Virus record (IMG/VR): IMGVR_UViG_3300042561_001378
Location: 14,144 to 78,143 of that record
DNA: 64,000 nt
From: a virus
Reading direction: 5' to 3' (one strand)
Of the stretch, positions 1 through 64,000 are shown one piece after another. Positions within the stretch are counted from its first letter, which is position 1. Every line of letters begins with the position of its first letter. The notes below the pieces were generated by a model, which had not been told where the DNA came from, did no database searches, and was given only the letters and a program-made list of their open reading frames with translations. The position numbers and the translations under genes were made by a program.

Positions 1-909
1 AATGACCAATGGGGCAAAGACAAGGAAACTGAGCTTCATTCAAAGTTTGCTAAATTCCGGCAAGGTGGGGAATGGTTCGCCCTGGCCGATGAACTAAGAT
101 TTTTTATTGAATCTATCAATCCTAAAGCGTTTGGAAAGACCAGAGCTAAGAGCATGAGGGCTAATCAATTGGCTATGCCATCAACCCCAGAAGCTAACGA
201 CAACTCAACCGAAGCTTGCTTTAATTGGTACAGAAGATTGTGGGATGAGTGCAACTCAGCCAAATTATTTAGAATATTGCACTGTAATGAAAAGTTTCTT
301 GATGATGCAAAAGAACAACAAAAATGGATTAATGATGCTATTGAATTAGGGTATGACGAGATAAGATGGCGGATCCCAGGTGAATCTGACGTTTATCCTG
401 AGATGTACTTAGAAACCAATGGGATAGCGTTTCTGTTAATAGACGCATTAGCCAGCATCCACGGCATTAATATGTCAAAACATCGGTATGCTAGCAGCGC
501 AGAACTCTATCCATTGTTTAGACGCTATTTTGAAGCGACATTTTACAATGATAGGAATTGGAAAGCCTACTCAAAATATGTTAAAGAATGTAGAGGAGAG
601 GAGTCTGTTAACCAACGCTCAGATACATTCTGGTGTTTTGTTGACTGCGTAGTAGCTTGGTCATGGCTTAATAATGATCAACCCATTGTTAATTTGCAAG
701 GGTTTTCTGACAAGGTTAAATTCTTTTGTGCAATTATGCCTACTCCGTACAGGGTAAAGCACATTGTAGAAAAAGACGTTGGGTTCTATTGCCATAGGGA
801 TGACTCAATCGCAGGCTTTATGAAATTTTGTGACTTTTATGGCTTTGAGCCGATTTACGACTCAGAAGAAAGAACTGTGTCTATCAAGCAACAAAAGGAT
901 GCAGCATGA
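1..909 (+). CDS. T5orf172/GIY-YIG-like domain protein (5' truncated by window)
   Basis: Frame 1 is open from base 1 into ORF 154..909. The upstream part reads KETELHSKFAKFRQGGEWF, matching the E-x-x-LH-x-x-F-x3-R-x-x-GEWF signature of T5orf172-type domains. AT-rich. Confidence 0.6.
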   Translation, partial: NDQWGKDKETELHSKFAKFRQGGEWFALADELRFFIESINPKAFGKTRAKSMRANQLAMPSTPEANDNSTEACFNWYRRLWDECNSAKLFRILHCNEKFLDDAKEQQKWINDAIELGYDEIRWRIPGESDVYPEMYLETNGIAFLLIDALASIHGINMSKHRYASSAELYPLFRRYFEATFYNDRNWKAYSKYVKECRGEESVNQRSDTFWCFVDCVVAWSWLNNDQPIVNLQGFSDKVKFFCAIMPTPYRVKHIVEKDVGFYCHRDDSIAGFMKFCDFYGFEPIYDSEERTVSIKQQKDAA

Positions 910-1252
910 AACCTAGCCGATGGGCCTTGTATGCCGAAAGCTCAGACATATTCTGGAAAGCTTGCATCCGTGGGCAATCTGCCTACTACGAATGGCTCCT
1001 AACTCCCATCTGGAATATCCCACGGCGGCTATACCTGCGATCGGTGTGCCGCCGTTGTCAGGTCATTGCGGATAGAATATCGCCATCACATATCACTGAC
1101 CCCATCGCCACTTCATGCCGCAGGGCCTATCGTTGATGCTACAGAACTCTATGGGCTGTAGCTTTGCCCCCTGCCACGCCTGCCAGCCCATCACCGACGC
1201 GATCGCCACCAATGCCGCTACCCCAACCACAGCCGCTACTTTGTAAAACATA

Positions 1253-2005
1253 ATGGATATCTCTAAAATTACTGCCCAGGCTACCCGCTACCGGGCCAGC
1301 ATCGGGGCTAACTACCGGGCGGTGCGGTACAACGGCACCCAACTTAACGTTAACCCAACGATTGATCATATGGGGCTAGACGTAGCCTTCCTCGCCACCG
1401 ATGCAGTTCGCAACTCGATTGAGAAGTGGAAGTGCTACTTGTCCAAAGAAATCTTAGCCGAGTCCAAGATCCCCGCTACTGCCCTGGCTGACTACGACTT
1501 TGGAGCCTGGGAGATTTTTGAGGATGGAGCCTGGCTCAAAGTATTCATCCAGGATGTACCCAAGCAACAAACCGGGCGATGGGAGCTCACCTTTGCCCGT
1601 GGCCTGGTCGAGGTGACAATGACCGTAACCTACCGAGTGGGCTCTGGCACCTTTACGACAGACCCTGCCACAGGCAACCCCATCGAGGCCAGCACCGCCG
1701 CTACCTATTACGCCGTGGTATCCCAGGGCAGGGGCAGGGCTGCCGCCGTGGAGGTCGCAGGGCTACCAGCGGGGCGGCTATTCCTCGAAGGCCATTTCAG
1801 CACCGCTACCGGGGAACCAGCGTTGATGCCCGCTAACCTACAAATCCAAAAGCCCTGGCCTGCTGTGCTAGCGGTCGGCAATGGCCTAGAGGTCGAGGGT
1901 ACATTCTCCGCAGCCCTGTCCGGGGCCAGCCCCTGGAATGCTACCGAACTAGGGCGCGGTGGTAAGCTGCAAGGGAACTTTATTAGCGCTGGGAGTGGCC
2001 GGTAA
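1253..2005 (+). CDS. putative phage virion/head-tail joining protein
   Basis: 250-aa ORF heading the tail operon; called from position only. Confidence 0.35.
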   Translation: MDISKITAQATRYRASIGANYRAVRYNGTQLNVNPTIDHMGLDVAFLATDAVRNSIEKWKCYLSKEILAESKIPATALADYDFGAWEIFEDGAWLKVFIQDVPKQQTGRWELTFARGLVEVTMTVTYRVGSGTFTTDPATGNPIEASTAATYYAVVSQGRGRAAAVEVAGLPAGRLFLEGHFSTATGEPALMPANLQIQKPWPAVLAVGNGLEVEGTFSAALSGASPWNATELGRGGKLQGNFISAGSGR

Positions 2006-2289
2006 TGGATGCCGAAATAAATAAGTTAGTCGAAGCTGGCGACGTTGAAGCCATTGAAGCGATCGCCGAAACCCATTATGCAAACGAAGCGATCGCCGCT
2101 AAATTCCGCGAAGTAGAAATGCTAGAGCCTGAGTTTACCCCGGCTGAAATCTCGGTAAATTCTCAGGGGTGGAAGTATTTTGTCGGGCTTACCCCTGGCC
2201 AATGTGTCTCCGTCGAGGGGGCTACCTACCAGGGCATCCCGATCGTCATTGATAGGGCTCAGATTGAGCCTGTGGTGATTGTGCCTTAG
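2005..2289 (+). CDS. hypothetical protein
   Basis: 94-aa ORF, TAATG-coupled to the upstream gene. Confidence 0.5.
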   Translation: MDAEINKLVEAGDVEAIEAIAETHYANEAIAAKFREVEMLEPEFTPAEISVNSQGWKYFVGLTPGQCVSVEGATYQGIPIVIDRAQIEPVVIVP

Positions 2290-2711
2290 AGCGTCACCTG
2301 ATCCCCCATTACCAGTAGATAGAGTTGCTGAAAACTGAGCCCCAATGCAGCCCGCCGCGCTTCGAACCGTCGGCGGGTTTCTGCTATGGTCAGCCCTGTC
2401 TTTTCAGCCAGGGGTGCAAAGGTACTCCCGTCAAATTCTTCGGCCCACAGGCAAAACAACTGCGCCGGTGGAATCTGCCAATCATGGGCCAGGGCGATGA
2501 GGTCATCGACGGCCCATGCGACTAGCCCCGATTCTCGCTTTGAATATTGGTGCAGGGTCAGGGCTGTTTGGGCTCGGTACGCGGCATCGACTGTTGGGTA
2601 GCCGAGCGATCGCCGGACTTCCCTAAACGCTGCCACCATCCGCCGCCGATTATTTGCCAAATCTGCCTGCCAAAAGAGCGTAATCCCCGCCCCTATAGTA
2701 GCCCAGCCCAT
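2286..2711 (-). CDS. hypothetical (possibly HTH-like) protein in opposite orientation within the tail operon
   Basis: 141-aa ORF filling the gap between + strand tail genes; true start may be internal. Confidence 0.35.
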   Translation of the reverse strand: MGWATIGAGITLFWQADLANNRRRMVAAFREVRRSLGYPTVDAAYRAQTALTLHQYSKRESGLVAWAVDDLIALAHDWQIPPAQLFCLWAEEFDGSTFAPLAEKTGLTIAETRRRFEARRAALGLSFQQLYLLVMGDQVTL

Positions 2712-2722
2712 AGTCTAGGGGC

Positions 2723-3115
2723 ATGGCTACACTCCGATGGAATCCCCCTAAACTCACCGCCGCCACTGCCGTCTATACCTGGGGAGTGCCCTATGCTGCG
2801 GCCCAGCATGAGGGGGCAACCCTACGCAATGGTGGCACTATCCCGCCCCGTCCCTGGACTGAGTACCCGTTAGAGAATGGTCTGAAACTCGATGAGGATT
2901 TGGCCAACAACTATCGACGTTCTCAAAACCTAGGTACAGCGTTCAAGGCTACGGCCACCACCTACAACCGGGCCATGCAGGAAGCGATCGCGGCTTCGGT
3001 GTGGAACTGGCCCAGGCGTACTGTGCGGCGGTCGGGGGAGGTCGCTGGGTCACCGCGCAACATCGTGGATACAGGCGACTTGCTCAATTCCCAAAAACTG
3101 AGTTTTGAGCGATGA
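2723..3115 (+). CDS. phage virion morphogenesis / tail completion protein
   Basis: YAAAQHEG...IPPRPW and RNIVDTGDLLNS motifs typical of virion morphogenesis proteins; lies before the tail tube. Confidence 0.7.
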   Translation: MATLRWNPPKLTAATAVYTWGVPYAAAQHEGATLRNGGTIPPRPWTEYPLENGLKLDEDLANNYRRSQNLGTAFKATATTYNRAMQEAIAASVWNWPRRTVRRSGEVAGSPRNIVDTGDLLNSQKLSFER

Positions 3116-3498
3116 CCAAGTTTGCCACCGTCTCAGACCTACGCGGTTCTTTGGCTACCTTGCTCAATGCTGAGCTAGGCACCTTTGAGAATGGGATCAA
3201 GCGCATCTGGGTACGGCCCCCTGACCCACCAGCGGGGGCGGCTGAGGGGCTAGAGTGCATCATCCAGCGCATCCCCGCAGGTGCTGTCCGGGGTAGCAGT
3301 GGGGGGCAGCGAAAAGACCTCCGGCGCTGGGTGGTGACCCTCACCAACTACGCCGAGGATGGGGCCATGGCCACCGCCACTGACAAGATCAAAGCCACCT
3401 ATACCCTAGCCACGGCCCCCCGCTATGTGCCCCCCACTGACAAAAACTACGAAAGCATAAGCTTCCAAATTTTCGATCCCACCCTCATTAATCCTTAG
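3112..3498 (+). CDS. putative tail terminator protein
   Basis: 128 aa, ATGA overlap, lies between the morphogenesis gene and the major tail gene. Confidence 0.5.
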   Translation: MTKFATVSDLRGSLATLLNAELGTFENGIKRIWVRPPDPPAGAAEGLECIIQRIPAGAVRGSSGGQRKDLRRWVVTLTNYAEDGAMATATDKIKATYTLATAPRYVPPTDKNYESISFQIFDPTLINP

Positions 3499-3507
3499 GA
3501 GTCAACC

Positions 3508-4461
3508 ATGGGTTTCCCCACTGCGCTATCTGCCTCAACTAATCCCCGGGTCTACGTTGCCCGCATCCCAACCGGCAACAGCCTGCCGACCTTGTACGGC
3601 TTCGCCAGCACCGATGCTGAAGCGGCGGGTAGCACCACTATCACCCTCGACCTAACCACCGTTGACGGCGGCGCCGCATCGGGCACCGTTGAACTAGAAC
3701 ACGATCAACCCATCCTATTCCCCGCCGACGCTGTAGCGAACCCCGTACTCGTCAAGGGTGCTGGCACCTTAGGCAGCCACACGATCATTGTGGATAACGG
3801 TACTGCACTGCCCACCAATAGCGTAGCCGTCGGAGACTACATCACCTTCGCTGGCGATGCCCAGCTATACCGCATCACAGCCCGTACCGCCGCCTCTACT
3901 GATTACACCATCCGGGTATTCCCTGCCCTCAAGTCTGCTCCCGCCGACAATGCCGTAGTGACGGTCTACAACCTGCTACGCCTCAACCTGGCCTCCGGCG
4001 TCCAGTTCGTGACCATCACCACCGCTGGCGTATCGGTGCCTGTGACCGGCTGTACCTACAGCATGGCTGCCACTGCCGCCTCGCTAGCCACCCCTGCCTA
4101 CAAGCAACTCCTGGGCATCGAGTCGTCTAGCCCAACCACTTCAGTCGAAACCGCTGACGTAACCACCAACACCCTAGTCACGACCCTACGAGGCACCGTC
4201 GGCTTTGAGCTGGCCGTGGAGGGCATCGGTATCCCTGGCGATGCAGCCTTCCGTGAGATTATCCAGCCATTCCTGCTAGACAAAGATCGGGCCGCTGAGT
4301 CCCTCTACACCCGCTATGAATCTTCAAGCGGCGCAAAGGTCTACCAAGGGCCAGGCTCATTGACCGAGGCCGACGCCGGGGAAACCGTCAACGAAGCCGA
4401 CACCTACTCGGTCACCATGTCAATCTCAATAGGTTCTGACTTTGGTTACTGGATCCGTTAA
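3508..4461 (+). CDS. major tail tube protein with beta-rich insertion
   Basis: AGGAG RBS; Thr/Ala/Val-rich; C-terminal ETADVTT...YQGPG...YSVTMS tail-tube-like region; lies upstream of chaperones and tape measure. Confidence 0.65.
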   Translation: MGFPTALSASTNPRVYVARIPTGNSLPTLYGFASTDAEAAGSTTITLDLTTVDGGAASGTVELEHDQPILFPADAVANPVLVKGAGTLGSHTIIVDNGTALPTNSVAVGDYITFAGDAQLYRITARTAASTDYTIRVFPALKSAPADNAVVTVYNLLRLNLASGVQFVTITTAGVSVPVTGCTYSMAATAASLATPAYKQLLGIESSSPTTSVETADVTTNTLVTTLRGTVGFELAVEGIGIPGDAAFREIIQPFLLDKDRAAESLYTRYESSSGAKVYQGPGSLTEADAGETVNEADTYSVTMSISIGSDFGYWIR

Positions 4462-4696
4462 GTACCTCAGCTCTAGCCGCCTACACTGCATCGACTGTCA
4501 GGTCGTGGGTGGGCGGCTAGAGGCTGGCTGGGTCTACAGCGATGGCTATTTGATGCCCGTCGAAACCCTGACCGATGGCCATGGCTTTGAGGTAAGGGTC
4601 GCCATCCCTGAAGACATCCAAGCCCTACAGCAACCCTCTACTTTCTCATTCGCTAACGAACCCGTGGAGTTCTATCTTGCCCATGAAAGCACTTGA
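4442..4696 (+). CDS. hypothetical tail protein
   Basis: 84-aa ORF bridging the tail tube and chaperone genes. Confidence 0.4.
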   Translation: MVTGSVKYLSSSRLHCIDCQVVGGRLEAGWVYSDGYLMPVETLTDGHGFEVRVAIPEDIQALQQPSTFSFANEPVEFYLAHEST

Positions 4697-5390
4697 TTTA
4701 GTGGCTGCTCTGCCCAAACTGGGGGGCTTTAATCGCCTAGAGAAGGAAGAATATTACCGCCTATTCCTGCAATCCAGTGAAGATACCGTGGCCCTGCTGA
4801 CCATCGCCGCCGAGATTGCTGCCGACAAGGGCTGGAGTCAGGAAGAAGCAATCACCCGGCTCCAAAATATGGAGACTGGCAACCCTGAAGATTTATTGGC
4901 CCTATCCGACCATCTCCCCCGCATCCTGGAATTTGACCAAGCTAAGAAGCGGGCCAAAATCATGGAAGGGTTTGCCCTCGCCCAACTCATACTCATTTCG
5001 CGTTTGCCCGTGGCCTGGATTCGGGGCCAGTCTAAAGTCCTCGCCGCCTACGGCATAGAGATTGACTGCGATGCCCTAGGCGAGATTCCCCGCCGCGATT
5101 GGCTATCCAGTGACGTGCGCCGGGGGGCGATCGCCCAAATCGTTGACCTACTGCCCGAGCAATTTATCCGGCCCCTCGAAGACTTTGCCATTGCAGAATT
5201 GAACGAAGGCCGCACCGACTATGTTTCAGCAGAGGATAGGGACGAAACCCCTTTAGTCGTGCCCAGCGAATCCTTAGCGAATGCCGCACCGCCTTCGAAA
5301 GAGAGCGTGAGTTCTGGGATAAATGCTACTTCCGAATCCAGAGCGCTGGTGTTCAAGACCCCTGTTACCACTGGCAAGAAATCGGCCTAA
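4683..5390 (+). CDS. tail assembly chaperone (gpG-like)
   Basis: Lies between tail tube and tape measure; contains in-frame slippery heptamer C CCT TTA at 5249-5255. Confidence 0.7.
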   Translation: MKALDLVAALPKLGGFNRLEKEEYYRLFLQSSEDTVALLTIAAEIAADKGWSQEEAITRLQNMETGNPEDLLALSDHLPRILEFDQAKKRAKIMEGFALAQLILISRLPVAWIRGQSKVLAAYGIEIDCDALGEIPRRDWLSSDVRRGAIAQIVDLLPEQFIRPLEDFAIAELNEGRTDYVSAEDRDETPLVVPSESLANAAPPSKESVSSGINATSESRALVFKTPVTTGKKSA

Positions 5391-5689
5391 CCCCTATCTG
5401 GCGAGTTCGGCAAATGGTATCGACGCTGATTGAGCAAGACGAACTCAAGGCCAGGGCTAGCAGCTATGCGATCGCCCGCTTTGCCCTGACTCAAATCAGC
5501 CGCAAGGGCACCAAAATATCCATCGAAGACTTCATGCCCTACGCCGATCCCAACGCCGCGCAGAAGCAGGGTGAGGGTATCCCGGCCAAGACCGTGGCGA
5601 TCATGCGGCAATTGGTCAAGGGGCGAGCGTTACCAGCTCGGGTGGAGGCAGCAGCAATACGGGCATTAGGGGGAATGGGCGATGGCTGA
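5249..5689 (+). CDS. -1 frameshift extension of tail assembly chaperone (gpGT-like)
   Basis: The -1 frame is open from the slippery site (PFSRAQRILSECRTAFEREREFWDKCYFRIQ...) into ORF 5414..5689, which overlaps the tape measure start. Confidence 0.7.
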   Translation, partial: PFSRAQRILSECRTAFEREREFWDKCYFRIQSAGVQDPCYHWQEIGLTPIWRVRQMVSTLIEQDELKARASSYAIARFALTQISRKGTKISIEDFMPYADPNAAQKQGEGIPAKTVAIMRQLVKGRALPARVEAAAIRALGGMGDG

Positions 5690-8600
5690 TTTAGGTGAAC
5701 TCGTACTCAGGCTTAGGGTTGACAGTAGTCAGTACACCCGCGACCTACTCAGGGCCAGGGCCCAGGCTGCTGCGCTCAAAGATATCCGGGTTGGCCTCCG
5801 GCTTGACAATAGCCAGTACACCCGTGACTTACTCAAAGCCAGGACACAGGCTCAGTCGCTGAAAGATATCCGGGTTGGTCTACAGCTTGACAGTAGCCAA
5901 TACACCCGCGACCTACTCAGTGCCAGAGCCCAGGCTGAAGCGCTCAAAGATATCCGGGTTAATCTCCGGGCTGAGGGCCTCGGGGGCGTTGATGCTGGCC
6001 TACAGAGAGTCGGAGCCGGTACCCGTGATGTGAGAACATCGTTTTCTGTCTTGCAGGGGGCCATCCAGGGCGCAGCCCAGGCCATCACCCAAAGCCTGAT
6101 TCAGATCGGCGGGTCATTGCTAAAGCTCCCTCTCAATATTGTGGGTGGGTCGCTTAATAGCTTTGCGGGATTAGAGACAGAGCTAGTAAAATTAGGCGCA
6201 TTGTCCACCCTGGGCCGAGAGGGCATACAACCCATAGCCGATGAAATCCAGAGGCTTGGCCAAGTTTCTACGAAAACGCAGGTAGAAGTCGCCCAGGCCG
6301 CAAATACTTTGTCTACGCTAGGCGTATCGCCTGATGAGATTCAAAAACGATTGCCTGGTATAGTTGCGCTCTCAGAAGCAACTGGAGCCGGTTTAGTTGA
6401 AGCGGCTAAGCTTAGTACATCCGCAGCTACCATTTTTGGGTTTTCATCTGATGAAATCGCAGATCGATTAGCATCTTTAGCGATTGACAGCGCTGCGGAT
6501 GTTGGAGACGTTCAACAGCTTTTACAACAAACTAGCGGTATCTTTAATCAGTTAGGAGATTCAGCAGATCCGGACGAACTATTAGCTTTTTTTGCTACAC
6601 TCCGCGATGCAGACATAAGCGCAGACGTGGGGGCTACAGGTTTAGCGTCAGTAATTGAAACATTAGTAGACCCCAAAAAAGCTGACGAATTAAAAGAGCT
6701 AGGAGTTAGCGCATTCGACGCAGAAGGCAATTTCCTGGGGTTTGAAACTGTACTCAGGCAATTGGCAGCAACGCAAAAAACCTTGAACCCTAAAGATTTC
6801 ACAGGTAAACTTATTGGTACTTTTGGGGCTGGAGGTATTGAAGCAATTGCAGGAGGACTAGGCGGTTTAGATACAAGCTTTAATAAAGTATTTAATGGAC
6901 TAAAAAATTCTGCTGGCAAAACTGATGTAATTACAGAAGAGCTACAAAAAGGACTTCCAGCCGCTATAGAACAATTTGGCGGATCCCTAGATACGCTTGA
7001 TGTTGCATTTGGTGCATCTATTGCATCTATTCAAGAAGGGTTATTACGACTAGGGACAACGTTGCTTAATACCTTAAGCGAGTCCGACATTTTTGAACAG
7101 CTTACTACCGCGTCCAATGGTTTCTTTGAGGCACTATCAAGCAACGAAGGGTTTGTTGCAGAGCTAGGCAAAACCCTCGTTGCCACATTGGGATCAGTCC
7201 TTAACGCCATTGCATCCGTCGTCACTCGAATCACAAACGAATTTGTAGCTAACCCTGAAGAGATCCTGGCCCGTGTTCAAGGTTTTGTGACTCAAGCTGG
7301 AGTCGTGATCACTAACGCCATTCTCGGGGCCGGTGCTGCCTTTCAGTTTATCGTCCAAAACTTTGACGCCATCGTCGCCGGGGTGCAGGCCCTGGGGGTT
7401 GTCATTGCCGCCGCGATCGCAGGCAATGTCATTGCCGGGGTAGTCTCGTTTGGGACGACCCTAGTCACCATCGCTACCACCATCATCCCCCTAGTTTCAG
7501 GGGCATTTACCGCGCTATCAGGCATCGTCTCCGGGCTATTGCTGGCATTCAAAGCGGGGGGCATTGCCGGGGTAGTGTCTAGCCTTGGCGCTACCTTCTC
7601 CCTGTTCGCGGCATCGTTGGCCCCTCTACTGCCCATCATTGCCGCCGTGGCTGGGGCGATCGCATTAATCGTCGTCGCGTTCAAGGCATTGCGGTCGGAG
7701 CGGGGCCAGGAAATTCTAGGTGCGATCGGGGCCAAGGCCACAGAATTGTTTGACTCATTCCGCAACAGCGAACCCGTAAAGGCGTTCTTAAATCTGCTGG
7801 ATTCAATCAGGGATCTAGGAGTCGCGCTCATCCCAGTTATCAAAAATGTAGCCGGAGAAATAATTCGACTTACTGGGGTTGGGATTGAAAATATAAAGTC
7901 AGCTTTTGCCTCAACGGGGATCAGCGTCAATGATATTTACAAAACATTGTTACTCATAAATCCTATTGCTGCCGGTACAATTGCTCTTGCCAAAACATTG
8001 CTTTCAATCGTTACCGACATTCTAAATAAGACCGCCACTGTCATTGACAACCTCACCGCTGCTATCAGTGGGCCGAAGAAATTTGAAGTATCAGGAGCTG
8101 ATGAACGGGCAGATACGATAAGGGAACAGGGCGTCAATCAGTTGACAGTAGCAGAGAAAACCGCTGCTGCTGCTAAACCCGATGCCGATAAACCCGATGC
8201 CGATAAAGCTGCTGCCGATAAAGCTGCTGCCGATAAAGCTGCCGCCGATAAAGCTGCCGCCGATAAAGCCGCTGCCGATAAAGCTGCTGCCAATAAAGCT
8301 GCTGCCAATAAAGCCGCCGCCGATGCCCTCGCCGCTGCTGAGAAAAAGGCTGAGGACGACAAGAACGCCCGCCAGACCGCCTTTGACAATGCCCGCATTG
8401 CCCGTGACATTGCCGCCGAAGATGCCAAACTAGCCCGTCAACGCGCGTTTGACGATACCAAACGCGCCAATGCGATTGCCCTAGAAGTCGAGATTGAGCG
8501 GCGCAAGATAGCGACTGAGCAGGCGATCGAGGACATCAAGGAAGAAGGGCGTATTCGGGAAGAGGCATTCAACAAAAAGCAAAATGAAGACAAACTAGCC

Positions 8601-9431
8601 TTCGAGGATGACCTGGCTGCTCGTCGCACTGCCGCTGAACGCCAGTTTGCTCTAGACGAAGCTGGGTCACTAGACGAGCGGAACAAGCTAGTCGAGGGCT
8701 TTGCCGCCGAAGATCGCAAGGCTGCGGTACTGGCCCCCTTTGAGCAAGAACAGCGCGACTTTGAGGCACAGCAACTAGAAGAACGCCGCATCTTTGAAGA
8801 ACAGCAACGCGCCCTTGATGCCGAAGCTGAAGAACTTAAGCGCCAGTCTGAGCTAGAAATCAACGCCCTCAACCTTGATGCCAAAAATCAAGAGATTGCC
8901 CTAGAGCGTGACTTCCAAAACAATGAACGCACCCTTGAGCGCCAAGCCAAAGAACAGGAGCGGGCTAGGGAGGCATCTTTTAACGCCACCGAGCGCAGGC
9001 TAGATGAAGAATCTGCCCGCAGGATTGAGGCACTCAAGTCCGGCAACGACGCCGCCGCCGTCACTGCCTTCCGTCGGGGTGGCACCTTCGCCGCTGGCCA
9101 AAACATTCTCGCGGGTGAGGCTGGCCCAGAGCTACTCAAGGTCGGCGGTAAGCAAGCCCTGGTCACCGAACCCAGCCTCATGCGCTTCGACTCCCCTGGC
9201 CGCGTCACCAGCGCACCCTCCACCCGGCGTAAACTATCCCAGGGGCAACTGAGTAGGGCCGGGGCTGGGGGTGAGCTCAAGGCCATGCGGAAGGCCCTGG
9301 AGCGATCGCTAGCTAGACCCCCCGCCGACATCAACACCACTGTGCAGGTGCAAGGGCTCAGTGCTGACCAGGTACGGCGGCAATTGGCCATGCACCAGTC
9401 AGACCTATACCGCAGCCTAGGGGGCCTCTGA
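5682..9431 (+). CDS. tail tape measure protein (TP901-like core)
   Basis: 1249 aa; MADLGELVLRLRVDSS N-terminus; TP901-type core; hydrophobic segments; coiled-coil C-terminus; AGEAGPEL motif. Confidence 0.9.
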   Translation: MADLGELVLRLRVDSSQYTRDLLRARAQAAALKDIRVGLRLDNSQYTRDLLKARTQAQSLKDIRVGLQLDSSQYTRDLLSARAQAEALKDIRVNLRAEGLGGVDAGLQRVGAGTRDVRTSFSVLQGAIQGAAQAITQSLIQIGGSLLKLPLNIVGGSLNSFAGLETELVKLGALSTLGREGIQPIADEIQRLGQVSTKTQVEVAQAANTLSTLGVSPDEIQKRLPGIVALSEATGAGLVEAAKLSTSAATIFGFSSDEIADRLASLAIDSAADVGDVQQLLQQTSGIFNQLGDSADPDELLAFFATLRDADISADVGATGLASVIETLVDPKKADELKELGVSAFDAEGNFLGFETVLRQLAATQKTLNPKDFTGKLIGTFGAGGIEAIAGGLGGLDTSFNKVFNGLKNSAGKTDVITEELQKGLPAAIEQFGGSLDTLDVAFGASIASIQEGLLRLGTTLLNTLSESDIFEQLTTASNGFFEALSSNEGFVAELGKTLVATLGSVLNAIASVVTRITNEFVANPEEILARVQGFVTQAGVVITNAILGAGAAFQFIVQNFDAIVAGVQALGVVIAAAIAGNVIAGVVSFGTTLVTIATTIIPLVSGAFTALSGIVSGLLLAFKAGGIAGVVSSLGATFSLFAASLAPLLPIIAAVAGAIALIVVAFKALRSERGQEILGAIGAKATELFDSFRNSEPVKAFLNLLDSIRDLGVALIPVIKNVAGEIIRLTGVGIENIKSAFASTGISVNDIYKTLLLINPIAAGTIALAKTLLSIVTDILNKTATVIDNLTAAISGPKKFEVSGADERADTIREQGVNQLTVAEKTAAAAKPDADKPDADKAAADKAAADKAAADKAAADKAAADKAAANKAAANKAAADALAAAEKKAEDDKNARQTAFDNARIARDIAAEDAKLARQRAFDDTKRANAIALEVEIERRKIATEQAIEDIKEEGRIREEAFNKKQNEDKLAFEDDLAARRTAAERQFALDEAGSLDERNKLVEGFAAEDRKAAVLAPFEQEQRDFEAQQLEERRIFEEQQRALDAEAEELKRQSELEINALNLDAKNQEIALERDFQNNERTLERQAKEQERAREASFNATERRLDEESARRIEALKSGNDAAAVTAFRRGGTFAAGQNILAGEAGPELLKVGGKQALVTEPSLMRFDSPGRVTSAPSTRRKLSQGQLSRAGAGGELKAMRKALERSLARPPADINTTVQVQGLSADQVRRQLAMHQSDLYRSLGGL
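5721..5960 (+). repeat. about 3 x 84-bp tandem repeat (DSSQYTRDLLxARxQAxxLKDIRVGLxL) in the tape measure N-terminus
   Basis: gacagtagtcagtacacccg-like units start at 5721, 5805 and 5889. Confidence 0.9.
8164..8325 (+). repeat. 15-bp coding VNTR (gctgctgccgataaa; KAAAD) in the tape measure
   Basis: About 10 tandem KPDAD/KAAAD/KAAAN units. Confidence 0.9.
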
Positions 9432-9907
9432 TGTCCAACAAATTCACGCTGATTCTTGCAGGGCAGACGAGCATTGTCCTTACCCATTCCGCCGGTCAAC
9501 TGTTTGCCCCCGCGCAGCTAGGGTTCACCAGCGTGGGCGACACCAATCTTCGAGGCATCTCACTGGTCGGCGCTACCCCGGTTCAACCCCTCGACCTGGT
9601 TTTCGACGCGGCCTTGACCAATGCGCAATTCTGCACCTTCCAGCAGTTTGCGTACCAGCAGGAGGTGGGGGGCCAGAAGGGGGATATCGTGCTTAGGAAT
9701 GAATGGTATCGAATCAACGCCAACTGGGCTGCTGTCAATAACCGATCGACCGTGGGCAGCGCTGTCACCACCGCTGGCATATCTCAGAGTTACGTCCAGT
9801 ATCCTGTGCTTCTGCTATTGCCAGAGGATTGGTTTGAGCCCCTGGGCCAGAACAGCGGGGGGCAGTGGTGGTCGGTGAAGTTTACGGCGAAGGAGCTGAC
9901 GGCTTAG
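9431..9907 (+). CDS. putative distal tail protein
   Basis: Immediately follows the tape measure (TGATG overlap); C-terminal WSVKFTAKE. Confidence 0.5.
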   Translation: MSNKFTLILAGQTSIVLTHSAGQLFAPAQLGFTSVGDTNLRGISLVGATPVQPLDLVFDAALTNAQFCTFQQFAYQQEVGGQKGDIVLRNEWYRINANWAAVNNRSTVGSAVTTAGISQSYVQYPVLLLLPEDWFEPLGQNSGGQWWSVKFTAKELTA

Positions 9908-10108
9908 CTTCCCATTCATCGGGCATGGGGTGAGGGGCTATGGGAGAGGCGGCAACAATCGCGGTAGTACCACGGTTGAAAAATGCTGTAAAGTAGGGGT
10001 GGATTCCGTTGCAAGATTCCCCCCTACTTATGGTGCCTGTGCACATCTCTACTTTAAGGGATGTGCTTGGTAGCTAGGAAGGGATTGTCCTCTTACCACA
10101 GCAAAACC

Positions 10109-10723
10109 ATGAAAACTGCCCAAGTTAAAATCACAGGCCAAGCACCCTACACTCAGTCTCGGTTCCACGGTGAAGCCAAGCTACCCCGTGAAGGTAGCGA
10201 AGATTACGAAAACCGGACATGGCCAGGGAAGGCCCACCTGAATGAGGCTGAACAGGTCACGATACCTGCGCTGGCTTTCAAAAAGTGCCTTGCAGAAGCT
10301 GCAAAGTATCTATCTGAACAGATCCCAGGCAAGGGCAAGGCCACCTATACCAAGCACTTCCAGAGCGGGGTGATCGTGCTGACTGATAGCGTTGTCTCTT
10401 ACAAGGGCCAGCCGGTCACCAAAGCCTTGCTTGACGTTCCCAAAAGCGGATATTACGGAAACAGAATGTTTGTCCCCTCTGACGGGGTGGCAGGTTCTGG
10501 TAAACGGGTGTTTCGCACATTCCCGACCGTTGCTGACGGCTGGGAATGTGTTGTTGAATTCTTGATTATGGATGACATCATTACCCAGCCTGTCTTCCAG
10601 AAACACCTAACAATGGCTGGGATGTTGATTGGAGTCGGTGCCTTCCGGGTTCGTAATGGCGGGGTGATGGGCCGGTTTAAGTCTGAAATTCTGAGTTGGA
10701 CAGAAGACAAAGAGGTAGCATGA
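10109..10723 (+). CDS. solo RAMP/Cas7-like RNA-binding protein (Vipr-like candidate)
   Basis: 204 aa. N-terminal strand KITGQAPYTQSR, IPALAFKKCL (RAMP IPxxxxKxxL helix), RTFP...WECVVEF, and C-terminal Gly-rich loop AGMLIGVGAFRVRNGGVMGRF. Confidence 0.7.
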   Translation: MKTAQVKITGQAPYTQSRFHGEAKLPREGSEDYENRTWPGKAHLNEAEQVTIPALAFKKCLAEAAKYLSEQIPGKGKATYTKHFQSGVIVLTDSVVSYKGQPVTKALLDVPKSGYYGNRMFVPSDGVAGSGKRVFRTFPTVADGWECVVEFLIMDDIITQPVFQKHLTMAGMLIGVGAFRVRNGGVMGRFKSEILSWTEDKEVA

Positions 10724-11244
10724 TGGACGTTTTGACAGACAGCACCCCCGCCTTTGTGGGGAAACGCTCAATCTACACCCAGCTATTGATCCAGGCCATG
10801 CGGGATGTACCAGACGGGGAAACCTTCACCTACACCCAAGCCATGACCATCACTGGACTGAGTGCAACCAAGACAAAAACCTATCTCCTTTCAGCGATCC
10901 AGTCGCTGTTGAGAGATTACGGCATTGTCTATAACTGTTGCCGAAACGTGGGATATACCCGCTTAACGCCTGAAGAAGTGCCCACTGTAGCGAACACCAA
11001 AAACCTCACCAAGATGAGGGGAACCACTGGACGTTACAGGGATACCCTTGAAGCTGTAGACCCTGGCACCCTATCCCAAGAGGCCCAGACTAAGCACACC
11101 CTGGGAATGCTCAATGTCCACCTTATGGAGGGCGTCATTAGCCGCAAATCCCAGCGGGCGATTGGGAAACAGGTAGTGCAGTCAAAACCTGAACTGCCAG
11201 ACAGAGACAGGATGATCGCCCTGTATAAAGGGCTGTTCTCCTAG
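10720..11244 (+). CDS. accessory protein of the RAMP-array locus (possible winged-HTH)
   Basis: ATGA overlap with the RAMP gene and GAGG RBS; the array starts right after its stop codon. Confidence 0.6.
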   Translation: MMDVLTDSTPAFVGKRSIYTQLLIQAMRDVPDGETFTYTQAMTITGLSATKTKTYLLSAIQSLLRDYGIVYNCCRNVGYTRLTPEEVPTVANTKNLTKMRGTTGRYRDTLEAVDPGTLSQEAQTKHTLGMLNVHLMEGVISRKSQRAIGKQVVQSKPELPDRDRMIALYKGLFS

Positions 11245-11353
11245 GGGCAGATCAACTCAACTCATCTCGCATCTTCTCGTCTCCCCTCGACTCCTCTCAT
11301 CTCTTCTCTCCTCTCCTCTGCTCGACTCTACTCCACTCTTCTCGACTCAACCG

Positions 11354-12760
11354 AACCCCGTCAGCGATGGCGGGGTTTCTCATGGGCGGGGGTGGGGGTA
11401 TAATGAGGGGCAGATCAACTCGCATCGACTCTGCTCCCCTCATCTCAACTCGCCTCGCCTCGTCTCATCTCATCTCGACTCTTCTCGTCTCGCCTCAGCT
11501 CAGCACAAGGCAACTCAACCGAACCCCGTCAGCGATGGCGGGGTTTCTCATTGCGGGGGTATGGCATAATGGGGGGACAGCTCATCTCCACTCAACTCAC
11601 CTCCTCTTAACTCGGCTCTTCTCGTCTCCGCTCTCCTCGTCTCCTCTCGACTCTTCTCGTCTCGCCTCAGCTCAGCACAAGGCGGCTCAACCAAACCCCG
11701 CCAGCGATGGCGGGGTTTCTCATTGCGGGGGTATGGCATAATGGGGGGACAACTCAACTCTCCTCTCCTCCACTCGGCTCTGCTCCCCTCGCCTCTTCTC
11801 GACTCGACTCAACCGAACCCCGTCAGCGATGGCGGGGTTTCTCATGGCGGGGGGTGTGGCATAATGAGGGGACAACTCGTCTCAACTCCTCTCACCTCGG
11901 CTCGCATCTGCTCGTCTCTACTCATCTCTTCTCCCCTCATCTCGGCTCATCTCGACTCGACTCAACTCAGCTCATCTCTTCTCGTCTCGCCTCAGCTCAG
12001 CACAAGGCAGCTCAACCAAACCCCGTCAGCGATGGCGGGGTTTCTCATTACAGGGGTATGGCATAATGGGGGGACATCTCAGCTCCGCTCATCTCCCCTC
12101 GACTCATCTCGTCTCGACTCGTTTCCTCTCCCCTCGACTCGACTCGACCAAACCCCGTCATTGCTGGCGGGGTTTCTCATTGCGGGGGTATGGCATAATG
12201 GGGGGACAACTCGCCTCGGATCGCCTCACCTCGGCTCAACTCGGCTCGTCTCAACTCCCCTCGACTCGACTCAACCGAACCCCGTCAGCGATGGCGGGGT
12301 TTCTCATGGCAGGGGTGTGGCATAATGGGGGGACAGCTCAGCTCATCTCAACTCCCCTCGCCTCTACTCACCTCGACTCACATCTGCTCGGCTCATCTCG
12401 TCTCGCCTCAGCTCAGCACAAGGCAGCTCAACCAAACCCCGTCAGCGATGGCGGGGTTTCTCATGGGCAGGGTATGGCATAATGAGGGGACATCTCAGCT
12501 CCGCTCGGCTCTGCTCTGCTCGGCTCGCCTCGGCTCATCTCGCCTCACCTCGCCTCTGCTCATCTCGACTCAACCGAACCCCGTCAGCAATGGCGGGGTT
12601 TCTCGTGGGCGGGGTATGGCATAATGGGGGGACAGCTCATCTCGACTCGTCTCGGCTCAGCTCGTCTCCACTCGACTCCGCTCGCCTCCTCTCGACTCAT
12701 CTCGACTCCTCTCCGCTCTTCTCGACTCAACCAAACCCCGTCAGTGATGGCGGGGTTTCT
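11354..12760 (+). terminator. ten repeated intrinsic terminator-like hairpins
   Basis: ccccg(t/c)ca-loop-tggcgggg followed by tttct; loops are GCGA, GCAA or GTGA (GNRA), with TTGC once. Confidence 0.7.
11399..12625 (+). promoter_or_regulatory. nine repeated -10 promoter elements, one before each of units 2-10
   Basis: TATAAT at 11399; TGgCATAAT (extended -10) with CATAAT at 11565, 11737, 11860, 12062, 12194, 12321, 12478 and 12620. Confidence 0.65.
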
Positions 12761-12988
12761 CATTGCGCCACTGCCACACCACCCCAGGCCGTCGCGGGCT
12801 TTCCCCTGTCCCCAGATCCAGCACCTCGACCTCGACCCCGCCCGACCTCAGCACTACAGCATCGACACACCACCGCCCCACCAGCAGGCTCATCCCCGGT
12901 GGGTACAGATAAACCCAGGGGCACCATACCGCCAGCCCCCAGCGATCGCACCGCAGTCCCCATCGTTCGGCCTGGCCCTTTTCCATAC

Positions 12989-13210
12989 TCATCCCTCGTC
13001 CATCCACAGCACCCCCACCCACGGGGTATTAATCTCAGCCTCGCGCCGTACCCAGTCCAGCGCCACACAGGGCCGCGCATCCTCGCCCCACCACTGACAC
13101 ACCGGGCGAAACGTGATCGACACATCGCCAAACTGCCAGCAGTCCGCCACCTTTACCCCGCAAGTGTAGTAGCGGAGCCAGGGGTAAAAAGTTCGCAGTA
13201 GGGGTGACAT
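12989..13210 (-). CDS. hypothetical protein
   Basis: 73-aa Trp-rich ORF converging on the array. Confidence 0.3.
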   Translation of the reverse strand: MSPLLRTFYPWLRYYTCGVKVADCWQFGDVSITFRPVCQWWGEDARPCVALDWVRREAEINTPWVGVLWMDEG

Positions 13211-13263
13211 GGCGTGGGGCTTGTAGGGCTACCGTGATTCTACCGCAGGCCACCCGGTCGCAA

Positions 13264-13397
13264 CCCTGTACAGGGTGTGCAGGCCATGCAGGCCTCCGTT
13301 GAAATTATTTTGCTGTGTGTGCGGCGGAATTTTTTCGGAAACACACAGCACTTTCACGCTAGAAACCGGGGGTGTTTGCCCTACACGGCCTGCACAG
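13264..13397 (-). repeat. about 130-bp element, inverted copy (other copies at 43834-43964 and 47428-47561)
   Basis: Reverse complement matches tgtgcagg...ttctagcg...aaaaaattccgccgcacacac...aaataatttcaacggaggcctgcatggcctgcacacc. Confidence 0.85.
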
Positions 13398-13704
13398 CCC
13401 TAGTGCGATCGCCCTAAAACCCCTGTTCTCTCGTTGCGGCCCATCATTCCCGGCGCATCAGTACAGGAGGTACAGGGCACTATTCCCCAACCTTTTCTTA
13501 TATACTTTTACTGTGCATAGACAGCACAAAACAGACCACGTTGCCGGGGTCTTTTTGAAATTGTAGCACCTTGCACGGCCCTGAACCATGACCCTAGACC
13601 CCGGCGATCGCTGTTACTACTGCACCGGCAAAACCCTGGACCCTGCCGTTGTGGTGGGGTGCCCCATGGACGTGCTGGTGTTGCGGGTAGATTGGGGCGA
13701 TCGC

Positions 13705-14275
13705 TGCACCGACATGGGCCTAGAGTGGGCACCGGGTAGCGAGGAGTGGGACAGGATTGCGCCGCCGTTCTGAGGCGGGGCAGAGTGTTAGGCCGCTAAT
13801 CCTGACCAGCCCGGTAAAATAAAAAAGCCGTTTGCTAGGTGGCATGATGCCTGAAAATAATTTGTTGGTAAAAACCGATGGCGGCTGGGTGTGGGCCGAC
13901 AACCCTTTAGCGACTCAGGCCAGGAAAGAATTTGAGACTTCCGTGTTTGCTCTAGATAACGAGAACACGTCTAAGGTACTCGCGGAGATGCTGGTTGCGG
14001 CGATCGGGGCTGGTGCCGTGGGGGAAGATTTTCAGGATCTGATAATAAAAGTGGTCACCGGGGCCATTACCAAGATCCAAGAAGATGCCCGGAGTGCCTG
14101 GGCATTTGTTCACGAGAATACTGGCCTTGATTCTCTTGACGAGACGGATCTTACATACAACTGGCCAAAGGGCGAGTTTTCCCTAGCTGAGCCTGTGACT
14201 GAAAATGCACCGACCTGGGCCTAGAGTGGGCACCGGGTAGCGAGGAGTGGGACAGGATTGTACCGCCGTTCTGAG
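13705..14275 (+). repeat. 70-bp direct repeat pair (13705-13774 and 14206-14275) flanking one gene
   Basis: tgcaccgac.tgggcctagagtgggcaccgggtagcgaggagtgggacaggattg..ccgccgttctgag, 3 mismatches. Confidence 0.9.
13844..14224 (+). CDS. hypothetical protein between direct repeats
   Basis: Acidic ORF of about 126 aa. Confidence 0.5.
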   Translation: MMPENNLLVKTDGGWVWADNPLATQARKEFETSVFALDNENTSKVLAEMLVAAIGAGAVGEDFQDLIIKVVTGAITKIQEDARSAWAFVHENTGLDSLDETDLTYNWPKGEFSLAEPVTENAPTWA

Positions 14276-14451
14276 TGGTGAAAAGGCGCGACCTGGGCCA
14301 TAGCAATTCGCCAGAGGTCTTCCCGTCCACGCCAACTGTACCGGGGTTGTGATTGACAAGGCCATGGTTGGCAGCCCTACCCTGCGGTATTACAAAGGCT
14401 ATGGCCCAGGTCGCCCTGCCATTCTACCAAGCGACCCTCCAGCAGTTAGGG

Positions 14452-14481
14452 TTGACAGTCACGAAAGGTGTTTGTTATAGT
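14452..14481 (+). promoter_or_regulatory. conserved moron promoter, copy 1
   Basis: TTGACA-gtcacgaaaggtgtttgt-TATAGT. Confidence 0.8.
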
Positions 14482-14610
14482 GATTGTATCCGCAACTGAG
14501 GACGCCCACCGATGACTGCCCAATGGGCAAGTACAGCATGGCCCGGTTATCCGCGCCGCCTAGCCCCACCCGCCCATCCCTGATGGGCTATCCACCACTG
14601 AACAACCGCC

Positions 14611-15315
14611 ATGAAAATCTATCAATCAAATGTTTCAAAGTTGGTCGAGTCACTTACGCCCGCCCAAGTTTTAGCCCTAGGCGGGGTGCTCTTAGAGCAT
14701 CCTGAATTACTATCAAGCGCTTTGACTCAGGCATACACAGCCATGCCTGAGTCAAAGCAGATTGAAGCCCGTCAACAAATGAACAGGCTATTTTGTGACC
14801 GCATCGAATAATGACCGCCGCGCCAAGTTCATATCACCGCAACCGAGACTAACCATGCAATACCCTGAATCGCCCGAGTGGCAGGCCCTAGCGCTTGCCT
14901 TTGAAGAGTGTATGCAGCTAGAAGGGCAGGGCCTCCCAATGGCTGCTCATATCCAACGGCTCAGGGCAGCGAGTGAGGCCAACACCACCCACTGGGGTGA
15001 TCAATGGCAAAAACACAATGCCATCCGCAACTACCTGAAATCGTGGGACGTTACCCTATGACCACCTACATCCTTGAGCGTGGCAGCTACCAGGCCGCGT
15101 CCCTGGGCTACTCCTACGCCCGTCGGGCTCAGTCCGTGGCTCAGACGCTGCGGTGGCACCAGGTAGCCATCATTGACGCGGAGAACATCACTGAGGCCGT
15201 AGAAGAAGCTACCCTGGCGATCGCTCAATGGAGCGGCCAGGGCTTTACCGGGCCACGTTGGCGGGTGGAGGGCCGTGGCGCTGCAATCCACGAAAACCAA
15301 GAAATATACCCATGA
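14611..15315 (+). CDS. three small hypothetical moron genes (14611..14811, 14795..15061, 15058..15315)
   Basis: Overlapping short ORFs downstream of the promoter. Confidence 0.45.
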
Positions 15316-15339
15316 TCCCGCCCTTTCTGCGATCGCCCC

Positions 15340-15531
15340 ATGGCCCGCAACGGCACCACCAACGACCACCAGCGCTGGCGCTGCCGTGCTTGCGGCCATG
15401 GCCTCACCAATGGCCCCAATACCCACGGAGGCTACCGCCACGGCCAGCAGGGGCGCACTGGGGCAGATAGGGTGAGGGATTGCAGGGAGAGGCAGCGATC
15501 GAGCGACGGTGAGCCTAGCAGTACCCTCTGA
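15340..15531 (+). CDS. InsA-like zinc-ribbon protein (possibly frameshifted at the 5' end)
   Basis: RNG...QRWRCRACG; similar to 30804..31025. Confidence 0.45.
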   Translation: MARNGTTNDHQRWRCRACGHGLTNGPNTHGGYRHGQQGRTGADRVRDCRERQRSSDGEPSSTL

Positions 15532-15542
15532 GGACAGGCACT

Positions 15543-15577
15543 AAAAAACCCCCAGCGTGTGCCGGGGGTTTTGTTTT
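15543..15577. terminator. bidirectional intrinsic terminator
   Basis: aaaaaaccccc...gggggttttgtttt between convergent genes. Confidence 0.7.
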
Positions 15578-15588
15578 GGCCTCGTGGC

Positions 15589-15789
15589 CTAGCGCTTTAG
15601 CGCTGTAGCTGCAATCTGTAGCGCGGCGGCTACGTTTGCGTCGAAGTCCATCTCGCGTAGCCTGGCTTCGTTGTGCCGCTCACGGATGGCGGCCATCCGT
15701 GAGCGGTGCGCTCTCAGTGCCCCCTGCATCCGCTCCTGAATGAACTGGGCATCGGTGGCCATTTCCTGAATCATTGTTTGGTTTTCCAT
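15589..15789 (-). CDS. hypothetical protein
   Basis: 66-aa helical ORF with an upstream AAGGA. Confidence 0.45.
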   Translation of the reverse strand: MENQTMIQEMATDAQFIQERMQGALRAHRSRMAAIRERHNEARLREMDFDANVAAALQIAATALKR

Positions 15790-16292
15790 GGTCGTTTGCG
15801 TCCTTGCGTGCGTACCTCTCTACTGTACCCTCACAATCGCCCACAACAAAGCCCTTGCAGTATGGGCGTTTCAGCGATCAGGCTGGCAAAACTCCCCTAA
15901 ATCTGGCCCTGGGATCGCTGTTTTTGAGGCTACTTAGTACATGCGCTCATAAAGATTCCGTGAAGCGATCGGTGTTTCTTTATAAAGCTAAATTAAAGCA
16001 TCGCTACAAATGTACTACTCTTGTCAGAATGCCCGCCTAGTATGGCTTTTGGGTGTCAATAGGGTTTACGCAGTCTTCATATAAAGATTGGGAATTGGCC
16101 TCAAAGCCTTATAGTGTGGGCCCTTGAGAACTTTACAGCATGGCGAGCTTCACAATTGGGTTGTCCCGATGGCACAGAAAAACCCCAGGATGCACAGCGA
16201 CGGCCCCCACCGCTGGGAGTGCTTTGCTTGTAGCAAGGGTGCCTCAATCGACGGCGGGCCAGGCTGGGGCGCGTCGAGGGGCTGGGTGGAGG

Positions 16293-16663
16293 TTACTCTG
16301 CCGCCATAGCTGCAATAACAGCTTCCCAATCAACTGAGTCACCAGGGGCAAACGCGGCCCAGTTTGATGCCACCACAATGTCCACAGCTTCAGGCGGCGT
16401 ATCGGGGTGGTGAGGGTTGGCACAGCGCACCCACAGGATAGGGCTAAGGGCTGAGCTTGCACCTAAGGCTACCCCTAAGGCTTCTCTACTGGGGACACCT
16501 TCAGAGGCCAGCTCACAGGCCACGAAATCAGCGTAATAGTGCGTAGGCTCATCCTCGGGAAATGGCCGGAAAGTGGCGACAATGCCATCAGGGTTGGCAA
16601 AGGCAGGGCTACGGCATCGAGAGGCACGACTAGCCAGTATTGCCAAATTGATTTACTTAGCAT
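16293..16663 (-). CDS. hypothetical virion-associated protein, apparently split by a 1-nt frameshift
   Basis: The TAATG-coupled start (MLSKSIWQYWLVVPLDAVA) is in a different frame from the long C-terminal part (AFANPDGIVATF...). Confidence 0.35.
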
Positions 16664-17922
16664 TAGTAACCTCCTGTAACGGTGATCGTCCAGCCCCGCC
16701 CCCGCATGGCATTAATAGCCGCATTACCTGTAGCAGATGGGGCACTGCCACCGCTCTGGTTAAAGGTGCCGTTGCTGGTGTTGTTGGAGTTAATCGATAC
16801 CAGGATGTTGTCAATGCTGCCTTGAGTTAGGGCTGTATTTGTGAATGAGTTGGTAAAGTTGGTGGCTGAGCAACCATTGAAAAAGCTTGCCGGAAATGTA
16901 GTTAGCCCTGTGCAACCACGCCAAGCCTCACTAAAGGTTGTTCCGGCTGCTGTATTGATTAATGGGAATGAAGTTAGCCCTGTGCAACCTTGCCAAGTAG
17001 CAAAAAAGGTTGTTCCGGCTGCTGTATTGATTAATGGAAATGTAGTTAGCCCTGAGCAAACACGCCAAGCCTCACTAAAGGTTGTTCCGGCTGCTGTATT
17101 GATTAATGGGAATGAAGTTAGCCCTGAGCAGCCATTCCAAGCACTAAAAAAGCTTGTTCCGGCTGCTGTATTGATCAATGGAAATGAAGTTAGCCCTGAG
17201 CAATTTCGCCAAGCATTACTAAAGTTTGTTGCGGCTGCTGTATTGATCAATGGAAATGAAGTTAGCCCTGAGCAGCCATTCCAAGCACTAAAAAAGCTTG
17301 TTCCGGCTGCTGTATTGATTAATGGAAATGAAGTTAGAAAACTAAAATCTCTGAAGTAGTTTAAAAAGCTCGTAATGCTTGCGAAGTCATTATCTACGGC
17401 TCCTTCTGCCACCACAAACGCTTTAATCCGGCCAATGTCTGCGCTGTCAAACGCGCCCGAAACCCAGTGGATCATCCCTGGGATATTCCGCACAGTTAGC
17501 GATGCTGGGATATTGCCGATAGAATTTAATATTCCGGCATTGGTAGCTATTACAATATTCGCCCCAGTAGCAGCGGTAGGGCTACCCTGTAGTGTTTTGG
17601 TGTAGTCTCCCACTAACCTGGTAGGGCTCGCAGCCAAGGTAGGACGGTTTACAGAATTGCTCTGAGTCCAGGTTCGTGCCACCGCATTATCTTTAATCGC
17701 CGCTACAGCATCGCCTGTGAGTGCTGGTACGGTTGCCGCAGTATCGCTAAAGGCGGCAAAGGCATCTAGCCAAATATTAGCTTTGGCAAAGCTGGCGATC
17801 GTGGCTTGATCTATCCAGCCCGCAGACGATCTCCGCCCCGCAGGCAGGGCCGTGAGAGCGGAGAAGTTGAGGCCCGCCGCCCCCGATCGCACCAACCCCA
17901 ACCCGAGTCCCATGCTTGGCAT
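16663..17922 (-). CDS. BspA/DUF285-like leucine-rich-repeat protein (putative receptor-binding or surface protein)
   Basis: About six 25-aa repeats LTSFPLINTAAGTxFxxAWxGCSG (75 bp); C-terminal SIDNILVSI...GWTITVTG cap. Confidence 0.75.
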   Translation of the reverse strand: MPSMGLGLGLVRSGAAGLNFSALTALPAGRRSSAGWIDQATIASFAKANIWLDAFAAFSDTAATVPALTGDAVAAIKDNAVARTWTQSNSVNRPTLAASPTRLVGDYTKTLQGSPTAATGANIVIATNAGILNSIGNIPASLTVRNIPGMIHWVSGAFDSADIGRIKAFVVAEGAVDNDFASITSFLNYFRDFSFLTSFPLINTAAGTSFFSAWNGCSGLTSFPLINTAAATNFSNAWRNCSGLTSFPLINTAAGTSFFSAWNGCSGLTSFPLINTAAGTTFSEAWRVCSGLTTFPLINTAAGTTFFATWQGCTGLTSFPLINTAAGTTFSEAWRGCTGLTTFPASFFNGCSATNFTNSFTNTALTQGSIDNILVSINSNNTSNGTFNQSGGSAPSATGNAAINAMRGRGWTITVTGGY

Positions 17923-18179
17923 TAGCCCACCCTATAGCCAGTACATTGTCCAGCCGATAGCGTCACCGTTGCGGCCAATTTATCGCCAAAGGTCTGGACT
18001 TGCCCCGCCGCCAGCGCATAGCCGCTGTAGTTGGAGGGCAGGCCAGTGGTGCTAAATGTGCAACCGTTAGCGCTTGCCTGGATAGCGCTGAACGGCCCGG
18101 TCGTCGATGCCGTGGTTGTGATCGGGATTGGTGTTCCCCCGATTAATTTTTGATCGGCATTGGTGATAGTATTTTTCAC
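17922..18179 (-). CDS. hypothetical structural protein
   Basis: 85 aa, Thr/Ala-rich, coupled to the LRR gene. Confidence 0.5.
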   Translation of the reverse strand: MKNTITNADQKLIGGTPIPITTTASTTGPFSAIQASANGCTFSTTGLPSNYSGYALAAGQVQTFGDKLAATVTLSAGQCTGYRVG

Positions 18180-18181
18180 AA

Positions 18182-18403
18182 CTATTTGGCCCCTTTCAAC
18201 TCGCTACTCAGCTTTACAATGCGATTGGTTTTGCCGTCTTGTTTGATGACAACAGCGGGGTTTTCTTTGCTGCCATTGCGAACGATGGTAGAGTCTCCAG
18301 ACTTGATTTCAACGCGCCCGGTGCTCACTCGGGTAACGGTGCCAGTGCCAGTGCCAGTGCCATAGTTCCAGGTAACGGTACTGCCTTTTTTAGGGGTTGC
18401 CAT
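18182..18403 (-). CDS. HVA1/DUF2945-like Tudor domain protein
   Basis: GSTVTWNYGTGTGTGTV...RNGSKENPAVVIKQ..IVKLSSEL. Confidence 0.65.
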   Translation of the reverse strand: MATPKKGSTVTWNYGTGTGTGTVTRVSTGRVEIKSGDSTIVRNGSKENPAVVIKQDGKTNRIVKLSSELKGAK

Positions 18404-18732
18404 TACTTTTTCTCCTGTCGCTTTACAAAAGCGGCGGCTGACTTGATTGCAGCCTTGCCACCCCAGCCCATCACGGCCTGGATAGCTTTGGAGTCGGCGG
18501 CAGTCTTGCCCTGGGCGGCTGCTTTATCAGCGGCGGGGACATGGCGGGCAAATGCGGCAACACGCTTGGCAGTCTCTAGGGTCATCGGCTCCCCGCTGGC
18601 GAATTGAGCAGCCCGCTTAACCCCGGTTGGAGTCATGGCGCGGCGGCTAGGCGGTAGCTCTTGCCGGAGCTCCAGCACCCGCTTGGCCTGGGTCTGTGCT
18701 GATTTCGGGGGTATCCATTTAGGGGTTGCCAT
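18403..18732 (-). CDS. basic phage head-associated hypothetical protein
   Basis: 109 aa, within the head operon. Confidence 0.5.
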   Translation of the reverse strand: MATPKWIPPKSAQTQAKRVLELRQELPPSRRAMTPTGVKRAAQFASGEPMTLETAKRVAAFARHVPAADKAAAQGKTAADSKAIQAVMGWGGKAAIKSAAAFVKRQEKK

Positions 18733-18734
18733 TG

Positions 18735-19130
18735 CTATTCCTCTGGGCTAGTGTAAATTTCCTCAGCCTCGCTTTGCCCGTACTCGGCAACCAGGATAGG
18801 CAGCACCGCTTCATCCCATCCGTTAGCAGGACGGGCAATGCCGTGGCCTTCTGCGATCGCTTTCAGGGTACGCCAGTTACCATCCTCGGCTAGTCCCTGG
18901 AGTTCGGCTAGGCGGGCATCGATGGAGGGCCGGTCTACTTGCCCTTGGGTGGCTTCTTCGGCTTGCTCTTGGGCTTCATTTTGTATGGCATTGTTTTCAA
19001 TGGGTAAAGGGGTCAGTGCATGGGCGGCAGCATCTTCCCACGGTGCATCTACACCAGGGCGATAGTCTGATTGGTTAATGATCAGTCGATGGCCGCCGCG
19101 ATTGATTTCGATGGTGGGAAGAGTCGCCAT
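18735..19130 (-). CDS. hypothetical head-associated protein
   Basis: 131 aa, downstream of the capsid genes. Confidence 0.5.
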   Translation of the reverse strand: MATLPTIEINRGGHRLIINQSDYRPGVDAPWEDAAAHALTPLPIENNAIQNEAQEQAEEATQGQVDRPSIDARLAELQGLAEDGNWRTLKAIAEGHGIARPANGWDEAVLPILVAEYGQSEAEEIYTSPEE

Positions 19131-19132
19131 AA

Positions 19133-19531
19133 TTATGCCGCGTGAGTAATTGCGCCAGAAATCGCCAGTTGTCCGGATTGCATCACCAGCACCAGATGGC
19201 TAGTCAATGCCCCAGCTTCGGTGATGCTGATATCCGCCCTACCGCTGGAGTTGGTCACCAGGTAACCTGCCAGTTTGGTCACTGAGGCGATTAGCAAACC
19301 CCTGGAGTTAGCGATCGCCACGGCTCCACTAGCCGCTGTACCGATGGTTAATCCAGTGGCCGTCCCTGCAATGTACCAAGGCACCATTACTGATTTAGTC
19401 AGCGGGGTGCCTTCGCGGTCGAGGAGTTGGATTTCGGTGATGATTGCGTTAGTAGCTTCAGCGCCTACGGTGAACCGTGCCCCATAGGGTTGGGCCTCAA
19501 GCTCTGCCCAGTTTGTGATGATTTCAGCCAT
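19133..19531 (-). CDS. putative capsid decoration protein
   Basis: 132 aa, beta-rich, directly downstream of the major capsid gene. Confidence 0.45.
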   Translation of the reverse strand: MAEIITNWAELEAQPYGARFTVGAEATNAIITEIQLLDREGTPLTKSVMVPWYIAGTATGLTIGTAASGAVAIANSRGLLIASVTKLAGYLVTNSSGRADISITEAGALTSHLVLVMQSGQLAISGAITHAA

Positions 19532-19593
19532 GGTATTTCACCAGATAAAGAAAAGGATAGGGGCCATTGCTGACCCCATCAAACTAGGCAGGT

Positions 19594-20739
19594 TTAGCCT
19601 GCGATCCTACAGGCCAAGGCCGGACGAACGGCCTTAACCCCGTACAAACAATCAATCGAAAACACAGTGCGTTTCCATTCCCGTTGGATTTCAAACCGCA
19701 TTGCCAGTCCCGAGACATCATCCACCAAGGGCTGAATCAGTGAACCTGGAGTTTCCAAGTCCATCATTGGGCGGCTCGCAAACGCAAACGCTTCCCGATG
19801 AAAGGCCAGGTTCGTACTATGGGAGCCGACAAACGTTACCACAGCACCATCCGTCACGTTAGCAACTAGGGGAGGCTGAATGCCCACTGTGGTCTCGTTG
19901 GCGGTAGGCGCATCGGCAGTCACGCTGGTGACTACATACTGCTGGGTATTGCCTGCGACCGTGAACACATCGCCCACCACAGGCAGGGTAGCTAGGTCAG
20001 CGCCAGAGGCGTTGTCCAGCACCAGGGAGACGGCCCCGGCGGTAGCGTTGGCGTCGATCGCAGCCGTCGCGGGAGCCCCCAGGGTATGGGTCGGGACTTG
20101 CTGATCTTGATACCAGTCAAAGCCCAGGGCTCGGGTAATGGTGCCATCGCGCAGCGCTTCAGAATCGCCAGACTCATTGACCTTTTGCAACACCGAAAGG
20201 CCGAGGGCGTTGGCATAGCCAAATGGGTCTAGAACCATGCGCCGCTCGTCCATGGGGGCCAAGGCACTGTTGAGGACTCGGGCAGCTTGCTGGGCCTCTA
20301 GGGTGGAGGTACCGAAGGGGTTAACGCCAGCGGTGCCCACAACGTTGTAGACCTCTTTGTAGAGAGCAAAGATTTCAGAGTTGATCTTATTGGCCAGGGC
20401 CTTAACAGCTTTCTCAATGGCTCGGGGCCGGGTGCCTTCTTGCACCTCTTTGATTTCCTTGTCGGTCATCACAAAAGTAGCAGCCTGGAATTTGTTTAGG
20501 ACTAGCTGCTTTTTGGTGTTGGCTACATCAGAGATGATGTTGCTCGCTGGGGTAGCGCCAGGGGTGACATCAAACGCCGTCATATCGTTGAGGTCGTTAA
20601 TGTCAATGGTGCTGCCCTGGGCCGCTGCATCGGAGCTGTAGCTATTGTTGATTAGGTTGGGGAGCACACAAGTTTCTCGCAATACTGAAAGGATATTGGC
20701 GAGAATTTGAGGAGTGAGATTTGTAATATCGTTAGCCAT
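19594..20739 (-). CDS. major capsid protein (P22 coat protein-like)
   Basis: MANDIT...GSTIDI...NLAFHREAFAFASRPM...IDCLYGVKAVRPALACRI, characteristic of the P22 gp5 family. Confidence 0.9.
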   Translation of the reverse strand: MANDITNLTPQILANILSVLRETCVLPNLINNSYSSDAAAQGSTIDINDLNDMTAFDVTPGATPASNIISDVANTKKQLVLNKFQAATFVMTDKEIKEVQEGTRPRAIEKAVKALANKINSEIFALYKEVYNVVGTAGVNPFGTSTLEAQQAARVLNSALAPMDERRMVLDPFGYANALGLSVLQKVNESGDSEALRDGTITRALGFDWYQDQQVPTHTLGAPATAAIDANATAGAVSLVLDNASGADLATLPVVGDVFTVAGNTQQYVVTSVTADAPTANETTVGIQPPLVANVTDGAVVTFVGSHSTNLAFHREAFAFASRPMMDLETPGSLIQPLVDDVSGLAMRFEIQREWKRTVFSIDCLYGVKAVRPALACRIAG

Positions 20740-20927
20740 GATCGTTCCACATTGAATAGGGCAAAGAGGTTTGTAGCGTCTCTACCTGCATCGCAGTGGA
20801 TACCCATCGGGTGTCCGGCGCTGAAAAGGGGGCAATGGTCATCGACCATCACCCCCCAATAGTACCCAATTTTTCGCAGTTGTGCTAAGGGATTACCGCA
20901 AGAGTATCATGGGCGAACGTTGACGTG

Positions 20928-21794
20928 CTAGCGAATGTTGACGCGCTGCTTCCCGCTTGCGATCGCCTTGAGCTCTGCGGGGGACATGCTGCCCATATGG
21001 GTCAGGTCGTCCCGTGACATGATTATGTCACCGCCTCGGCCATTGCCTCCGACCACGCCAGCGCCCGAGGATTTATTGTAGGCGGCGACCATGGTCTGCA
21101 AGACAGATCCATACCGGCCTTGCTGGATTTGCCGAATAAAGTCTCGCAAGTCGGCCTTCTTCACCTCGCCTGGTGCGCTGGGATCATCGACAAACCCCAG
21201 GGGCTTTCCATCGGGGCCAGTGATCGACTTCACCTCAGACCGATAACTCACCACAGTTTCACCACGCATGATAGGAATATACTCAAACTCGACGTGGGAC
21301 GTGATAAAAGATTCAAACATACCGGACTCTGCCTCGTTGGCGGGTGAGAATCCAGCCTGCTGGCCGATGGCGGTAATAGTCTGCGATCGCGCTGTTTCCT
21401 GAAGGCTTTGGGTGAGTAGGTTGATCCGTTGGTCGTAGGCCTGTTTTAATTCAGCCTTTTCCCGCTCCGTCTGCAATCGCACTTCAGCTTCTTTCTTTTG
21501 CCGTTGCTCTTCCTCAACTTCTTGCCGCTCCAACTGAGCTAACTTTTGGCGCAATTCGGCAGGGTCAGCACCGCCCAAAAGTTCGTCAAATAAATCTGCC
21601 TTCTTAGCCTTACTCTTGAGATCTTGATTATCTGCCTTGATCCGTTCGAGGGCAGATTTCAGCGCAGCCACGTCGCTAGCTGGAATCATCCCAGACTCAT
21701 CAGGGATATCACGGATCCCTACAGAATCAGGGATCACTGTACTGGCATCGCCAGCCGCCGCCACGTCGGGGGCGTTTGTGAGGTCATCAGCCAT
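20928..21794 (-). CDS. capsid scaffolding protein
   Basis: Coiled-coil, upstream of the coat gene, with a SSGAG motif near the C-terminus. Confidence 0.7.
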   Translation of the reverse strand: MADDLTNAPDVAAAGDASTVIPDSVGIRDIPDESGMIPASDVAALKSALERIKADNQDLKSKAKKADLFDELLGGADPAELRQKLAQLERQEVEEEQRQKKEAEVRLQTEREKAELKQAYDQRINLLTQSLQETARSQTITAIGQQAGFSPANEAESGMFESFITSHVEFEYIPIMRGETVVSYRSEVKSITGPDGKPLGFVDDPSAPGEVKKADLRDFIRQIQQGRYGSVLQTMVAAYNKSSGAGVVGGNGRGGDIIMSRDDLTHMGSMSPAELKAIASGKQRVNIR

Positions 21795-21862
21795 TTGTAA
21801 TACTCGTAATCGGTACGACTACAAGTTTAGCTCAAACCCAAAAACTAATTCCCCCAAAGTTC

Positions 21863-21892
21863 TTGACAGTCACGAAAGGTGTTTGGTAGTAT
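21863..21892 (+). promoter_or_regulatory. conserved moron promoter, copy 2
   Basis: TTGACA-gtcacgaaaggtgtttgg-TAGTAT. Confidence 0.8.
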
Positions 21893-21922
21893 GGATGCAT
21901 ACACCGCAAAGGACACCAATCC

Positions 21923-22072
21923 ATGACCGACATTCGCAGCACCTTCTACTCTGCTACCGGCCTCGTCAACACCCAGGAATGGGACGCCGCTGGCCCCGAG
22001 GACACCATCACAGTGCACGAGGGTAAACGCCGCGACACCTACCAAAAGAAATTCTGGAGTGTCGCCTACTAG
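21923..22072 (+). CDS. 49-aa moron protein (MTDIRSTFYSATGLVNTQEWDAAGPEDTITVHEGKRRDTYQKKFWSVAY)
   Basis: Has its own promoter, AAGGA RBS and terminator; not in the ORF track. Confidence 0.7.
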   Translation: MTDIRSTFYSATGLVNTQEWDAAGPEDTITVHEGKRRDTYQKKFWSVAY

Positions 22073-22079
22073 CCCACCG

Positions 22080-22104
22080 CCCCTCACCCGAGGGGTTTTT
22101 TTTG
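22080..22104 (+). terminator. intrinsic terminator
   Basis: cccctc-accc-gagggg followed by a T run. Confidence 0.8.
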
Positions 22105-22105
22105 A

Positions 22106-23350
22106 CTACTTCTCGACCCATGCCCGGATTGTTCTAAAGCCCAATTCGTAGAAAGCCACCAGCCTGTGACGGCCATCTGTGATGTCATAGCCAGGGGGTA
22201 TGTTGAACTCGTTCCCCGGCTCCGCAAACGATAGCCTAGGCGCTGTGAACGGTTCGCCAGATTCAGACGATCGCAGAATGTCCGTTTTTAGCCGGTCAAT
22301 CCTGGCCCGTTCGTTGGGGTTGCTCAGGTCAATCGGTAGGCCATTGCGCCGCCAATCTTCGTAGATAGTTCCTACCTCAACCGTTCGCAGTCGTTCATTA
22401 GATGGCATCGACGTTGGCTTAGCCCATTTGAGCGCGGCTGCGGTACGTTCTGATGGGGGCGTCTGCTGCTCAGGCCCAGTCTGTAGTGTTGCGGTAGGTT
22501 GTGCCTGTGGCGGCGCTGTAGCTGGCATCGGTAGGCGATCGCTCAAAGTAGCCATGCGATACTCAACCCGACAACGGCAACGGCCCCTACACCGGCAGGC
22601 CACACCCACCGGGGTAACCTCAGCAGCCGGTATCCAATCAGGACGGGCAAGGCCTGGGCAATCAGGGCAGTGGTCGGCGGCAGGGTCAAGCATCCGCCGC
22701 GCCATCCACCGACCATCGAGGTGGCTTTGGTGCTGGGCATCAAAAAAACTAACCCCAGCGCTGTAGCCATACCGCCCCGCCCGGTATCGTGCCATTTTCT
22801 CCGAGACTTCGCCGTCGGCAATACCCTGGGCCAGATTAGCTAGTCCATCAAGGTCAGCCACTATCTGCTGTCGCAATCGTTCTAGGTGTTCTGGAGTGAG
22901 CTGCCCCGCTGTACCGGCCCCAGCCTGGGCCATCCTAAAATGCGATCGCACAATATCCCGGCCCATGGCCCGTTGCCATTGCTCCAGGCTCACGTCTCCG
23001 GCCACCATGCGATCGGTGAGGCGTTGCATCCGGGCTTGGTTCTGGGCCTGCTCAGCCAGTACCCGGCGTTGAAGGTCGGTGGTCCTCAGCGGCGATCGCC
23101 CTTGGTAGTATCGCCCATCCCGCGCACTGTAGGCCAAGCCCCTAGGCGCAATATTGGCCAGCAGGGCCAGCAACAGGGTGGCTACCAATAGCTCCTCGAG
23201 GGCGTTGCTAGATTCCCGGTTAGCATCATCGATGAGGGTCTGTAGCTCTGCCGTATCGTAGGGCGGCTCAAGGGCGTCTGTTCCTACCAGGGCCTCAAGT
23301 TCAGCTAGGGGGTAGGCAGTGCCGTTGATGGTGAGGGTTTCTACGGCCAT
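22106..23350 (-). CDS. minor head (MuF-like) protein with a C-terminal ParB/Srx-like domain
   Basis: HCPDC...CRGRCRCRVEY MuF-type Cys cluster; C-terminal DITDGRHRLVAFYELG. Confidence 0.6.
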   Translation of the reverse strand: MAVETLTINGTAYPLAELEALVGTDALEPPYDTAELQTLIDDANRESSNALEELLVATLLLALLANIAPRGLAYSARDGRYYQGRSPLRTTDLQRRVLAEQAQNQARMQRLTDRMVAGDVSLEQWQRAMGRDIVRSHFRMAQAGAGTAGQLTPEHLERLRQQIVADLDGLANLAQGIADGEVSEKMARYRAGRYGYSAGVSFFDAQHQSHLDGRWMARRMLDPAADHCPDCPGLARPDWIPAAEVTPVGVACRCRGRCRCRVEYRMATLSDRLPMPATAPPQAQPTATLQTGPEQQTPPSERTAAALKWAKPTSMPSNERLRTVEVGTIYEDWRRNGLPIDLSNPNERARIDRLKTDILRSSESGEPFTAPRLSFAEPGNEFNIPPGYDITDGRHRLVAFYELGFRTIRAWVEK

Positions 23351-23766
23351 CAGAACAAAATATTCCCGCCCTCGGTCACCGCCCCCAGTACATCCTGCGG
23401 GTCGATCAAGTCTTTCAGCTTGGCCTTAAGCGCTGCCAGCTTGTTGGTGTAGGCGGTACTCTCTTGCACTCCAGAGGGCGATCGAGTAATAGACAACTCC
23501 CCAGGGATTGACACACTGGAGATCCCATCGTTAGCCGTCAACCCCAGGTCTAAATCTTCATCGGGGTCGCCGTACAGGGCCACCTGTAGCGCCTCAATCC
23601 GTTCCAGCAACCGCTGCACCTGGGCCACCACAGCATCACCATACTGTGCGTCAAAAACCTCGACATCGCGCAGCAACGTTTGGAGCCGGGATGACTCAGT
23701 GCGCTGGTGTCGCTCCAGGTTCAAGGCTTCGGCGATGGCGCGGCGGTTCGCGGCGGTGAATGGCAT
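23350..23766 (-). CDS. putative head-tail adaptor
   Basis: 138 aa, downstream of the portal. Confidence 0.4.
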   Translation of the reverse strand: MPFTAANRRAIAEALNLERHQRTESSRLQTLLRDVEVFDAQYGDAVVAQVQRLLERIEALQVALYGDPDEDLDLGLTANDGISSVSIPGELSITRSPSGVQESTAYTNKLAALKAKLKDLIDPQDVLGAVTEGGNILF

Positions 23767-25292
23767 TACTGCACCCCCACGGTAGGTTGACCAGGTGTAG
23801 CCGCAGATAGACCCAGTGTACCACCAACCAACGGCTCACCCTGGCCTGCCACTGCTTCCATTTCTTCAGTATAAACGCCCAATTCTTTGCGTTTCACGTC
23901 GTATTCAGCTTTGTTCAAGGCTCCGGCCAAGAACTCACTCTGCCAGAACATCAACTCTTGGGCCGTCGGCGGGGTTGAGAGCACTGATTCAGATATGGTG
24001 ATGCCACCCACAGGATTTTCAGGGCTCCAGTCAGGGTTACTAAATCGTTCCCACAGGTCAAAAACTGACTGCACTGCTGATTCCTTACGGCGGGCGATAT
24101 TGCGTAGACCCAACCGGGATTGGATAGTTTCGATCTCAGCCTCCGTCGCAGTTCTGGCGATCGTGCCATTGCTCAAAAAAGCCTGGGCCATATCATCCAT
24201 CGCCGCTAACCGATCCCGTTGCCCTTCCCGAGTGGAGGCGATCGCAGTCCCAGCGGGCTCCAGTAGGTTGAGCGATGCCCCACCCGCTAACGTAATCACC
24301 CGACCACTCCCGGCTAGGTCTGGCTCCTTCTCCGGGGCCGCGCCAGGGTACGATTTCACTAGCATGGCGTAGTTGCAACGGTCTTCAGCCGTGTTGAGGC
24401 TGCTGTGCTTGTTAAAAAACTCTAGGTTGAAATCAACCAGGGGCATGTACTCAGGAGTCCCGCCCCGGTCATTGTCATTGTCCACGCCAGCAAATAACAG
24501 CGGATCCCCATAGGGCGAATACCATACCAGGGGCACTCGGGGCAGGGGACGGCCAGAAGCGTCGAAGATGGGGCTAGGAGGCTTAGTCTGCATCAACTCA
24601 CTGCCCAGCCCCTTTGCAGCCCTGGGAACATCTTCCCATTCTTCATACAGGCATTGGTAGCGCTGTTCAGCCCCACCGGGTAGCCGGATAGGGGTGCCTA
24701 GCTGCTCCAGCGAAAAGACCCAGTACCGATTCCGCACGGTGTACCCAAACCGGCCCTCTGGCACCGACACAGACCGCCGGATACTGATGAGCGATATCTC
24801 TAGGTGGCCATCAACCAGCATAGTCTGAGGGGCACACACATCCCGCAGGTTGATCGGGATAAACCGGGGGCGTCGTGCCTGGCGTTGCTCGTCGCGGCTC
24901 TCCGCTGGGGGAGTATCGACCAGGCCCAGAACGCCGTTGTAAAGCAAGGCCTCAATGTCCCAATCCAACAACACCGACTCCAGACTATTCCCCTGGCCGT
25001 CGAAGTCGTCTCGGGCATCTAGCACCGCCTGGGGTACATCGTCGTCGAGGACAAATTCACTGAGCAAACCAGAGTGGGCCTTGACGGCGGGGCTCAGTTT
25101 ATTGGCAAAGGCCACTGATTCAATCCGGGCCTCATAAACCTTGTCGTGCTCGCCCAACTGCTGCCGTAGGTAACGACGCTTCAGCTCGTCAGTGTGAAGA
25201 CCATGGTAAACGTCCCCCAGTCGGAGCCATAGGGGGCTCAAATATGTTTGCCAATACGAGGGCCGCCAGTCTGGTTGGTCTGTTTTTGCCAT
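23766..25292 (-). CDS. portal protein (DUF4055-like)
   Basis: 508 aa after TerL; YL.Q..GE...YEARI and RTATEAEI motifs. Confidence 0.8.
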   Translation of the reverse strand: MAKTDQPDWRPSYWQTYLSPLWLRLGDVYHGLHTDELKRRYLRQQLGEHDKVYEARIESVAFANKLSPAVKAHSGLLSEFVLDDDVPQAVLDARDDFDGQGNSLESVLLDWDIEALLYNGVLGLVDTPPAESRDEQRQARRPRFIPINLRDVCAPQTMLVDGHLEISLISIRRSVSVPEGRFGYTVRNRYWVFSLEQLGTPIRLPGGAEQRYQCLYEEWEDVPRAAKGLGSELMQTKPPSPIFDASGRPLPRVPLVWYSPYGDPLLFAGVDNDNDRGGTPEYMPLVDFNLEFFNKHSSLNTAEDRCNYAMLVKSYPGAAPEKEPDLAGSGRVITLAGGASLNLLEPAGTAIASTREGQRDRLAAMDDMAQAFLSNGTIARTATEAEIETIQSRLGLRNIARRKESAVQSVFDLWERFSNPDWSPENPVGGITISESVLSTPPTAQELMFWQSEFLAGALNKAEYDVKRKELGVYTEEMEAVAGQGEPLVGGTLGLSAATPGQPTVGVQ

Positions 25293-25309
25293 GGCCGTAT
25301 TCTAGCCCA

Positions 25310-26767
25310 TCACCACATCGCGGAAGCACCGAGAGAGATCCGGCCCTCAACGATAGAATCCATCACTGCAAATGCCATCGCCATCGCCATCACTCGGTCA
25401 TCATGGCCTGTTTCTGCCTTCCGTTCTCGCAATGAGAATGCCTTCATCTCCCGAATCCCTTCCCAGTCTTTCGGGTAGATGGCCTCGCCCCGTTCCACAG
25501 CGATCGCAATGCGGTCAGTGTTAGTCACCTTAGAGACTGGGCTAGTGTTGATGTTCTCAAACCGGGTCAAGGGTCGCTGTTTACTCAGGTTCTCCAGCAC
25601 TACCTTTCCGCCGCTGTTGCCCTCCACCGCTACCAGCAAGGGTTTGTAGCGATCGCAGTAGTCCATGGTAGCAGTCATGCTCAACTCCACCGACCGCTGG
25701 CCCTCGGCGTACTCTGCCACCAGACTAGGTACTCCATGGGTAATGTCCCAGACCTGCGCCACAAACCTATCATCGCCGCCGAAGTTAGGGTCTACGCCCA
25801 TCACATACCGGTGCCCTGACACTGGCCCCGCCCAGGCTCCCATGGCCTGCGCGTCAACCGCCGCCGTGTTGAACAATTTCCCGCCAGTGCTGTCGTCAAA
25901 GGATATGTTAAATTCTCGTTGGGTCTGGGCTTCGGTGATCCGCTGTTTCTCCCGAACCTCAATCAAGTAGTTGTCATTTTTCCCATGCAGCGGGTGAGCA
26001 CGCCAATGGATGATCGCCTTACCCCAGCCCTGTTCATCAACCCATTCTTGGTAGGGCTCAATCAGTTCTTCCCGCATCTGGCGGCAAATATCTAGGGCAT
26101 CCACGTCCCCGTTATTTTCAGTAAATGTCTCATAGTAAAGCCCTGTTTTGGCGTTAGGGGTGCTCAGCAAAATAGTGTGAGCCTGGCCTTGTTGCTCCGG
26201 CACCGACTGCGCCGGAGTGCTAGCCCCAAACAGCTCCTCAAACCCCGACACAAAGGCGCACTCGTCAAATAAAATATCCCAGATTGATTCCAGGCCCCGC
26301 CCACTGTTCTGGCTAGCGGTGCGAAACACAATCCGCCCCCCGCCCTCCACGGCGATGTCCTTCACGTTGTTGCTAGATAGCGGGATTCCAGCACTCGCTG
26401 CCATCAACCGTACCCGTCGGGCAATGTTGGCCGTATCGTCCTGGCCCTTACTGAATACCGCTGCAAAGTAGGTCGGGTACATGCAGGCTTTATGCAAAAA
26501 CTTACTGGCGACCATCTCAGTCAAACCATGCTGTCTCGGCTTGACGATGACCACACCCCGGCATCGGTCTATCAGGTCACTAATGCTCGCCTGGAATGAG
26601 TACGGGTCAAACGGCACCATCCTTGTTCCCGACCGAATACGGGTCAGTCGGGCAAAGCTGGGCCAGTCTTTTGGGATGTGGGCCAGGTGGGAGGGCACAG
26701 TTTGCAGCGATCGCCGTCGTCGCAGTTCAAGCTCAGCCCTTGCCCTGGTCGCTAAATCAGCCACCAT
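25310..26767 (-). CDS. terL: terminase large subunit
   Basis: KPRQHGLT Walker A, ILFDECAF Walker B, LSTPN, GVDPNFGGDD nuclease motif, HDDRVMA. Confidence 0.92.
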   Translation of the reverse strand: MVADLATRARAELELRRRRSLQTVPSHLAHIPKDWPSFARLTRIRSGTRMVPFDPYSFQASISDLIDRCRGVVIVKPRQHGLTEMVASKFLHKACMYPTYFAAVFSKGQDDTANIARRVRLMAASAGIPLSSNNVKDIAVEGGGRIVFRTASQNSGRGLESIWDILFDECAFVSGFEELFGASTPAQSVPEQQGQAHTILLSTPNAKTGLYYETFTENNGDVDALDICRQMREELIEPYQEWVDEQGWGKAIIHWRAHPLHGKNDNYLIEVREKQRITEAQTQREFNISFDDSTGGKLFNTAAVDAQAMGAWAGPVSGHRYVMGVDPNFGGDDRFVAQVWDITHGVPSLVAEYAEGQRSVELSMTATMDYCDRYKPLLVAVEGNSGGKVVLENLSKQRPLTRFENINTSPVSKVTNTDRIAIAVERGEAIYPKDWEGIREMKAFSLRERKAETGHDDRVMAMAMAFAVMDSIVEGRISLGASAMW

Positions 26768-27254
26768 TGGCTAACTTCTCCAGTGCAGCGTCTGGCAGGT
26801 TGCTGATGTCGATAACTTCCTGTCGTTCGGTGGCCAGGCCCTCGGTCATGCGTTCAATATCGATCGCAACCTTGGCCAGGCTCAGAACGTCCCCTGGCTT
26901 AAGCCCTGTTGGGGTATCAGCTTCCTGCTTCTTCCGTATCAACACCAGCTCCCGTTGGGCGATCGCGCCCATCAACTTAGCGAGGCCAGCATGGCGGGTG
27001 AGCATCTCGGCAGCGTCGATGATTTTCTGGGCCTGAGCAACGGTAGCCTGAACGTTAGGTACAGTCCCTGCCAGTGTACCTAGATTCTCTCTGTAGCGCT
27101 TCCGCTGATCTGGCCAATCCTCTTGACTGGCACGGTTTCTAAGGCTTGAGTACGCAGGTGCTCCGGTGTACTTTGACAGCCGTTTATAGTCCAGGTCATC
27201 AGGCCCCTGAACAAACTGATCGCGCCAAATCTTCCAGTTAACTTTTGCTGCCAT
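26757..27254 (-). CDS. terminase small subunit (putative)
   Basis: Overlaps the terL start; N-terminal HTH-like region (LRNRASQEDW). Confidence 0.65.
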   Translation of the reverse strand: MAAKVNWKIWRDQFVQGPDDLDYKRLSKYTGAPAYSSLRNRASQEDWPDQRKRYRENLGTLAGTVPNVQATVAQAQKIIDAAEMLTRHAGLAKLMGAIAQRELVLIRKKQEADTPTGLKPGDVLSLAKVAIDIERMTEGLATERQEVIDISNLPDAALEKLANGG

Positions 27255-27487
27255 CGCTCAATAATAACAACCCTCCACCCGGTAGCGTATCGTGGGGGAT
27301 ACCTAATCCGCCATAGAAACACGAAACCCCCGGCACTATTGCAGCCGGGGGTCGGTGCCTGAGCTCGCGTCACTGGCCGGAGGACTGTGTGGTTGGTGGA
27401 GCGGGGCAGCCTCGCCGCTTGTGTTCTTATTATGGCATTCCTGGCCCACCAATAGGTAAAGCCAGGATAAAGTTTCTGTAAAGATAA

Positions 27488-27670
27488 TTAGCTCCTGAAC
27501 CGGTCAATGTTTCGGAACGATCGGCCTGTAGCTGGGTCGATTCTACGCGCTGCCGCCGTTTGTGCCCTACGGCCCGCCGCTGTTGATGTGATAGTTTCTC
27601 TGGCACTACCGCCACCGCTGCCTCTTCTCCCGCCGCCGCTTCTACCGCCGCCTCCGCCGCCTCCAGCCAT
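27488..27670 (-). CDS. small Gly/Arg-rich peptide
   Basis: MAGGGGGGGRSGGGRRGSGGGS..., starting just after the radical SAM stop codon. Confidence 0.55.
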   Translation of the reverse strand: MAGGGGGGGRSGGGRRGSGGGSARETITSTAAGRRAQTAAARRIDPATGRSFRNIDRFRS

Positions 27671-27672
27671 GA

Positions 27673-28902
27673 TCATAAGTCCTTTACGATTTTGTTCCAT
27701 TCTAAGCTAGGGTTCCCATTCCAGACCAGCACCGGATACCCATTCTCGTCTACCCAGTCCTCACCCTCTGGCGTTACCGCATACTGTAGTCCAAGGTTGC
27801 GACCGGGGCTAAACTTTATCCGTGAATCTTGCCATGCCATTCTCAGGATATCGGCGTAGGTTTTCTTATGATCCCACTTCTCCCCGTCCTCATTAGCGAT
27901 CGTCATGCATAGGTTGTAGTTCGTGCTGCAAATATAGTGCCCAGTTTGGTGCGCGCCGGCTGGCATACTAGGCGATAGCCAGTCTACAAAGTCGTCAACG
28001 GTCAGGATAGCCCCAGGCTCAAGGTAGTCGCAACAGGCATTAACAAAATCCTGCATGGTGGGAAATGTTTTTTCGTAGCATTCATGAAATGGAGCAAAAA
28101 AGTCTGAGCGTCGGCATTGATTCATCACGAACGGGTTAAGGCCACGCTCGCAGGCTTCGTCAGCTACCCAGTTCACGTAATCTACATCGGTCGGGTCTGC
28201 CTTTTTGCCAGAGGCCCGCTTGATGAGTTTGGGGTCTAGGGCTTCTATTTCCTTGGGCTTTAGCTTGCGGGTTTGGTTGCTGTTGAGGTGTAGTTCTTGC
28301 AGCCAAACACCATGCACGCCAGCGGCCTTAAGCCGGTCTAGCTGGGCCTCCTCATCCTTGCACCATTCAGGAACGCATGGGTTCCAACCCACCACCACCT
28401 GATGGCCCTTGCTGCGGAGTAGGGCGATTAGTTCAAGCCGCTCAGTGATGCTGGGAGCCCCAGGGGCGATCTTTTTCACCAATTCGTCTTGATCGCTCTC
28501 GATGGTGATGTAGAAAACGGTGGGGGTTTTCAGTAAGTCAAGGGCTTTATCAATGCCCCGCCCGCCCTTAGTCTGGATAGCCACGGGTACCCCTAGCTCA
28601 CACATCACCTCGAGTACTGGCAAGAATTGGCGATAGTTGCTGACAGCGAAGGGGTCTACCCGATTGCTCACTAACACGGGGTAACCCTGTTGCAGCAACG
28701 TGGCGGTTAAGGTAGATCGCTCCCGGTACGTGGCCAGCATATTCATGGTGGCGGGGATGTCTGCGCGGCGATTGCGCTTGTTGAGGTTTGCGAAACAGTA
28801 GGCACAGGCGGCGGAGCAATAGTTAAAACTCAGCTCTAAAGGGATTGGTGAGACTAGAAACTCACCATAGAAGGGGGTGAATGTATCGCCAGTTTGGGCC
28901 AT
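27673..28902 (-). CDS. radical SAM protein (spore photoproduct lyase-like fold)
   Basis: CSAACAYC (CxxxCxxC), SNRVDPF, IQTKG. Confidence 0.85.
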   Translation of the reverse strand: MAQTGDTFTPFYGEFLVSPIPLELSFNYCSAACAYCFANLNKRNRRADIPATMNMLATYRERSTLTATLLQQGYPVLVSNRVDPFAVSNYRQFLPVLEVMCELGVPVAIQTKGGRGIDKALDLLKTPTVFYITIESDQDELVKKIAPGAPSITERLELIALLRSKGHQVVVGWNPCVPEWCKDEEAQLDRLKAAGVHGVWLQELHLNSNQTRKLKPKEIEALDPKLIKRASGKKADPTDVDYVNWVADEACERGLNPFVMNQCRRSDFFAPFHECYEKTFPTMQDFVNACCDYLEPGAILTVDDFVDWLSPSMPAGAHQTGHYICSTNYNLCMTIANEDGEKWDHKKTYADILRMAWQDSRIKFSPGRNLGLQYAVTPEGEDWVDENGYPVLVWNGNPSLEWNKIVKDL

Positions 28903-29513
28903 TACACCTCACCCCGCATAAGCTTAAGAAATGCCGCCTTGTCAGAACCTGCCCCGATTGATTCTTTAATGATATTCCACTCTTTGATCTCGCTGCTACT
29001 GAGCACGATCGCCAGTGGAGTCCCACCCTCGCTGATGGCAAAAACATCCTCATCGTCCGGGGTGAATCGGGATGTAGATGTATCGGCATCTACGCCCCAC
29101 CCCTCGATCTCATCCGACGTGAACCATGGCGTCAGGTCAAGTTCTTCGCCAATTTCAGCCAGGGCATCGGTATCCCAATCGCTCAAATCAGACGCCCGGT
29201 TATCGGCGATCGCATAGCTCTTCCAGTCCTTCTCATCCAGGTCATCGGCCACCACTACCACCAGCTCATCGGCGCGGCGTTCGATGATTCGCACTTTGTC
29301 AATACCAATCTGCCCAGCCTCCTCCAGGGTGCCGTTGCCTGCCCGGACGATGATCCGCCCATCGGGTAGGCGCTGACCTACCAGGCTCCGCAATGGGCCA
29401 AACTTTTGCAGCGACTCCTTAATCATGTAACTGCTGCGCTCAGTCCGTACCCTGGCGTTTTGCGGGTCAAACTCTACTGCGGAGATGGGGAGAACATTGT
29501 CAGAGTCAGCCAT
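28902..29513 (-). CDS. ParB/Srx-like N-terminal domain protein
   Basis: DPQNAR...SLQKFG...AGNGTLEEA...YAIADNRASDLSDWD. Confidence 0.85.
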   Translation of the reverse strand: MADSDNVLPISAVEFDPQNARVRTERSSYMIKESLQKFGPLRSLVGQRLPDGRIIVRAGNGTLEEAGQIGIDKVRIIERRADELVVVVADDLDEKDWKSYAIADNRASDLSDWDTDALAEIGEELDLTPWFTSDEIEGWGVDADTSTSRFTPDDEDVFAISEGGTPLAIVLSSSEIKEWNIIKESIGAGSDKAAFLKLMRGEV

Positions 29514-29668
29514 GGGCTACCTAAGAATAAAGGCCCTGAGTACGCAGGGCCGGAGTGCTCTTGTCCGTCGCTCTGGGGTCTGCTCCAGAAACAACGACTC
29601 CATTCTATCAGCCAGGATCTCGCGGGACTACTGTAATGACACCAGTACAAAGTAGTACAGAATGGTTC

Positions 29669-29698
29669 TTGACAGTTACGAAAGGTGTTTGTTATAGT
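29669..29698 (+). promoter_or_regulatory. conserved moron promoter, copy 3
   Basis: TTGACA-gttacgaaaggtgtttgt-TATAGT. Confidence 0.8.
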
Positions 29699-29728
29699 GG
29701 TTACATACCACCGCAAAGGACACCGACC

Positions 29729-30751
29729 GATGACTACTGCAATGCGCCAAACCATTTCTAATAACAGCAGCGCCACCATAACTACCGCTGCATCAACCAA
29801 TAAATTCAGCATTCGCCTAGAAGACCGGCTAGACAATGAAACCCACACCGTCACTATATTTCACGCAGAAGAAGCCCGCCGCCTAGCCGCTGCCTTGCTG
29901 CTATGGGCTGACAACGCTGACGCCTAACCCACCCCGCCAGTTGGAGTAGAGGGGGTTCGATTCCCCCTCCTGGCATCGCCCCACCCACTACACGGGGCCA
30001 TTCACCACACTGAGGATTCACACCATGACCGCATTTGAGATTTTCATGTACGCCGCTGCAATCCTGACCGTGCTGTGGCTCCGTGCTGAGCCCCAGACAC
30101 CCACCCCGATCGCCGCCGCAATGGTGCTGCCAGTTGACGACCTTCCCACCCTGCCAAAGTTGCTGGCCCAGACCGAGGTGTTGACTGCCCGCTCGGTGCC
30201 AGCCGCCGCCGCTGAGATGGCTGCGCCGGTTGCGATCGTCCGGGTCGAGGTACCCACACCTGACTGGGCCAAGATGAGCGGCGCAGAGTTGCGCCGCGAA
30301 TGCGCCAAAAGGAATATCGCATGGCGCAATGCCCACGGCACAGGTAAGCACTTGCTGAAAGGAGAAATGATCAAGGCCCTGTGCTAAGTCAAAACCTGGG
30401 GAGGTGACTAACCCAGGCTCACCCCGACCCTCACCCGAGGGGCACCCACCACCCCTACTAGGACACCAACCGATGACTAACGCAACCGCCCCGATCCAAA
30501 CTGCAAGAGATTTCTACGCCCTCAATATTCCCACAACCAAGATTGCCAATATTAACCGTCAGCTAGAAGGCTACCCAATTGTCATAAGCCCATACATCTC
30601 CCAAGACGGCGGCGTGTGGAAGCTGTACGGATACGAGGCCAACAACCTGGGGAACAAGCAAGTCGCGTTTGCTAAGACCGTCAATGAATTAATGGAAACT
30701 GTCAACGACATGATCAACGCCAACGAAATTAGAATGCGGCCCTACGCCTAA
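29729..30751 (+). CDS. small moron genes (29729..29927, 30025..30387, about 30473..30751)
   Basis: Short ORFs with RBSs, separated by hairpins. Confidence 0.5.
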
Positions 30752-30803
30752 CCCCCCGACCCTCACCCGAGGGGCACCCACCACCCACTACCAGGCCCAC
30801 ACC

Positions 30804-31025
30804 ATGATCGTTATCTGCCCCCATTGCCACTACAGCCCCTGCCACCGCCACGACAAGACCAGGGCGGGCACCCAGCGGTGGATGTGCCCACAATGCCTCA
30901 AAGCCCACAGTGAGAGCTACAGGAAGGGGCGGCCTAGCCTTGGCGATCGAGCCATGACTGCCGCTGAACGAATGCGGCGAAGTAGGGCCAACAGGGCCAA
31001 AAAGAAAGGTACTGAGGGGGGTTGA
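30804..31025 (+). CDS. InsA-like zinc-ribbon DNA-binding protein
   Basis: CPHC...QRWMCPQC followed by basic MTAAERMRRSR. Confidence 0.6.
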   Translation: MIVICPHCHYSPCHRHDKTRAGTQRWMCPQCLKAHSESYRKGRPSLGDRAMTAAERMRRSRANRAKKKGTEGG

Positions 31026-31051
31026 CAGTCACAAAAGGTGTGGGTTATTAT
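31022..31051 (+). promoter_or_regulatory. conserved moron promoter, copy 4
   Basis: TTGACA-gtcacaaaaggtgtgggt-TATTAT. Confidence 0.75.
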
Positions 31052-31080
31052 GGATGCATACACCGCCTGGGAGGGCCTTT

Positions 31081-31341
31081 ATGACTACTGCAATCGCCGC
31101 CGCCAATTCTTACGACGATATCTGCCTCTGGATTAATCAGAAATGTGGCCTACAAACCCTTTCTGATTACGTCAACCTTTCGCTGGCGGTCGTCCACGCT
31201 GGCCAAGGAGGCACCCCGGTACAAGACCTGATTGACCATGTATCAATCATGGCTGAATGGCTGCCCGCCGAAGACCAGGCAATTTTCTCTATCGGGATTC
31301 TTGATCGATACCGGGATGGAATCCGGTCAATAGAATTTTAG
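31081..31341 (+). CDS. hypothetical moron protein
   Basis: GGAGG RBS; terminator at about 31365-31400. Confidence 0.55.
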   Translation: MTTAIAAANSYDDICLWINQKCGLQTLSDYVNLSLAVVHAGQGGTPVQDLIDHVSIMAEWLPAEDQAIFSIGILDRYRDGIRSIEF

Positions 31342-31488
31342 GGAAACCCGCAGCCCATTAACTGACCACCCTCACCACCCCGGCGAGGGTGGTTTTTTAT
31401 TGCACATCAGGGGAGGGTCAGGGCCAGAATCTCACAGTAGAATCATAGGAGCATCTACGCCCTACCCTTGCCCTGCCCTGAGATGCCC

Positions 31489-32284
31489 TGTGAGTCAGCC
31501 TACTCCATTATCTTTGGTCTTCGGCCCTGACTTTGGGGCCTCACACCGCCATCCTGATGGAGCGGTACGGTATTGGCGCGATCGGCTGGCAGGCCATATC
31601 CGAGTTTTTAAGCCAGTAGTTGGCGGGGTGGAGCGCAATATGTTTGAGCTGGGCCGTCACCCTAGCTGCTGGCTGCGGATTGGCTGGGAGTCTGTGTCGG
31701 GCCACGAGCGGCAACGCACCAATGAGGAGGGCTACCCACTATTTGGCGCAATCAGCCGGGTGATGGTGACCATTGCCTGGGCCAGCGAAACAGACTACCC
31801 CTGGATTAGCCATAGTAAATGGCTCGTGATGCCGGGGGGCGTGTACGTGGGCAAAGACGGCCACCGCGAATCTAGCACCGCCCGCAATGGGGTTTATCTC
31901 AATGGGCACAGGCTCAGCGATGGCGACAATCCTGAATCACTATTTGAGCCAGGGCAACACGAAGCCTATCTGTCCCTGGGCAAAACCGGGCGGATCATTG
32001 TTGTGGATGGCCCCCTCGACGAACATAGCACCGGCTGGCCCGCGCAGATCTGGACTGGTGCCAATTGGCCTGATGGTGAGGCCGAAGAACCCAGCACCGA
32101 CCTTACCCCGCAACGCATCCAAGTAGAGGGCCAGGTAGCAGCCGCGAAAGCTGACGTAACCGGGCGCACCATGGCAGACCTAGCCGCGATTGTGCTTTAC
32201 GGCCCTGAAGGCGTGGATGCTCGCCTGTGGTGGGTATTCTGCGGAGTAGTCGGGGCTGTGGTGTTGTGGATCTTGGAGCGATAA
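31489..32284 (+). CDS. hypothetical protein with a C-terminal membrane anchor
   Basis: Long ORF ending LWWVFCGVVGAVVLWIL; start uncertain. Confidence 0.5.
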
Positions 32285-33009
32285 TGCCTCACTCTTATAG
32301 ATCCGTAAAAACAGCGATCCTCACTGGGGCAATCGGGCTGCATTATCAACCAATCCACAGGCTGAGCGATGGGCAATTGCTAGGCTATGAGGCCCTGGCC
32401 CGGTGGGGTAATGTGCCGCCGCCACAAATCGCGGCCCTGGTTGAGGAGCACAGCTTAGAACTGCTCTGGGTACGTCGCCAGCTCCACGATATTGATAAAA
32501 TCCTCACTGAAATTTATCCACCAATATGGATCAGCTTTAACTTAGATCAAAAGGTTTTAGCGATTGAATCGCTGCCCTACTTGCTCAACACCAGCCCTCA
32601 CCAACTGGGCATCCACGTTGAGGTGTTGGAGTCCGTAAAACTGCACCCCCAGGCCGTCGCGGCCCTGAAAAAAATATCGCACAAGCATATCCTCAAAGCC
32701 GACGATATTGGCAGCCTAGATCATGCCTGGATTGATCGACTAATCGGGGAACACGCGGCCATTTTCCACGGCATCAAACTATGCCAAGGCTTGACCCGCA
32801 ACATCCTGACCAACCCCCGGACGGCCATTGCGTGCAGAGTGTTTCTTGACCTGGCGCAATCGTGCCAACTGGAAACCATCGCAGAATGGGTTGAGTCTGA
32901 GGAACAAGCCCAGCAGCTTTTAGCCTGGGGCTGCGATGCGGGCCAGGGCAGCTTGTTTGGCCTAGCAAAACCCTGGGAGTATTGGCGGGAAAAGTACCAC
33001 GGCCATTAA
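32284..33009 (+). CDS. stand-alone EAL-domain c-di-GMP phosphodiesterase
   Basis: HYQPI, GYEALARW, SFNL, EVLES, ADDIGS, GIKL, IAEWVE, GQGSLFG. Confidence 0.85.
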   Translation: MPHSYRSVKTAILTGAIGLHYQPIHRLSDGQLLGYEALARWGNVPPPQIAALVEEHSLELLWVRRQLHDIDKILTEIYPPIWISFNLDQKVLAIESLPYLLNTSPHQLGIHVEVLESVKLHPQAVAALKKISHKHILKADDIGSLDHAWIDRLIGEHAAIFHGIKLCQGLTRNILTNPRTAIACRVFLDLAQSCQLETIAEWVESEEQAQQLLAWGCDAGQGSLFGLAKPWEYWREKYHGH

Positions 33010-33053
33010 AAAACCCCAGCCTCGGGGCCGGGGGTGCGCTCTTGGAGGGTGGC

Positions 33054-33317
33054 CTAGACCTCGACGCCGGGGCCGTCGGGGGTGGGTTCGACGGCAGGGG
33101 CCGCGATGGGCTCAACGTAGATAGTTGGGATGGCGTCAACCAACCCTTGCAGCTCAAGCATAGCCGCGCTGTAGTCGGGTTCAGCCGGGGGGAGATCGAT
33201 CAACTCTTGGATCTTCGCCTTTAACTCAGACACAGCGGCGTCAACTTGTTGCTGTTCTTGTGCAATCCGCTCAAACCCGGATTGCACAAGGGCCTTGTAG
33301 TCATCTAGAGTTGCCAT
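33054..33317 (-). CDS. coiled-coil hypothetical protein
   Basis: Starts MATLDDYKALVQ. Confidence 0.45.
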   Translation of the reverse strand: MATLDDYKALVQSGFERIAQEQQQVDAAVSELKAKIQELIDLPPAEPDYSAAMLELQGLVDAIPTIYVEPIAAPAVEPTPDGPGVEV

Positions 33318-33744
33318 AATTTTTCTCAAAATTCCAGGGATTTGCCAGGGCCAAATAGGCATGGATCGTTACCAATGCCGACGCCCCTATTCTACGGTAC
33401 TCCCACGAGATTACGTTGGCTGTACTGTCTCCTCGGGGAAACATTCACGGCTACCCTTCTCGCATTCTGCAAGAAACACCCACCCCCCTGCGGGGGACTG
33501 CCGACCCTCGCGGGAGCAGTCTTTGTGATCCTCATCCTCGCTGCCACATTGCAGCAACTGAGCAAGGATCCGGCCTGTACCCAGGTCTGCGTTGGCGGGC
33601 TGCGACACATCCCCGCAAGCGGGGGCGATCAACAGGGCAAATAGGGCGATGGTCAAAAATTGAGTCATGTTGTCTCCTAGTGATTTTCCAAAATACCCCC
33701 CGGAGGTTAGCCGGGGGGTGTGCGATTACGGGAGTGCTATGAGA

Positions 33745-34194
33745 TTAAGCGGGCACACAAAAGGCGGCGACCTGCATTGCAATCAGTCGCTGGCTTTTTT
33801 GATGCTCGTCAATAATCCCCAACATAGCCTTGACGGGACTATGAGCGGTCAATCGGGACTTGCCCACCGATACACTCTGGCCCCGAGTGTAGAAAGTTCC
33901 CACGCATTCACGGCCCCAATACACCCGGCTCACTACCTCAAATGCTTCGGTGCGGTGCTCAACCGTATAACCGTCAACCCCTGCGGGCATAAGGCACGGC
34001 ATAACTTGGCCTGGGTAAACCAGGCCAAACCATTTACTGTCGTTCTCAGGCCATACCCGGCCAACCCTGGAACCTGGTTTCTGCCGACCCGCCATATTAA
34101 ATGCAAGGTCTGCATCGCCAGGGCCAACCTCAACCGCTCCCAGAACCCGAGTCACAACCCCGTCAATCTCAGCCAGCCAATTGCGTGTATCCAT
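33745..34194 (-). CDS. hypothetical protein
   Basis: 149 aa with AGGAG RBS, divergent from the XRE gene. Confidence 0.5.
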   Translation of the reverse strand: MDTRNWLAEIDGVVTRVLGAVEVGPGDADLAFNMAGRQKPGSRVGRVWPENDSKWFGLVYPGQVMPCLMPAGVDGYTVEHRTEAFEVVSRVYWGRECVGTFYTRGQSVSVGKSRLTAHSPVKAMLGIIDEHQKSQRLIAMQVAAFCVPA

Positions 34195-34275
34195 CTGCTC
34201 AAATCTCCTAAATCCTTAACTATCACGATAGTACCGTGCTATCCTCAACTAGGCAAGTACCTAGTTGAGGGATTT

Positions 34276-34473
34276 ATGGAATCATTGCAAAAGCTCCGAA
34301 AAGCCAAGAACCTAACCCAGCTTGGCCTAGCCGAATCGCTGGGCGTAGACGTTGCGACGATTAGTGGGTGGGAGAGGGGCAAGCACCAGCCCACCCCCTC
34401 AATACGAGAGCGCTACGCTGAGGCCCTGGGCATTACCGTGAAAGCACTACAGGAGATCATAAAACTGCCGTGA
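34276..34473 (+). CDS. XRE-family HTH regulator
   Basis: LRKAKNLTQLGLAESLGVDVATISGWERGKHQP. Confidence 0.85.
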   Translation: MESLQKLRKAKNLTQLGLAESLGVDVATISGWERGKHQPTPSIRERYAEALGITVKALQEIIKLP

Positions 34474-34736
34474 AATAAAGCGGCATTGATCACAGTATGG
34501 CTGGGCGCGGCGGGGTATATTAATGAATAATTTTAGGCAATTACCCTGATATGTCCCTGGCCCTGGAGCAAGCCAAATACGAAGCGCGGTTCCTAGAGCG
34601 GCAGCCGCTAGTCTTTGAAAAACTGCGGCTCCAATACGCCTTAGATATTGAGACTGACGCGGCTAACCAGGTGTACCGGATCCAGTGCCATGGGGACTCC
34701 GAGGCAGCGGCCCTCGTTGATCGAATCAAGGGCCAG

Positions 34737-35732
34737 TTAAACGTGCGTCGTGGATGGGGCGTTGAGGTTATTTAAGTTTGGGGCTGCTGCCATATAGATA
34801 TTGACCATCCCCTCCACCAGCCCCGCCGCGCCATTGAGCAATTCTCCCTCGTTGTGGTTTGGGATATCCCATCCACACAGCAGCGCCTGCACCCGGCTGG
34901 GGTCGATCTTAGTGGCCGCTGCAACCTTGGCAATATCAGCCTCAGTTGGCGGGATGCTGAGGCCCATAGGCTTAAGCAACATCAACAGCAAAGGATTCGC
35001 CGGATCACACGGCAGATCTGGCTCTGGCTCCACCTCTGGCGCGGCATCATCTACCGCCTGGGCCAGTTCCATCAACCTATCTAGTACCGCATTGCCGAGG
35101 GTTTGGAGCTGTTCAGCGTCATCAAGGGCATCAACTGTATTGAGGATAGCGCCCATAGTGAGCCCCCCCGGCACTGGCATATCGCCGCCGAGTATTGTGG
35201 CAGCATTGGGCCACTCCAAGGCATCATGCCGCCCAGGGCCTACGCCTGGGGGTGGGGCTACTCCAGGGCCGTACAGTAGCCAATCGTAGCCAGCCGACAA
35301 TGCTGACTGCGGGGTATCGCCCCAGATCCGATGCCGGTCTTTGGGTGCCCTGGGGCCGGGTTTGGCAAAATTGTCATAGGCGCTGATCAGTTGCTTGTCC
35401 CGATCGCTGCCCTCTGCTACCTCGTTGGTGATGGCCTGCAAATAGAGTGCAATCTTGAGCACTGAGCGAGGCTCAAATGCCGTGGCACCCTTAAGCCAGC
35501 GAGTAATTGAGGTAGCCGTGATTCGGCCCCGCACGCCAGCCCCGACCGTGATGTCGCTCATGTCCCTCGACATTGCAGCATCGGTGTACTCCCAGCCGCG
35601 CACGGCGATCGAGGCATCAATGGCATAGCGCATCATGCCCGCCAGGTTGGGCGCGAATTTTTGGGCAATATGCGACGATTTCGGGGCCATACAGCACCAG
35701 GGTAGATTTAGGCATACAGTACACAGTACCAC
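34737..35732 (-). CDS. putative phage repressor-like protein
   Basis: Divergent from the Cro-like HTH; ITATSITRWLKG helix; start probably near 35690. Confidence 0.4.
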   Translation of the reverse strand: MVLCTVCLNLPWCCMAPKSSHIAQKFAPNLAGMMRYAIDASIAVRGWEYTDAAMSRDMSDITVGAGVRGRITATSITRWLKGATAFEPRSVLKIALYLQAITNEVAEGSDRDKQLISAYDNFAKPGPRAPKDRHRIWGDTPQSALSAGYDWLLYGPGVAPPPGVGPGRHDALEWPNAATILGGDMPVPGGLTMGAILNTVDALDDAEQLQTLGNAVLDRLMELAQAVDDAAPEVEPEPDLPCDPANPLLLMLLKPMGLSIPPTEADIAKVAAATKIDPSRVQALLCGWDIPNHNEGELLNGAAGLVEGMVNIYMAAAPNLNNLNAPSTTHV

Positions 35733-35859
35733 GTAGGAGTACTACAGCAATCAGTACCAACCCCACACCCCGGTATAAAGCCTGCGTAAAGCTCTAGAAT
35801 CTTGCAGTACTGCCATGATATTGTGTAGGAGTCCTACACCAAGGGAAGGGCTGAAACCT

Positions 35860-36135
35860 ATGCCCAAGGCGAGATTAAAGGAAACGCGGCGGGATGATAT
35901 TGTTCCTGCCACGCTGCGAAAGTGGCGAAAAAATCATGGCAAGGTGCTCGGGATTGAGTACACCCAGGGCCATGTGGCGCTTGCTTGCAGCGTGACACTG
36001 CGAACGGTGCAGAGTTGGGAACAGGGCTGGCGCAGACCGGGGCCGACGGTAGACCCGGAAAGCCTAGCCCATGCCTACGGGGTGACGGTGGCTGCTGTTG
36101 ACATTTTGCTAGGAGGTGCTCATCGTGGCCAATAA
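35860..36135 (+). CDS. Cro/XRE-like HTH regulator
   Basis: YTQGHVALACSVTLRTVQSWEQGWRRP. Confidence 0.75.
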   Translation: MPKARLKETRRDDIVPATLRKWRKNHGKVLGIEYTQGHVALACSVTLRTVQSWEQGWRRPGPTVDPESLAHAYGVTVAAVDILLGGAHRGQ

Positions 36136-36721
36136 GCCAAATTGGGCACCAATCAAAGACCCAGCGGCCATCCTGGCCCACAACATTGCAATCTTGCGGG
36201 AAAACGGTGTCCCGCCAATGGAGATTGCAATCAGCCTAAAGTGTTCCTTCGAGGATGCTGGGGTAACTGATCAACCCATCCGCCCTAAGCACGATCGCCG
36301 GTCGCAACCGGTATCAGAGGCCCAGGTGTTATCGGCCATAGCCGAGGTTGCGGCTAGGCCACTGGGGCCAACCCGGCGATGCCGCCAAATAATGCTCCTG
36401 TTAGGAGTTGGTGAAAAGCGATTCGCCGCGTTTCGCCAACAATGGCCAGCGGTTGAGGCCGCTTGCCAAGAGCTCTACAAAACAAACCAAACAACCTCAC
36501 CAACTGAGCAGTCGGCTAGATCCCAGGCGACCCTAACTGCCGTTATTGAATGGGCCGATGCCCAAATGGCGGCGGGGGAGGGCGTTAGTCTCCACGCCGC
36601 CTGCCGGAGTGCTCAGAAGGGCAATGGATGGCTCAGTGTGCTCTGCTGCAAGGGTGATGCCAGGGCAATTGAGTTGCGGGAACGGATCCGCAAATACAAC
36701 AAGGAAAAGGACAACGCATGA
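36116..36721 (+). CDS. hypothetical protein
   Basis: 201-aa ORF in the early operon. Confidence 0.5.
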   Translation: MLIVANKPNWAPIKDPAAILAHNIAILRENGVPPMEIAISLKCSFEDAGVTDQPIRPKHDRRSQPVSEAQVLSAIAEVAARPLGPTRRCRQIMLLLGVGEKRFAAFRQQWPAVEAACQELYKTNQTTSPTEQSARSQATLTAVIEWADAQMAAGEGVSLHAACRSAQKGNGWLSVLCCKGDARAIELRERIRKYNKEKDNA

Positions 36722-37029
36722 ACATTTGGAAATGGACAACGCCTAATGGCCAATGGGGTCTTGTGAAAGCCGACGATGATGACATCGCATGGTTTGCAGT
36801 GATTTGTTTGACAGGGCAAGCGCCTGAAGCAGTGGAGTGGGTGCGGGAGGTGACCGCGCCATGACCATTTACTTAGACGATGTATTGCAGCGCTACCCTC
36901 GGGGCCGTGCAATTGACTTGCCTGTGGATGTGCTGACAGCAGTCGCCAGCAGGGCTCGGATCACAATCGGATCTCAGGATTGGAAGGCACGAGCCGCCAA
37001 GGTAGTAGATCAGTACAGGAGACAACGCA

Positions 37030-37374
37030 ATGACGACCCCAACCACAACGATTAAGATCATCACCCCCCAGGGTGAGGTCAAAGACAAGCAGGTCGCCTT
37101 AGTGGTGGCCTACACAAACAGCCCGCTGGCGATCACAGCCAGCGCCCACGACCCAAACTCATACTCCATCACGCATCTGCCCAGCGGGCATAGGCTAGGG
37201 CCAAGCCACCCAGACCAGGGCGAATTGACCCAGTTACTTGAGCGGCTGATTGCACTGCCCTGGAGCAATGATCCAGCTAAAGCAATTGACCCCACGTTGC
37301 TTGCCTCAGCAATTGCCATTAGCCAGGATTGGATTAAATGTTTTGGCCTACCTACCAGCAAGACAACACCATGA
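37030..37374 (+). CDS. hypothetical protein
   Basis: YSITHLPSG motif. Confidence 0.5.
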   Translation: MTTPTTTIKIITPQGEVKDKQVALVVAYTNSPLAITASAHDPNSYSITHLPSGHRLGPSHPDQGELTQLLERLIALPWSNDPAKAIDPTLLASAIAISQDWIKCFGLPTSKTTP

Positions 37375-37575
37375 TCCAGCCGCACCTGGCCGCGCATGTG
37401 CCGGGGCTATAGCATGATCACCGCTATGGCCCACGCCATCATCACCACCGCAGTCCTGGCCCAGGCCGCGATCGCACTGACAGTTATGCTCCGGGCCTGG
37501 GGGCACAACCCAGAAAAAAAAAATCTCACAGTAATCGTATAAGATGCTATAATCATGTAAACACCAGGGGGATGT

Positions 37576-37812
37576 ATGAAATTTCGCTTTTTGCTGGCCG
37601 AGCTAATGGCCCAGCGCCAGCTAACTCAGCAGGCGTTAGGCGAAGCAACGGGGCTTAGCCCTGTGACTATCGGCAGTTGGTATCATGGCCGCGCTACTAG
37701 GGCCGACCTGGGCACGGCTGCAACGCTGATGCAATACTTTGGGCTTTCCTCCCTGGAGCAGTTGATCCAGGCGGAACCTGATTCTTCAGGGTGTGACAAT
37801 CTCGCGGCGTGA
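37576..37812 (+). CDS. HTH (Cro/C1-type) regulator
   Basis: LAELMAQRQLTQQALGEATGLSPVTIGSWY. Confidence 0.85.
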   Translation: MKFRFLLAELMAQRQLTQQALGEATGLSPVTIGSWYHGRATRADLGTAATLMQYFGLSSLEQLIQAEPDSSGCDNLAA

Positions 37813-37868
37813 CCGTGAGCGGGCAGTCCTGGAACCCCGTTCAAAGCTAGGAGCCATAACCTTTATCA

Positions 37869-39209
37869 ATGGATGGATTCACTATGTTTTTCACCAACCA
37901 ATCCGTAGAACTCAGCGCAGACGATCTGGCCTTTATTGAGGGACATGAATCAGTTGGCGGTGGTTTGCCGTACCTGCAATCGCTGACTCATCCCAATGAG
38001 GATGCGGTCGATGTTAAAGACGCCCGACCCTGGGGGTTCTACATCAACAAAGAACAGGCCGAAGGAATTAACTTTGTCCCTGATACCAACTGGAAGCCCA
38101 TCACCTTCTACACCGTAGAGGGCAGCGGGTTTGATAAGGCCGTGCTTGAGATGAAGCCCGCCAAGCGCACCGCCTACGAAAAAGAAGGCAAGACCATCAC
38201 TGAGCATAAAGGGTTTACTTCTACTACTCTAATGTTTCACCTCATCTACCAATCAGATACGGAGGTGGAGCGTAAGGACGAATACCAGGGCAAGCCCTAT
38301 TACAAGTTTGTGGGGTTGCGGTTTGGTGATGAAGACTACAACGCCACGATGGAGGCGCTATTAGCCGAGCGTGATGGCGATGGCAACGCCACCCACCGCT
38401 GGAGCCAGCGGTATATGTTCATCCTGGTTGATGCTGATGGCAAGCCACTGCATGATGGCGTCATTACCTGGCGGGCCAAGGGCGGGGCTGGGGGTGCCTT
38501 CTCCATGGAAATGCGGGAGGTATTCAAAGACCTCATTGATGCATGGGCAAAAGGCAAGGGCAATAGCCGATTACGCATGTTCCCTTCCAACAATCGCCAC
38601 GCTGGAGACATGCGTTCCCTAGTACGGTTAGGGATGCAGTTCGACCTATATAAATCGGGGGCAGACCGTGCTCCTTACCTGAGCCCCATTAGCCGAGTCC
38701 TACCTACGGGTGACCCTGCCGAGACCAAACCAAAGGATGCAAAGCGGGGTAAGGATGGCGATCGCACTATCAAGCTCTACCCGTCGCTGCTAGTCCATGG
38801 CAATTTAACACCGATGATGGTGGCCCCAACCTCTGAGCTAGGCCAGCGGATCAATGCCGCGATTGAGGAGTATGCCTCATTCCCATTGCCGAACCAAGGC
38901 AAGGACGGCGAGGCTGAAACCGTCGCACCGTCCGGCCCTATTGCCTGGCATGGGTCGGGTATCGTTGACGCCGCCAGCGTCACATACCGCACTGATGGGT
39001 GGGCCGTTATGCAGCTCTTAACTGAATCTGCGGCCATCACCCTGATGGTTGAGGATCAGGAACTGGCAGACACATTGGTAGGGGCCGTGGGTAACGTTAC
39101 GGTTGAGGGTGCCCGCTATCCAGACGGCACTGTTCACGTCGCCAGCGCATTAGTATCGGCACCTACGGCTGTTACTACTGAGCAAACGGCCCTAGTCGCT
39201 GGGTTCTAA
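37869..39209 (+). CDS. DUF5895-like cyanobacterial protein (possible ssDNA-binding role)
   Basis: LPYLQ...WGFYI...RYMFILVD..KPLH...KGGAGGAF; lies before the helicase. Confidence 0.5.
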   Translation: MDGFTMFFTNQSVELSADDLAFIEGHESVGGGLPYLQSLTHPNEDAVDVKDARPWGFYINKEQAEGINFVPDTNWKPITFYTVEGSGFDKAVLEMKPAKRTAYEKEGKTITEHKGFTSTTLMFHLIYQSDTEVERKDEYQGKPYYKFVGLRFGDEDYNATMEALLAERDGDGNATHRWSQRYMFILVDADGKPLHDGVITWRAKGGAGGAFSMEMREVFKDLIDAWAKGKGNSRLRMFPSNNRHAGDMRSLVRLGMQFDLYKSGADRAPYLSPISRVLPTGDPAETKPKDAKRGKDGDRTIKLYPSLLVHGNLTPMMVAPTSELGQRINAAIEEYASFPLPNQGKDGEAETVAPSGPIAWHGSGIVDAASVTYRTDGWAVMQLLTESAAITLMVEDQELADTLVGAVGNVTVEGARYPDGTVHVASALVSAPTAVTTEQTALVAGF

Positions 39210-39289
39210 TCGCCAAAAAATAGCCGTGGTGCGACCAACACCACGGCTATTTGATTTACAGTCCAGAGTAGGGAGATACAACTAAAAAT

Positions 39290-41080
39290 ATGATTACTAC
39301 AGATTGTAGCACAGAGACTACACAGCACGAACAGATCGCCGCTGCCCTTGCCACTGCGATTGAGCATGGGATGGTGGTGTGGGATCCCCGTGTTGAATGG
39401 GATAGCGAGGATCCAGACTATGAGGCACTGACCGAGTTATCGCCACACCGCGCTGCGTTGAGGCGGTTGGGCATCGTATTCCCCACTAAGGCCCGCTACC
39501 GCGATCGCCTTGAGGTAGTGCCCCAGGGTGCTGAGACTTGGGCGGTGCACAACCTCACCAAGGGCACGGAGTACACCGTTACCACCAAAGGCCTACGGCT
39601 GGACTGCACCTGCGATCAGTACGGCAATGGATTCTGTAAGCACCGGGAGGCGGTGGAGGATTGGCGGGACGAGCATGGCCGTGCGGTGGTTCCCCCGGCA
39701 TGGGTTGACGACACAGACCCCCAGTCCGCAATGCTTGAGGTGATGGGCGTCATTGCAACACCCCCCGCCCGAACCTACGACTTCACCCCACACTGGACGG
39801 TGCCATTCCCGCCCAGTGATGAGCAATCGGCAGCGCTCCAGGCCATGGCGGCATGGTACGACAGCCAAGACCCTATCTTTAGGCTCACGGGCTATGCAGG
39901 CACCGGCAAAAGCACAGCTATCCAGGCCTTTATCAAATACCTGCAAGCCCTTACCCTGCCCCCTCGGATTGCCGTCGCGGCCCCCATCAACAAGGCCGTA
40001 AAGGTACAGCAACGAATCCTAAGGGCTTGGGGCCTTGGCTCTATTCCCACCCACACCTGCGCTCAACTCTTTGGGGTCAAGCGCAAGGTAATTGACGGGG
40101 TGGAGGAGTTTAGCGTAGACCCTGATGCCTACCCCTATTACAAGGACTACAACATCATTGCCATTGACGAAGCCAGCACGATCAACGCTGAGCTTTGGGG
40201 CATCCTCTTAGACGCGGCCCACAGTGGGTTAATGGCCCCCCGATTCATCGTCATGGGTGACCCGGCGCAGCTACCCCCGATCAACGAAGGCGAGTCCCTG
40301 GCCTTCCGCCACGCCTGCCCCAGTGCCCACCTAGCCACCGTACAGCGCTACGATGGCCCGGTCGCTGAGCTAGCCGACAACTTCAGACAGCACCTCGATC
40401 GCGCCATATTCCCCACCTTCACTACAGCCTTCGACCCTGAGACCAGGAAAGGGGTCTATGCCTGCGACCGCCCTACCTGGGAGGCGTTGATCAAAAAGGT
40501 GTTCACCTCTGACGAGGCCCGCCGCGATCCAGACATGGCTAAGATTCTGGCTTACCGCAACGTCCGGGTCGATGCCCTCAACGTGATGGTACGCAATGCC
40601 CTGGGCTACCGTACCCCGTGGGTGGTGGGTGAGCGGATTATTGCCCTGGCCCCCTATGCAATCCCTGGACAAATGGTGCTGAGTACCTCGGACGAGGCAG
40701 CCATCCTCAGCATTTATGAAATTACTCTCATGGGACTACCGTGCTGGCAACTCACCCTAGATAATGGGGGAGCCATCCCGGTGCCCAAAGACCCCGCCGC
40801 ATTCAAGGCCCAACTTGATGAGCTAAAAAAGACAAAGCAGCACGGTAAGTATTGGCTCCTAAAGGAGTCAGTTGCTGATGTGACCTACGCCTACGCTCTC
40901 ACAGGCCACCGGGCGCAGGGCAGTACCTACCGCTATGCCTTCGTCGATGTGGCAGACCTGGCCCGCTGCAAGGGCATGGCGAGGACGGTTGACGGCGATC
41001 GGGTTTATGAAAAAAACCAATTGGCCTATGTTGCCTTTTCGAGGCCCACTGAACGGTTGATTTTGAATACAGGTAAATAG
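39290..41080 (+). CDS. SF1 RecD/Dda-like helicase with an N-terminal SWIM zinc finger
   Basis: CTCD...CKH; GYAGTGKS; IDEAS; GDPAQLPP; YALTGHRAQGSTY. Confidence 0.9.
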   Translation: MITTDCSTETTQHEQIAAALATAIEHGMVVWDPRVEWDSEDPDYEALTELSPHRAALRRLGIVFPTKARYRDRLEVVPQGAETWAVHNLTKGTEYTVTTKGLRLDCTCDQYGNGFCKHREAVEDWRDEHGRAVVPPAWVDDTDPQSAMLEVMGVIATPPARTYDFTPHWTVPFPPSDEQSAALQAMAAWYDSQDPIFRLTGYAGTGKSTAIQAFIKYLQALTLPPRIAVAAPINKAVKVQQRILRAWGLGSIPTHTCAQLFGVKRKVIDGVEEFSVDPDAYPYYKDYNIIAIDEASTINAELWGILLDAAHSGLMAPRFIVMGDPAQLPPINEGESLAFRHACPSAHLATVQRYDGPVAELADNFRQHLDRAIFPTFTTAFDPETRKGVYACDRPTWEALIKKVFTSDEARRDPDMAKILAYRNVRVDALNVMVRNALGYRTPWVVGERIIALAPYAIPGQMVLSTSDEAAILSIYEITLMGLPCWQLTLDNGGAIPVPKDPAAFKAQLDELKKTKQHGKYWLLKESVADVTYAYALTGHRAQGSTYRYAFVDVADLARCKGMARTVDGDRVYEKNQLAYVAFSRPTERLILNTGK

Positions 41081-41089
41081 GAACACCCC

Positions 41090-41992
41090 ATGGTTGCTAG
41101 CCCCATAGTTTCACGGGAGACTCACGATAATTTGTCTCCCGACCACTTCCCCTACTTCCTCGAACGCGGATTCAACTTTGACCACATCCAGCTAATCCAG
41201 TCCTGGGGTGTTCGCTCGATCAACCTACAGGAGTCCCTACGGCTAGGGATCAAAAAGTACGACCCTGGCACCAAAAGACACCTCAGTGATGGGGGTATCT
41301 GGTTCCCCTTCACCAGCACCTATGGCCAGGTCAGGTTCAACACCCCCCTAACCCTCAAGTCAGGGGAGACATTCAAATACCTCAGCCCTCGACAACCAGC
41401 AAAGGCCTGGATACCGCCAGGGGGCCATGGGTTTGGGTCAGTGGAGGCCATCACCGAGGGCTGGGCCGATGCCGCTGCGCCGACGGTAAGGGGCGTGCGC
41501 ACCGCCGCGATCGTGGGAACCTACAACGTAATCTACAGCATCGACAAAGACTGTGGTGTGCCCCTTATCTACGACTCTGATGGGTGGATGAAACCCCAGG
41601 TAATGAGGGCTTTGATCCTGGGAGCACTCTGGACGAATGGCCGGGTAAATCTTTTCCCGCAAATGGAGGCTTACCCCAGCGGTGGGGGCAGTGAGTTTTT
41701 TAGGTCGGGCCGTACCATTGCCGACTACCAACAGCTCATCAATGAGGCCCTGACCCCTCACCAGTTGATCAAAAAATGGATCGGGTTCTGGCCCCAGATG
41801 GATAGGGCCACTCAGACCAAGGCGATCGGAGTAGCGGCTGAGGCCGCTTACTGGATTCGCAACCCTGACCAGGTGCTGAAATACCTGGAGCAATGCCGAG
41901 AGGAAAAGATCCCGGTTGAAGTTGGCACCAGTATTTACCACGAAGAAACCCACATTGACTTCCTATCCCAGGCCATCGAGGAACCAACATGA
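41090..41992 (+). CDS. TOPRIM-type primase (DUF3854-like)
   Basis: KYLSP...AITEGWADA...LIYDSD. Confidence 0.7.
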   Translation: MVASPIVSRETHDNLSPDHFPYFLERGFNFDHIQLIQSWGVRSINLQESLRLGIKKYDPGTKRHLSDGGIWFPFTSTYGQVRFNTPLTLKSGETFKYLSPRQPAKAWIPPGGHGFGSVEAITEGWADAAAPTVRGVRTAAIVGTYNVIYSIDKDCGVPLIYDSDGWMKPQVMRALILGALWTNGRVNLFPQMEAYPSGGGSEFFRSGRTIADYQQLINEALTPHQLIKKWIGFWPQMDRATQTKAIGVAAEAAYWIRNPDQVLKYLEQCREEKIPVEVGTSIYHEETHIDFLSQAIEEPT

Positions 41993-44271
41993 GCCGCCTA
42001 GCCCAGATCGCTGATACTGACCTTGATGCCCTGCTATACGACATCCGCACAGCTACCAAAATTTACGACAAACGAGACTTTAATAAAAAAGTAGTGGGCA
42101 AGGCTGAGCAAAAAATGCTCAAACTGGTTCAGGCCGTCGCCGTCAAAGAACGCCAGGACATTGAAGACGAAGACCGCTACACCCTGCCCAGCGGTATCAC
42201 TATTGAGCAGCACCTATTTAACTTGACATTTTGCGACAAAGAACGGCCCATCAAGGTGATTGACCACGCCTTTAGGCAGTACGACCCAGAGTATGGGTAC
42301 TGGGCCAGCATTCCAGACGAAGAACTAGAACAGCGGGTGCTCCAAAACGCTGAGCTATCCCATTACCCACCGACCAAGACCGGGCCAGGGCGATCGCTGG
42401 CAACGGCGGCGAATGTGGAAAAGGCGATGAAGTTTGCGGGTAAGAAGTTATTCGCTTCGACCCACAAGACCAACAGCAAACACCTGATCGCATTTCGGAA
42501 CTATACCGTTTGCACCAAGACAGGCGACACCAGAGACCACAATCCTGATTACCACATCACCACATGCCTACCCTATGACTATGCCCCTGGGGCTGCCTGC
42601 CCCCCGGCGATGCTGGGCTACATTGCCAGTAGCTTTGGTGACTCCCAGGTTGAATACGTCCGGGCTGCGCTAGGGCTGATCCTCGACCTGACGGCCCCTG
42701 ACCGGTTTATCCATCTAACGGGTTCAAGTGGTTCTGGCAAGGGGGTTTTTACCCGGCTGATTATGAAGTTCTTTGGGTCTGAGTCGGTAGGTTCACCCAA
42801 CAATTTCAAGATTTTTGCCAACCCCGACCAGGTGCACCAATACCTATCCGGGAAAAGACTACTGGCCATTGATGACATCGTAGGGTTTATTGGTGAAGAG
42901 ATTGGCCGGTTTTACACCGCCGTCGAGCGCACCGCGATGAATGCCCGGTGTTTATTCCAACCCAAGGGCTATACCCAGCAGTTTGATTGCCGGTATACCG
43001 TGGCTAGCGTGGGTCAGCTATCGGCCAAATACAGCAACTCTAAAGGCTGGGAACGGCGGGTTTTCCCATTGCCGACGGTTAGGGCATCCAGGCAAGAGGA
43101 GGACGAACGGCTAGAAATTGAACTAGAGAACTGCATAGCCGACATCGTGAGCTGGGCTTTGGGTCAGGATAAATCCCTGAGAAACGATATCCTACGCCAC
43201 CCCGCCAAATACAATCCCGCCGCCGCCGAGTACTTCAGAGATGCCGCATTCAGCAGCAGCAGCGCCTGGGCCTTTATTGACGAATGCCTAGAGCCTAGAA
43301 TCCCCAGCGTTACCGATGCCTTTGACGACCAGGGCGTCAACGAGACTGAACTTTACCTGGCCTACAAGGCCTATACCGCTGCCGTGGGTAAGCCGCCGAT
43401 GAGCCGTGATGGGTTTGTCCATGAGCTGCGCCAGGTGCTGCCCCTGAACTGGGTCGATCGCCGGTCGGGTGGCAAGGTCAAGCGGCGGTTTGTTTATATC
43501 CGATTGCGCCCTGCCTTTGAGTTTGGTGAGTTTGGGGCGACCTGCAACATGGAGGCCCGAGGTTATGACGGGGTGCTCCAGTTTAGGGAATGGTCAGCCA
43601 AGTATGGGTTTATGCATCCATACGACCCCGGTGATCTTCTTGAGCTTCTTTATGGTTGCCGCCTCAAGTGGAATGATCACCCACGCCCATGGATAGCTGA
43701 GTCAAACGATGGTGAATCGCTAGTGTGCATCCATTCAGATGATGAAATTGGCTCAAGGCTATTCGCCGAAGTCCCAGCATCCGAGCTAAGTCGATGGCCA
43801 AACGACCCACCTCAGCCACCCCCATCAGAGCCTTGTGCAGACCATGCAGGGCAAACAGGCCTGCTTTCTAGCGTAGAACCCGTGTGTGTTTCCGAAAAAA
43901 TTCCGCCGCACACACAGCCAAATAATTTCAACGAAGGCCTGCATGGCCTGCACACCCCGCACAGCACAGACCCAGAGCCCGTTAGCCCGTCACAAGGTTG
44001 TTTTGATGGCGATGGGCAAGTGGTGACGCCATGGCTTACCCCTGGCAAACCAGCGTGGTGGACGGATTTTGAGCAGCGATTGATCGAGGCCACCACCTGG
44101 GAGCAATTGCAGCAGGCTAAGACCAAGACCTCAGCGAGCAGGCGCAGCCAGATTATGAACACCTGGGACAGGGATGGGCGCTACGAATGGCTCAAGGGCA
44201 AGGCCGCACGGTTAGAGACTGAGGCTCAGGGCCAGCAACAGCAGGGGCTCAACGTGGGGGGTATGGAATGA
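41989..44271 (+). CDS. D5/P4-family primase-associated SF3 helicase
   Basis: D5_N-like IAFRNY...HNPDYHIT; GSSGSGKG; AIDD; WERRV. Confidence 0.85.
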   Translation: MSRLAQIADTDLDALLYDIRTATKIYDKRDFNKKVVGKAEQKMLKLVQAVAVKERQDIEDEDRYTLPSGITIEQHLFNLTFCDKERPIKVIDHAFRQYDPEYGYWASIPDEELEQRVLQNAELSHYPPTKTGPGRSLATAANVEKAMKFAGKKLFASTHKTNSKHLIAFRNYTVCTKTGDTRDHNPDYHITTCLPYDYAPGAACPPAMLGYIASSFGDSQVEYVRAALGLILDLTAPDRFIHLTGSSGSGKGVFTRLIMKFFGSESVGSPNNFKIFANPDQVHQYLSGKRLLAIDDIVGFIGEEIGRFYTAVERTAMNARCLFQPKGYTQQFDCRYTVASVGQLSAKYSNSKGWERRVFPLPTVRASRQEEDERLEIELENCIADIVSWALGQDKSLRNDILRHPAKYNPAAAEYFRDAAFSSSSAWAFIDECLEPRIPSVTDAFDDQGVNETELYLAYKAYTAAVGKPPMSRDGFVHELRQVLPLNWVDRRSGGKVKRRFVYIRLRPAFEFGEFGATCNMEARGYDGVLQFREWSAKYGFMHPYDPGDLLELLYGCRLKWNDHPRPWIAESNDGESLVCIHSDDEIGSRLFAEVPASELSRWPNDPPQPPPSEPCADHAGQTGLLSSVEPVCVSEKIPPHTQPNNFNEGLHGLHTPHSTDPEPVSPSQGCFDGDGQVVTPWLTPGKPAWWTDFEQRLIEATTWEQLQQAKTKTSASRRSQIMNTWDRDGRYEWLKGKAARLETEAQGQQQQGLNVGGME
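43834..43964 (+). repeat. about 130-bp ori-like element inside the helicase CDS
   Basis: Homologous to 47428-47561 and to the inverted copy at 13264-13397. Confidence 0.8.
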
Positions 44272-46004
44272 TGGCCGCCTATTACAACGAGATCGACCCA
44301 AACGCAGCGCAGTGGTTGAGGGAATTAATCAAGATGGGCGCGATCGCCCCTGGTGACGTAGACGAACGGAGTATTGAAGATGTCTTTCCAGATGACCTTA
44401 GAACTTACAGTCAATGCCACTTCTTCGCCGGAGTCGGGGGATGGTCACTCGCCCTCAGGCTTGCAGGATGGCCAGACGATCGCCCCGTGTGGACAGGTAG
44501 CGCCCCCTGCCAACCGTTCAGCGCGGCAGGCAAAGGAGGCGGGATTGCTGACGAGCGGCACCTATGGCCAGCGCTCTTTTGGCTCATCAGCCAGTGTCGC
44601 CCTGAGACAGTCTTTGGTGAGCAAGTTGCATCAAAGGATGGCCTCGGATGGTGGGATATTGTTTCGGCTGACCTGGAAGGAGCGGGTTACGCCTGCGGGG
44701 CAAACGATCTATGCGCTCCGGGGCTCGCCGCAGTCGCCAAAATCCCAGTTGACTTTGTTGATGAATTTACTGGAAAACCATTTACGGTCTTACTCCGAGA
44801 TGTACCCAGCAGTGCGCCCCATCTTCGTCAACGCCTTTACTGGGTGGCAAACACCGACAGTCCAGGACGGCAATGGCAGGGACAGACACAATCAGCGGGG
44901 CGGGGGCATAACCCTATCGCTATTGGGGGAGAGCAGGTTAGCCCCCTGGCCAACGCCCAATGTCCCGAACGGGGGGCGATCGCCGAAGGATGGGGCAGTG
45001 AGCAGCACGGGGCAGTCGGAGAACGGCAAGCGCCAAGTGGATCTACAAATGGCAGCACGGTTAGCACCCTGGCCCACCCCGAAAGTGCAGAATGCGAATG
45101 CACCAGGGGAACACGGGCAGGGCGGGCAGGATCTACAGACCGTCGCCCTTGGGACAACCCCATCTGGCTCCCCTGCGCCGACGGAAAAGCGCGGCCAGCT
45201 CAATCCAGCATTTTCAAGATGGTTGATGGGATATCCTGTAGAATGGGATATAGCGGCTATCAATGCGTATCGCTTAAGGAAGAAGAGGAAATAGAAGATG
45301 GGCCGACCACGAAAGCTAGATCCAGAGAAGTACTGCGAAATGTGCGGGATTCTGTTGATCCGGAAGGTTTACGGGGGTGTGAGGTTGGAAGATCTTTCGA
45401 CTTTCAAGAAGCGGAAGTATTGCAACCAGAAATGCATGGGCGAAGCGATGGAGGGGACGATCAAGGTAGAGAACCCCAAGAATTACCGCCGTCAATCTGT
45501 GAAGACCCGCAAGGGGAATTGCGAGAAATGCGGCAGGGGGGATTCTTTGCTGCATGTCCATCACAAAGACCACAATCCCATGAACAACGACCCGTTGAAC
45601 TTGACGACGTTGTGCGGTTCCTGTCACCGTCTTTGTCATTCGCCCAACTACACGGAGATGGGCGAACCGAATCAGCCTTGCAGAATTTGTGGCAAACAAT
45701 CGGCGAGGCAGCAGCTTTGCAATACCCACTTAACCAGGCTGAAGAAGCATGGCGATCCCTTGCTGAAGAAGGTAAAGCAAGGCTCAGAATGGGTTTTGAC
45801 CCGTGTAGATGGGTAGAAATTCAGCAATACACCAATCCGTTGGTTAATGGGCTACCCCGTGGAGTGGGATATAGCGGCGATATTAGCCCACAGACAGCGC
45901 AAAACACGGCAGAAGGGCGGGGAATGAGACTAAAGGGGTATGGCAACGCCATAGTCCCTCAACTGGCCGCTGAGTTTGTTGCAGCAACTATGGAGTGTCT
46001 GTAA
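44268..46004 (+). CDS. C5 cytosine DNA methyltransferase (alpha-type polypeptide)
   Basis: FFAGVGGW (motif I), SAPCQPFS (IV), EQV (VI), RQRLYWVA (VIII), LKGYGNAIVP (X). Confidence 0.88.
   Translation: MMAAYYNEIDPNAAQWLRELIKMGAIAPGDVDERSIEDVFPDDLRTYSQCHFFAGVGGWSLALRLAGWPDDRPVWTGSAPCQPFSAAGKGGGIADERHLWPALFWLISQCRPETVFGEQVASKDGLGWWDIVSADLEGAGYACGANDLCAPGLAAVAKIPVDFVDEFTGKPFTVLLRDVPSSAPHLRQRLYWVANTDSPGRQWQGQTQSAGRGHNPIAIGGEQVSPLANAQCPERGAIAEGWGSEQHGAVGERQAPSGSTNGSTVSTLAHPESAECECTRGTRAGRAGSTDRRPWDNPIWLPCADGKARPAQSSIFKMVDGISCRMGYSGYQCVSLKEEEEIEDGPTTKARSREVLRNVRDSVDPEGLRGCEVGRSFDFQEAEVLQPEMHGRSDGGDDQGREPQELPPSICEDPQGELREMRQGGFFAACPSQRPQSHEQRPVELDDVVRFLSPSLSFAQLHGDGRTESALQNLWQTIGEAAALQYPLNQAEEAWRSLAEEGKARLRMGFDPCRWVEIQQYTNPLVNGLPRGVGYSGDISPQTAQNTAEGRGMRLKGYGNAIVPQLAAEFVAATMECL
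44374..45294 (+). CDS. overlapping alternative-frame MTase beta-like polypeptide
   Basis: 306 aa in another frame within the MTase; W(P/Q)TP repeats and LNPAFSRWLMGYP. Confidence 0.6.
   Translation: MKMSFQMTLELTVNATSSPESGDGHSPSGLQDGQTIAPCGQVAPPANRSARQAKEAGLLTSGTYGQRSFGSSASVALRQSLVSKLHQRMASDGGILFRLTWKERVTPAGQTIYALRGSPQSPKSQLTLLMNLLENHLRSYSEMYPAVRPIFVNAFTGWQTPTVQDGNGRDRHNQRGGGITLSLLGESRLAPWPTPNVPNGGRSPKDGAVSSTGQSENGKRQVDLQMAARLAPWPTPKVQNANAPGEHGQGGQDLQTVALGTTPSGSPAPTEKRGQLNPAFSRWLMGYPVEWDIAAINAYRLRKKRK
45298..45816 (+). CDS. HNH endonuclease nested inside the MTase ORF
   Basis: CEMCG...YCNQKC; CEKCG..LHVHHKDHNPMNNDPLNLTTLCGSCHRLCH. Confidence 0.8.
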   Translation: MGRPRKLDPEKYCEMCGILLIRKVYGGVRLEDLSTFKKRKYCNQKCMGEAMEGTIKVENPKNYRRQSVKTRKGNCEKCGRGDSLLHVHHKDHNPMNNDPLNLTTLCGSCHRLCHSPNYTEMGEPNQPCRICGKQSARQQLCNTHLTRLKKHGDPLLKKVKQGSEWVLTRVDG

Positions 46005-46173
46005 TGTTCTTCCCAAAATCTCATAGTCTTCCCGTGATGGGAGACACGGTACGCATCGACCACAACCCCGAACCCTACACCTGGGACAGTGATGGCCGCT
46101 ACGAATGGCTCAAGGGCAAGGCAGACAGGTTGGAGACTGAAGCAAATAACGCAACACAAGGGAGCTTAGGGCA

Positions 46174-46308
46174 ATGACATTTCTAATCAGCATTGGGCAG
46201 TGGAGCGGGATTTATTTTTATAACGGGTTTACCACTAGGCTGTGCCTTGGGTGGGTAGCTTTCACGTTCATTCCATTAGACGACACGGAAATAATGCAGC
46301 ACAAATAA
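46174..46308 (+). CDS. 44-aa protein, paralog of 50156..50353
   Basis: MTFLISIGQWSGIYFYNGFTTRLCLGWVAFT versus MTLAISIGSWGGFYLHWGHTKRICIGWVALT. Confidence 0.6.
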   Translation: MTFLISIGQWSGIYFYNGFTTRLCLGWVAFTFIPLDDTEIMQHK

Positions 46309-46811
46309 TGTTCTTCCCAAAATCTCATAGTCTTCCCGTGATGGGAGACACGGTACGCCTCGACCACAACCCCGAACCCTACACCGTGGGCATGGTGACA
46401 CCCGATCGCACCTGGTATCACCTCATAGAGCTAGATGAGCCGGTGCGGGTGGAGTGTTTGGCCTGGTATCCACGGGTGGGGGACAGGGTAGAGGTGCTGT
46501 TTTGCCCCTACTTCAAATGGCTACGAAGCCGCTTTGACCATCACTGGTCGAGGTGGTGGGCGGAACCGGGGGAGCGGCGGGCGATCGAGGCGACCCTAGA
46601 CCGGATCAAAGCCGCGATGAAAGAGGGTGTTCGCTACCGGGTGGGTGACCTGATGAAGGTTGAGGGCGACTTAGCAGAGGTGCAGTTTGGCAGCACCGCC
46701 GAAGTGTTGCCGATGAATTGTGTAGCAGTAGCGAGGGTTTTGATAGATGCAACAGTTAAAGGCAACACCGGGGACGACACAGCGGATCGGACTGGTCGAG
46801 AAGCCGCCTAA
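46308..46811 (+). CDS. hypothetical protein
   Basis: TAATG-coupled start MFFPKSHS. Confidence 0.55.
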   Translation: MFFPKSHSLPVMGDTVRLDHNPEPYTVGMVTPDRTWYHLIELDEPVRVECLAWYPRVGDRVEVLFCPYFKWLRSRFDHHWSRWWAEPGERRAIEATLDRIKAAMKEGVRYRVGDLMKVEGDLAEVQFGSTAEVLPMNCVAVARVLIDATVKGNTGDDTADRTGREAA

Positions 46812-47358
46812 TGTGAAGCTCAAACCCATCTCCGAAGATGAACTACGGGAGGGGGCCGAATGGATGGCGATGCTATCTAAAGACTATGGATTTAAACCAG
46901 GGGCTATTAAATCCAAGAGCACCCAGAGCTACACCAGGGGCCTCACCACTGCCTGCATACGGGCGATGAACCGTTACCACGACCGAGAGACATGTTTCCC
47001 CGCCAGCGAAACCTACAACGCCGCCACTGGGCGGAGCGGGGATATTCTGGGCATCGTTGACGCGATTGTGATGGAGGTGGCCCCAGTACCCCGGAACCGA
47101 TGGGTGCAGGCGTGCGGTCGAGACTGGCAAAGCCACATCACCAAAATGGCCGACTATGACCACGTCAATCGGGTGCGGCAAATCCTGGCGAACGAAACCC
47201 ACACACTCGAACTCTGGGGATGGGTACAGTTCCCTGGATTCACCAAAGGGGGCGGCAGGGCCAAAACCATGTTCTGGTATCCCAGGGTGCAGGTGATTAC
47301 CCTTGACTTCATCCTAGGCCAGGAGCCGCCGCGATTCGTGCGGTTCTGGGAGGCGTAA
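46747..47358 (+). CDS. putative PD-(D/E)XK nuclease/resolvase-like protein
   Basis: DILGIVDAIV...WVQAC motif. Confidence 0.4.
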   Translation: MQQLKATPGTTQRIGLVEKPPNVKLKPISEDELREGAEWMAMLSKDYGFKPGAIKSKSTQSYTRGLTTACIRAMNRYHDRETCFPASETYNAATGRSGDILGIVDAIVMEVAPVPRNRWVQACGRDWQSHITKMADYDHVNRVRQILANETHTLELWGWVQFPGFTKGGGRAKTMFWYPRVQVITLDFILGQEPPRFVRFWEA

Positions 47359-47427
47359 CCTGTAACCCTTGCCCCGTAACGCATACAACCCCGTCATGGT
47401 GGCGGGGTTTTTCTTTGTTCGATCGCC

Positions 47428-47561
47428 CTGTGCAGGCCGTGCACCCCAAACACCCCCGGTTTCTAGCGCAGAAGTCGTGTGTGTTTCCTAAAAAATTCCG
47501 CCGCACACACACCCAAATAATTTCAACGGAGGCCTGCATGGCCTGCACACCCTGCACAGGG
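47428..47561 (+). repeat. about 130-bp ori-like element, intergenic copy
   Basis: Homologous to 43834-43964; follows a terminator hairpin at about 47387-47415. Confidence 0.85.
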
Positions 47562-48016
47562 CGACCAGGATTGCGACCCAGAACCCTTGACGCTATCATG
47601 GCGCTGTCGTACAATTGTCGTGCAAGTCTTAGGAGATTATGGACGCAATGACTAAGGCAGGATTGTTTGCAATGCTTGATGCCTTGCAGGAAGAAAACAG
47701 ACATCTGCAAACAAGTCTTTGTTATTGCAAAGACTTGTTGGTGATTTACCAAACAGGTTTTTTAGACATTTGCCGCCAAGATGGACGCATTGGAGAGGCT
47801 AAGCATAATGGCTAGTTACAGGTTACAAGTCAGGCTTTGTGAGCCTGATTTGCTCAGACGGATAAATGCCGCTGCTGCCAGGGAGAGGCTGTTTAGGCCG
47901 GAATGGGTGCGGCGAAAATTGCGGGCTGCCGTAGAGCAGTCTGAGGCTGCCCAACAAAAGGCCGAAGCTGCTGCCGACTATGCAGCGGCGTTAGCCAGGG
48001 GGGAGGGTGCGCCGTT

Positions 48017-48370
48017 ATGATTCTTTCTTTTGGTTGGACAGCCCAATACCTCCCGCCCGCTGGGGCTAAAGACACCACCCGGCGCATTTGGAAGCCCAAA
48101 ACCCTAGCCATTTGGCATCGGGCCTGGGACGAAGGGCGGCTAGAGCACGTTGCTGTAGACAAGTGCTTAGCTTATGGAGGCAAGCGGATTGGGCGGATCA
48201 AGCTCACAGCCCGGCCTGAGTTAGAGCCGCTGTACAAGATGCCGGAGTCAGACTTGATCCGCGAGGGCGGCATGTGTTCTACAGTGCCTGGGTTTATTGA
48301 TGCCTATTTTGGCGGCAATGCGGATCAAGAGGTAGCGGTAGTGCGGTTCAAGTTTGAGGCGATTGTATGA
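48017..48370 (+). CDS. ASCH/PUA-like domain protein
   Basis: MILSF...KDTTRRIWK...GGKRIGRIKL...DLIREG...VVRFKF. Confidence 0.55.
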   Translation: MILSFGWTAQYLPPAGAKDTTRRIWKPKTLAIWHRAWDEGRLEHVAVDKCLAYGGKRIGRIKLTARPELEPLYKMPESDLIREGGMCSTVPGFIDAYFGGNADQEVAVVRFKFEAIV

Positions 48371-48617
48371 AAACCACAATTGACCTCGATCGCCTTGCCG
48401 CCTTGACCGCCTCATTGGAATCAGGGCACCCCATTGAGGCGGTGTTGCGTAAACATGGGATCTACGAGCGTTGGAGTGCCTACGACGTGGTAATTCGGCA
48501 ACAAAAGAACTGGCGTTTTTTGATGTCGGCGACCAATAATGCTTACCAAAAACAATGGGCAGAGGCGGTGAAGGAATTGGAGCCGTGCATTAGGGCAATG
48601 GCTAAGGAGTTGGGGCT

Positions 48618-49223
48618 ATGACAACCATGACCGCTCTTGACTACACCCCGACCATTGCACCCCGCCGCAAGGCCCGTAAGTACACCAGCGAGGAACGGCA
48701 GTGCTGGAGAACGCCCAACACGCCAGATCAGCCTGTGCTGCACTTGGTAGCCCGTGCCCTTGGTGGTGAGATTGGAATTGACGTTACCGCCGACGCCGAT
48801 CGCAGCGTACCCGCCCAGCACCACATTACAAAGGCTATGGACTGCACCAGCTTATTAAGCTGGCCCATGACAACGCGAAATTTTACAGCGTTTATGAATC
48901 CACCCTTTGAAAATCCGCATGTTTACCTAGACATGCTTCGACGATCAATGGATCCTGAGTTTGGCGTGGTCACCCAATCAATCGCGCTGCTTAAAACAGG
49001 CACTTTGCACAACCAAAAGTCAGGGGCCATCATCAAGGCTAACGCTAGCGCCGTCTGCCATTGGGGCGCGGGCAAAGTCGGGCGAATGGGGTTTATTGAC
49101 TGCGACGGCTACCAGGTCACCGGGGCCGATTTTGACACAGTGCTGGTTTACTTTGGCAAGGATCCGTTTTTGTTTTGCCAGGTCTTTGAGCATTACGGGC
49201 TGGTGTCAAAGGTGGTGCTATGA
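48618..49223 (+). CDS. phage N6-adenine DNA methyltransferase (Dam-like family)
   Basis: WRTP, IDVTA, FMNPPF. Confidence 0.75.
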   Translation: MTTMTALDYTPTIAPRRKARKYTSEERQCWRTPNTPDQPVLHLVARALGGEIGIDVTADADRSVPAQHHITKAMDCTSLLSWPMTTRNFTAFMNPPFENPHVYLDMLRRSMDPEFGVVTQSIALLKTGTLHNQKSGAIIKANASAVCHWGAGKVGRMGFIDCDGYQVTGADFDTVLVYFGKDPFLFCQVFEHYGLVSKVVL

Positions 49224-49939
49224 GGCTGGCAGCTATGAAAGACATCACCTGCACCTACTGCACCAAGCCATTTACCGCCAAGCGGCTGCGAGAATGCTGC
49301 GATCGCTCTTGTGCGGCTAGGCTAGCGCAGACCCGTCGAGGGCTTACCCCGTGGGAACCCGAGGCTGAAATGTGGCTAGAGGAAAAGGCAGGAACATTGC
49401 CATTTTTTACCCTGTGCCGCCGGTTTAATACCATGGCCCGACGTAAGGGCTGGGGAGAGCGCAGTGAGAATGCAATGCACGTCAAGGTGCAACGGCTCAA
49501 TCTGAGCAAAAAATGCACCGAAGACAATATGACCCGCAGGGAATTGGCCAGGGTATTGGCCATCAAACCTGATCGGGTTAGGGCATGGACTAGGGCCGGG
49601 TTACCGTGGCAAAAAGTCGCCCGCAATCAGGCGGCAATCCGTGTTGCTGACCTACGGGAGTTCCTACTGGCTAACCCGGAGCGAGCAACAGGTGTCCCTC
49701 AGCAAGAACTAGGGTGGCTGATTGGGGAGAGCGCAGCTGCGATTATTGCCAATGCTGAGCACTCCCAACGAGGTTACCCACGCCCAGTTATATGCATTGA
49801 TACTGGGGAAAAATACCCTGGCATTAAGGCCGCAGCCCGCGCAAAGTTCGTGGTGCAGAGCAGCATTCGCAGCGCCATACTGCGCGGCGGTAAATCAGCA
49901 GGCTACCGCTGGGCCTACCTTGATCAATTGCAGGCGTAG
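49220..49939 (+). CDS. zinc-finger/HTH/NUMOD1-like DNA-binding protein
   Basis: CTYC..CDRSC; ELARVLAI; PVICIDTGEKYPGIKAAAR...AGYRWAY. Confidence 0.6.
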   Translation: MRLAAMKDITCTYCTKPFTAKRLRECCDRSCAARLAQTRRGLTPWEPEAEMWLEEKAGTLPFFTLCRRFNTMARRKGWGERSENAMHVKVQRLNLSKKCTEDNMTRRELARVLAIKPDRVRAWTRAGLPWQKVARNQAAIRVADLREFLLANPERATGVPQQELGWLIGESAAAIIANAEHSQRGYPRPVICIDTGEKYPGIKAAARAKFVVQSSIRSAILRGGKSAGYRWAYLDQLQA

Positions 49940-50277
49940 CCCCACAATCTCACAGCACACCCATGAGGCCCACACCATGTTAACCACACAGACCAAGACC
50001 GCACTCAACACCGCGATCGCCGCCGCCGAGCCCCGGTTGCAGGCTGGGGAGTTCCTCGCCCATTGCATCATCACCAACCCCGACGACTACCCCGCCGATA
50101 TGCTGGAGGCAGCACAAGTGATCCTGGCCCCGGTTGAGTTGAAGGGGGTGGGGGCGTGACTTTGGCAATTTCTATAGGCTCTTGGGGTGGGTTTTATTTG
50201 CACTGGGGCCACACCAAGCGGATTTGTATTGGGTGGGTAGCGTTAACCTGGTTGCCCTGCGATCTAGACAGCTTAAT

Positions 50278-51642
50278 CTACCCCACCCCCCTAACCTCAA
50301 CTCCCACAACATCCCCGCCCTCAATCACAACCCGCTCAATCAACTCCCCATAGATTGACCGGCGGGATTCGGGGGGCAGCTCCGACCACTTGACCCAGCC
50401 CAGTCCCTTAATCTTCTCCCGCAACTGATCCACCCCCGCCGCCTGGTGACCCTGGGCGGCTTTTGCGTGGGCAATCTCCAGCTCAATCGCCTCAATCTCC
50501 GCTGCAATGGCAGGCCGCCCCGCCAAGGGCCGCAGTTGTTCTATCTCTGCCTCCCACGCCGCAATTCTGGGATCTATGCCGTCAGAGGGGGCCAGAACTG
50601 CGCGGGCAATCATCTCAGCGGATTCTAGGATCGCCTCCTGGATTGCAGCCTCGATCGCATCCGCCCGGACACACCGCAGCCGGTTGGCGCAATCTATTTG
50701 CCCACAGCGAAAGTACCGGCTTTTGGCATTGTGGCGGATCGTCGCCTTACGCCCGCAAACCCCACAGACCACGATGGAGGGCACCGCGTGAATCGTGCGG
50801 CCCTGGTTCGCGCCCCATAGCTGGCTATTGAGGTCAAGGCGCGCCCGGATGGTGGCAAACTCTGAGTCACTCATCAAAGCAGGGTGGGTGTTGTAGATCA
50901 GGTCGATCGCCTTCTTCGCGCCTGCCTTGCGCTCTTGTTTGGTCAGCCCACCCCGGCTGTAGGCTAGATGCCCTCGAAGTACAGGATTCATTAGCCATTG
51001 GCGCAGACTGGCCTGGTGTCGCCTTACCCCATGGTCTTGGTAGAGTCGAAGGCAGGCCGAGGTTAGCGACTCCCCGCCTACCAACTGCTCAATCACGCCG
51101 CGAGCTATGGGCCACTGTTCTGGGTTGGGCTCCAGTGCCGAGCGATCGCTGTTCAGCCTGTAGCCCCAGGCAGGCCGATTGCACAGGGGGCGATTGTTGC
51201 GGCGGCGGTAGTCATTGCCCCGACGTACCCGGTCGCTCAGGTCGCGGGAGAAATATTCAGCATAGAGGCTCCGCATTGAAACCGATAGCCAGTCTGCGGC
51301 CCGCTCGATCGAGACCACGCCCCCGGAGACCTCCCGCACCGATACCCCTACCGCAGCCAACTTCTCAATAGTGCCCATCCCGACCGACATATTCCTTGCC
51401 CAGCGCTGTAGCTCAACTACCAGGATCTCAACCTTGCGGCCCTGACTGGATAGCTCTAATGCCCGCTCAACTAAGGCTAAAAACTGGGGTCGGTCAGGGT
51501 CGCGGCCAGACTGAATATCGGTGAAAATTTCTTGGTAACCCGCCCGCGTCAGTTGGTCAATCTGCTGGGTCAAGGCCTGGTCGTCAGTGGCCTGCTCGTC
51601 GGTCGAGACGCGGGCATAGGCCAGTGTGTAGGTTTTAGGCAC
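50278..51642 (-). CDS. large serine recombinase (XisF-like integrase)
   Basis: YARVSTDEQ catalytic Ser motif, SGRDPDRPQF, recombinase domain, CGVCG...YFRC zinc ribbon, coiled coil. Confidence 0.92.
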   Translation of the reverse strand: MPKTYTLAYARVSTDEQATDDQALTQQIDQLTRAGYQEIFTDIQSGRDPDRPQFLALVERALELSSQGRKVEILVVELQRWARNMSVGMGTIEKLAAVGVSVREVSGGVVSIERAADWLSVSMRSLYAEYFSRDLSDRVRRGNDYRRRNNRPLCNRPAWGYRLNSDRSALEPNPEQWPIARGVIEQLVGGESLTSACLRLYQDHGVRRHQASLRQWLMNPVLRGHLAYSRGGLTKQERKAGAKKAIDLIYNTHPALMSDSEFATIRARLDLNSQLWGANQGRTIHAVPSIVVCGVCGRKATIRHNAKSRYFRCGQIDCANRLRCVRADAIEAAIQEAILESAEMIARAVLAPSDGIDPRIAAWEAEIEQLRPLAGRPAIAAEIEAIELEIAHAKAAQGHQAAGVDQLREKIKGLGWVKWSELPPESRRSIYGELIERVVIEGGDVVGVEVRGVG

Positions 51643-51836
51643 GGCTGCACATCATACAGGCACAACTCCCACCCTACGATGCCGCTGGGGGGCTGTAGCA
51701 CGGTGTAAAGTCCTGGGTGCATGATGTGCCGGGGAACACCCCAAAAACTATTTCCCGCATGGTTCCCCCGTATGGTGGACGGTGCGCCTGGATTGAGCTA
51801 CAATTAAAGAAGCTCAATTTACAGGCTATTACGATT

Positions 51837-52397
51837 ATGGACGACGAAGTATTCCCCGATATTGATGTAAGCAGCCTGCCTTGGTTGCCTCTTTTTGTGA
51901 ACTCGGCGTTTCCCTCCCAGCCATGTATTTACTTTGTCATGGATTCCCAATCATCTGTTAAGTACATTGGGAGGACGTTAGACACCTTTTATCGATGGGG
52001 CAGCCATCATAGGTTCGATGAGTTAATCAAGATTGAGGGGGCCAAGATTGCATATTTATTCTTAGACGAGCCAAAGCTCGTAAAGGCTGAAGCAGAGCTT
52101 ATTAGGCGCTTTGAGCCTCCGCTCAACCGGGTAAATCCTACGGGCAACCCTGCCAACCAAAACCAAAAGGAATTGCCTTTTAGTTCAATCCCGATTCAGC
52201 TAAAGATACTTTTTGAGCATGTTGATCTTACCATCGCAAAAGCAGCCCGGAAAGTTTCACAGTCGCAAGCCCAAGGATACAAGAGCGCTCATAAGCGATT
52301 TTCAAAATACTTCAAAGCGCCGCCAGAGTCTTTAATCCTTTTTGAAAAAGATATGGATTCGCTGGGGCTTGAATTACTTATCCGGGAAAAGCCTTGA
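51837..52397 (+). CDS. GIY-YIG nuclease fused to an HTH-like domain
   Basis: CIYFV...YIGRT...RW..H...EAELIRRFEPPLN; C-terminus homologous to 53322..53546. Confidence 0.75.
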   Translation: MDDEVFPDIDVSSLPWLPLFVNSAFPSQPCIYFVMDSQSSVKYIGRTLDTFYRWGSHHRFDELIKIEGAKIAYLFLDEPKLVKAEAELIRRFEPPLNRVNPTGNPANQNQKELPFSSIPIQLKILFEHVDLTIAKAARKVSQSQAQGYKSAHKRFSKYFKAPPESLILFEKDMDSLGLELLIREKP

Positions 52398-52502
52398 GTC
52401 GCCCTTGACAGTCCCCTAATCGGTTGATTAGTATTAATTCAGTCGAGGCAACCACTACTCACCCCTGAGCCTCGCAGGGAATGCCCAAGGAGGGCGAAGA
52501 TT

Positions 52503-52802
52503 ATGAATTGCGATTACACCTTTACTAACGAAGCTCCTTACTTGAAAGTTAACGGCTTCCCCGTTAACTTAGACGGGTGGTCGGTAGGGACTGACCCTAC
52601 CCACGCGATTGCAGATCAACACGGTTTTCGGGTAGTTGTTGGATCGGAAGTTGATTGCGCTTCCCGGTGTGACGGTCACTTTTATAAGACCGTAGAATCG
52701 GCTGTAGAAGCGGCCAAAGAGCATATAAGTATGGGGATGGAAGCGAATCAGCCGCTTCTAGTCGAAATGGTTGTAAAGGGATTTAAGTTCAACGATGCTT
52801 AG
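52503..52802 (+). CDS. hypothetical cassette gene A
   Basis: 99 aa, after a TTGACA promoter at about 52405. Confidence 0.55.
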   Translation: MNCDYTFTNEAPYLKVNGFPVNLDGWSVGTDPTHAIADQHGFRVVVGSEVDCASRCDGHFYKTVESAVEAAKEHISMGMEANQPLLVEMVVKGFKFNDA

Positions 52803-53028
52803 ACTCCCATCCCGCATAGCCCAGGCGATCGCCAGCCTGGGCTTGACAACCTCAACTGCCGCCCGCAAGATTGGCGGCGACATGGCGGGGTATAAGGCCG
52901 CCTACAAGCGCCTGAAGCGCCTCACTGGGCCTAACCCACCCGAGACTATAGCCCTGCACTACTCACCCCTGAGCCTCGAAAACCCCCTCTTTAGAGGGGT
53001 GATAGATTTGAATACCCTAGAGGACTAG
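52795..53028 (+). pseudogene. truncated duplicate of HTH-like gene 53322..53546
   Basis: About 150 bp nearly identical to 53326-53477, then diverges. Confidence 0.6.
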
Positions 53029-53029
53029 T

Positions 53030-53329
53030 ATGTTTATGTTTCACAACAACGGACAGGCCGACCAGCCCATTTCGGAATTTTCAGACCATGACTCCATGCG
53101 CCTGCACCTGCGAGCAGGCGGCGGCATTGTTGTGTTTGAGGATGGACAGCAATATATACTTGTAGACGTGGAGTCGTATCCAAGCAACTCGATCGCCCGC
53201 GAGAAATATTGCGGGACAGCCAACGATTTAGTCGATTCATCCTTCGAGGAGTACGAAGGGATCGACCATCAGGAGCAAGCCATCCAAAAGGCAATGCTCT
53301 GGATCTCTGAACGCGAAGCCCATGCCTAG
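53030..53329 (+). CDS. hypothetical cassette gene B
   Basis: 99 aa, GAGGA RBS. Confidence 0.55.
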   Translation: MFMFHNNGQADQPISEFSDHDSMRLHLRAGGGIVVFEDGQQYILVDVESYPSNSIAREKYCGTANDLVDSSFEEYEGIDHQEQAIQKAMLWISEREAHA

Positions 53330-53546
53330 ACTCCCATCCCGAATAGCCCAGGCGATCGCCAGCCTGGGCCTGACCACCTCGCAAGCCGCCCGCAAGATTG
53401 GCAGCGACATGGCGGGGTATAAAGCCGCCTACAAGCGCCTGAACCGCCTCACTGGGCCTAACCCGCCCGAGACTCTAGCCCTGCTTGAGGCCGACCTTGA
53501 CGCACTGGGGCTAGAGATTGTAATCGTGACCAAATCCCGCCCCTGA
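53322..53546 (+). CDS. small HTH-like protein
   Basis: LTTSQAARKIG...YKRLNR...LEADLDALGLEIVI. Confidence 0.55.
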   Translation: MPRLPSRIAQAIASLGLTTSQAARKIGSDMAGYKAAYKRLNRLTGPNPPETLALLEADLDALGLEIVIVTKSRP

Positions 53547-53883
53547 CCTGGCAGCGTAATGAGTCTTACCGTTTCTGTCGAATTTCTCTACCATTTCCGC
53601 TGTCACGAGTGCGATCGCTGGTGGTCTGTGGGTGATTACGCCTGGGTGGACAAGGCTAATGTTATTTGCCCACACTGCGGATATATCCACGAACTACCTA
53701 GCAATCCGCTGTTTGCCGAAGACTTTAAACCCCAAACCACATTATGACCCTCCGCAAGATTGGCGGGGTTTTCTTTGCGTTGCAGGGTACGCGATTAGCG
53801 CGTTTGTTTTTGCCGTGCGCGATAATAAATGTGCTGCCGTCGTAGCTGATTGATGCGGAACTATACCAGCGACGGCAGTACCC

Positions 53884-54213
53884 CTACACCACCCATTCCC
53901 GCGCCAGCGCCAGCCGATCCCGCAATGCCGACTCCCGCTCAGTGGTGTGGAACCGCTGCCGACGGAGCCAGGTTACGGCATCCTGGTTGTTACCTTTGGC
54001 GTGATTGCACGAAAAACATGCACGAGCCCAGTTAATGGGATCGTCCGTCCCACCCTTGTTGAGCGGGATCAGGTGGTCAATCGTCCCCGCACCCAGTACC
54101 CCACAAAAAAGACACCGCCCATCTCCAGATTGGAGCAGGCGGTGTTTCAAGGCTTTTTTGGCGCGGCGTGGATCTTGTTCGTCCAGGTGGATCAACTCAT
54201 CGTGGCGAGGCAT
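53884..54213 (-). CDS. HNH endonuclease
   Basis: CLFCG...TIDHLIPLNKGGTDDPINWARACFSCNHAKG. Confidence 0.88.
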   Translation of the reverse strand: MPRHDELIHLDEQDPRRAKKALKHRLLQSGDGRCLFCGVLGAGTIDHLIPLNKGGTDDPINWARACFSCNHAKGNNQDAVTWLRRQRFHTTERESALRDRLALAREWVV

Positions 54214-54548
54214 GGCAAGGCCAAACGCGATGCCTCTATTCTACCCAGTGAATCTCAGCCACCCGCACATTATCCCCGGTTGTCCCAATATCCCGCACCG
54301 CCTGGGCCAGCGCCTCTTCGCAGGAGTCGCCCGCAGTGATGCCCCAGTAGCTGCCGCCGACGTACACGGCCCATCGCGGGGGTGGGATGGTGGTTCGTGT
54401 TGGGGGCATGGGGGCTGCCTCTATAGGTTGTGCCAGTTGGGTGTGACAGATATTTGCAGATTTGCTATCAATAATACTTGCAAGGTACTTGCAAAATACT
54501 TACAGTGGCAGTATATTAGAGGGGTAGAGCAAGCAACGAGGCCCCCCA

Positions 54549-54992
54549 ATGAACACTATCGCAATCGCCAACCACCTAAATGTAGCCGCCGACGCCATCG
54601 TTGAGGTTCAGGAATGGGCAAAGGTGCTGTGGGTTCGGGTTCGTGGCCTGGGTGCTCGATTCGTTAGCAAAAAGGTAGTGGCGATGACTGAGGATTGGAT
54701 CAAGGTTGAAGTAGCTTGCGAAGCTGTAGTCGCTGAGCGCAACAGCAAGCGGGCTTGGGTGCTCCGCGAGGGCTACGATATGGGCAACTCCTACCTGATT
54801 AAAGAAATTCCTTTATCCACCATGCAGGAAAAAGGATTTAGCCCCCGCATGGTGCATTACGACCGGATTCCTGGGCAAGGGCAGATGGTGCATGTGCCCA
54901 CTCAGGACGGCGTACTGTTGTCCAACATCGCTGACGCCGCCACCATCGAAGGCCGCGCCGTTTTGGCCCTGACTAAAGCCCCCTGCTGGTAG
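54549..54992 (+). CDS. hypothetical protein
   Basis: 147 aa, after a TTGCAA...TATATT promoter-like sequence. Confidence 0.55.
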   Translation: MNTIAIANHLNVAADAIVEVQEWAKVLWVRVRGLGARFVSKKVVAMTEDWIKVEVACEAVVAERNSKRAWVLREGYDMGNSYLIKEIPLSTMQEKGFSPRMVHYDRIPGQGQMVHVPTQDGVLLSNIADAATIEGRAVLALTKAPCW

Positions 54993-55319
54993 GTTTCACA
55001 GCGCACAGCCGGGAGTAGCGCCCCGGCAATACACCCTTAATCAAGCTATGAAAACTAAGTTTGAATGCCAGTTTAATCCTGGTCAAGTTGATTCGATTGA
55101 GCCCCTGATTTTCACTCGAGACCAACTGATTGATTATTTTGCAGAACAAGAGATAACAATGGGGCAACCATTTACGGCCCCACCGATCGATGTGATTGAC
55201 GACTGCCAATTTACCGAAATGTACCGGGCTGCTGACGTTTTTCAAAGCGGTCTTGTGTACTACGTCCCTCGGAACTAAGCCCACACAGCGCCTTGCCCGG
55301 TTCGCTACCGGGCCTAACC

Positions 55320-55598
55320 ATGCCTACCCCACCCCGTAACGTGCTCAGCCTATCGCTGAGCGCAGAAGATCAAGCCCTGCTGGCTGATGTCCTGGCCGAG
55401 GCTGGGTTCAGCAAGCCTACCCAGTTCCTGCGGAGTGTCGCCCGTCGCCAGACTGCGATCGGCCCTCCCACTAACGCGGGATTGCAACGGCAGATCAGCG
55501 CCTTGGCTGAGCAGCTAGAGCTCCAGGCCAATGCCATCGAGGAGCTACGCTGCCACGCCGCAGGGCTACCCCCGCGATCGCTCACGGAGCTACCATGA
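55320..55598 (+). CDS. ribbon-helix-helix-like regulator at the head of the type IV-B operon
   Basis: VLSLSLSAEDQALL...PTQFLRSV; ATGA overlap with csf1. Confidence 0.45.
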   Translation: MPTPPRNVLSLSLSAEDQALLADVLAEAGFSKPTQFLRSVARRQTAIGPPTNAGLQRQISALAEQLELQANAIEELRCHAAGLPPRSLTELP

Positions 55599-56260
55599 AC
55601 ACATCCCAACTGCTATATCCAACGCCGCCCACGGAGGGCGCTACGGAGGATCATTGCTCAGTCTGTGGATGGTATGGGCCGACCTATGCCAAGACTGAGG
55701 TTTTCAGCAAAAGCACCGGGGCCGTGTCGGTGCTAGCAACGGTGCCAACCGATCGCATCTGCGTCTATTGCGCTGCCCTTTGGGGAGAACCCAAAGTTTT
55801 TGCCCGTGCAGTGCTAGCCACACCAGAAGCAGTACAGTTTCCTACGATCGCGCCAGACCCAGCAGGGCAACGGCCCACATGGGGGCAAGCGCTAGCCGCC
55901 CTAGACCCAACACGGCCTCGCGTGTGCATCCTCACCACAGACCCCAAAAAACGAGTCTGGCCCTTTGCCCAGGTGAGCCAGGGCGATCGACTGAGTATGT
56001 ACGTACACGACCCCAGCCGGGGCATCTCAGGCAATCGTGTAGTGAGCCTGTCGCTACTTCTAAGGACAATCGCTGATATTGAAGCCATCTACAATCTAGG
56101 TTTTAGCAAAACCGCCATTGAGCGCGGATTGCTGGATGACCTAAAGCGCTCCAAAGCACTAGGTATCCCCGCCACCGTTGCCCACGAAAGACACTTACAA
56201 AGTGTCCGTACACTTCCCGAGTTTTTGCCTGCATTAATCATTGCTCAAAAGGAGCCCTAG
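55595..56260 (+). CDS. csf1: type IV CRISPR-associated Csf1 (Cas8-like)
   Basis: CSVCG...ICVYCA zinc motifs; KKRVWP; GFSKTAIERG; first gene of the operon. Confidence 0.7.
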   Translation: MNTSQLLYPTPPTEGATEDHCSVCGWYGPTYAKTEVFSKSTGAVSVLATVPTDRICVYCAALWGEPKVFARAVLATPEAVQFPTIAPDPAGQRPTWGQALAALDPTRPRVCILTTDPKKRVWPFAQVSQGDRLSMYVHDPSRGISGNRVVSLSLLLRTIADIEAIYNLGFSKTAIERGLLDDLKRSKALGIPATVAHERHLQSVRTLPEFLPALIIAQKEP

Positions 56261-56262
56261 CC

Positions 56263-57681
56263 ATGCCCGATCGCATTTTACTCAAGCTCACTGCCCTAAC
56301 CCCTGTAGCCCATGGCGAGGCCGGGGCCAATAGTACAGGGCCGAATAATACCACCCTGTTCAACCGGCAGTTGCAACGACTCACTAAAGAAACAGTGGGG
56401 GTGGATGTGATAGTTGCCAGAGACGCCATTGCAAACCTCCTGACGGCCATGCCTATTGGTGCCGATACCTTCCCCCTGCTGGAGTCGTTAAAAGGGGCTG
56501 AGTTAGTAGCAGCGCTATTTGTAGCTCAGGTGCCAATCATGTTCCCCGGAGACGGTGAGGGGCTATTCACTGGCATGGAGCGATACCGAATGCTAAGCAC
56601 CCGCTTAGCCGATGGGGCTAAGTGCTGCACTACGTTGCCAGAATTGTGGAGTTACCTTAGCCGAAAGCTTACGCTCCCCATGTTCCCTACCTATGGGTTT
56701 GAGGCAATGCGGGCGTTTTTTATTCTCCCTAAGGCCATCCAGGGGCAGGCCATCCAGGCCATTAGCAGGGCGCTAGAGCTTACGGTAATGGCCGCTCGGA
56801 TGCTGGCAGAAAGCATTAAGGTAGAGCGCAAAACCGCTAAAGACAACAACCTTAGTTTGTTCGCAGCAAAGGTGTACCAGGCCAGCCCTGAACAGTTAGC
56901 CGATCTCACCCGGCCCAAGGCGGAGGCAATCGTAATGCCCGTCCCCAGCATTAGCGGCAATGCCCTAAGACACTGCCTAATCCGTGAGCCCGGCGCAAAC
57001 CGGCTGATTCAATCTCTAGGCCTAGAACCCTACACCGATCGCGCTGGTGAGCACCTGGGCTTAGGCATTACTCGCTTTTTGTACGGCGGAGGGCAGCTTG
57101 CGGCTAAGGCCAAGGCACCCAGCGCTAGCGACATCTACGAAGCTCAGATCCGCAGCACTTACCCTATTGTGGATGCCGTGGGGGGCAGCACTGATTCCTG
57201 GCTGATGGCCGAAAGCGCCTGCAAGGTTGCAGGCTGGGTAGTCTGCGAAGAAAACAATGTTGCTACTCAGGCGATCGCCGGGGTTGAGTCGCAGGTGAGC
57301 ATTTTTGATTACCTCAGCGAAGAAACCAAAACCAGAACTGGCATCGGTGGCAAGGATAAAGAATCGGGGCAGATGATTTTTAGCTACGAAACCTTAGCCG
57401 CTGGCTTGCCCTTGATTGTAGAGATTCTGTTCAATCCATTCACCCAACCCCTGACCATTGGCGCGGTATGGCAAGCGGTGCATGATTGGGCAGATGAAGG
57501 CGGCATTGTGGGGGGCCGTAGCCAGATTGGCCATAGCCGCTTTGCCATGGAGGTATTGCAAGGCAGCTATGGGTTACAGGGCAAAGCATACCTGAACTAC
57601 CTAGAGGCAGAGCGCGATAGTCTACGGCCTGGATTGCTCGATGCCACAATGGGGACAGGGGCTGTGCTATGTGCGGCTTAA
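56263..57681 (+). CDS. csf2: type IV-B Csf2 (Cas7) with an inserted Cas11-like helical domain
   Basis: LTALTPVAHG..NTTLFNRQ; VPSISGNALRH; LYGGGQL; QMIFSYETLAAG; VGGRSQIGHSR. At 472 aa it is longer than usual. Confidence 0.85.
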   Translation: MPDRILLKLTALTPVAHGEAGANSTGPNNTTLFNRQLQRLTKETVGVDVIVARDAIANLLTAMPIGADTFPLLESLKGAELVAALFVAQVPIMFPGDGEGLFTGMERYRMLSTRLADGAKCCTTLPELWSYLSRKLTLPMFPTYGFEAMRAFFILPKAIQGQAIQAISRALELTVMAARMLAESIKVERKTAKDNNLSLFAAKVYQASPEQLADLTRPKAEAIVMPVPSISGNALRHCLIREPGANRLIQSLGLEPYTDRAGEHLGLGITRFLYGGGQLAAKAKAPSASDIYEAQIRSTYPIVDAVGGSTDSWLMAESACKVAGWVVCEENNVATQAIAGVESQVSIFDYLSEETKTRTGIGGKDKESGQMIFSYETLAAGLPLIVEILFNPFTQPLTIGAVWQAVHDWADEGGIVGGRSQIGHSRFAMEVLQGSYGLQGKAYLNYLEAERDSLRPGLLDATMGTGAVLCAA

Positions 57682-58370
57682 GCCCTTCCGAGCGGGGCGT
57701 TTTGACGGCATGGTCAAAACGCCCCAGCCATCAAGAAAAAGTTGATAAGGCTTTAGCCGATATCCAAAAAGCCTTATCAATTGACTCTGCCTATGTTGGT
57801 ATTTCCTGGGGTAAAGACTCTATCGTTTTGCTTCATCTAACCCAGCAAGTATGTCCTGGAATCCCTGCTATTTCCTTTACTCATCCAGAGCGAGAATTGA
57901 TCTCAAATTATGCCGAGGTAGAGAATGTCTACTGCGATCGATTTCAGCCAAACTTGATTGATTTAGCGATGGATGGAGACCACGTACCGCTAAAGGTAAA
58001 TGCTGCGAAGTTGTGGGAGCAATACCCCATGGCGTTGCTAGGCATCCGCAAAGAAGAGAGCCAAAAGCGCAGCATCACCATTGGGAAGTACGGGGTAATT
58101 CACCAGTATGAATCTGGCAATAAAAAAGGTAGTTGGCGATGCTTTCCCTTAGCCTACTGGACTTGGCGTGATGTTTGGGCCTATATCGCAGCCAACGATT
58201 TGCCATCACTTAATGCCTATGCTGACCAGCCAAAAGCAACGGGAAGGACTACAGACCACTTCTCAAAATCTGCTACCAAAACATGGACGCAGACTCGCTT
58301 TGAAAATCTAAAAAGGCTTAATCCTGATTATTACCGTTACCTGCAAACCCATTATCCGGAAATGGTATGA
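57669..58370 (+). CDS. cysH: CysH-like PAPS-reductase family protein of type IV-B
   Basis: ISWGKDSIVL, GIRKEESQKR, PLAYWTWRDVWAYI. Confidence 0.88.
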   Translation: MCGLSPSERGVLTAWSKRPSHQEKVDKALADIQKALSIDSAYVGISWGKDSIVLLHLTQQVCPGIPAISFTHPERELISNYAEVENVYCDRFQPNLIDLAMDGDHVPLKVNAAKLWEQYPMALLGIRKEESQKRSITIGKYGVIHQYESGNKKGSWRCFPLAYWTWRDVWAYIAANDLPSLNAYADQPKATGRTTDHFSKSATKTWTQTRFENLKRLNPDYYRYLQTHYPEMV

Positions 58371-58732
58371 GCAAACTCCAGATCAATAACTACCAATCGC
58401 CTCTTCATCAATGGTCGCCAATGGTGGGTAGCCAAGCTTTAGGGATTGGATTGGTAAAAGATAACAGATTTGCCGCTGATATGCTGAAATTTGAACCAGG
58501 GCAATGTACTAGCGTTCACACTCATCCTGGCGACCATATTCTTTTTGTCGTCAACGGCAATGGATTTTTGCTATACGACGGCGATCGCTACGATTTGATT
58601 GAGGGCGCTTGCTATTTTGTGCCAGGTGCAACACCTCATCAGGTGAGCGCAACATCAATAATGTTTTTGCTTTCTGTATCCAACGACCACCGCACCGTTG
58701 ATAGCGCTGAACGATTGAGAATTATCCAATGA
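58367..58732 (+). CDS. cupin domain protein
   Basis: HTHPGDHILFVVNGNG...GACYFVPGATPHQV. Confidence 0.85.
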   Translation: MSKLQINNYQSPLHQWSPMVGSQALGIGLVKDNRFAADMLKFEPGQCTSVHTHPGDHILFVVNGNGFLLYDGDRYDLIEGACYFVPGATPHQVSATSIMFLLSVSNDHRTVDSAERLRIIQ

Positions 58733-59424
58733 ACATAATCAACATCCCCGAACTAGACGCCATGGGCGATCGCTTTGCGGCCCTACCCATGGCCCCGTTC
58801 CGCCTTACACTGCAAACGATAAAACCTGTAGCAGGCAACGATGCACTGCACCTGGACGGGCTGCTAGCCAAAGCCGTGGTGATAGAGGCGATGCAGGGTA
58901 AACCCTTGCTACCTACCGAAGACGCCTACTACATGCCCTTGCCATTGGGCCTAGAGCGATTGCATCTGGGCTTACCCGTGTGGCAATGCAATGATTTTGC
59001 AGCCGTAGAATCAGCGGTAGGCCATACCCACTACCACCAGCGCAGCGACTCCAACCCCTACGACCCCGCCGCCACAATTGCTACCCTACCCCAGACCAAA
59101 CGCAGACGAATGCCGCCTACAACTGAGGGGCAGTATATGAGCTACCGAGTCCCCCTTCAGTACACTGAGGCCGATTGCTGGCACTGCGAAGCCGTGGGCA
59201 ATGCCGATGAGGTGCTGCGGCTATTGCGCGAATATATCCCCACCGTAGGCAAAAAAGGGGCGCAAGGCTATGGCCGCGCACTAAGTTGGGAGGCTACTCC
59301 GCTGGCCCGTTTTGAGCTACACCGCCCAGTCCCCATTGCTGATACCTCACAGCCCTTCAATGCTCAGATCATGGGGTGGACGCCGCCCTATTGGCATCGC
59401 AGTCTATGGCGACTTTGCGGCTAG
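58729..59424 (+). CDS. csf3: type IV Csf3 (Cas5-like)
   Basis: LHLDGLLA, PLPL, VGKKGAQGYG Gly-loop, RPVP, PPYWH. Confidence 0.85.
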   Translation: MNIINIPELDAMGDRFAALPMAPFRLTLQTIKPVAGNDALHLDGLLAKAVVIEAMQGKPLLPTEDAYYMPLPLGLERLHLGLPVWQCNDFAAVESAVGHTHYHQRSDSNPYDPAATIATLPQTKRRRMPPTTEGQYMSYRVPLQYTEADCWHCEAVGNADEVLRLLREYIPTVGKKGAQGYGRALSWEATPLARFELHRPVPIADTSQPFNAQIMGWTPPYWHRSLWRLCG

Positions 59425-59440
59425 CCCACGGATCTCCCCT

Positions 59441-59500
59441 ATACCCCCAACACAAAGCCCCTGATCCAGCGCTGGATCAGGGGCTTTGTGTTGGGGGTAT
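59441..59500. repeat. perfect 60-bp palindrome
   Basis: atacccccaacacaaagcccctgatccagc|gctggatcaggggctttgtgttgggggtat. Confidence 0.95.
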
Positions 59501-59581
59501 CCCGGCTACTCGCTCAGCCACGTCCGCAGCAGGGCCACCGCCTGGGCCACCGTAGCGCGATCGGCGGGGTCGAGGGTGGGG

Positions 59582-59812
59582 CTATTTTTCGTAAGTCTCC
59601 CCACGTTCCCACGCCTTAGCCCGCTTCACCAAGTTGCCGTAGGCGGGGCTGTTGTGGTGCTCCTCAAGGATGCTGTTGATGTGGCTGGCTAAGGGGATCC
59701 CCTTCTCTTTCGCCACAAGATCCATCTCCTCAAAAGTCTTGGCGCTCAGCGTGATGGTCACTCGGGGGTTCTTGGTCGCCACTTCAGTACCTGGTTCTTC
59801 CACCGCAATCAT
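59582..59812 (-). CDS. CopG/ribbon-helix-helix regulator
   Basis: KNPRVTITLSAKTFEEMDLVAKEKGIPLASHINSILE. Confidence 0.7.
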   Translation of the reverse strand: MIAVEEPGTEVATKNPRVTITLSAKTFEEMDLVAKEKGIPLASHINSILEEHHNSPAYGNLVKRAKAWERGETYEK

Positions 59813-59965
59813 GCCTCAGATAGGGTTCTGAAGCAATTCTACTGCACAAGTGCTGCGAAGGTGCTACAAAAGTGTTGCACTTTTGTAGCGAGCCGTGCTA
59901 CAACTTTATTTGTCGCCGTGAAAGGATGACGAAACATCGTGAAACATCCGTGAAACATTTTTGAG

Positions 59966-60638
59966 ATGGAGCAGCCTACCCGAAAGCAAGCAGAGTCAAT
60001 ACTTTCCGCCGTTCGGTATCCCGGAGAGCGAAAACTAATTAGCCGCACTACCTTCTGGAGGATGTGCAACGTTGCGGGGGTTCCCGACCGGCTAAAAAGA
60101 TTTGACAAGTCTCAATTTCGGAGGCTGTACCGGGTAGCCGAACTTCTATGTGATGGCTACAGCTACGAACAAATCCAATCTTTATTAGGAGTGCAGACCA
60201 ATGACACAAGCAACCGAACGCAACAGCAACAGCAATCCCAACCGGGGGCAGGGGTTTGGGGGGCAGACAGCAACCCCTGGAGCGCATTCTGGGGCTAGTC
60301 CTCAGGCCCAGGTAGCCGCCGAGATCTCACAACTACGAGATCAGGTAAATCAGTCTCTAGGCGGTGCCACGGCAAGCGTTAGCGCGATCGTGGATGAGTA
60401 CCAACGGCAGGCCCAACCCCTTGCAGACGAAGCCTCTGAGCTAATTTACGACATGCTTAGCAACCGTACATTCTTCAACCAGGTCGGGCGCAATGTAGCC
60501 CAGCTAATGGCGCAGCATCCCATGGGTGCGCGGCATGAATTGGGAAAGCCGACATTGAAGCGCTTGTCGTTCGAGCCCTTGAAACCGGGGACTCAACAGA
60601 GCTACTTAACCAGTGCCGTAGACACAACGGAGGGTTAG
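59966..60638 (+). CDS. two hypothetical proteins (59966..60298 HTH-like; 60201..60638)
   Basis: Divergent from the RHH gene. Confidence 0.45.
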
Positions 60639-60850
60639 TTTTAGCCCTGCTAGATGCTTTGACAAACCCTTTGACAAAGGCTTTGACACACTCCCATTTT
60701 CTGAACCCTGTCAAAGCCTTTGTCAATCCGTCAAACGACCATATACCAACGGTTCAGAGCTTTGGCTATTCTTCTGAATCTGAAGCTTTGAAACCCGTTC
60801 AAAGCCCCCTAGGGCACCTTCTCCCCGTTCAAAAAAGTTGTCAAAAACCG

Positions 60851-61360
60851 ATGACCTTTATCTCTGCCCCCTCACGATTCTGGCCCCGTATGAGTGTCTT
60901 GGGTGCCCTTAGCCTGCTGGCTCTAGTGGGCTTTGCTGGGGCCGTCAACACGGTCGGGGTGTGGAACGGGAGTAAGGCTGAGGAGCTGGCCCAGGCCGAC
61001 GAGATGGCCGATGCAGTGGCCGCGATTAAGGCGAAGGAGGCTGAGGTTAAGGCCCAGACTGATCTAGCTACCAGCTACTCAGAACTAGGGCTAGCCCAGG
61101 CCACTTGCGCGGACACCTTGGCTCAGTTCTATTTCCAGCCGGGGGTGTCCCTCGCCGAGCAGTTGCAGCAATGGGGGTTTGACTTTGGGGCACCTCGCTA
61201 CAACGCAGATCAGTGGGTGCCGTTATTTGATAGCGCTGGGTTGTTGTCCGGGGCCGTGCGTCGTGACCCTGCAACAGGGCAGCAAGTTTTTGTTCAGGCC
61301 GACGAGCAGCCGCTAGACCAGTCGGCGATCTGTAATTCCAATCAGCTTACGAAGGAATAG
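60851..61360 (+). CDS. membrane-anchored hypothetical protein
   Basis: N-terminal hydrophobic segment followed by a coiled coil. Confidence 0.55.
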   Translation: MTFISAPSRFWPRMSVLGALSLLALVGFAGAVNTVGVWNGSKAEELAQADEMADAVAAIKAKEAEVKAQTDLATSYSELGLAQATCADTLAQFYFQPGVSLAEQLQQWGFDFGAPRYNADQWVPLFDSAGLLSGAVRRDPATGQQVFVQADEQPLDQSAICNSNQLTKE

Positions 61361-61364
61361 CACA

Positions 61365-62153
61365 ATGACTCAGACCCACCCCACAAAATCAGCCCAGCCC
61401 AAAAAAGCATGGGGGGCTCATGTTCTAGCCCCGATCGCATGGCTGGCAAAATCAGCGGCTTGGCTGACCAATCCCACTGCCCGAGGCGGGTTTCAGTTTT
61501 TGGCCTACACCATGGCAGTAGGTTCCTTAGTGCTCAGTTCGGAGACGGTTTATGTGGCGATGCCATTGAGCCAGTCAGCGGAGCAATCGGGAATCACCAA
61601 CCCCAGGGCATTGCCGAAACCCGGCATTGACGACGGGGCGAACATCGCCTACCTCAACCCCTTCCCAATGTTTTTCAACACGTTGAAGGTAACCTCCAAT
61701 TTTGCTACTAGCTGGCTTCCCTTTCGCACCAGTTTCAAACTCAGTCCAAAGTGGACTCTCTGGGGTGACTTCAATTGGTACATGGCGATCGCTATTGCTG
61801 CGGCGATTGGCGGGGTGGAGGCCATGGCCATTCGCCGCATTGAGCGCAGTTGGGAACATAAATCAGCTAAGTTTCAACGGCTCAATAGCCGCCAAGTCCC
61901 TGACTTAAGCCCTAACGCTATCCTGGCTGCCAAGGCGGCTAGAGCGGAGCTGGTGGCGGAAGGGGTTGGCGATTATGCCTTTATAGCGGCCTTGATTGTA
62001 ATGGTGTACGGGGTGGAATTTTATGCATTTTTTCGTAGCGTCACTGGGATTGAGATCCCAGGCTTTACCCTGACGATTTACGCCTTGATCAACGTGTTTG
62101 GGTTTGAGACTAACTGGAGCATTGCCCAGCGGGCCAGCGAAGAAAAAGAGTAA
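61365..62153 (+). CDS. multi-pass membrane protein
   Basis: Several hydrophobic segments; AAGGA RBS. Confidence 0.65.
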   Translation: MTQTHPTKSAQPKKAWGAHVLAPIAWLAKSAAWLTNPTARGGFQFLAYTMAVGSLVLSSETVYVAMPLSQSAEQSGITNPRALPKPGIDDGANIAYLNPFPMFFNTLKVTSNFATSWLPFRTSFKLSPKWTLWGDFNWYMAIAIAAAIGGVEAMAIRRIERSWEHKSAKFQRLNSRQVPDLSPNAILAAKAARAELVAEGVGDYAFIAALIVMVYGVEFYAFFRSVTGIEIPGFTLTIYALINVFGFETNWSIAQRASEEKE

Positions 62154-62166
62154 AGAGTAGGCCATC

Positions 62167-64000
62167 ATGGAAAACAGCATCGTTGACAGCAACACCTACA
62201 CAGCCCTAATTGACTACCTAAACCACCTCGACAGCGAGGCACGGCAGTCTAAGGGATTCAACGGCCTATTCAAGGTTGCAGGCCTCACTGGGCTGAGCCT
62301 TGGTGGCATGACTATGTTCACCCTTACTGGCTGGGGTGCGCTGGTTCTGGTTGGTTCTGGACTGGGGTACATTGGTTCCCTAGTCGCCGAATCTCGCAAG
62401 ACAGGGAAGGTGATGCCGTTGCCATTCCTCCCCGTAGGGCTTGATGCTGTAGCCCGTGGTGTGGCTCATGTGGGGGGTGGCAGTGATGATTCAGACGAGA
62501 TCATCCCCTACCACTACCTTGATGCTCACCAAAAAAGCGATTACGCACTGCTGTCGGTGCTGTTGCCTGAGATTGCAGTGGCTCTTGAGTTATTGCCTAG
62601 TGATGCCGCACGGCGGGCGGCCTGGTCTAAGATGTCCCGCCGGTTTCATCAGGCCTATGCTTCAGCCGTCAAGGACAATCCAGACATGATCGCCATGGGG
62701 GCCGATAAGGCTGCTCTAGCTCAGTTTGTTTTGGCCAGTGCTGATGAATTGCGGCAAATTGCCATGCAGCCCACGGCCACGGCATTGCCATCCGTGGAAC
62801 CGCCCCCCGCTATTGGCCCTACCACCCAACTCACTGCGGTGGATGTTGCAGCGGTAGCTGTAGAGCCTGACCCATGGGTGAGCACTCCAGCGCCGTCCAT
62901 GCCTGTGGAAGTCTACGCGGCCCAGGTGCCTGTGGTTGAGCAACCGCTAGCCGCTACCCTGTCGGTAGCCAAGACGGCTCTTGAGCAGATTAAGCAGTCA
63001 CCCTATAAGTCGAGGATTTTCTTTGGGGCACAACGATCGGGTAAGTCGATGCTGGTTGCCATTGCTTCAAAGCAATTAGCCGATCGGGGCGTGAAAGTCT
63101 ACCACCTTAACCTGCTGAGCTATGCCAAGGATGGCCTAGACGAAGATGCCAAGTACACCCAGCACTGCGTCAAGTCGGTGCGCGGCGACATCTCAAAGAT
63201 GAGTGACCAGGAAGTTACTTGGCTAGTGACTCAGTCAATCGCGCTGGTGAATGAATGGTGGGTTCAAGATAACGCGATCCTGATTGTTGATGAATGGGCC
63301 TACCTAGCTGCTAAAGATTGCCAATTTGCCCTGATGATTCAGCCATTGGTGGGGCTTATTGCCGGGAAGATGTCAGCGCTCAACAGCAGCGGCATGAAGC
63401 GTACTTTAGCGGTGTGGGCCGTCGCACCAAAGATGGTGGCTGGCAACCTCACTGAAAGCGGTAAGTCCATCAAGTCGATGGAATGTGTCTACGTCACCGT
63501 GCCCCCGGCTCAGACCGTAGACTGGCAAGGGCAGGGTGTTGGATTTGACGAACAGTTGTTCGACCAGGTCAGCAATAACTACGCCATCACCCGGCCTACT
63601 ATTCCTGATTCGGCTAGCAGCCGGATTGCATTTGTCGGTGATCGCTGGCTGCCCCTAGGCACTACTCCAGACATGCTGGCTGAGCCCTTAGCCCACCCTC
63701 GCCAACTCGCTATTCCTACCATGCCCCAGGGCGCTGTAGCCGTAGCCGAGCCCCTGGTGCAGTCTGCCCCCATTTCCCTGTTTGATGAGCCTCAATACCC
63801 AGAAATCACGGCACTGATCCCTAAGTGCGATGAAGTTACGGCTGGGATCTTGAAATGGTTGGTCAAGCTGGGCAACGGAGCCGAAGTCACCACGTCGATC
63901 GCGGCGGTGGATGCCTGGGTAAAAACTGCTATTCGCTTGGGCAAAATACCCAATCACAAGGCTGAGAGCATCACTCCGTTTCTGGCAAAACTTGAGGCAT
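62167..64000 (+). CDS. membrane-anchored P-loop ATPase (FtsK/HerA/TraB-like), 3' truncated by window
   Basis: Frame 1 appears open from ATG 62167 to the window end; N-terminal TM segments; FFGAQRSGKS (Walker A, about 63020); ILIVDEW (Walker B). Not in the ORF track because no stop is reached. Confidence 0.75.
   Translation, partial: MENSIVDSNTYTALIDYLNHLDSEARQSKGFNGLFKVAGLTGLSLGGMTMFTLTGWGALVLVGSGLGYIGSLVAESRKTGKVMPLPFLPVGLDAVARGVAHVGGGSDDSDEIIPYHYLDAHQKSDYALLSVLLPEIAVALELLPSDAARRAAWSKMSRRFHQAYASAVKDNPDMIAMGADKAALAQFVLASADELRQIAMQPTATALPSVEPPPAIGPTTQLTAVDVAAVAVEPDPWVSTPAPSMPVEVYAAQVPVVEQPLAATLSVAKTALEQIKQSPYKSRIFFGAQRSGKSMLVAIASKQLADRGVKVYHLNLLSYAKDGLDEDAKYTQHCVKSVRGDISKMSDQEVTWLVTQSIALVNEWWVQDNAILIVDEWAYLAAKDCQFALMIQPLVGLIAGKMSALNSSGMKRTLAVWAVAPKMVAGNLTESGKSIKSMECVYVTVPPAQTVDWQGQGVGFDEQLFDQVSNNYAITRPTIPDSASSRIAFVGDRWLPLGTTPDMLAEPLAHPRQLAIPTMPQGAVAVAEPLVQSAPISLFDEPQYPEITALIPKCDEVTAGILKWLVKLGNGAEVTTSIAAVDAWVKTAIRLGKIPNHKAESITPFLAKLEA

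Follow-up and report, generated by a model that had tools for sequence, protein, structure and literature searches.

A probable VIPR locus of a freshwater cyanophage with ten predicted guide RNA genes on a CUC scaffold

INTRODUCTION

It is established that Cas7 polymerizes on guide RNA and flips out bases periodically. VIPR (Viral Interference Programmable Repeat), a CRISPR-like, RNA-guided DNA silencer of phages, was first described in 2026 bioRxiv preprints, with guides made of GGY/NN repeats, a structured 3' tail, and a 1-nt skip rule in target reading (10.64898/2026.04.26.720920, 10.64898/2026.04.26.720927). The type II system of Escherichia phage SUSP1 (KT454805) comprises Vipr, Vap1, and four vrRNAs (10.64898/2026.04.26.720920, 10.64898/2026.04.26.720927), and SUSP1 structures show that Vipr reads the scaffold guanines in syn, with D177 and R138 as the G1/G2 contacts. 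Published traits of the class are a fixed triplet GGY (YNNGG) or one of the patterns NNNGG, YNNNG, and NNNNG, at least four units beside vipr, a DNA-binding vap in types II, VI, and VII, and carriers that are mainly viruses or proviruses.

According to the main text of an October 2026 preprint, Evo-PIN entropy periodicity also reveals non-canonical arrays with GAC/NN, CAC/NN, WGT/NN, and TGH/NN units (10.64898/2026.10.21.760802). Since that text accepts these four as divergent VIPRs, GGY appears to be no longer strictly defining (10.64898/2026.10.21.760802). CTC/CUC is not named in the main text of the preprint, and priority is uncertain (10.64898/2026.10.21.760802).

Here, we analyze a window of 64,000 nucleotides (positions 14,144 to 78,143) from IMG/VR virus record IMGVR_UViG_3300042561_001378, for which a sequence-only reading had proposed a non-CRISPR RNA-guided system. 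The VIPR-like part of that proposal is supported, but its novelty is not: the system is a variant within the published VIPR class and not a separate new kind.

RESULTS

The vipr and vap genes. The virus record comprises 78,143 bp with direct terminal repeats and was found in lake metagenomes; the phage is a freshwater cyanophage and its host a cyanobacterium. A tape-measure gene lies directly upstream of the vipr locus. Elsewhere in the genome, 44 kb from this locus, there is a type IV-B-like csf module. The locus begins with two protein-coding genes:

10109..10723, + strand: vipr, 204-aa Cas7-like RAMP with a thumb hairpin at about residues 115-141
10720 or 10723..11244, + strand: vap, 174 or 173 aa, directly 3' of vipr

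The vap start overlaps the vipr stop (ATGATG over the vipr TGA), and the second gene of this two-gene operon is translationally coupled to the first. Vipr belongs to the Cas7-type RAMPs and is a homologue of the reference Vipr. Its AF2 model (pLDDT 95.3) finds Cas7 of types VII and III (Csm3) as top Foldseek matches (probability 1.0, TM 0.5-0.59), bearing out the fold expected from sequence, and the family profile matches SUSP1 Vipr in hhalign at 97.6% (E 4e-12) over 174 columns with ~25% identity, the G-loop (GVGAFRVRNGGVMG, residues 175-188) being aligned. Thus, the likeness to GGY/NN VIPRs that the sequence-only reading had noted is real homology, and it extends to the partner protein, which resembles SUSP1 Vap1 (hhalign 82%, E 1e-5). 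The vap model (pLDDT 91) has a winged helix at its N terminus and a helical C-terminal part, and its best fold matches are winged-helix DNA-binding domains, namely, the AdeR DNA-binding domain, linker histone H1, ScpB, and MarR. Homologues of vipr number 461; near-identical phages are present in the protein cluster. Neither protein has a match in Pfam or NCBIfam, Cas families included, and both hit only families of unknown function in PHROGs; a PDB sequence search, run on a copy without VIPR structures, returned no relative.

The pentamer array. Downstream of vap, ten units occupy 11245-12761, each an in-phase run of 12 to 28 CTCNN pentamers followed by a hairpin tail:

11245..11381, + strand: predicted vrRNA gene 1, 19 pentamers (11256-11350), short tail, no CATAAT box of its own
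11382..11549, + strand: predicted vrRNA gene 2, TATAAT box, 20 pentamers (11419-11518), long tail class
11550..11721, + strand: predicted vrRNA gene 3, CATAAT box, 22 pentamers (11581-11690), long tail class
11722..11843, + strand: predicted vrRNA gene 4, 12 pentamers (11753-11812), short tail
11844..12046, + strand: predicted vrRNA gene 5, 28 pentamers (11876-12015)
12047..12178, + strand: predicted vrRNA gene 6, 14 pentamers (12078-12147), hairpin loop TTGC
12179..12305, + strand: predicted vrRNA gene 7, 13 pentamers (12210-12274)
12306..12462, + strand: predicted vrRNA gene 8, 19 pentamers (12337-12431), long tail class
12463..12604, + strand: predicted vrRNA gene 9, 16 pentamers (12494-12573), hairpin loop GCAA
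12605..12761, + strand: predicted vrRNA gene 10, 19 pentamers (12636-12730), hairpin loop GTGA

The operon and the ten units are as the sequence-only reading had described them, down to the exact letters of unit 10. Pooled over the ten runs, the triplet is exactly CTC in 167 of 182 pentamers (92%), and the NN positions use all 16 dinucleotides. The exceptions are ATC (five), CTT and TTC (one each), and a cacAA ggcNN pair conserved in units 2, 3, 5, and 8, which that reading had not mentioned. No CTCNN run of at least four pentamers occurs elsewhere in the 78-kb genome on either strand or in 20 shuffles, indicating that the pattern is not due to chance. As the same reading had stated, there is no repeat-spacer structure (9900-13000). 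Rfam has no family match in 9000-14000.

All ten units end in a 26-nt tail, CCCCG(T/C)CA-NNNN-TGGCGGGGTTTCTC, which folds as a terminator-like hairpin with an 11-bp stem; four units have an extra mini-hairpin, and no pseudoknot was detected. Unit 5 looks like a short-tail unit fused to a long-tail block. Unit 1 has no CATAAT box of its own and would depend on read-through or on a TATAAA that lies within the end of vap. A consensus promoter/terminator scan recognized the promoter of unit 2 alone and missed every tail. The ORFs of 99-239 aa called mechanically across the array were rejected as repeat artefacts. In Logan DNA contigs from four lake studies, the covered parts of the array are identical to the window; these contigs break inside the array and hence are uninformative on NN variability. 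No RNA sequencing run contains the locus.

This organization can be set against SUSP1 point by point. Both loci are phage-borne and run from vipr through a small vap (DNA-binding by fold here) to a downstream array, with guide genes of ~100 nt, 5-nt units of three fixed and two variable bases, and a conserved 3' tail. They differ in guide number (ten versus four), in units per guide (up to 28 versus 9-16), in the tail, which in the window is a plain terminator hairpin with no evident pseudoknot, in the window having no guide upstream of vipr, in its cyanobacterial host, and above all in the fixed triplet, CUC rather than GGU/GGC; CUC agrees with GGY at its third, pyrimidine position alone. The all-pyrimidine scaffold is what distinguishes this system. 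As far as the main text describes them, the non-canonical arrays share with ours a non-GGY triplet, an adjoining Vipr-like fold, and the 5-nt period but have ~10 repeats per array against 12-28 here (10.64898/2026.10.21.760802).

Scaffold triplets across the family. The expectation that homologues of the gene would adjoin 5-nt-periodic tracts was borne out: such arrays lie next to a vipr homologue in 94 of 111 loci (~85%; window locus L031 included). Both the arrays and the accessory gene are retained next to vipr throughout the family, a vap homologue lying directly 3' of vipr in 28 loci with all scaffold classes represented, and the arrays run on the vipr strand, as do those of SUSP1 and LESphi2, which read GGY-NN. 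On that strand the fixed triplet is GGC in 40 loci, CGC in 17, CTC in 11 (a count that includes the window's own locus twice), GAC in 10, GTC in 4, and CAC in 3. The CTC loci group in a single clade (SH-aLRT 92), are all HIP1-rich, and have units built to a common plan, with a -10 box, a run, and a hairpin; together with the CAC loci, one of which belongs to a close relative, they make up a single cyanobacterial clade rich in HIP1. This bears out the suggestion that a CTC motif sets the system apart as a distinct variant.

At the residue level, window A178 aligns with the G1 contact D177 of SUSP1, a column occupied by R in all GGC-type relatives, and F138 aligns with R138. With both contact residues replaced, scaffold recognition must differ in detail from that of SUSP1, and its geometry could change. 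The G-loop aromatic and arginine are conserved (F179/R180 versus W178/R179), and retention of the pyrimidine-pocket arginine R180 fits with the third triplet base staying C. A phylogeny-controlled association of residues with triplets (independent pairs) has only 1-3 usable pairs and hence no power.

Guide targets and read-out. Natural VIPR targets are expected to match a guide at 80% or more of its NN positions, with 1 nt skipped between them. The phage's own 78-kb genome contains no self-target at skips 0 to 3, and lack of self-targets was previously reported for VIPRs. Exact 9-NN windows (from guide 10, each half in turn, and from guides 4, 7, 2, and 3) gave no credible target in IMG/VR, a search that is insensitive. 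Guide 7 matched tail-fibre genes at a conserved AGATGKGVK motif, in phages that do not look cyanobacterial by sequence; we judge this to be chance, given that about one independent match per pattern is expected. Guide 9, allowed up to three mismatches, gave no credible target in 401 cyanobacterial genomes in a likewise insensitive search. All guides against the loci of 110 relatives yielded no credible target, with skips 0, 2, and 3 also without matches, and three guides of a Microcoleus relative against three genomes (G001-G003) were negative or chance-like. Overall, the target searches stayed at chance level. Scanned against contigs from viruses and metagenomes, the tail pattern retrieved generic terminators only and no CTC arrays.

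The locus could be a VIPR relative with another read-out, that is, a different skip length or binding of RNA or single-stranded DNA instead of a double-stranded DNA triplex with a 1-nt skip. We regard this as unlikely. The searches run found no 1-nt-skip target, the window protein has other residues at the positions with which SUSP1 holds G1 and G2, and SUSP1 VIPR is able to pair with RNA in vitro; however, the other skips were equally without matches, and the NN composition weakly favors codon positions 1 and 2 (log2 LR +9), as expected from a 1-nt skip. Moreover, the window protein, itself ~25% identical to SUSP1 Vipr over the 174 aligned columns, has GGC-type members in its own family at 45-55% identity, and a vap1-like partner, DNA-binding by fold, is retained.

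Strand and nature of the array. Transcription of the arrays from the minus strand, giving NN-GAG guides, is very improbable. A U.G pair occurs in nine of the ten hairpins, with C-G in its place in unit 3, and there are three GNRA-type loop variants. The minus strand likewise permits a hairpin followed by a weak T-rich stretch, but there the U.G pair becomes an A.C mismatch in 9/10 hairpins, and the loops are not GNRA. Furthermore, -10-like boxes precede the runs on the + strand only, and in SUSP1, LESphi2, and the canonical relatives it is the vipr strand that carries GGY-NN. That the tracts act instead as DNA (winged-helix binding sites or a structural/packaging repeat) or as translated low-complexity ORFs is hardly credible: ORFs of 99-239 aa do span the array and a winged-helix protein might in principle recognize repeats in DNA, but no reading frame can be maintained over a 5-nt period, the units carry a promoter-like box (apart from unit 1, without its own CATAAT box) and a terminator hairpin, others have shown that homologous SUSP1 loci produce vrRNAs copurifying with Vipr, and a fixed triplet with variable NN is the guide signature across 94 loci.

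DISCUSSION

We conclude, with a probability of about 0.88, that this locus is a cyanophage VIPR in which vipr is joined by a winged-helix gene resembling vap1 and by ten vrRNA genes, each transcribed separately. By analogy with the biochemistry and cryo-EM of SUSP1 (10.64898/2026.04.26.720920, 10.64898/2026.04.26.720927), each unit would give a transcript bounded by its own -10 box and hairpin terminator, and one Vipr protomer would occupy each pentamer, with neighboring protomers sequestering the fixed C-U-C. The exposed NN pairs may then base-pair with double-stranded DNA reading NNxNNx, one base being skipped, so that the filament would keep a competing phage, satellite, or prophage from being transcribed, probably assisted by the winged-helix Vap.

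Vipr shares the RRM core, G-loop, and thumb with the class 1 Cas7 backbone (Csm3/Cmr4, type VII Cas7), and polymerization along guide RNA with periodic base flipping, common to Cas7 and SUSP1 Vipr, would presumably apply to the window protein as well. In contrast to class 1 CRISPR systems, the window locus has no CRISPR array, no adjoining cas1, cas2, or cas6, and no large or small subunits; its period is 5 nt, presumably with three bases sequestered, rather than 6 nt with one flipped, and its guides are likely genes with their own predicted promoters instead of products processed from repeat-spacer transcripts.

A speculative and, in our view, rather doubtful extension is that the fixed triplet is an evolvable "address" that Vipr lineages have switched repeatedly through a few pocket residues, driven by escape from Vipr hijack. 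The family tree has at least 27 triplet changes among 80 labelled tips (GGC, CGC, GAC, GTC, CAC, and CUC), and candidate pocket residues are window positions 118, 122, 135-140, and 178, the last aligned to the SUSP1 G1 contact. The pressure might come from rival elements supplying solo vrRNAs of their own to hijack Vipr, which SUSP1 satellites have been shown to do. If this holds, the CUC scaffold would be orthogonal to GGY systems, providing a second non-cross-talking programmable scaffold, and the family would contain a readable protein-RNA recognition code.

The VIPR class is months old, and GGY scaffolds, taken from phages of enterobacteria and Pseudomonas, are the basis of its entire biochemistry. 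While the basic picture of the VIPR mechanism is unchanged by the CUC locus, a ten-guide locus of this kind shows that the protein-RNA handle is not fixed, and the occurrence of GGC, CGC, GAC, GTC, CAC, and CUC in one protein family provides a natural series for how Vipr reads its scaffold. It also suggests orthogonal scaffolds for multiplexed use and extends inter-phage RNA-guided conflict to the cyanophages of freshwater blooms.

A VIPR locus on a cyanophage

The two genes and ten guide units described here form a genuine VIPR locus, type II-like and with a CUC scaffold typical of a cyanobacterial clade. Its parts within the window are as follows.

10109-10723, + strand: gene 1 (vipr), 204 aa
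10720 or 10723 to 11244, + strand: gene 2 (vap), 174 or 173 aa
11245-12761, + strand: ten guide units, sequence read directly and parsed by script
11479-11556, 11651-11728, 11976-12053 and 12392-12469: four copies of an extra 3' block, in units 2, 3, 5 and 8

VIPR was described in 2026 as a minimal RAMP protein (Vipr) with an accessory gene (vap) and vrRNAs made of GGY/NN pentamers and an invariant 3' tail; VIPRs are mainly phage-borne, silence rival phages and satellites, and pair with double-stranded DNA via the NN bases alone, with one target base skipped (10.64898/2026.04.26.720920, 10.64898/2026.04.26.720927). The sequence-only reading was correct in likening the locus to VIPR; a new system, as it proposed, is not supported, since VIPR had already been described. 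Its mechanism, in which each subunit binds one CUC and presents the NN as part of a gapped guide, is supported by analogy with VIPR and would follow the same logic.

Neither protein matched Pfam or NCBIfam. The homologues of gene 1 number 461; they are 185-220 aa long and mainly unnamed metagenomic or viral proteins. The AlphaFold2 model of gene 1 (pLDDT 95.3, 53-sequence alignment) bears out the proposed RAMP/Cas7 fold: all of its top PDB hits are subunits of the Cas7 family, namely type VII Cas7, Csm3 and Cmr4 (probability 1.0, TM 0.5-0.59), and viral "RAMP superfamily" proteins match in BFVD. A homologue of gene 2 lies directly 3' of the RAMP gene in 28 loci, and the ATGATG of gene 2 overlaps the TGA of gene 1, suggesting translational coupling. 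In the gene 2 model (pLDDT 91), the N-terminal ~75 residues match winged-helix DNA-binding domains (AdeR DNA-binding domain, histone H1, ScpB and MarR), followed by a helical C-terminal part.

The reference type II system of Escherichia phage SUSP1 (KT454805) has 195-aa and 146-aa genes flanked by GGTNN arrays on the same strand as the genes. The gene 1 family profile matches SUSP1 Vipr with 97.6% probability (E 4e-12, 174 columns), with the G-loops in register (G-A178-F179-R180 in the window, G-D177-W178-R179 in SUSP1), and the gene 2 family profile matches SUSP1 vap1 at 82% (E 1e-5). Like SUSP1, the window has a vap1-like partner and self-contained guide genes arrayed downstream, on which the type II-like assignment is based. 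A single 158-aa gene separates the locus from the tail-length module upstream; the 1249-aa tape-measure protein of that module (5682-9431) contains a stretch of PDADK/AAADK/AAANK pentapeptide repeats.

Anatomy and strand of the guide units

Each unit carries 12 to 28 CTC-NN pentamers in phase, and exact CTC occurs in 167 of the 182 pentamers; the others are ATC (n=5), CTT (n=1), TTC (n=1) and a cacAA-ggcNN pair kept in units 2, 3, 5 and 8. Because runs of at least four consecutive CTCNN were found at the array alone, on neither strand elsewhere in the 78-kb genome and never in shuffles, the original observation of these tracts is confirmed as written. The run ends in a tail, AACC(G/A)AA-CCCCG(T/C)CA-loop-TGGCGGGG-TTTCTC, that folds on the + strand into an 11-bp hairpin. 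This hairpin has a U.G pair in nine units and C-G in unit 3, a one-sided change that keeps pairing, and the same position on the minus strand is an A.C mismatch. Read on the + strand, three of the four loop sequences (GCGA, GCAA and GUGA) belong to the GNRA type. Every unit apart from unit 1 has a -10-like box (GGCATAAT, TATAAT in unit 2) ~10-14 nt upstream of its run, and such boxes precede runs on the + strand only. Since a strict sigma-70 scan recognised the unit 2 promoter alone, we only infer promoter function for these boxes.

The near-identical extra 3' block (ctcGT ctcGC ctcAG ctcAG cacAA ggcNN ctcAA) departs twice from the CTC rule and divides the guide tails into two classes; a small GCCU/AGGC hairpin is predicted in it, with no covariation by which to check the pairing. 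The block may serve as a handle or be a duplicated stretch of guide. Unit 5 (11844-12046, 28 pentamers) resembles a short-tail unit, ending GA GA AA, joined to a long-tail block with neither terminator nor promoter between the two parts. Such a fusion hints that the array may evolve by unequal recombination among units.

Scaffold diversity and recognition

We looked for 5-nt periodicity in 111 loci, each turned so that vipr lies on the + strand; 29 came from genomes and 80 from IMG/VR, and the other two were LESphi2 and, once more, the locus of the window. In this check, which the sequence-only reading had proposed for homologues, arrays lie near the vipr gene in 94 of the 111, own locus included. 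On the vipr strand, GGC is the fixed triplet of 40 loci, placing canonical GGY systems in the same protein family, followed by CGC in 17, CTC in 11 (counting the own locus twice), GAC in 10, GTC in 4, CAC in 3 and a few others. In an October 2026 preprint, 21 clusters beside Vipr-like folds are described with fixed triplets other than GGY, of which GAC, CAC, WGT and TGH are named; the main text does not mention CTC or CUC (10.64898/2026.10.21.760802).

The third fixed base is C in nearly all triplet classes, which fits the invariance of R180, aligned with the SUSP1 arginine that holds Y3. Triplet class is most closely tied to window columns 118, 120 and 122, on the strand leading into the thumb, to 135-140 in the thumb itself and to 178 in the G-loop. 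Position 178 aligns with D177, the residue that reads G1 in SUSP1, and position 138 with R138, which there holds G2 (10.64898/2026.04.26.720920, 10.64898/2026.04.26.720927). Among the 47 loci with G as base 2, 45 have R178, as against only 1 of the 10 with A there. This residue-triplet association is no more than suggestive; the phylogenetically independent test had 1-3 usable pairs.

The immunity region of P. aeruginosa phage vB_Pae_LESphi2 (OQ594955), a well-known phage of a clinical strain, contains a distant homologue with 25% identity (locus 2081-2395). The genes upstream of it include cI and one for a sigma factor, and three GGC-NN arrays are situated just upstream of it. It looks like an unannotated VIPR locus, since the three genes after the arrays are all annotated "hypothetical protein".

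A cyanobacterial CUC clade

The suggestion that CTC marks a distinct variant holds: in the maximum-likelihood tree, CTC loci fall in one 12-row group (SH-aLRT 92), which is cyanobacterial. The HIP1 octamer is cyanobacterial, and all group members carry it at 11-14 per 10 kb vs <1 in other triplet classes; three members are in cyanobacterial MAGs. Their guide genes share one layout, in which the -10 box is followed by the run and then the hairpin. The group also contains a CAC locus, which is the nearest relative of the window apart from a Microcoleus MAG. One of the window's closest relatives in the tree (IMG/VR contigs L032/L033), with Vipr 52% and vap 39% identical to those of the window, has CAC-NN in place of CTC-NN in four guide genes (about 3570-4500 of L032); here the middle scaffold base has switched recently inside the cyanobacterial clade.

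The window's phage has 55% GC and direct terminal repeats. The HIP1 octamer GCGATCGC occurs 50 times in its 78143-bp record vs about 1-2 expected, so the host is a cyanobacterium. It is present in lake and freshwater metagenomes of at least six studies and is nearly unchanged across lake metagenomes of several; wherever DNA contigs of four lake studies cover the locus, they match it exactly. None of the sequencing runs that contain the locus is an RNA run.

Target searches

Matches in the phage's own genome at skips (target bases passed over) of 0-3 were at chance level only, which agrees with the reported avoidance of self-targeting by VIPR. Six 9-NN windows, taken from five guides and searched without mismatches in IMG/VR, gave 0-1 independent matches each, none extending past chance or in a plausible genome. 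Guide 9 had no match in 401 cyanobacterial genomes (≤3 mismatches), and no target was found for any guide in 110 relatives' loci or for three guides of the Microcoleus relative in three host genomes. The NN composition is closest to sense-strand codon positions 1-2 over other registers (log2 LR +9.1 vs background), weakly suggesting wobble-skipping targets within genes.

A possible second RAMP-type module

The same phage carries a five-gene operon, whose features in the window are listed below.

55595-59424, + strand: five-gene operon, array-less type IV-B CRISPR-Cas-like
57669-58370, + strand: PAPS-reductase/CysH-like gene
58367-58732, + strand: cupin-like gene
58729-59424, + strand: Csf3/Cas5 type IV match (TIGR03116, E 1.7e-9, under the curated cut-off)

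The first two genes (221 aa and 472 aa) have no NCBIfam match. The operon looks like a type IV-B CRISPR-Cas module without an array. Two RAMP-based systems on one phage would be a noteworthy combination.

What the first reader, a model, noticed from the sequence alone, without database searches (positions are those of the whole stretch)
11354..12760. Each array unit is its own mini-gene; hairpin variation fixes the transcribed strand
Seen: the linker is a terminator hairpin followed by an extended -10 (TGgCATAAT, once TATAAT) and then GGGGGGAC. Hairpin loops vary among GCGA, GCAA and GTGA, which are all GNRA (one TTGC exception). One stem position is T:G in most copies and C:G in unit 3, which pairs only on the + strand. 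Inference: guides are made by individual promoters and terminators, so no Cas6-like processing is needed. Unit 1 has no promoter of its own and would be co-transcribed with the protein genes.
Basis: partly seen in the sequence, partly recalled or inferred. Interest (0 to 1): 0.75.

Follow-up and report, generated by a model that had tools for sequence, protein, structure and literature searches.

The report
Cyanophage VIPR array of guide mini-genes
A lake cyanophage carries a VIPR system, a CRISPR-related RNA-guided DNA silencer first described in 2026. Its ten guide RNAs use CUC-NN instead of GGY-NN five-base repeats, and each seems to have its own promoter and terminator, which is a plausible but untested detail of how such guides are made.

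Summary
Ten units at 11245-12762 each end in the hairpin CCCCGYCA-NNNN-TGGCGGGG followed by TTTCTC. Nine linkers carry TG-G-CATAAT (once TATAAT) followed by a G run.

The locus is a known kind of system, VIPR (bioRxiv 10.64898/2026.04.26.720920). This scan has met VIPR before on other DNA (136 notes).
- The gene at 10109-10723 is a Vipr protein. Its family profile hits PDB 36pp "SUSP1 Vipr protein" (E 1e-9), and its model matches Cas7/Csm3.
- The gene at 10720-11244 resembles Vap1.
- The units are vrRNAs whose fixed triplet is CUC, not GGY.

The plus strand is settled. The arrays lie on the vipr strand in six further CTC-type loci, and the fixed triplet ends in a pyrimidine, as in published vrRNAs.

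The mini-gene reading has sequence support only. In other CTC-type phages with unrelated linkers, a TANNNT box ends exactly 10 nt before the first CUC in 7 of 14 units (0.15 expected). Unrelated hairpins with T runs follow the units there. No RNA data exist, the U tract is short, and unit 1 has no such promoter, so read-through plus processing remains possible. No guide targets were found. Verdict: a new variant of a known kind, of modest interest.

The parts
10109..10723 (+). vipr: Cas7-like RAMP protein, 204 aa (the ORF list starts it at 10061; relatives align from the ATG at 10109)
   Evidence: A profile of 45 relatives hits PDB 36pp_D 'SUSP1 Vipr protein', E 1.1e-9. Pairwise identity to phiSUSP1 Vipr is 26%, E 9e-7. 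The AF2 model has pLDDT 91. Foldseek top hits are type VII Cas7 and Csm3, E about 3e-8. G-loop motif GVGAFRVRNGGVMGRF.
10720..11244 (+). vap: accessory protein, 174 aa, with an ATGA overlap with the vipr stop codon
   Evidence: phrog_5926. 27% identity over 70 aa to phiSUSP1 Vap1, E 2e-4. A homolog lies downstream of vipr in 45 of 57 related loci. The AF2 model has pLDDT 90. It gives only weak matches (E 0.03-0.3), all to winged-helix DNA-binding domains.
11245..11381 (+). vrRNA unit 1: 19 pentamers (11256-11350), hairpin core 11356-11375, TTTCTC to 11381; no CATAAT module upstream
   Evidence: It starts 1 nt after the vap stop codon and shares GGGGCAGATCAA with the start of unit 2. A TATAAA lies at 11224-11229.
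11411..11549 (+). vrRNA unit 2: -10 TATAAT 11399-11404, 20 pentamers from 11419, long tail class (CACAA GGCAA), hairpin core 11524-11543
11577..11721 (+). vrRNA unit 3: TG-G-CATAAT 11562-11570, predicted +1 A at 11577, 22 pentamers from 11581, long tail class, hairpin core 11696-11715 (the C:G variant)
11749..11843 (+). vrRNA unit 4: CATAAT 11737-11742, predicted +1 at 11749, 12 pentamers, hairpin core 11818-11837
   Evidence: The predicted fold is an unstructured body plus an 11-bp terminal hairpin.
11872..12046 (+). vrRNA unit 5: CATAAT 11860-11865, predicted +1 at 11872, 28 pentamers, long tail class, hairpin core 12021-12040
12074..12178 (+). vrRNA unit 6: CATAAT 12062-12067, predicted +1 at 12074, 14 pentamers, hairpin core 12153-12172 (loop TTGC)
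12206..12305 (+). vrRNA unit 7: CATAAT 12194-12199, predicted +1 at 12206, 13 pentamers, hairpin core 12280-12299
12333..12462 (+). vrRNA unit 8: CATAAT 12321-12326, predicted +1 at 12333, 19 pentamers, long tail class, hairpin core 12437-12456
12490..12604 (+). vrRNA unit 9: CATAAT 12478-12483, predicted +1 at 12490, 16 pentamers, hairpin core 12579-12598 (loop GCAA)
12632..12761 (+). vrRNA unit 10: CATAAT 12620-12625, predicted +1 at 12632, 19 pentamers, hairpin core 12736-12755 (loop GTGA). Repeat homology ends after TTTCTCATTGC and no promoter module follows.

Best explanation
The stretch is the guide array of a phage VIPR system. It has three parts: vipr (10109-10723), vap (10720-11244), and ten vrRNA genes on the plus strand.

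Each vrRNA is a run of 12-28 pentamers with a fixed CUC and a variable NN. It ends in the constant pentamers CUC-GA CUC-AA, then CCRAA, a 9-11 bp hairpin and UUUCUCAU.

By analogy with the solved SUSP1 complex (inferred, not shown here), one Vipr protomer binds each pentamer and buries the fixed triplet. The NN pairs are then presented to read double-stranded DNA two bases out of every three.

For units 2-10 the most likely biogenesis is autonomous. A -35-less promoter (TG-n-CATAAT plus a G-rich discriminator) would start the RNA at the A seven bases downstream, giving 5'-ACAN directly before the first CUC. The hairpin and U tract would end the transcript and stay on as its 3' cap. No Cas6-like cut would then be needed.

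Unit 1 would come from read-through of the vipr-vap message or from a weaker start inside the end of vap. Some read-through between units is likely, because the U tract is short.
For: Identity as VIPR:
- The Vipr profile hits PDB 36pp 'SUSP1 Vipr protein' at E 1.1e-9, and identity to phiSUSP1 Vipr is 26%.
- The protein has a Cas7/Csm3 fold.
- The partner gene resembles Vap1.
- Strict five-base phasing runs from the leader to the hairpin.
- 43 of 57 related vipr loci carry (XYZNN)n runs beside the gene.
- The papers were read.

Strand:
- CTC arrays lie on the vipr strand in L133, L102, L196, L139, L129 and L206.
- The hairpin is about 5 kcal/mol more stable on the plus strand, and its loops are GNRA there.

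Promoter:
- The -10 box is invariant while the spacer before it varies.
- It ends 10 nt before the first CUC in eight linkers and 14 nt before it in one.
- In six other CTC-type contigs with unrelated linkers, 8 of 14 units have a TANNNT ending 8-12 nt upstream (0.76 expected, p 1.6e-7). Seven are at exactly 10 nt (p 6e-11).
- From my own knowledge of bacterial promoters, not tested here: TG-n, a -10 box and a GGGA-type discriminator are the elements that allow -35-independent initiation.

Terminator:
- All ten units have a -15 to -18 kcal/mol hairpin followed by TTTCTC.
- Non-homologous hairpins with T runs follow the units in L139, L196, L133 and L206.
- Changes are concentrated in the loop (5 in 40 cells) rather than the stem (1 in 180, and that one preserves the pair).

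Module borders: the last unit keeps the terminator but has no promoter after it, and the first unit lacks the promoter.
Against: - There are no transcript data of any kind.
- The U tract has only three consecutive U. Once the stem extends to 11 bp, the generic terminator scan no longer calls it.
- There is no -35 element, and the promoter scan flagged only the first linker.
- Within the array there is no compensatory base change.
- The nine linkers are paralogous copies, so their agreement counts as one observation. Some linkers in the comparison loci are paralogs too, so the p-values are optimistic.
- Unit 1 lacks the promoter module.
- Many clade members have 23-50 nt linkers with no -10 box or hairpin. 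The literature describes staggered and ribozyme-cut arrays, so processing of long precursors does occur in this family.
- No natural target was found for any guide, so guide function is inferred from homology.
Confidence: 0.62

Rival explanations
1. The array is read as one long precursor. Transcription starts at the vipr-vap promoter, runs through the array, and host RNases cut the RNA into units. The hairpins serve as 3' stabilisers or Vipr filament caps, and the CATAAT boxes are weak or incidental.
For: - Unit 1 abuts the vap stop codon and has no CATAAT module.
- The U tract is short.
- Other clade members have short linkers without a -10 box or hairpin.
- The discovery paper reports staggered and hammerhead-cut arrays, and it describes a conserved structured tail as a cap.
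Against: - The -10 box is invariant while the neighbouring spacer varies.
- TANNNT boxes sit at the same 10-nt distance in unrelated linkers of other CTC-type phages.
- The predicted +1 leaves a uniform four-base ACAY leader.
- Nine strong hairpins with U runs would have to be read through.
Confidence: 0.28
2. The hairpin is only the vrRNA tail. It would be a handle or cap that stops the Vipr filament, like the SUSP1 pseudoknot. It would not be a transcription terminator, and the 3' ends would be made in some other way.
For: - Published vrRNAs carry a conserved structured 3' tail that caps the filament.
- The motif GGTTCTCAT after the last pentamer recurs in a GGC-type relative that has no hairpin (L017). 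TTTCTCAT may therefore be a tail motif of the clade rather than a terminator U tract.
Against: - The hairpin is GC-rich, is followed at once by U residues, and is replaced by unrelated hairpins with T runs in other CTC-type phages.
- The two roles do not exclude each other.
- In phiSUSP1, tails 2 and 3 are also followed by T5.
Confidence: 0.07
3. The periodic repeats act on the minus strand as GAG-NN RNA that binds a TRAP-like ring protein. Alternatively, they act as DNA, or they encode small proteins.
For: - GAGNN repeats are the TRAP binding pattern (my own knowledge).
- The plus strand has no stop codons, so long ORFs appear there.
Against: - No TRAP family match in the phage genome.
- The minus-strand hairpin has a C-A mismatch in nine of ten copies.
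- The ORFs start at inconsistent places and run across several units. NNCTC cannot form a stop codon in any plus-strand frame.
- Vipr homology explains the repeats.
Confidence: 0.02

Closest known systems
Type II VIPR systems of Escherichia phage SUSP1 and a Pseudomonas fulva prophage (bioRxiv 10.64898/2026.04.26.720920 and 10.64898/2026.04.26.720927)
   Same: - Phage-borne locus with the gene order vipr, then a vap1-like gene, then a downstream array of roughly 100-nt RNAs.
- RAMP fold with a G-loop.
- Pentamers made of a fixed triplet that ends in a pyrimidine plus a variable NN.
- A constant structured 3' tail.
- No self-targets.
   Different: - The fixed triplet is CUC, not GGY.
- Units have 12-28 pentamers rather than 9-16.
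- The tail is a simple GNRA hairpin with a U run, not a pseudoknot.
- There is no vrRNA upstream of vipr.
- Each unit carries a recognisable extended -10 box. The VIPR papers held here say nothing about promoters or terminators ('terminator' occurs 0 times).
- The host is a cyanobacterium.
VIPR-like clusters with non-canonical fixed triplets (bioRxiv 10.64898/2026.10.21.760802)
   Same: A period of 5, fixed triplets other than GGY (GAC, CAC, WGT and TGH are named), and a Vipr-fold protein next to the array.
   Different: CUC is not named in the text I could read, and the figures are not held. That paper does not discuss array transcription.
Type II-C CRISPR arrays with a promoter inside each repeat (Neisseria; my own knowledge, not checked here)
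   Same: Guide 5' ends are set by transcription initiation inside the array, not by a Cas6-type cut.
   Different: Those are CRISPR repeats with contiguous spacers. They need tracrRNA and RNase III for the 3' ends and use Cas9 as effector. They have no per-unit terminator.
NsiR1 tandem small-RNA gene array of Nostoc (my own knowledge, not checked here)
   Same: A cyanobacterial tandem array in which every repeat has its own promoter and terminator.
   Different: It is a regulatory sRNA with near-identical copies. It has no pentamer code and no RAMP protein.

Membership tests
VIPR system | Vipr protein: a minimal RAMP with an RRM core, G-loop and thumb, related to characterised Vipr | tested here: met
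   Profile against PDB 36pp_D 'SUSP1 Vipr protein', E 1.1e-9. 26% identity over the full length to phiSUSP1 Vipr. AF2 pLDDT 91. Foldseek hits to Cas7/Csm3, probability 1.00. G-loop aligned.
VIPR system | Minimal locus of vipr plus a vap gene, with no CRISPR array or cas operon beside it | tested here: met
   Only vipr and vap lie between the tail genes and the array. vap is similar to SUSP1 Vap1 and is conserved in 45 of 57 loci. Rfam finds nothing. The rest of the genome was not searched for cas genes.
VIPR system | vrRNA built of tandem pentamers, each a fixed triplet plus a hypervariable NN | tested here: met
   Ten units of 12-28 in-phase pentamers, with all 16 possible NN dinucleotides used.
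VIPR system | Canonical fixed triplet GGY (or the published variants NNNGG, YNNNG, NNNNG) | tested here: not met
   The triplet is CUC and contains no G. Only the pyrimidine at position 3 is shared. The Vipr clade around it uses GGC, CGC, GAC, CAC, GTT, AGT, ATT and CTC.
VIPR system | Invariable structured 3' tail after the repeat tract | tested here: met
   CTCAA-CCRAA-hairpin-TTTCTCAT is nearly invariant in all ten units. It is a hairpin, not a pseudoknot.
VIPR system | NN dinucleotides match natural DNA targets with a one-base skip | tested here: inconclusive
   No match above scrambled controls was found in the phage's own genome, the sister phages, 401 cyanobacterial genomes, or exact-window scans of viral and metagenome contigs. 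NN composition fits codon positions 1-2 slightly better than the alternatives.
VIPR system | vrRNAs are expressed and bound by Vipr | not testable with these tools
   No run recorded as RNA holds the stretch.
Intrinsic (Rho-independent) terminator | GC-rich stem-loop followed directly by a U tract | tested here: inconclusive
   The stem is 9-11 bp at -15 to -18 kcal/mol. The tract is UUUCUCAU, with only three consecutive U, and the generic scan did not call it.
Sigma-70-type promoter | -10 hexamer with A at position 2 and T at position 6, plus a TG extension or a -35 hexamer | tested here: met
   TG-G-CATAAT in eight linkers and TATAAT in one. No usable -35 element: the scan accepted only the first linker.
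CRISPR array | Identical direct repeats that separate contiguous unique spacers, processed by Cas6 or RNase III | tested here: not met
   The variable parts are pentamer-phased rather than contiguous spacers. No cas genes lie at the locus.
TRAP-binding RNA | GAG/UAG triplets with 2-nt spacers, bound by an mtrB-type protein | tested here: not met
   No PF02081 match in the genome. The GAG reading is on the strand opposite to vipr.

The most novel reading that the evidence does not exclude
In this cyanophage lineage every VIPR guide would be a primary transcript. It would start with a triphosphate four bases before the first CUC. It would end at an intrinsic terminator that doubles as the filament cap. 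The whole system (Vipr, Vap, guides) would then need no RNA-processing activity, and each guide's dose would be set by its own promoter. The pyrimidine-only CUC triplet would make the pair orthogonal to GGY-type Vipr. It would also make it immune to hijack by foreign solo vrRNAs. That could explain why the fixed triplet switches so often on the Vipr tree.
Probability: 0.4. Interest if true: 0.5.

Novelty: new variant of a known kind. Interest (0 to 1): 0.38.

Why it matters
VIPR was described only in 2026, and the preprints held here do not say how vrRNAs in arrays get their ends.
- **Guide biogenesis.** If each guide is an autonomous promoter-to-terminator gene, this is the simplest known way to make a guide RNA. 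It needs no nuclease, ribozyme or tracrRNA. That matters for moving such systems into other hosts and for reading guide arrays from sequence alone.
- **Recognition range.** A working CUC-NN system would widen the range of fixed triplets that a Vipr fold can hold. It would also offer pairs orthogonal to GGY systems.
- **Ecology.** It places VIPR in freshwater cyanophages, at a cargo hotspot where sister phages carry other payloads.

None of this changes the basic picture of VIPR. It is an added example with two unusual details.

Tried and rejected
- **TRAP idea.** The minus strand reads GAGNN, like TRAP sites. There is no PF02081 match in the genome and the strand evidence is against it, so I dropped it.
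- **Mini-ORFs.** The plus-strand ORFs over the array start at inconsistent places, some in the hairpin loop ATG and some in the -10 ATG. They span several units. They exist only because NNCTC cannot encode a stop codon.
- **Rfam.** No match at E <= 1 over 9000-15000.
- **RNA evidence.** No RNA holder was listed for the stretch. Only DNA contigs could be laid.
- **Hairpin pattern in viral contigs.** There were two hits (L009, L010). Both are an unrelated terminator after an IS200-like gene, not VIPR.
- **Guide targets under the one-base-skip rule.** Nothing rose above scrambled controls in any of these searches:
  - own genome, skips 0-3;
  - sister phages G402, G403 and G404;
  - 401 cyanobacterial genomes, unit 10, up to 3 mismatches;
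  - exact windows of units 10 and 3 in viral contigs (the single hit failed on extension, 24 of 44);
  - exact windows of units 1 and 10 in metagenome contigs (the best of 102 hits was 27 of 38, as chance gives).
  Only a few windows of four guides were tried and mismatches could not be allowed in the big scans, so this is a weak negative.
- **G-loop specificity code.** Residues at the SUSP1 D177/W178 positions do not sort by triplet.
- **Phage isolates.** tblastn of Vipr finds only Pseudomonas phage LESphi2, at 25% identity. I did not follow it up.

Full report
**What is in the sequence.**
Between 11245 and 12762 the plus strand holds ten tandem units. Each unit is a run of 12-28 pentamers of the form CTCNN in one unbroken five-base register. 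A few pentamers are degenerate (ATCTT, CTTAA, TTCCT). Six units end in the short tail CTCGA CTCAA CCRAA. Four units (2, 3, 5, 8) end in a longer shared tail, CTCGT CTCGC CTCAG CTCAG CACAA GGCRR CTCAA CCRAA.

After the tail comes the hairpin CCCCGYCA-NNNN-TGGCGGGG and then TTTCTC. Nine linkers follow with a variable 10-12 nt spacer, TG-G-CATAAT (TATAAT in the first linker), G(G/A)GGGGACA, and the next run of CTCNN. Contigs from four lake metagenomes contain the unit bodies letter for letter. They break at the linkers, so unit order and number rest on the original assembly.

**What it is.**
The record is a 78-kb virus genome with terminal repeats. It encodes a tail tube and tape measure upstream of the array and a capsid protein, portal and terminase downstream on the other strand. 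It carries 50 copies of the cyanobacterial HIP1 octamer where about one is expected. It occurs in lake-water metagenomes.

The two genes before the array have many phage relatives. In 43 of 57 related loci, pentamer-periodic runs flank the first gene, and the fixed triplet differs between lineages: GGC, CGC, GAC, CAC, GTT, AGT, ATT and CTC.

A literature search identified this as VIPR, Viral Interference Programmable Repeat. In VIPR a minimal RAMP protein, Vipr, polymerises along a vrRNA built of GGY/NN pentamers. It hides the fixed triplet and uses the NN pairs to read double-stranded DNA with one base skipped in every three. The outcome is silencing of rival mobile elements (10.64898/2026.04.26.720920; structures in 10.64898/2026.04.26.720927).

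I tested membership directly:
- A profile of the protein family hits the PDB chain named 'SUSP1 Vipr protein' at E 1.1e-9.
- The window protein is 26% identical to the phiSUSP1 protein over its full length.
- Its AlphaFold model (pLDDT 91) matches Cas7 of type VII and Csm3 of type III-A systems.
- The second gene resembles SUSP1 Vap1 and follows vipr in 45 of 57 loci. Its model gives only weak matches, all to winged-helix domains.

The locus is therefore a VIPR system with ten vrRNAs. This scan has met VIPR many times on other DNA. Notes on this same stretch had already proposed a RAMP plus CTC-NN system.

**How it differs from described VIPR.**
The fixed triplet is CUC, which contains no G. 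It does not fit GGY or the published variants NNNGG, YNNNG and NNNNG. A later preprint names GAC, CAC, WGT and TGH variants (10.64898/2026.10.21.760802). CUC is not named in the text I could read.

Five more viral contigs and a Microcoleus MAG contig carry CTC-type arrays next to vipr homologs on the same strand. On a Vipr tree the triplet labels cluster, but they change often: 28 changes on 58 tips, with CTC in two or three places. Read on the vipr strand, nearly all triplets end in a pyrimidine. This agrees with the purine-excluding pocket for position 3 in the SUSP1 structure.

**The strand.**
Eight of the nine stem pairs never vary and there is no compensatory change, so that argument is thin on its own. 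The conclusion is nevertheless right:
- The arrays share the strand of vipr and vap in every CTC-type locus.
- The pyrimidine-ending triplet matches published vrRNA polarity.
- The hairpin is about 5 kcal/mol more stable on the plus strand and has GNRA loops there.
- A predicted plus-strand unit folds as an open body with one terminal hairpin, whereas the minus strand folds no better than shuffled sequence.

**The mini-gene claim.**
Evidence inside the array is limited because the nine linkers are copies of one another. Even so, the spacer in front of the -10 box varies while positions 2-6 of the box never do. Substitutions in the hairpin fall in the loop and not the stem. The last unit keeps the hairpin and TTTCTCATTGC but has no promoter module after it, and the first unit lacks the promoter module.

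The stronger evidence is comparative. In the other CTC-type contigs the linker sequences are unrelated to the window's. Even so, 8 of 14 units there have a TANNNT box ending 8-12 nt before the first CTC (0.76 expected, p 1.6e-7). Seven of these are at exactly 10 nt, the same distance as in the window. A start seven bases after the box gives the same four-base leader, ACAY, in several lineages. The units in L139, L196, L133 and L206 are followed by hairpins of quite different sequence, several built on HIP1, each followed by T runs.

TG-n, a -10 box and a G-rich discriminator are the elements that let a promoter work without a -35 hexamer. That statement is my own knowledge and was not tested here.

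I therefore rate one promoter and one terminator per unit as the best reading, at about 0.6.

**What speaks against it.**
- There is no transcript evidence.
- The U tract is short and interrupted, and the generic scan did not call the hairpins.
- Unit 1 starts one base after the vap stop codon and has no CATAAT module. Its only candidate box is a TATAAA 26 nt before its first CTC.
- Many relatives in the same Vipr clade have linkers of 23-50 nt with a T-rich run directly after the last pentamer and no hairpin or -10 box.
- The discovery paper describes staggered and ribozyme-cut arrays.

Processing of long precursors therefore exists in the family, and read-through plus processing may contribute here too. 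The hairpin may also serve mainly as the 3' cap, as the SUSP1 pseudoknot does. The two roles are compatible. In phiSUSP1 itself the tails of vrRNA2 and vrRNA3 are followed by T5, and each vrRNA is preceded by a conserved element of about 35 nt. The three VIPR preprints do not mention terminators or native vrRNA promoters.

**Guide function.**
I found no natural target in the phage's own genome, three sister phages, 401 cyanobacterial genomes, or the few exact windows I could scan in viral and metagenome collections. The absence of self-targets agrees with the paper. NN composition fits codon positions 1-2 in the sense orientation a little better than the other models tried (3.92 against 4.00 bits per NN). 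Guide function therefore rests on homology, not on an identified target.

**Context.**
Two sister phages (capsid protein 96-98% identical) have the same flanks but different cargo in place of the VIPR cassette. One carries a TnpB-like gene plus a Dam-type methylase, and the other a 692-aa protein of no known family. The VIPR locus is thus an exchangeable cassette at the junction of the converging tail and head modules.

**Verdict.**
The system is a known kind (VIPR) in a non-canonical form: a CUC triplet and a hairpin tail. The one-promoter-one-terminator architecture is well motivated by sequence comparison but is not shown. Interest is modest.

Noticed in passing
window 9908-12989; L229 (G402:39700-43400); L230 (G403:1-4300): The VIPR cassette sits in a cargo hotspot. 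Sister phages keep both flanks at 88-94% identity. In its place G403 carries a TnpB-like gene (IS605 OrfB/Cas12f) plus a D12-class adenine methylase, and G402 carries a 692-aa protein with no Pfam match.
   Followed up: partly
loci L011-L083, L102, L129, L133, L139, L196: Within one Vipr clade the fixed triplet of the flanking arrays switches often (GGC, CGC, GAC, CAC, GTT, AGT, ATT, CTC; 28 changes on a 58-tip tree). It nearly always ends in a pyrimidine. G-loop residues at the SUSP1 D177/W178 positions do not sort by triplet, so the specificity determinants lie elsewhere.
   Followed up: partly
L050:4040-4542, L017:6600-7945, L067:4847-5114, L063:6583-6802: In many relatives the vrRNAs end in XYZAA-XYZAA followed directly by a T-rich run (for example CGTTTCTTTTGG, GGTTCTCAT, GCCTTTTTTGGG). 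The linkers are only 23-50 nt and have no hairpin or -10 box. How those 3' and 5' ends are made is unclear.
   Followed up: no
window 13232-13400: A repeat of about 135 nt starts just past the array. Its depth in metagenome contigs is about six times that of the flanks, and the sister genome G402 holds five copies (29694, 43186-43319, 43347, 74579, 76121). It may be the reused promoter element that another first-stage note describes.
   Followed up: no
L205 (KT454805 26000-31000), minus strand 27500-28030 and 29062-29510: In phiSUSP1 each experimentally known vrRNA is preceded by a conserved element of about 35 nt (AAGAGTCTTCTAAGAGGGTTTTTAAGTGATG or a variant). Tails 2 and 3 are followed by T5, so per-unit start and stop signals may exist there too. 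A strong TTGACA-17-TATACT promoter lies about 85 nt before vrRNA1.
   Followed up: no
window 12989-13210, minus strand: A 73-aa tryptophan-rich ORF converges on the end of the array. Its DNA is conserved in both sister phages, and it has no Pfam match.
   Followed up: partly
whole record G000: The genome has 50 copies of the HIP1 octamer GCGATCGC where about one is expected. The tail genes are on the plus strand and the head genes on the minus strand, converging on the VIPR cassette. The closest genomic Vipr (58% identity) is on a Microcoleus MAG contig, which points to a filamentous cyanobacterial host range for this lineage.
   Followed up: partly
OQ594955.1 4897-5475 (Pseudomonas phage vB_Pae_LESphi2): This is the only isolated phage in the phage collection with a tblastn match to the window Vipr (25% identity, annotated as hypothetical). 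It may be a VIPR carrier in a clinical Pseudomonas prophage.
   Followed up: no

What the first reader, a model, noticed from the sequence alone, without database searches (positions are those of the whole stretch)
55595..59424. Array-less type IV-B CRISPR-Cas module on a phage, with a cupin inserted after cysH
Seen: a tightly coupled csf1-csf2-cysH-cupin-csf3 operon with no CRISPR array and no cas1, cas2 or cas6 in the window. Established: subtype IV-B is MGE-borne, cysH-associated, usually lacks arrays, and its function is unresolved. The cupin is not a standard component to my knowledge. The cysH-cupin stretch looks more AT-rich than its flanks, suggesting a swappable enzymatic module, perhaps for nucleotide or RNA modification.
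Basis: partly seen in the sequence, partly recalled or inferred. Interest (0 to 1): 0.72.

Follow-up and report, generated by a model that had tools for sequence, protein, structure and literature searches.

The report
Phage type IV-B CRISPR operon, swapped enzyme cassette
A freshwater phage, probably of cyanobacteria, carries a working array-less type IV-B CRISPR-like complex whose small subunit is built into its backbone protein and whose helper enzyme was replaced by a foreign two-gene unit (CysH-like enzyme plus a metal-binding cupin), which gives leads on a CRISPR subtype of unknown function.

Summary
Window 55595-59424 holds five translationally coupled genes, csf1-csf2-cysH-like-cupin-csf3, on a 78-kb tailed phage with terminal repeats. 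The whole genome has no CRISPR array, cas1, cas6 or separate cas11.

1. **Cas11 is embedded, not missing.** The 472-aa Csf2 carries a 175-residue helical insertion. Its only strong structural match among 48,161 PDB chains is Cas11 of the solved type IV-B complex (7JHY; Z 10.2, next best 4.8). About 50 metagenomic clusters share this long form, and their loci have no cas11 gene.

2. **The cupin arrived together with cysH.** A sister phage shares csf1, csf2 and csf3 (81-87% nucleotide identity) but has a single, 31%-identical cysH in that slot. The breakpoints lie at the gene boundaries.

3. **The cysH-cupin pair recurs.** It occurs in 13 other phage or metagenome contigs, inside a different type IV-B backbone (cas11, shorter csf2, often cas6). 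Two such phages carry CRISPR arrays.

The biochemical function remains inferred. This scan had already noted cupin-linked phage IV-B loci in at least four other genomes. The library papers I checked that discuss type IV-B do not mention a cupin.

Verdict: a new variant of a known kind.

The parts
55293..55598 (+). Small upstream ORF (101 aa, TTG start) whose stop overlaps the csf1 start; possibly the first gene of the operon; function unknown
   Evidence: ORF. It is conserved in the sister phage (87% aa identity, dN/dS 0.21). It has no Cas11 or other significant profile match.
55595..56260 (+). csf1 (type IV large-subunit-like protein, 221 aa) with a CxxC...CxxC zinc-finger motif
   Evidence: PADLOC typeIV_Cas8/Csf1_0_IV 5.4e-8. 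The motifs CSVC and CVYC are seen in the translation. dN/dS against the sister phage is 0.10.
56263..57681 (+). Long csf2 (Cas7, 472 aa) with an embedded Cas11-like domain
   Evidence: typeIV_Cas7 8.9e-25, matching residues 222-455 only. AF2 model pLDDT 81. The core matches type IV Csf2 structures: 8rc3_A Z 18.5 and 7jhy_e Z 16.7. About 50 full-length homologous clusters exist. dN/dS is 0.05.
56392..56916 (+). Cas11-like all-helical insertion (Csf2 residues 44-218) between the second and third strands of the Cas7 core
   Evidence: Modelled alone: pLDDT 86, pTM 0.84. The best of 48,161 PDB chains is 7jhy_h, 'Csf4 (Cas11)': Z 10.2, rmsd 3.1 A, 125 of 143 residues aligned, next best Z 4.8. Foldseek's top hit is 7jhy_g (E 0.47, probability 0.91). 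dN/dS is 0.054.
57669..58370 (+). cysH-like PP-loop ATP pyrophosphatase (233 aa) of the cupin-linked clade
   Evidence: Pfam PAPS_reduct 5.8e-12. The SWGKDS PP-loop is invariant, and there is no C-terminal catalytic cysteine. It lies in a clade with 100/99 support together with eight cupin-linked CysH proteins.
58367..58732 (+). Small cupin (121 aa) with four invariant histidines (H51, H53, H57, H91)
   Evidence: Pfam Cupin_2 1.8e-11. Invariant HTHPGxH...PH motifs. The closest solved chain is 9ug7_A at 3e-19. dN/dS is about 0.10 in two pairs of relatives.
57680..58723 (+). Exchanged cassette (cysH-like plus cupin), low GC, with no nucleotide homology to the sister phage
   Evidence: blastn homology to L003 ends at 57679 and resumes at 58724. 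GC is 0.45-0.46 against 0.55-0.58 in the flanks.
58729..59424 (+). csf3 (Cas5, 231 aa)
   Evidence: PADLOC typeIV_Cas5/Csf3_0_IV 6.1e-28. NCBIfam TIGR03116 1.7e-9, below its curated cut-off. dN/dS is 0.12.
59441..59500 (.). Perfect 28-bp hairpin just after csf3; likely end of the operon
   Evidence: Fold of 59420-59600: -98.3 kcal/mol, z -5.8. It is conserved in the sister phage and matches it in both orientations. No U-tract follows, so terminator function is inferred.

Best explanation
WHAT IT IS (about 0.9).
- It is a functional, array-less type IV-B effector operon on a freshwater tailed phage, probably a cyanophage.
- It belongs to a streamlined lineage in which the Cas11 small subunit is a domain inserted into the Cas7 backbone protein Csf2. 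Three proteins (Csf1, Csf2 with Cas11, Csf3) can therefore supply all four parts of the solved Csf complex.
- The subtype's CysH-like slot has been refilled by a foreign two-gene cassette. The cassette is a CysH-like PP-loop ATP pyrophosphatase plus a four-histidine cupin. It normally travels with a different IV-B backbone (separate cas11, shorter csf2, often cas6).

HOW IT MOST LIKELY WORKS (inferred, about 0.25-0.3).
1. Csf2 polymerises on an RNA that the phage does not encode as a CRISPR array. This could be a host crRNA or another small RNA. Each protomer brings its own Cas11 domain, so the major and minor filaments form from one polypeptide. Csf3 and Csf1 cap the complex.
2. This RNP serves as a platform or address for chemistry carried out by the cassette.
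3. The CysH-like enzyme uses ATP to adenylate a substrate. It lacks the cysteine needed for sulfate reduction.
4. The cupin is a metal enzyme, probably oxygen-dependent. It makes the co-substrate or finishes the product.
5. The outcome helps the phage against host defence or against rival mobile elements.

SHOWN: gene identities, the Cas11-like fold, the cassette exchange, the obligate cysH-cupin pairing, and purifying selection.
INFERRED: RNA loading, the enzyme chemistry, and the benefit to the phage.
For: - Profiles and folds fit all Csf parts.
- The Csf2 insertion matches 7JHY Cas11 at Z 10.2 against a next best of 4.8.
- Long-Csf2 loci (L054-L063) have no cas11 gene, while loci with the ~400-aa Csf2 do.
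- The sister phage shows an exact cassette replacement.
- In the CysH tree the window's CysH groups with cupin-linked CysH at 100/99 support. Its Csf2 groups with the long-Csf2 lineage instead.
- A cysH of that clade lies directly upstream of the cupin in 13 of 14 contigs whose cupin is at least 50% identical.
- The PP-loop and the four histidines are invariant.
- dN/dS is 0.05-0.12 for the csf genes and about 0.10 for the cupin.
- Independent assemblies bridge both junctions.
- Published work shows that the IV-B Csf complex assembles on non-CRISPR RNA and that CasCysH lacks the catalytic cysteine (PMC7937560, PMC8175902).
Against: - No substrate, bound RNA or phenotype is known for any IV-B system.
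- The Cas11 assignment rests on predicted structure. Sequence methods gave nothing significant: hhalign P 0.014, PDB profile hit E 0.33, and no Cas11 HMM hit.
- The free exchange of CysH variants between backbones could mean that CysH does not touch the Csf complex at all.
- A four-histidine cupin could bind a ligand without catalysing anything.
Confidence: 0.5

Rival explanations
1. Passive RNA sponge or anti-CRISPR. The complex only soaks up host crRNAs or other small RNAs to blunt host CRISPR immunity. The cysH-cupin pair does an unrelated side job or merely stabilises the complex.
For: The phage has no array, no Cas6 and no nuclease. The solved IV-B complex binds heterogeneous RNA, and the sponge idea is published (PMC7038947, PMC7937560). 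A phage location fits counter-defence.
Against: The catalytic motifs of both enzymes are invariant and under purifying selection. cysH is nearly universal in IV-B. A cysH slot is kept even when its content is exchanged, which argues that the enzyme is part of the function.
Confidence: 0.15
2. The cupin is a small-molecule sensor or regulator rather than an enzyme, for example a ligand-binding domain of the AraC or ChrR type. It would switch the CysH-like enzyme or the operon on and off.
For: There are weaker Pfam and NCBIfam matches to AraC_binding (4.6e-5), the PuuR regulator and ChrR cupins. The protein is small and has no other domain.
Against: It has no DNA-binding or anti-sigma partner domain. 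All four metal-ligand histidines are invariant. The closest relatives are stand-alone cupins, and more distant ones are fused to NRPS condensation or carrier domains, which is typical of tailoring enzymes.
Confidence: 0.15
3. The cassette is an auxiliary metabolic gene pair for host sulfur or cysteine metabolism. It merely landed inside the csf operon and has no functional tie to the Csf complex.
For: PHROGs places the CysH-like protein among phage 'PAPS reductase' auxiliary genes. The cassette has foreign GC.
Against: In every contig with enough flank the pair lies inside a csf operon, in several gene orders, and usually translationally coupled. The C-terminal catalytic cysteine needed for sulfate reduction is absent. 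Cupins below about 46% identity have no cas context, so this clade is cas-specific.
Confidence: 0.07
4. The operon is a decaying remnant of a CRISPR system and has no current function.
For: It lacks an array, an adaptation module, Cas6 and any nuclease.
Against: All ORFs are intact and coupled. dN/dS is 0.05-0.12 against the sister phage. The same arrangement is seen in several independent lake metagenomes. The long Csf2 is conserved full-length in about 50 clusters.
Confidence: 0.03

Closest known systems
Type IV-B CRISPR-Cas Csf complex of Mycobacterium sp. JS623 (PDB 7JHY; PMC7937560)
   Same: Csf1, Csf2 (Cas7), Csf3 (Cas5), a Cas11 fold and a CysH-like accessory gene are all present. There is no array, Cas6, helicase or nuclease, and it sits on a mobile element. 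The Csf2 core matches 7jhy_e at Z 16.7 and the insertion matches 7jhy_h (Cas11) at Z 10.2.
   Different: Cas11 is a domain inside Csf2, not a separate gene. The gene order is csf1-csf2-cysH-cupin-csf3. A cupin is added. The carrier is a phage rather than a plasmid.
Type III-E Cas7-11 (gRAMP), e.g. PDB 7wah, 8d9g
   Same: A Cas11 domain is embedded in a Cas7-containing polypeptide (my own knowledge of the family). The Cas7 parts are structurally similar, at Z 10-11.
   Different: Cas7-11 is one large protein with several Cas7 domains and one Cas11, and it works as a single-protein effector. Here there is one Cas7 and one Cas11 per protomer, which presumably polymerises alongside separate Cas5 and Csf1. 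The fusions are most likely independent events.
Virus-borne type IV-B loci already published ('Fuxiviridae' of Bathyarchaeia, PMC10848311; a Methanoperedens virus, bioRxiv 10.1101/2023.08.02.551345)
   Same: Type IV-B with a cysH-like gene on a viral genome, proposed to act in counter-defence.
   Different: Those loci have a separate cas11 and no cupin. The Fuxivirus has a mini-array.
Cupin-linked phage IV-B loci with cas11 and often cas6
   Same: The same cysH-cupin pair occurs there: CysH 43-57% and cupin 49-61% identical, always adjacent.
   Different: The backbone is unrelated at BLAST level. It has a separate cas11, a ~400-aa Csf2 and often Cas6. Two such phage genomes carry CRISPR arrays.
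PAPS reductase superfamily (CysH, CysD, DndC, FAD synthase)
   Same: PP-loop fold and the SxGKDS motif. The best PDB matches are CysD (1zun) and CysH (1sur, 2o8v).
   Different: There is no C-terminal catalytic cysteine motif. All scores are far below the NCBIfam equivalog cut-offs. It is therefore not a true sulfate-assimilation enzyme.
Small Cupin_2 metalloenzymes; closest solved chain 9ug7_A (unnamed cupin). Earlier scan notes call the family SbzM-like (cysteine-oxidising sulfonamide synthase, PMC6331615)
   Same: Cupin barrel with the HxHxxxH...H metal site, plus a shared C-terminal H-x-P-V-D motif with 9ug7_A (E 3e-19).
   Different: I could not establish what 9ug7 is or whether it is SbzM. 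No substrate is known for the Cas-linked clade.

Membership tests
Type IV-B CRISPR-Cas | Csf2 (type IV Cas7 backbone) | tested here: met
   PADLOC typeIV_Cas7 8.9e-25. The AF2 model matches 8rc3_A at Z 18.5 and 7jhy_e at Z 16.7. The A2 profile hits 7jhy_e Csf2 at 4.5e-6.
Type IV-B CRISPR-Cas | Csf3 (type IV Cas5) | tested here: met
   PADLOC Csf3_0_IV 6.1e-28. NCBIfam TIGR03116 1.7e-9 at 37.6 bits, below the curated cut-off of 140.
Type IV-B CRISPR-Cas | Csf1 (small Cas8-like large subunit with a zinc finger) | tested here: met
   PADLOC Csf1_0_IV 5.4e-8. CxxC...CxxC is seen in the translation. This is the weakest of the three core matches.
Type IV-B CRISPR-Cas | Cas11-like small subunit | tested here: met
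   There is no separate gene. Csf2 residues 44-218 match 7jhy_h 'Csf4 (Cas11)' at Z 10.2, rmsd 3.1 A, 125 residues aligned, next best Z 4.8. The feature is met by predicted structure only. Sequence methods were not significant.
Type IV-B CRISPR-Cas | Associated cysH-like gene | tested here: met
   Pfam PAPS_reduct at 46.4 bits, above the 22.5 cut-off. It is translationally coupled within the operon.
Type IV-B CRISPR-Cas | No DinG or RecD helicase, no Cas10-like protein, no Cas6, no adaptation genes and no CRISPR array | tested here: met
   There is no array in the 78 kb and no Cas1. Cas6 was not found by tblastn; the HMM search was uninformative because its control did not ring. PADLOC found no helicase or Cas10 in the ORFs flanking the operon. 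Cas2 was not tested.
Bona fide PAPS/APS reductase (CysH) | PP-loop plus the conserved C-terminal catalytic cysteine (ECGLH-type motif) | tested here: not met
   The PP-loop SWGKDS is present, but neither the window protein nor its clade has a C-terminal cysteine motif. NCBIfam equivalog scores are 19-36 bits against cut-offs of 154-254.
Cupin_2 metal-binding cupins | Two cupin motifs carrying the metal ligands | tested here: met
   Pfam Cupin_2 at 44 bits, above the 27.2 cut-off. H51, H53, H57 and H91 are invariant in 15 sequences. Metal binding itself was not tested.
SbzM-type cysteine-oxidising sulfonamide synthase | Specific sequence or structural kinship with SbzM, and activity on L-cysteine | not testable with these tools
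   This lead comes from earlier scan notes. The closest solved chain, 9ug7_A (3e-19), is unnamed, and I found no paper describing it. No SbzM sequence was available by reference.

The most novel reading that the evidence does not exclude
Type IV-B systems are RNA-scaffolded enzyme platforms rather than interference complexes. On this reading, the CysH-like adenylating enzyme and its cupin partner build or attach a small, possibly cysteine-derived, chemical group onto a nucleic acid or nucleotide chosen by the Csf filament. The enzyme cassette is an interchangeable 'warhead' that phages trade between backbones. The Cas7-with-Cas11 fusion would be a minimal three-protein chassis for such RNA-directed chemistry.
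Probability: 0.12. Interest if true: 0.9.

Novelty: new variant of a known kind. Interest (0 to 1): 0.62.

Why it matters
Type IV-B is a CRISPR-Cas subtype with no known function. The library papers read here, up to the 2025 classification update, still give it no demonstrated function. This locus offers three concrete handles.

1. **A natural swap experiment.** Two near-identical phage backbones carry different CysH modules. The enzyme module is therefore exchangeable and can be tested by swapping. This also qualifies the published view that cysH co-diversified with the subtype.

2. **An obligate partner enzyme.** The cupin points to two-step chemistry, and it can be assayed.

3. **A three-protein chassis.** With Cas11 built into Cas7, the stoichiometry is fixed at 1:1. 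That should simplify reconstitution and structural work. It is also a second route to Cas7-Cas11 fusion besides type III-E.

In addition, relatives that bear Cas6 have CRISPR arrays far from their cas genes. So calling some phage IV-B loci array-less may partly reflect looking only near the cas genes.

Tried and rejected
- **CysH-cupin complex prediction** gave no verdict (score 0.00). It counts neither for nor against binding.
- **Sequence tests of the Csf2 insertion against Cas11** were not significant: hhalign local P 0.014, no PADLOC Cas11 hit on residues 1-226, PDB profile hit to 7jhy_h at E 0.33.
- **Megablast of the locus** against phage and plasmid collections found nothing.
- **The genome-contig scan with the cupin profile** found only distant cupins (36-41% identity) without cas context.
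Neighbourhoods of database homologues could therefore only be reached through the search for related loci.
- **A link between the phage's (CTCNN)n small-RNA-like cassettes and the array-less Csf complex** was considered and rejected as unsupported. The sister phage has the same csf genes but no (CTCNN)7 run, and four other IV-B phages have none either.
- **A CysH-cupin fusion protein** was sought among longer cupin relatives and not found. N-terminal parts were unassigned or were NRPS condensation or carrier domains.
- **Spacers from the arrays of the two relatives** match nothing among the sequences held.
- **Rfam** found nothing above threshold around the locus.
- **The promoter and terminator scan** was no better than shuffled sequence.
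- **One metatranscriptome** yielded only two 151-nt contigs, both inside csf2. That is too little to claim expression.
- **One short contig (L022)** has a 55%-identical cupin without a recognisable cysH upstream.
- **The identity of PDB 9ug7** could not be established.

Full report
**1. The observation**

The five + strand ORFs lie exactly as described: 55595-56260, 56263-57681, 57669-58370, 58367-58732 and 58729-59424. They are tightly coupled. The junctions are a 2-nt gap, a 13-nt overlap and two ATGA overlaps.

Profile searches identify each gene:
- Csf1: PADLOC typeIV_Cas8, 5.4e-8.
- Csf2: typeIV_Cas7, 8.9e-25.
- A PAPS-reductase-like protein: Pfam, 5.8e-12.
- A Cupin_2 protein: 1.8e-11.
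- Csf3: typeIV_Cas5, 6.1e-28.

The cysH-cupin stretch is lower in GC (0.45-0.46) than csf1, csf2 and csf3 (0.55-0.58).

The carrier is a tailed phage. It has a tape measure, major head protein, portal and terminase. The window is bases 14144-78143 of a 78,143-bp IMG/VR record with a 127-bp direct terminal repeat. The octamer GCGATCGC occurs 50 times where about 2 are expected. By established knowledge this is the HIP1 palindrome typical of cyanobacteria, so it points to a cyanobacterial host. Public runs that hold the locus are lake and freshwater metagenomes from many studies.

The whole genome holds no CRISPR-like array. It has no Cas1, no Cas6 by tblastn and no separate cas11 gene.

Contigs from independent runs bridge both cassette junctions. 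One is a 2,232-nt contig over 57235-59441 with 38 differences. The arrangement is therefore not an assembly artefact.

**2. Cas11 is inside Csf2**

Csf2 is 472 aa long, but the Cas7 profiles match only residues 222-455. Its first residues still look like the first Cas7 strand.

The long form is a family. About 50 clusters of 456-500 aa align over the full length at 42-99% identity, and none is annotated.

An AlphaFold2 model built on 32 of these sequences has pLDDT 81. It shows two N-terminal strands, an all-helical block at about residues 45-216, and then the rest of the Cas7 fold. The core matches solved type IV Csf2 proteins: 8rc3_A at Z 18.5 and 7jhy_e at Z 16.7.

I then modelled the helical block alone, which gave pLDDT 86 and pTM 0.84. 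Among 48,161 PDB representatives it has a single match above Z 5. That match is 7jhy_h at Z 10.2, rmsd 3.1 A, with 125 of 143 residues aligned. The next best is Z 4.8. The depositors name that chain 'Csf4 (Cas11)' of the type IV-B complex. Foldseek's top hit is the same protein, at E 0.47 and probability 0.91.

Sequence methods alone are not significant. The assignment therefore rests on predicted structure plus gene content:
- Ten viral loci with the long Csf2 (L054-L063) run csf1-csf2-csf3-cysH, or a variant of that order, with no cas11 gene.
- Loci with a ~400-aa Csf2 have a cas11 gene directly upstream.

The insertion is under the same purifying selection as the core, at dN/dS 0.054. A mis-joined pair of genes is excluded, because Cas7 strands flank the insertion on both sides and the frame is open in dozens of independent assemblies.

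**3. The cysH-cupin cassette**

A sister phage (L003/L053, a 79.7-kb record with terminal repeats) matches the window at 87% nucleotide identity from upstream of csf1 to the csf2 stop (55282-57679). It matches again at 81% from 58724 through csf3.

Between those points there is no nucleotide homology. In that slot the sister phage has one 231-aa CysH-like gene, 31% identical to the window's, and no cupin.

All cupin homologues of at least about 50% identity that I could place lie directly downstream of a cysH that is 43-57% identical to the window's. These are seven viral and six further metagenomic contigs. The pair sits inside type IV-B operons that contain a separate cas11, a ~400-aa csf2, csf3, csf1 and often cas6, in several gene orders.

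The one exception is a 2-kb contig. Cupins below about 46% identity have no cas context.

In a maximum-likelihood tree, the nine cupin-linked CysH proteins, including the window's, form a clade with 100/99 support. A long branch separates it from the two CysH clades that accompany long Csf2.

The backbones are otherwise unrelated. The relatives' Csf2, Csf1, Cas11 and Cas6 find nothing in this phage by tblastn. cysH and cupin therefore move together as a unit between IV-B backbones.

The Cas-linked cupin clade is rare. It has 15 clusters at 90% identity and only 5 representatives at E <= 1e-30 among 1.84 billion proteins. The cupin is under purifying selection, at dN/dS about 0.10 in two independent close pairs.

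**4. The two enzymes**

The CysH-like protein keeps an invariant SWGKDS PP-loop. It has no C-terminal catalytic cysteine. This agrees with what is published for CasCysH (PMC8175902). Its best solved relatives are CysD, CysH and FAD synthase, which are adenylyl-transfer enzymes.

The cupin has four invariant histidines in the two cupin motifs. Its closest solved chain is 9ug7_A, an unnamed cupin, at E 3e-19. The two also share a C-terminal H-x-P-V-D motif.

More distant relatives are fused to NRPS condensation or carrier domains, which is typical of small-molecule tailoring enzymes. Earlier notes of this scan call the cupin SbzM-like. SbzM is a Ni/Fe cupin that oxidises and decarboxylates L-cysteine (PMC6331615). 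I could not verify that kinship.

**5. Context from relatives**

Two phage genomes that carry the cupin-linked, Cas6-bearing IV-B operon hold genuine CRISPR arrays about 30-40 kb from their cas genes.
- One has five 36-38-nt repeats (L066:6614-6916).
- The other has fifteen repeat copies in two blocks (L070:2014-4894).
- The spacers extracted from these arrays are mostly 35-42 nt and unique.

The window's phage and its sister have no array. So the cassette comes from a lineage that is probably crRNA-guided, and it now sits in a backbone that encodes no guide.

**6. How it most likely works**

*Shown:* the gene identities, the Cas11-like fold, the cassette exchange, the obligate pairing and the selective constraint.

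*Inferred:*
- Csf2 polymerises on an RNA, as in 7JHY, with each protomer supplying its own Cas11 domain.
- Csf3 and Csf1 cap the filament.
- The RNA comes from the host or from transcripts, since the phage has neither array nor Cas6.
- The CysH-like enzyme adenylates a substrate.
- The cupin performs a metal-dependent step before or after it.

Rivals are a passive RNA sponge, a sensor role for the cupin, an unrelated metabolic gene pair, and a dead relic. The invariant catalytic motifs, the strict cas context and the low dN/dS argue against the last three. The sponge idea cannot be excluded.

**7. Novelty**

- Phage- and virus-borne IV-B is already published (PMC7038947, PMC10848311, bioRxiv 10.1101/2023.08.02.551345).
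- None of the library papers I searched for the word mentions a cupin in type IV loci.
- In the two papers I opened for the point, and by the titles of the others the search returned, I found no description of a Cas11 domain inside Csf2.
- Within this scan, cupin-linked phage IV-B loci were noted before in at least four other genomes. The Cas11-in-Csf2 idea was noted on this same stretch. I tested that idea here.

My verdict is a new variant of a known kind. Confidence in what the locus is stands at about 0.9. Confidence in the mechanism is about 0.25-0.3.

Noticed in passing
window 11275-12763: Several tandem units are present. Each has a terminator-like hairpin, an extended -10-like promoter and a long run of CTCNN pentamers. 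They look like small transcription units making (CUCNN)n RNAs. The sister phage, which has the same csf genes, has no (CTCNN)7 run, so I saw no link to the Csf operon. Other first-stage notes cover this region.
   Followed up: partly
L066:6614-6916 (G005) and L070:2014-4894 (G002): Two phage genomes carry the Cas6-bearing, cupin-linked type IV-B operon and also hold real CRISPR arrays 30-40 kb from the cas genes. One has five repeat copies; the other has fifteen in two blocks. The extracted spacers are mostly 35-42 nt and unique. No protospacer was found among the sequences held.
   Followed up: partly
whole genome G000 (window plus the 14 kb before it): GCGATCGC (HIP1) occurs 50 times where about 2 are expected. 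It is similarly enriched in the sister phage and in three of the cupin-linked phages, but absent from G002. This points to cyanobacterial hosts for most of them.
   Followed up: partly
window 59441-59500: A perfect 28-bp hairpin with a 4-nt loop lies directly after csf3. It is conserved in the sister phage and has no U-tract. It may be a terminator or a recombination site.
   Followed up: partly
window 51717-52397: A 226-aa ORF lies in a second low-GC patch (0.44-0.45). It has a weak GIY-YIG match (E 0.0048) and may be a homing endonuclease.
   Followed up: no
L054:7908-9164: In one long-Csf2 locus the cysH-like gene is followed by a second, 418-aa DndC/PAPS-reductase-like gene (PADLOC DndC 7e-7). 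This is another variant of the enzyme slot.
   Followed up: no
L055:5605-6228: One long-Csf2 locus (csf1-csf2-csf3-cas6-cysH) carries a Cas6 (PADLOC 8e-45). Cas6 is therefore not confined to the cas11-bearing backbone.
   Followed up: no
window 56879-57266: Two 151-nt contigs from a freshwater metatranscriptome match csf2 exactly. This is only a weak hint of expression, because RNA libraries can contain DNA.
   Followed up: partly
proteins P0154 and P0157 (distant cupin relatives): Remote members of the wider cupin family are fused to an NRPS condensation domain or to a phosphopantetheine carrier domain. This suggests that the ancestral role was small-molecule tailoring.
   Followed up: no
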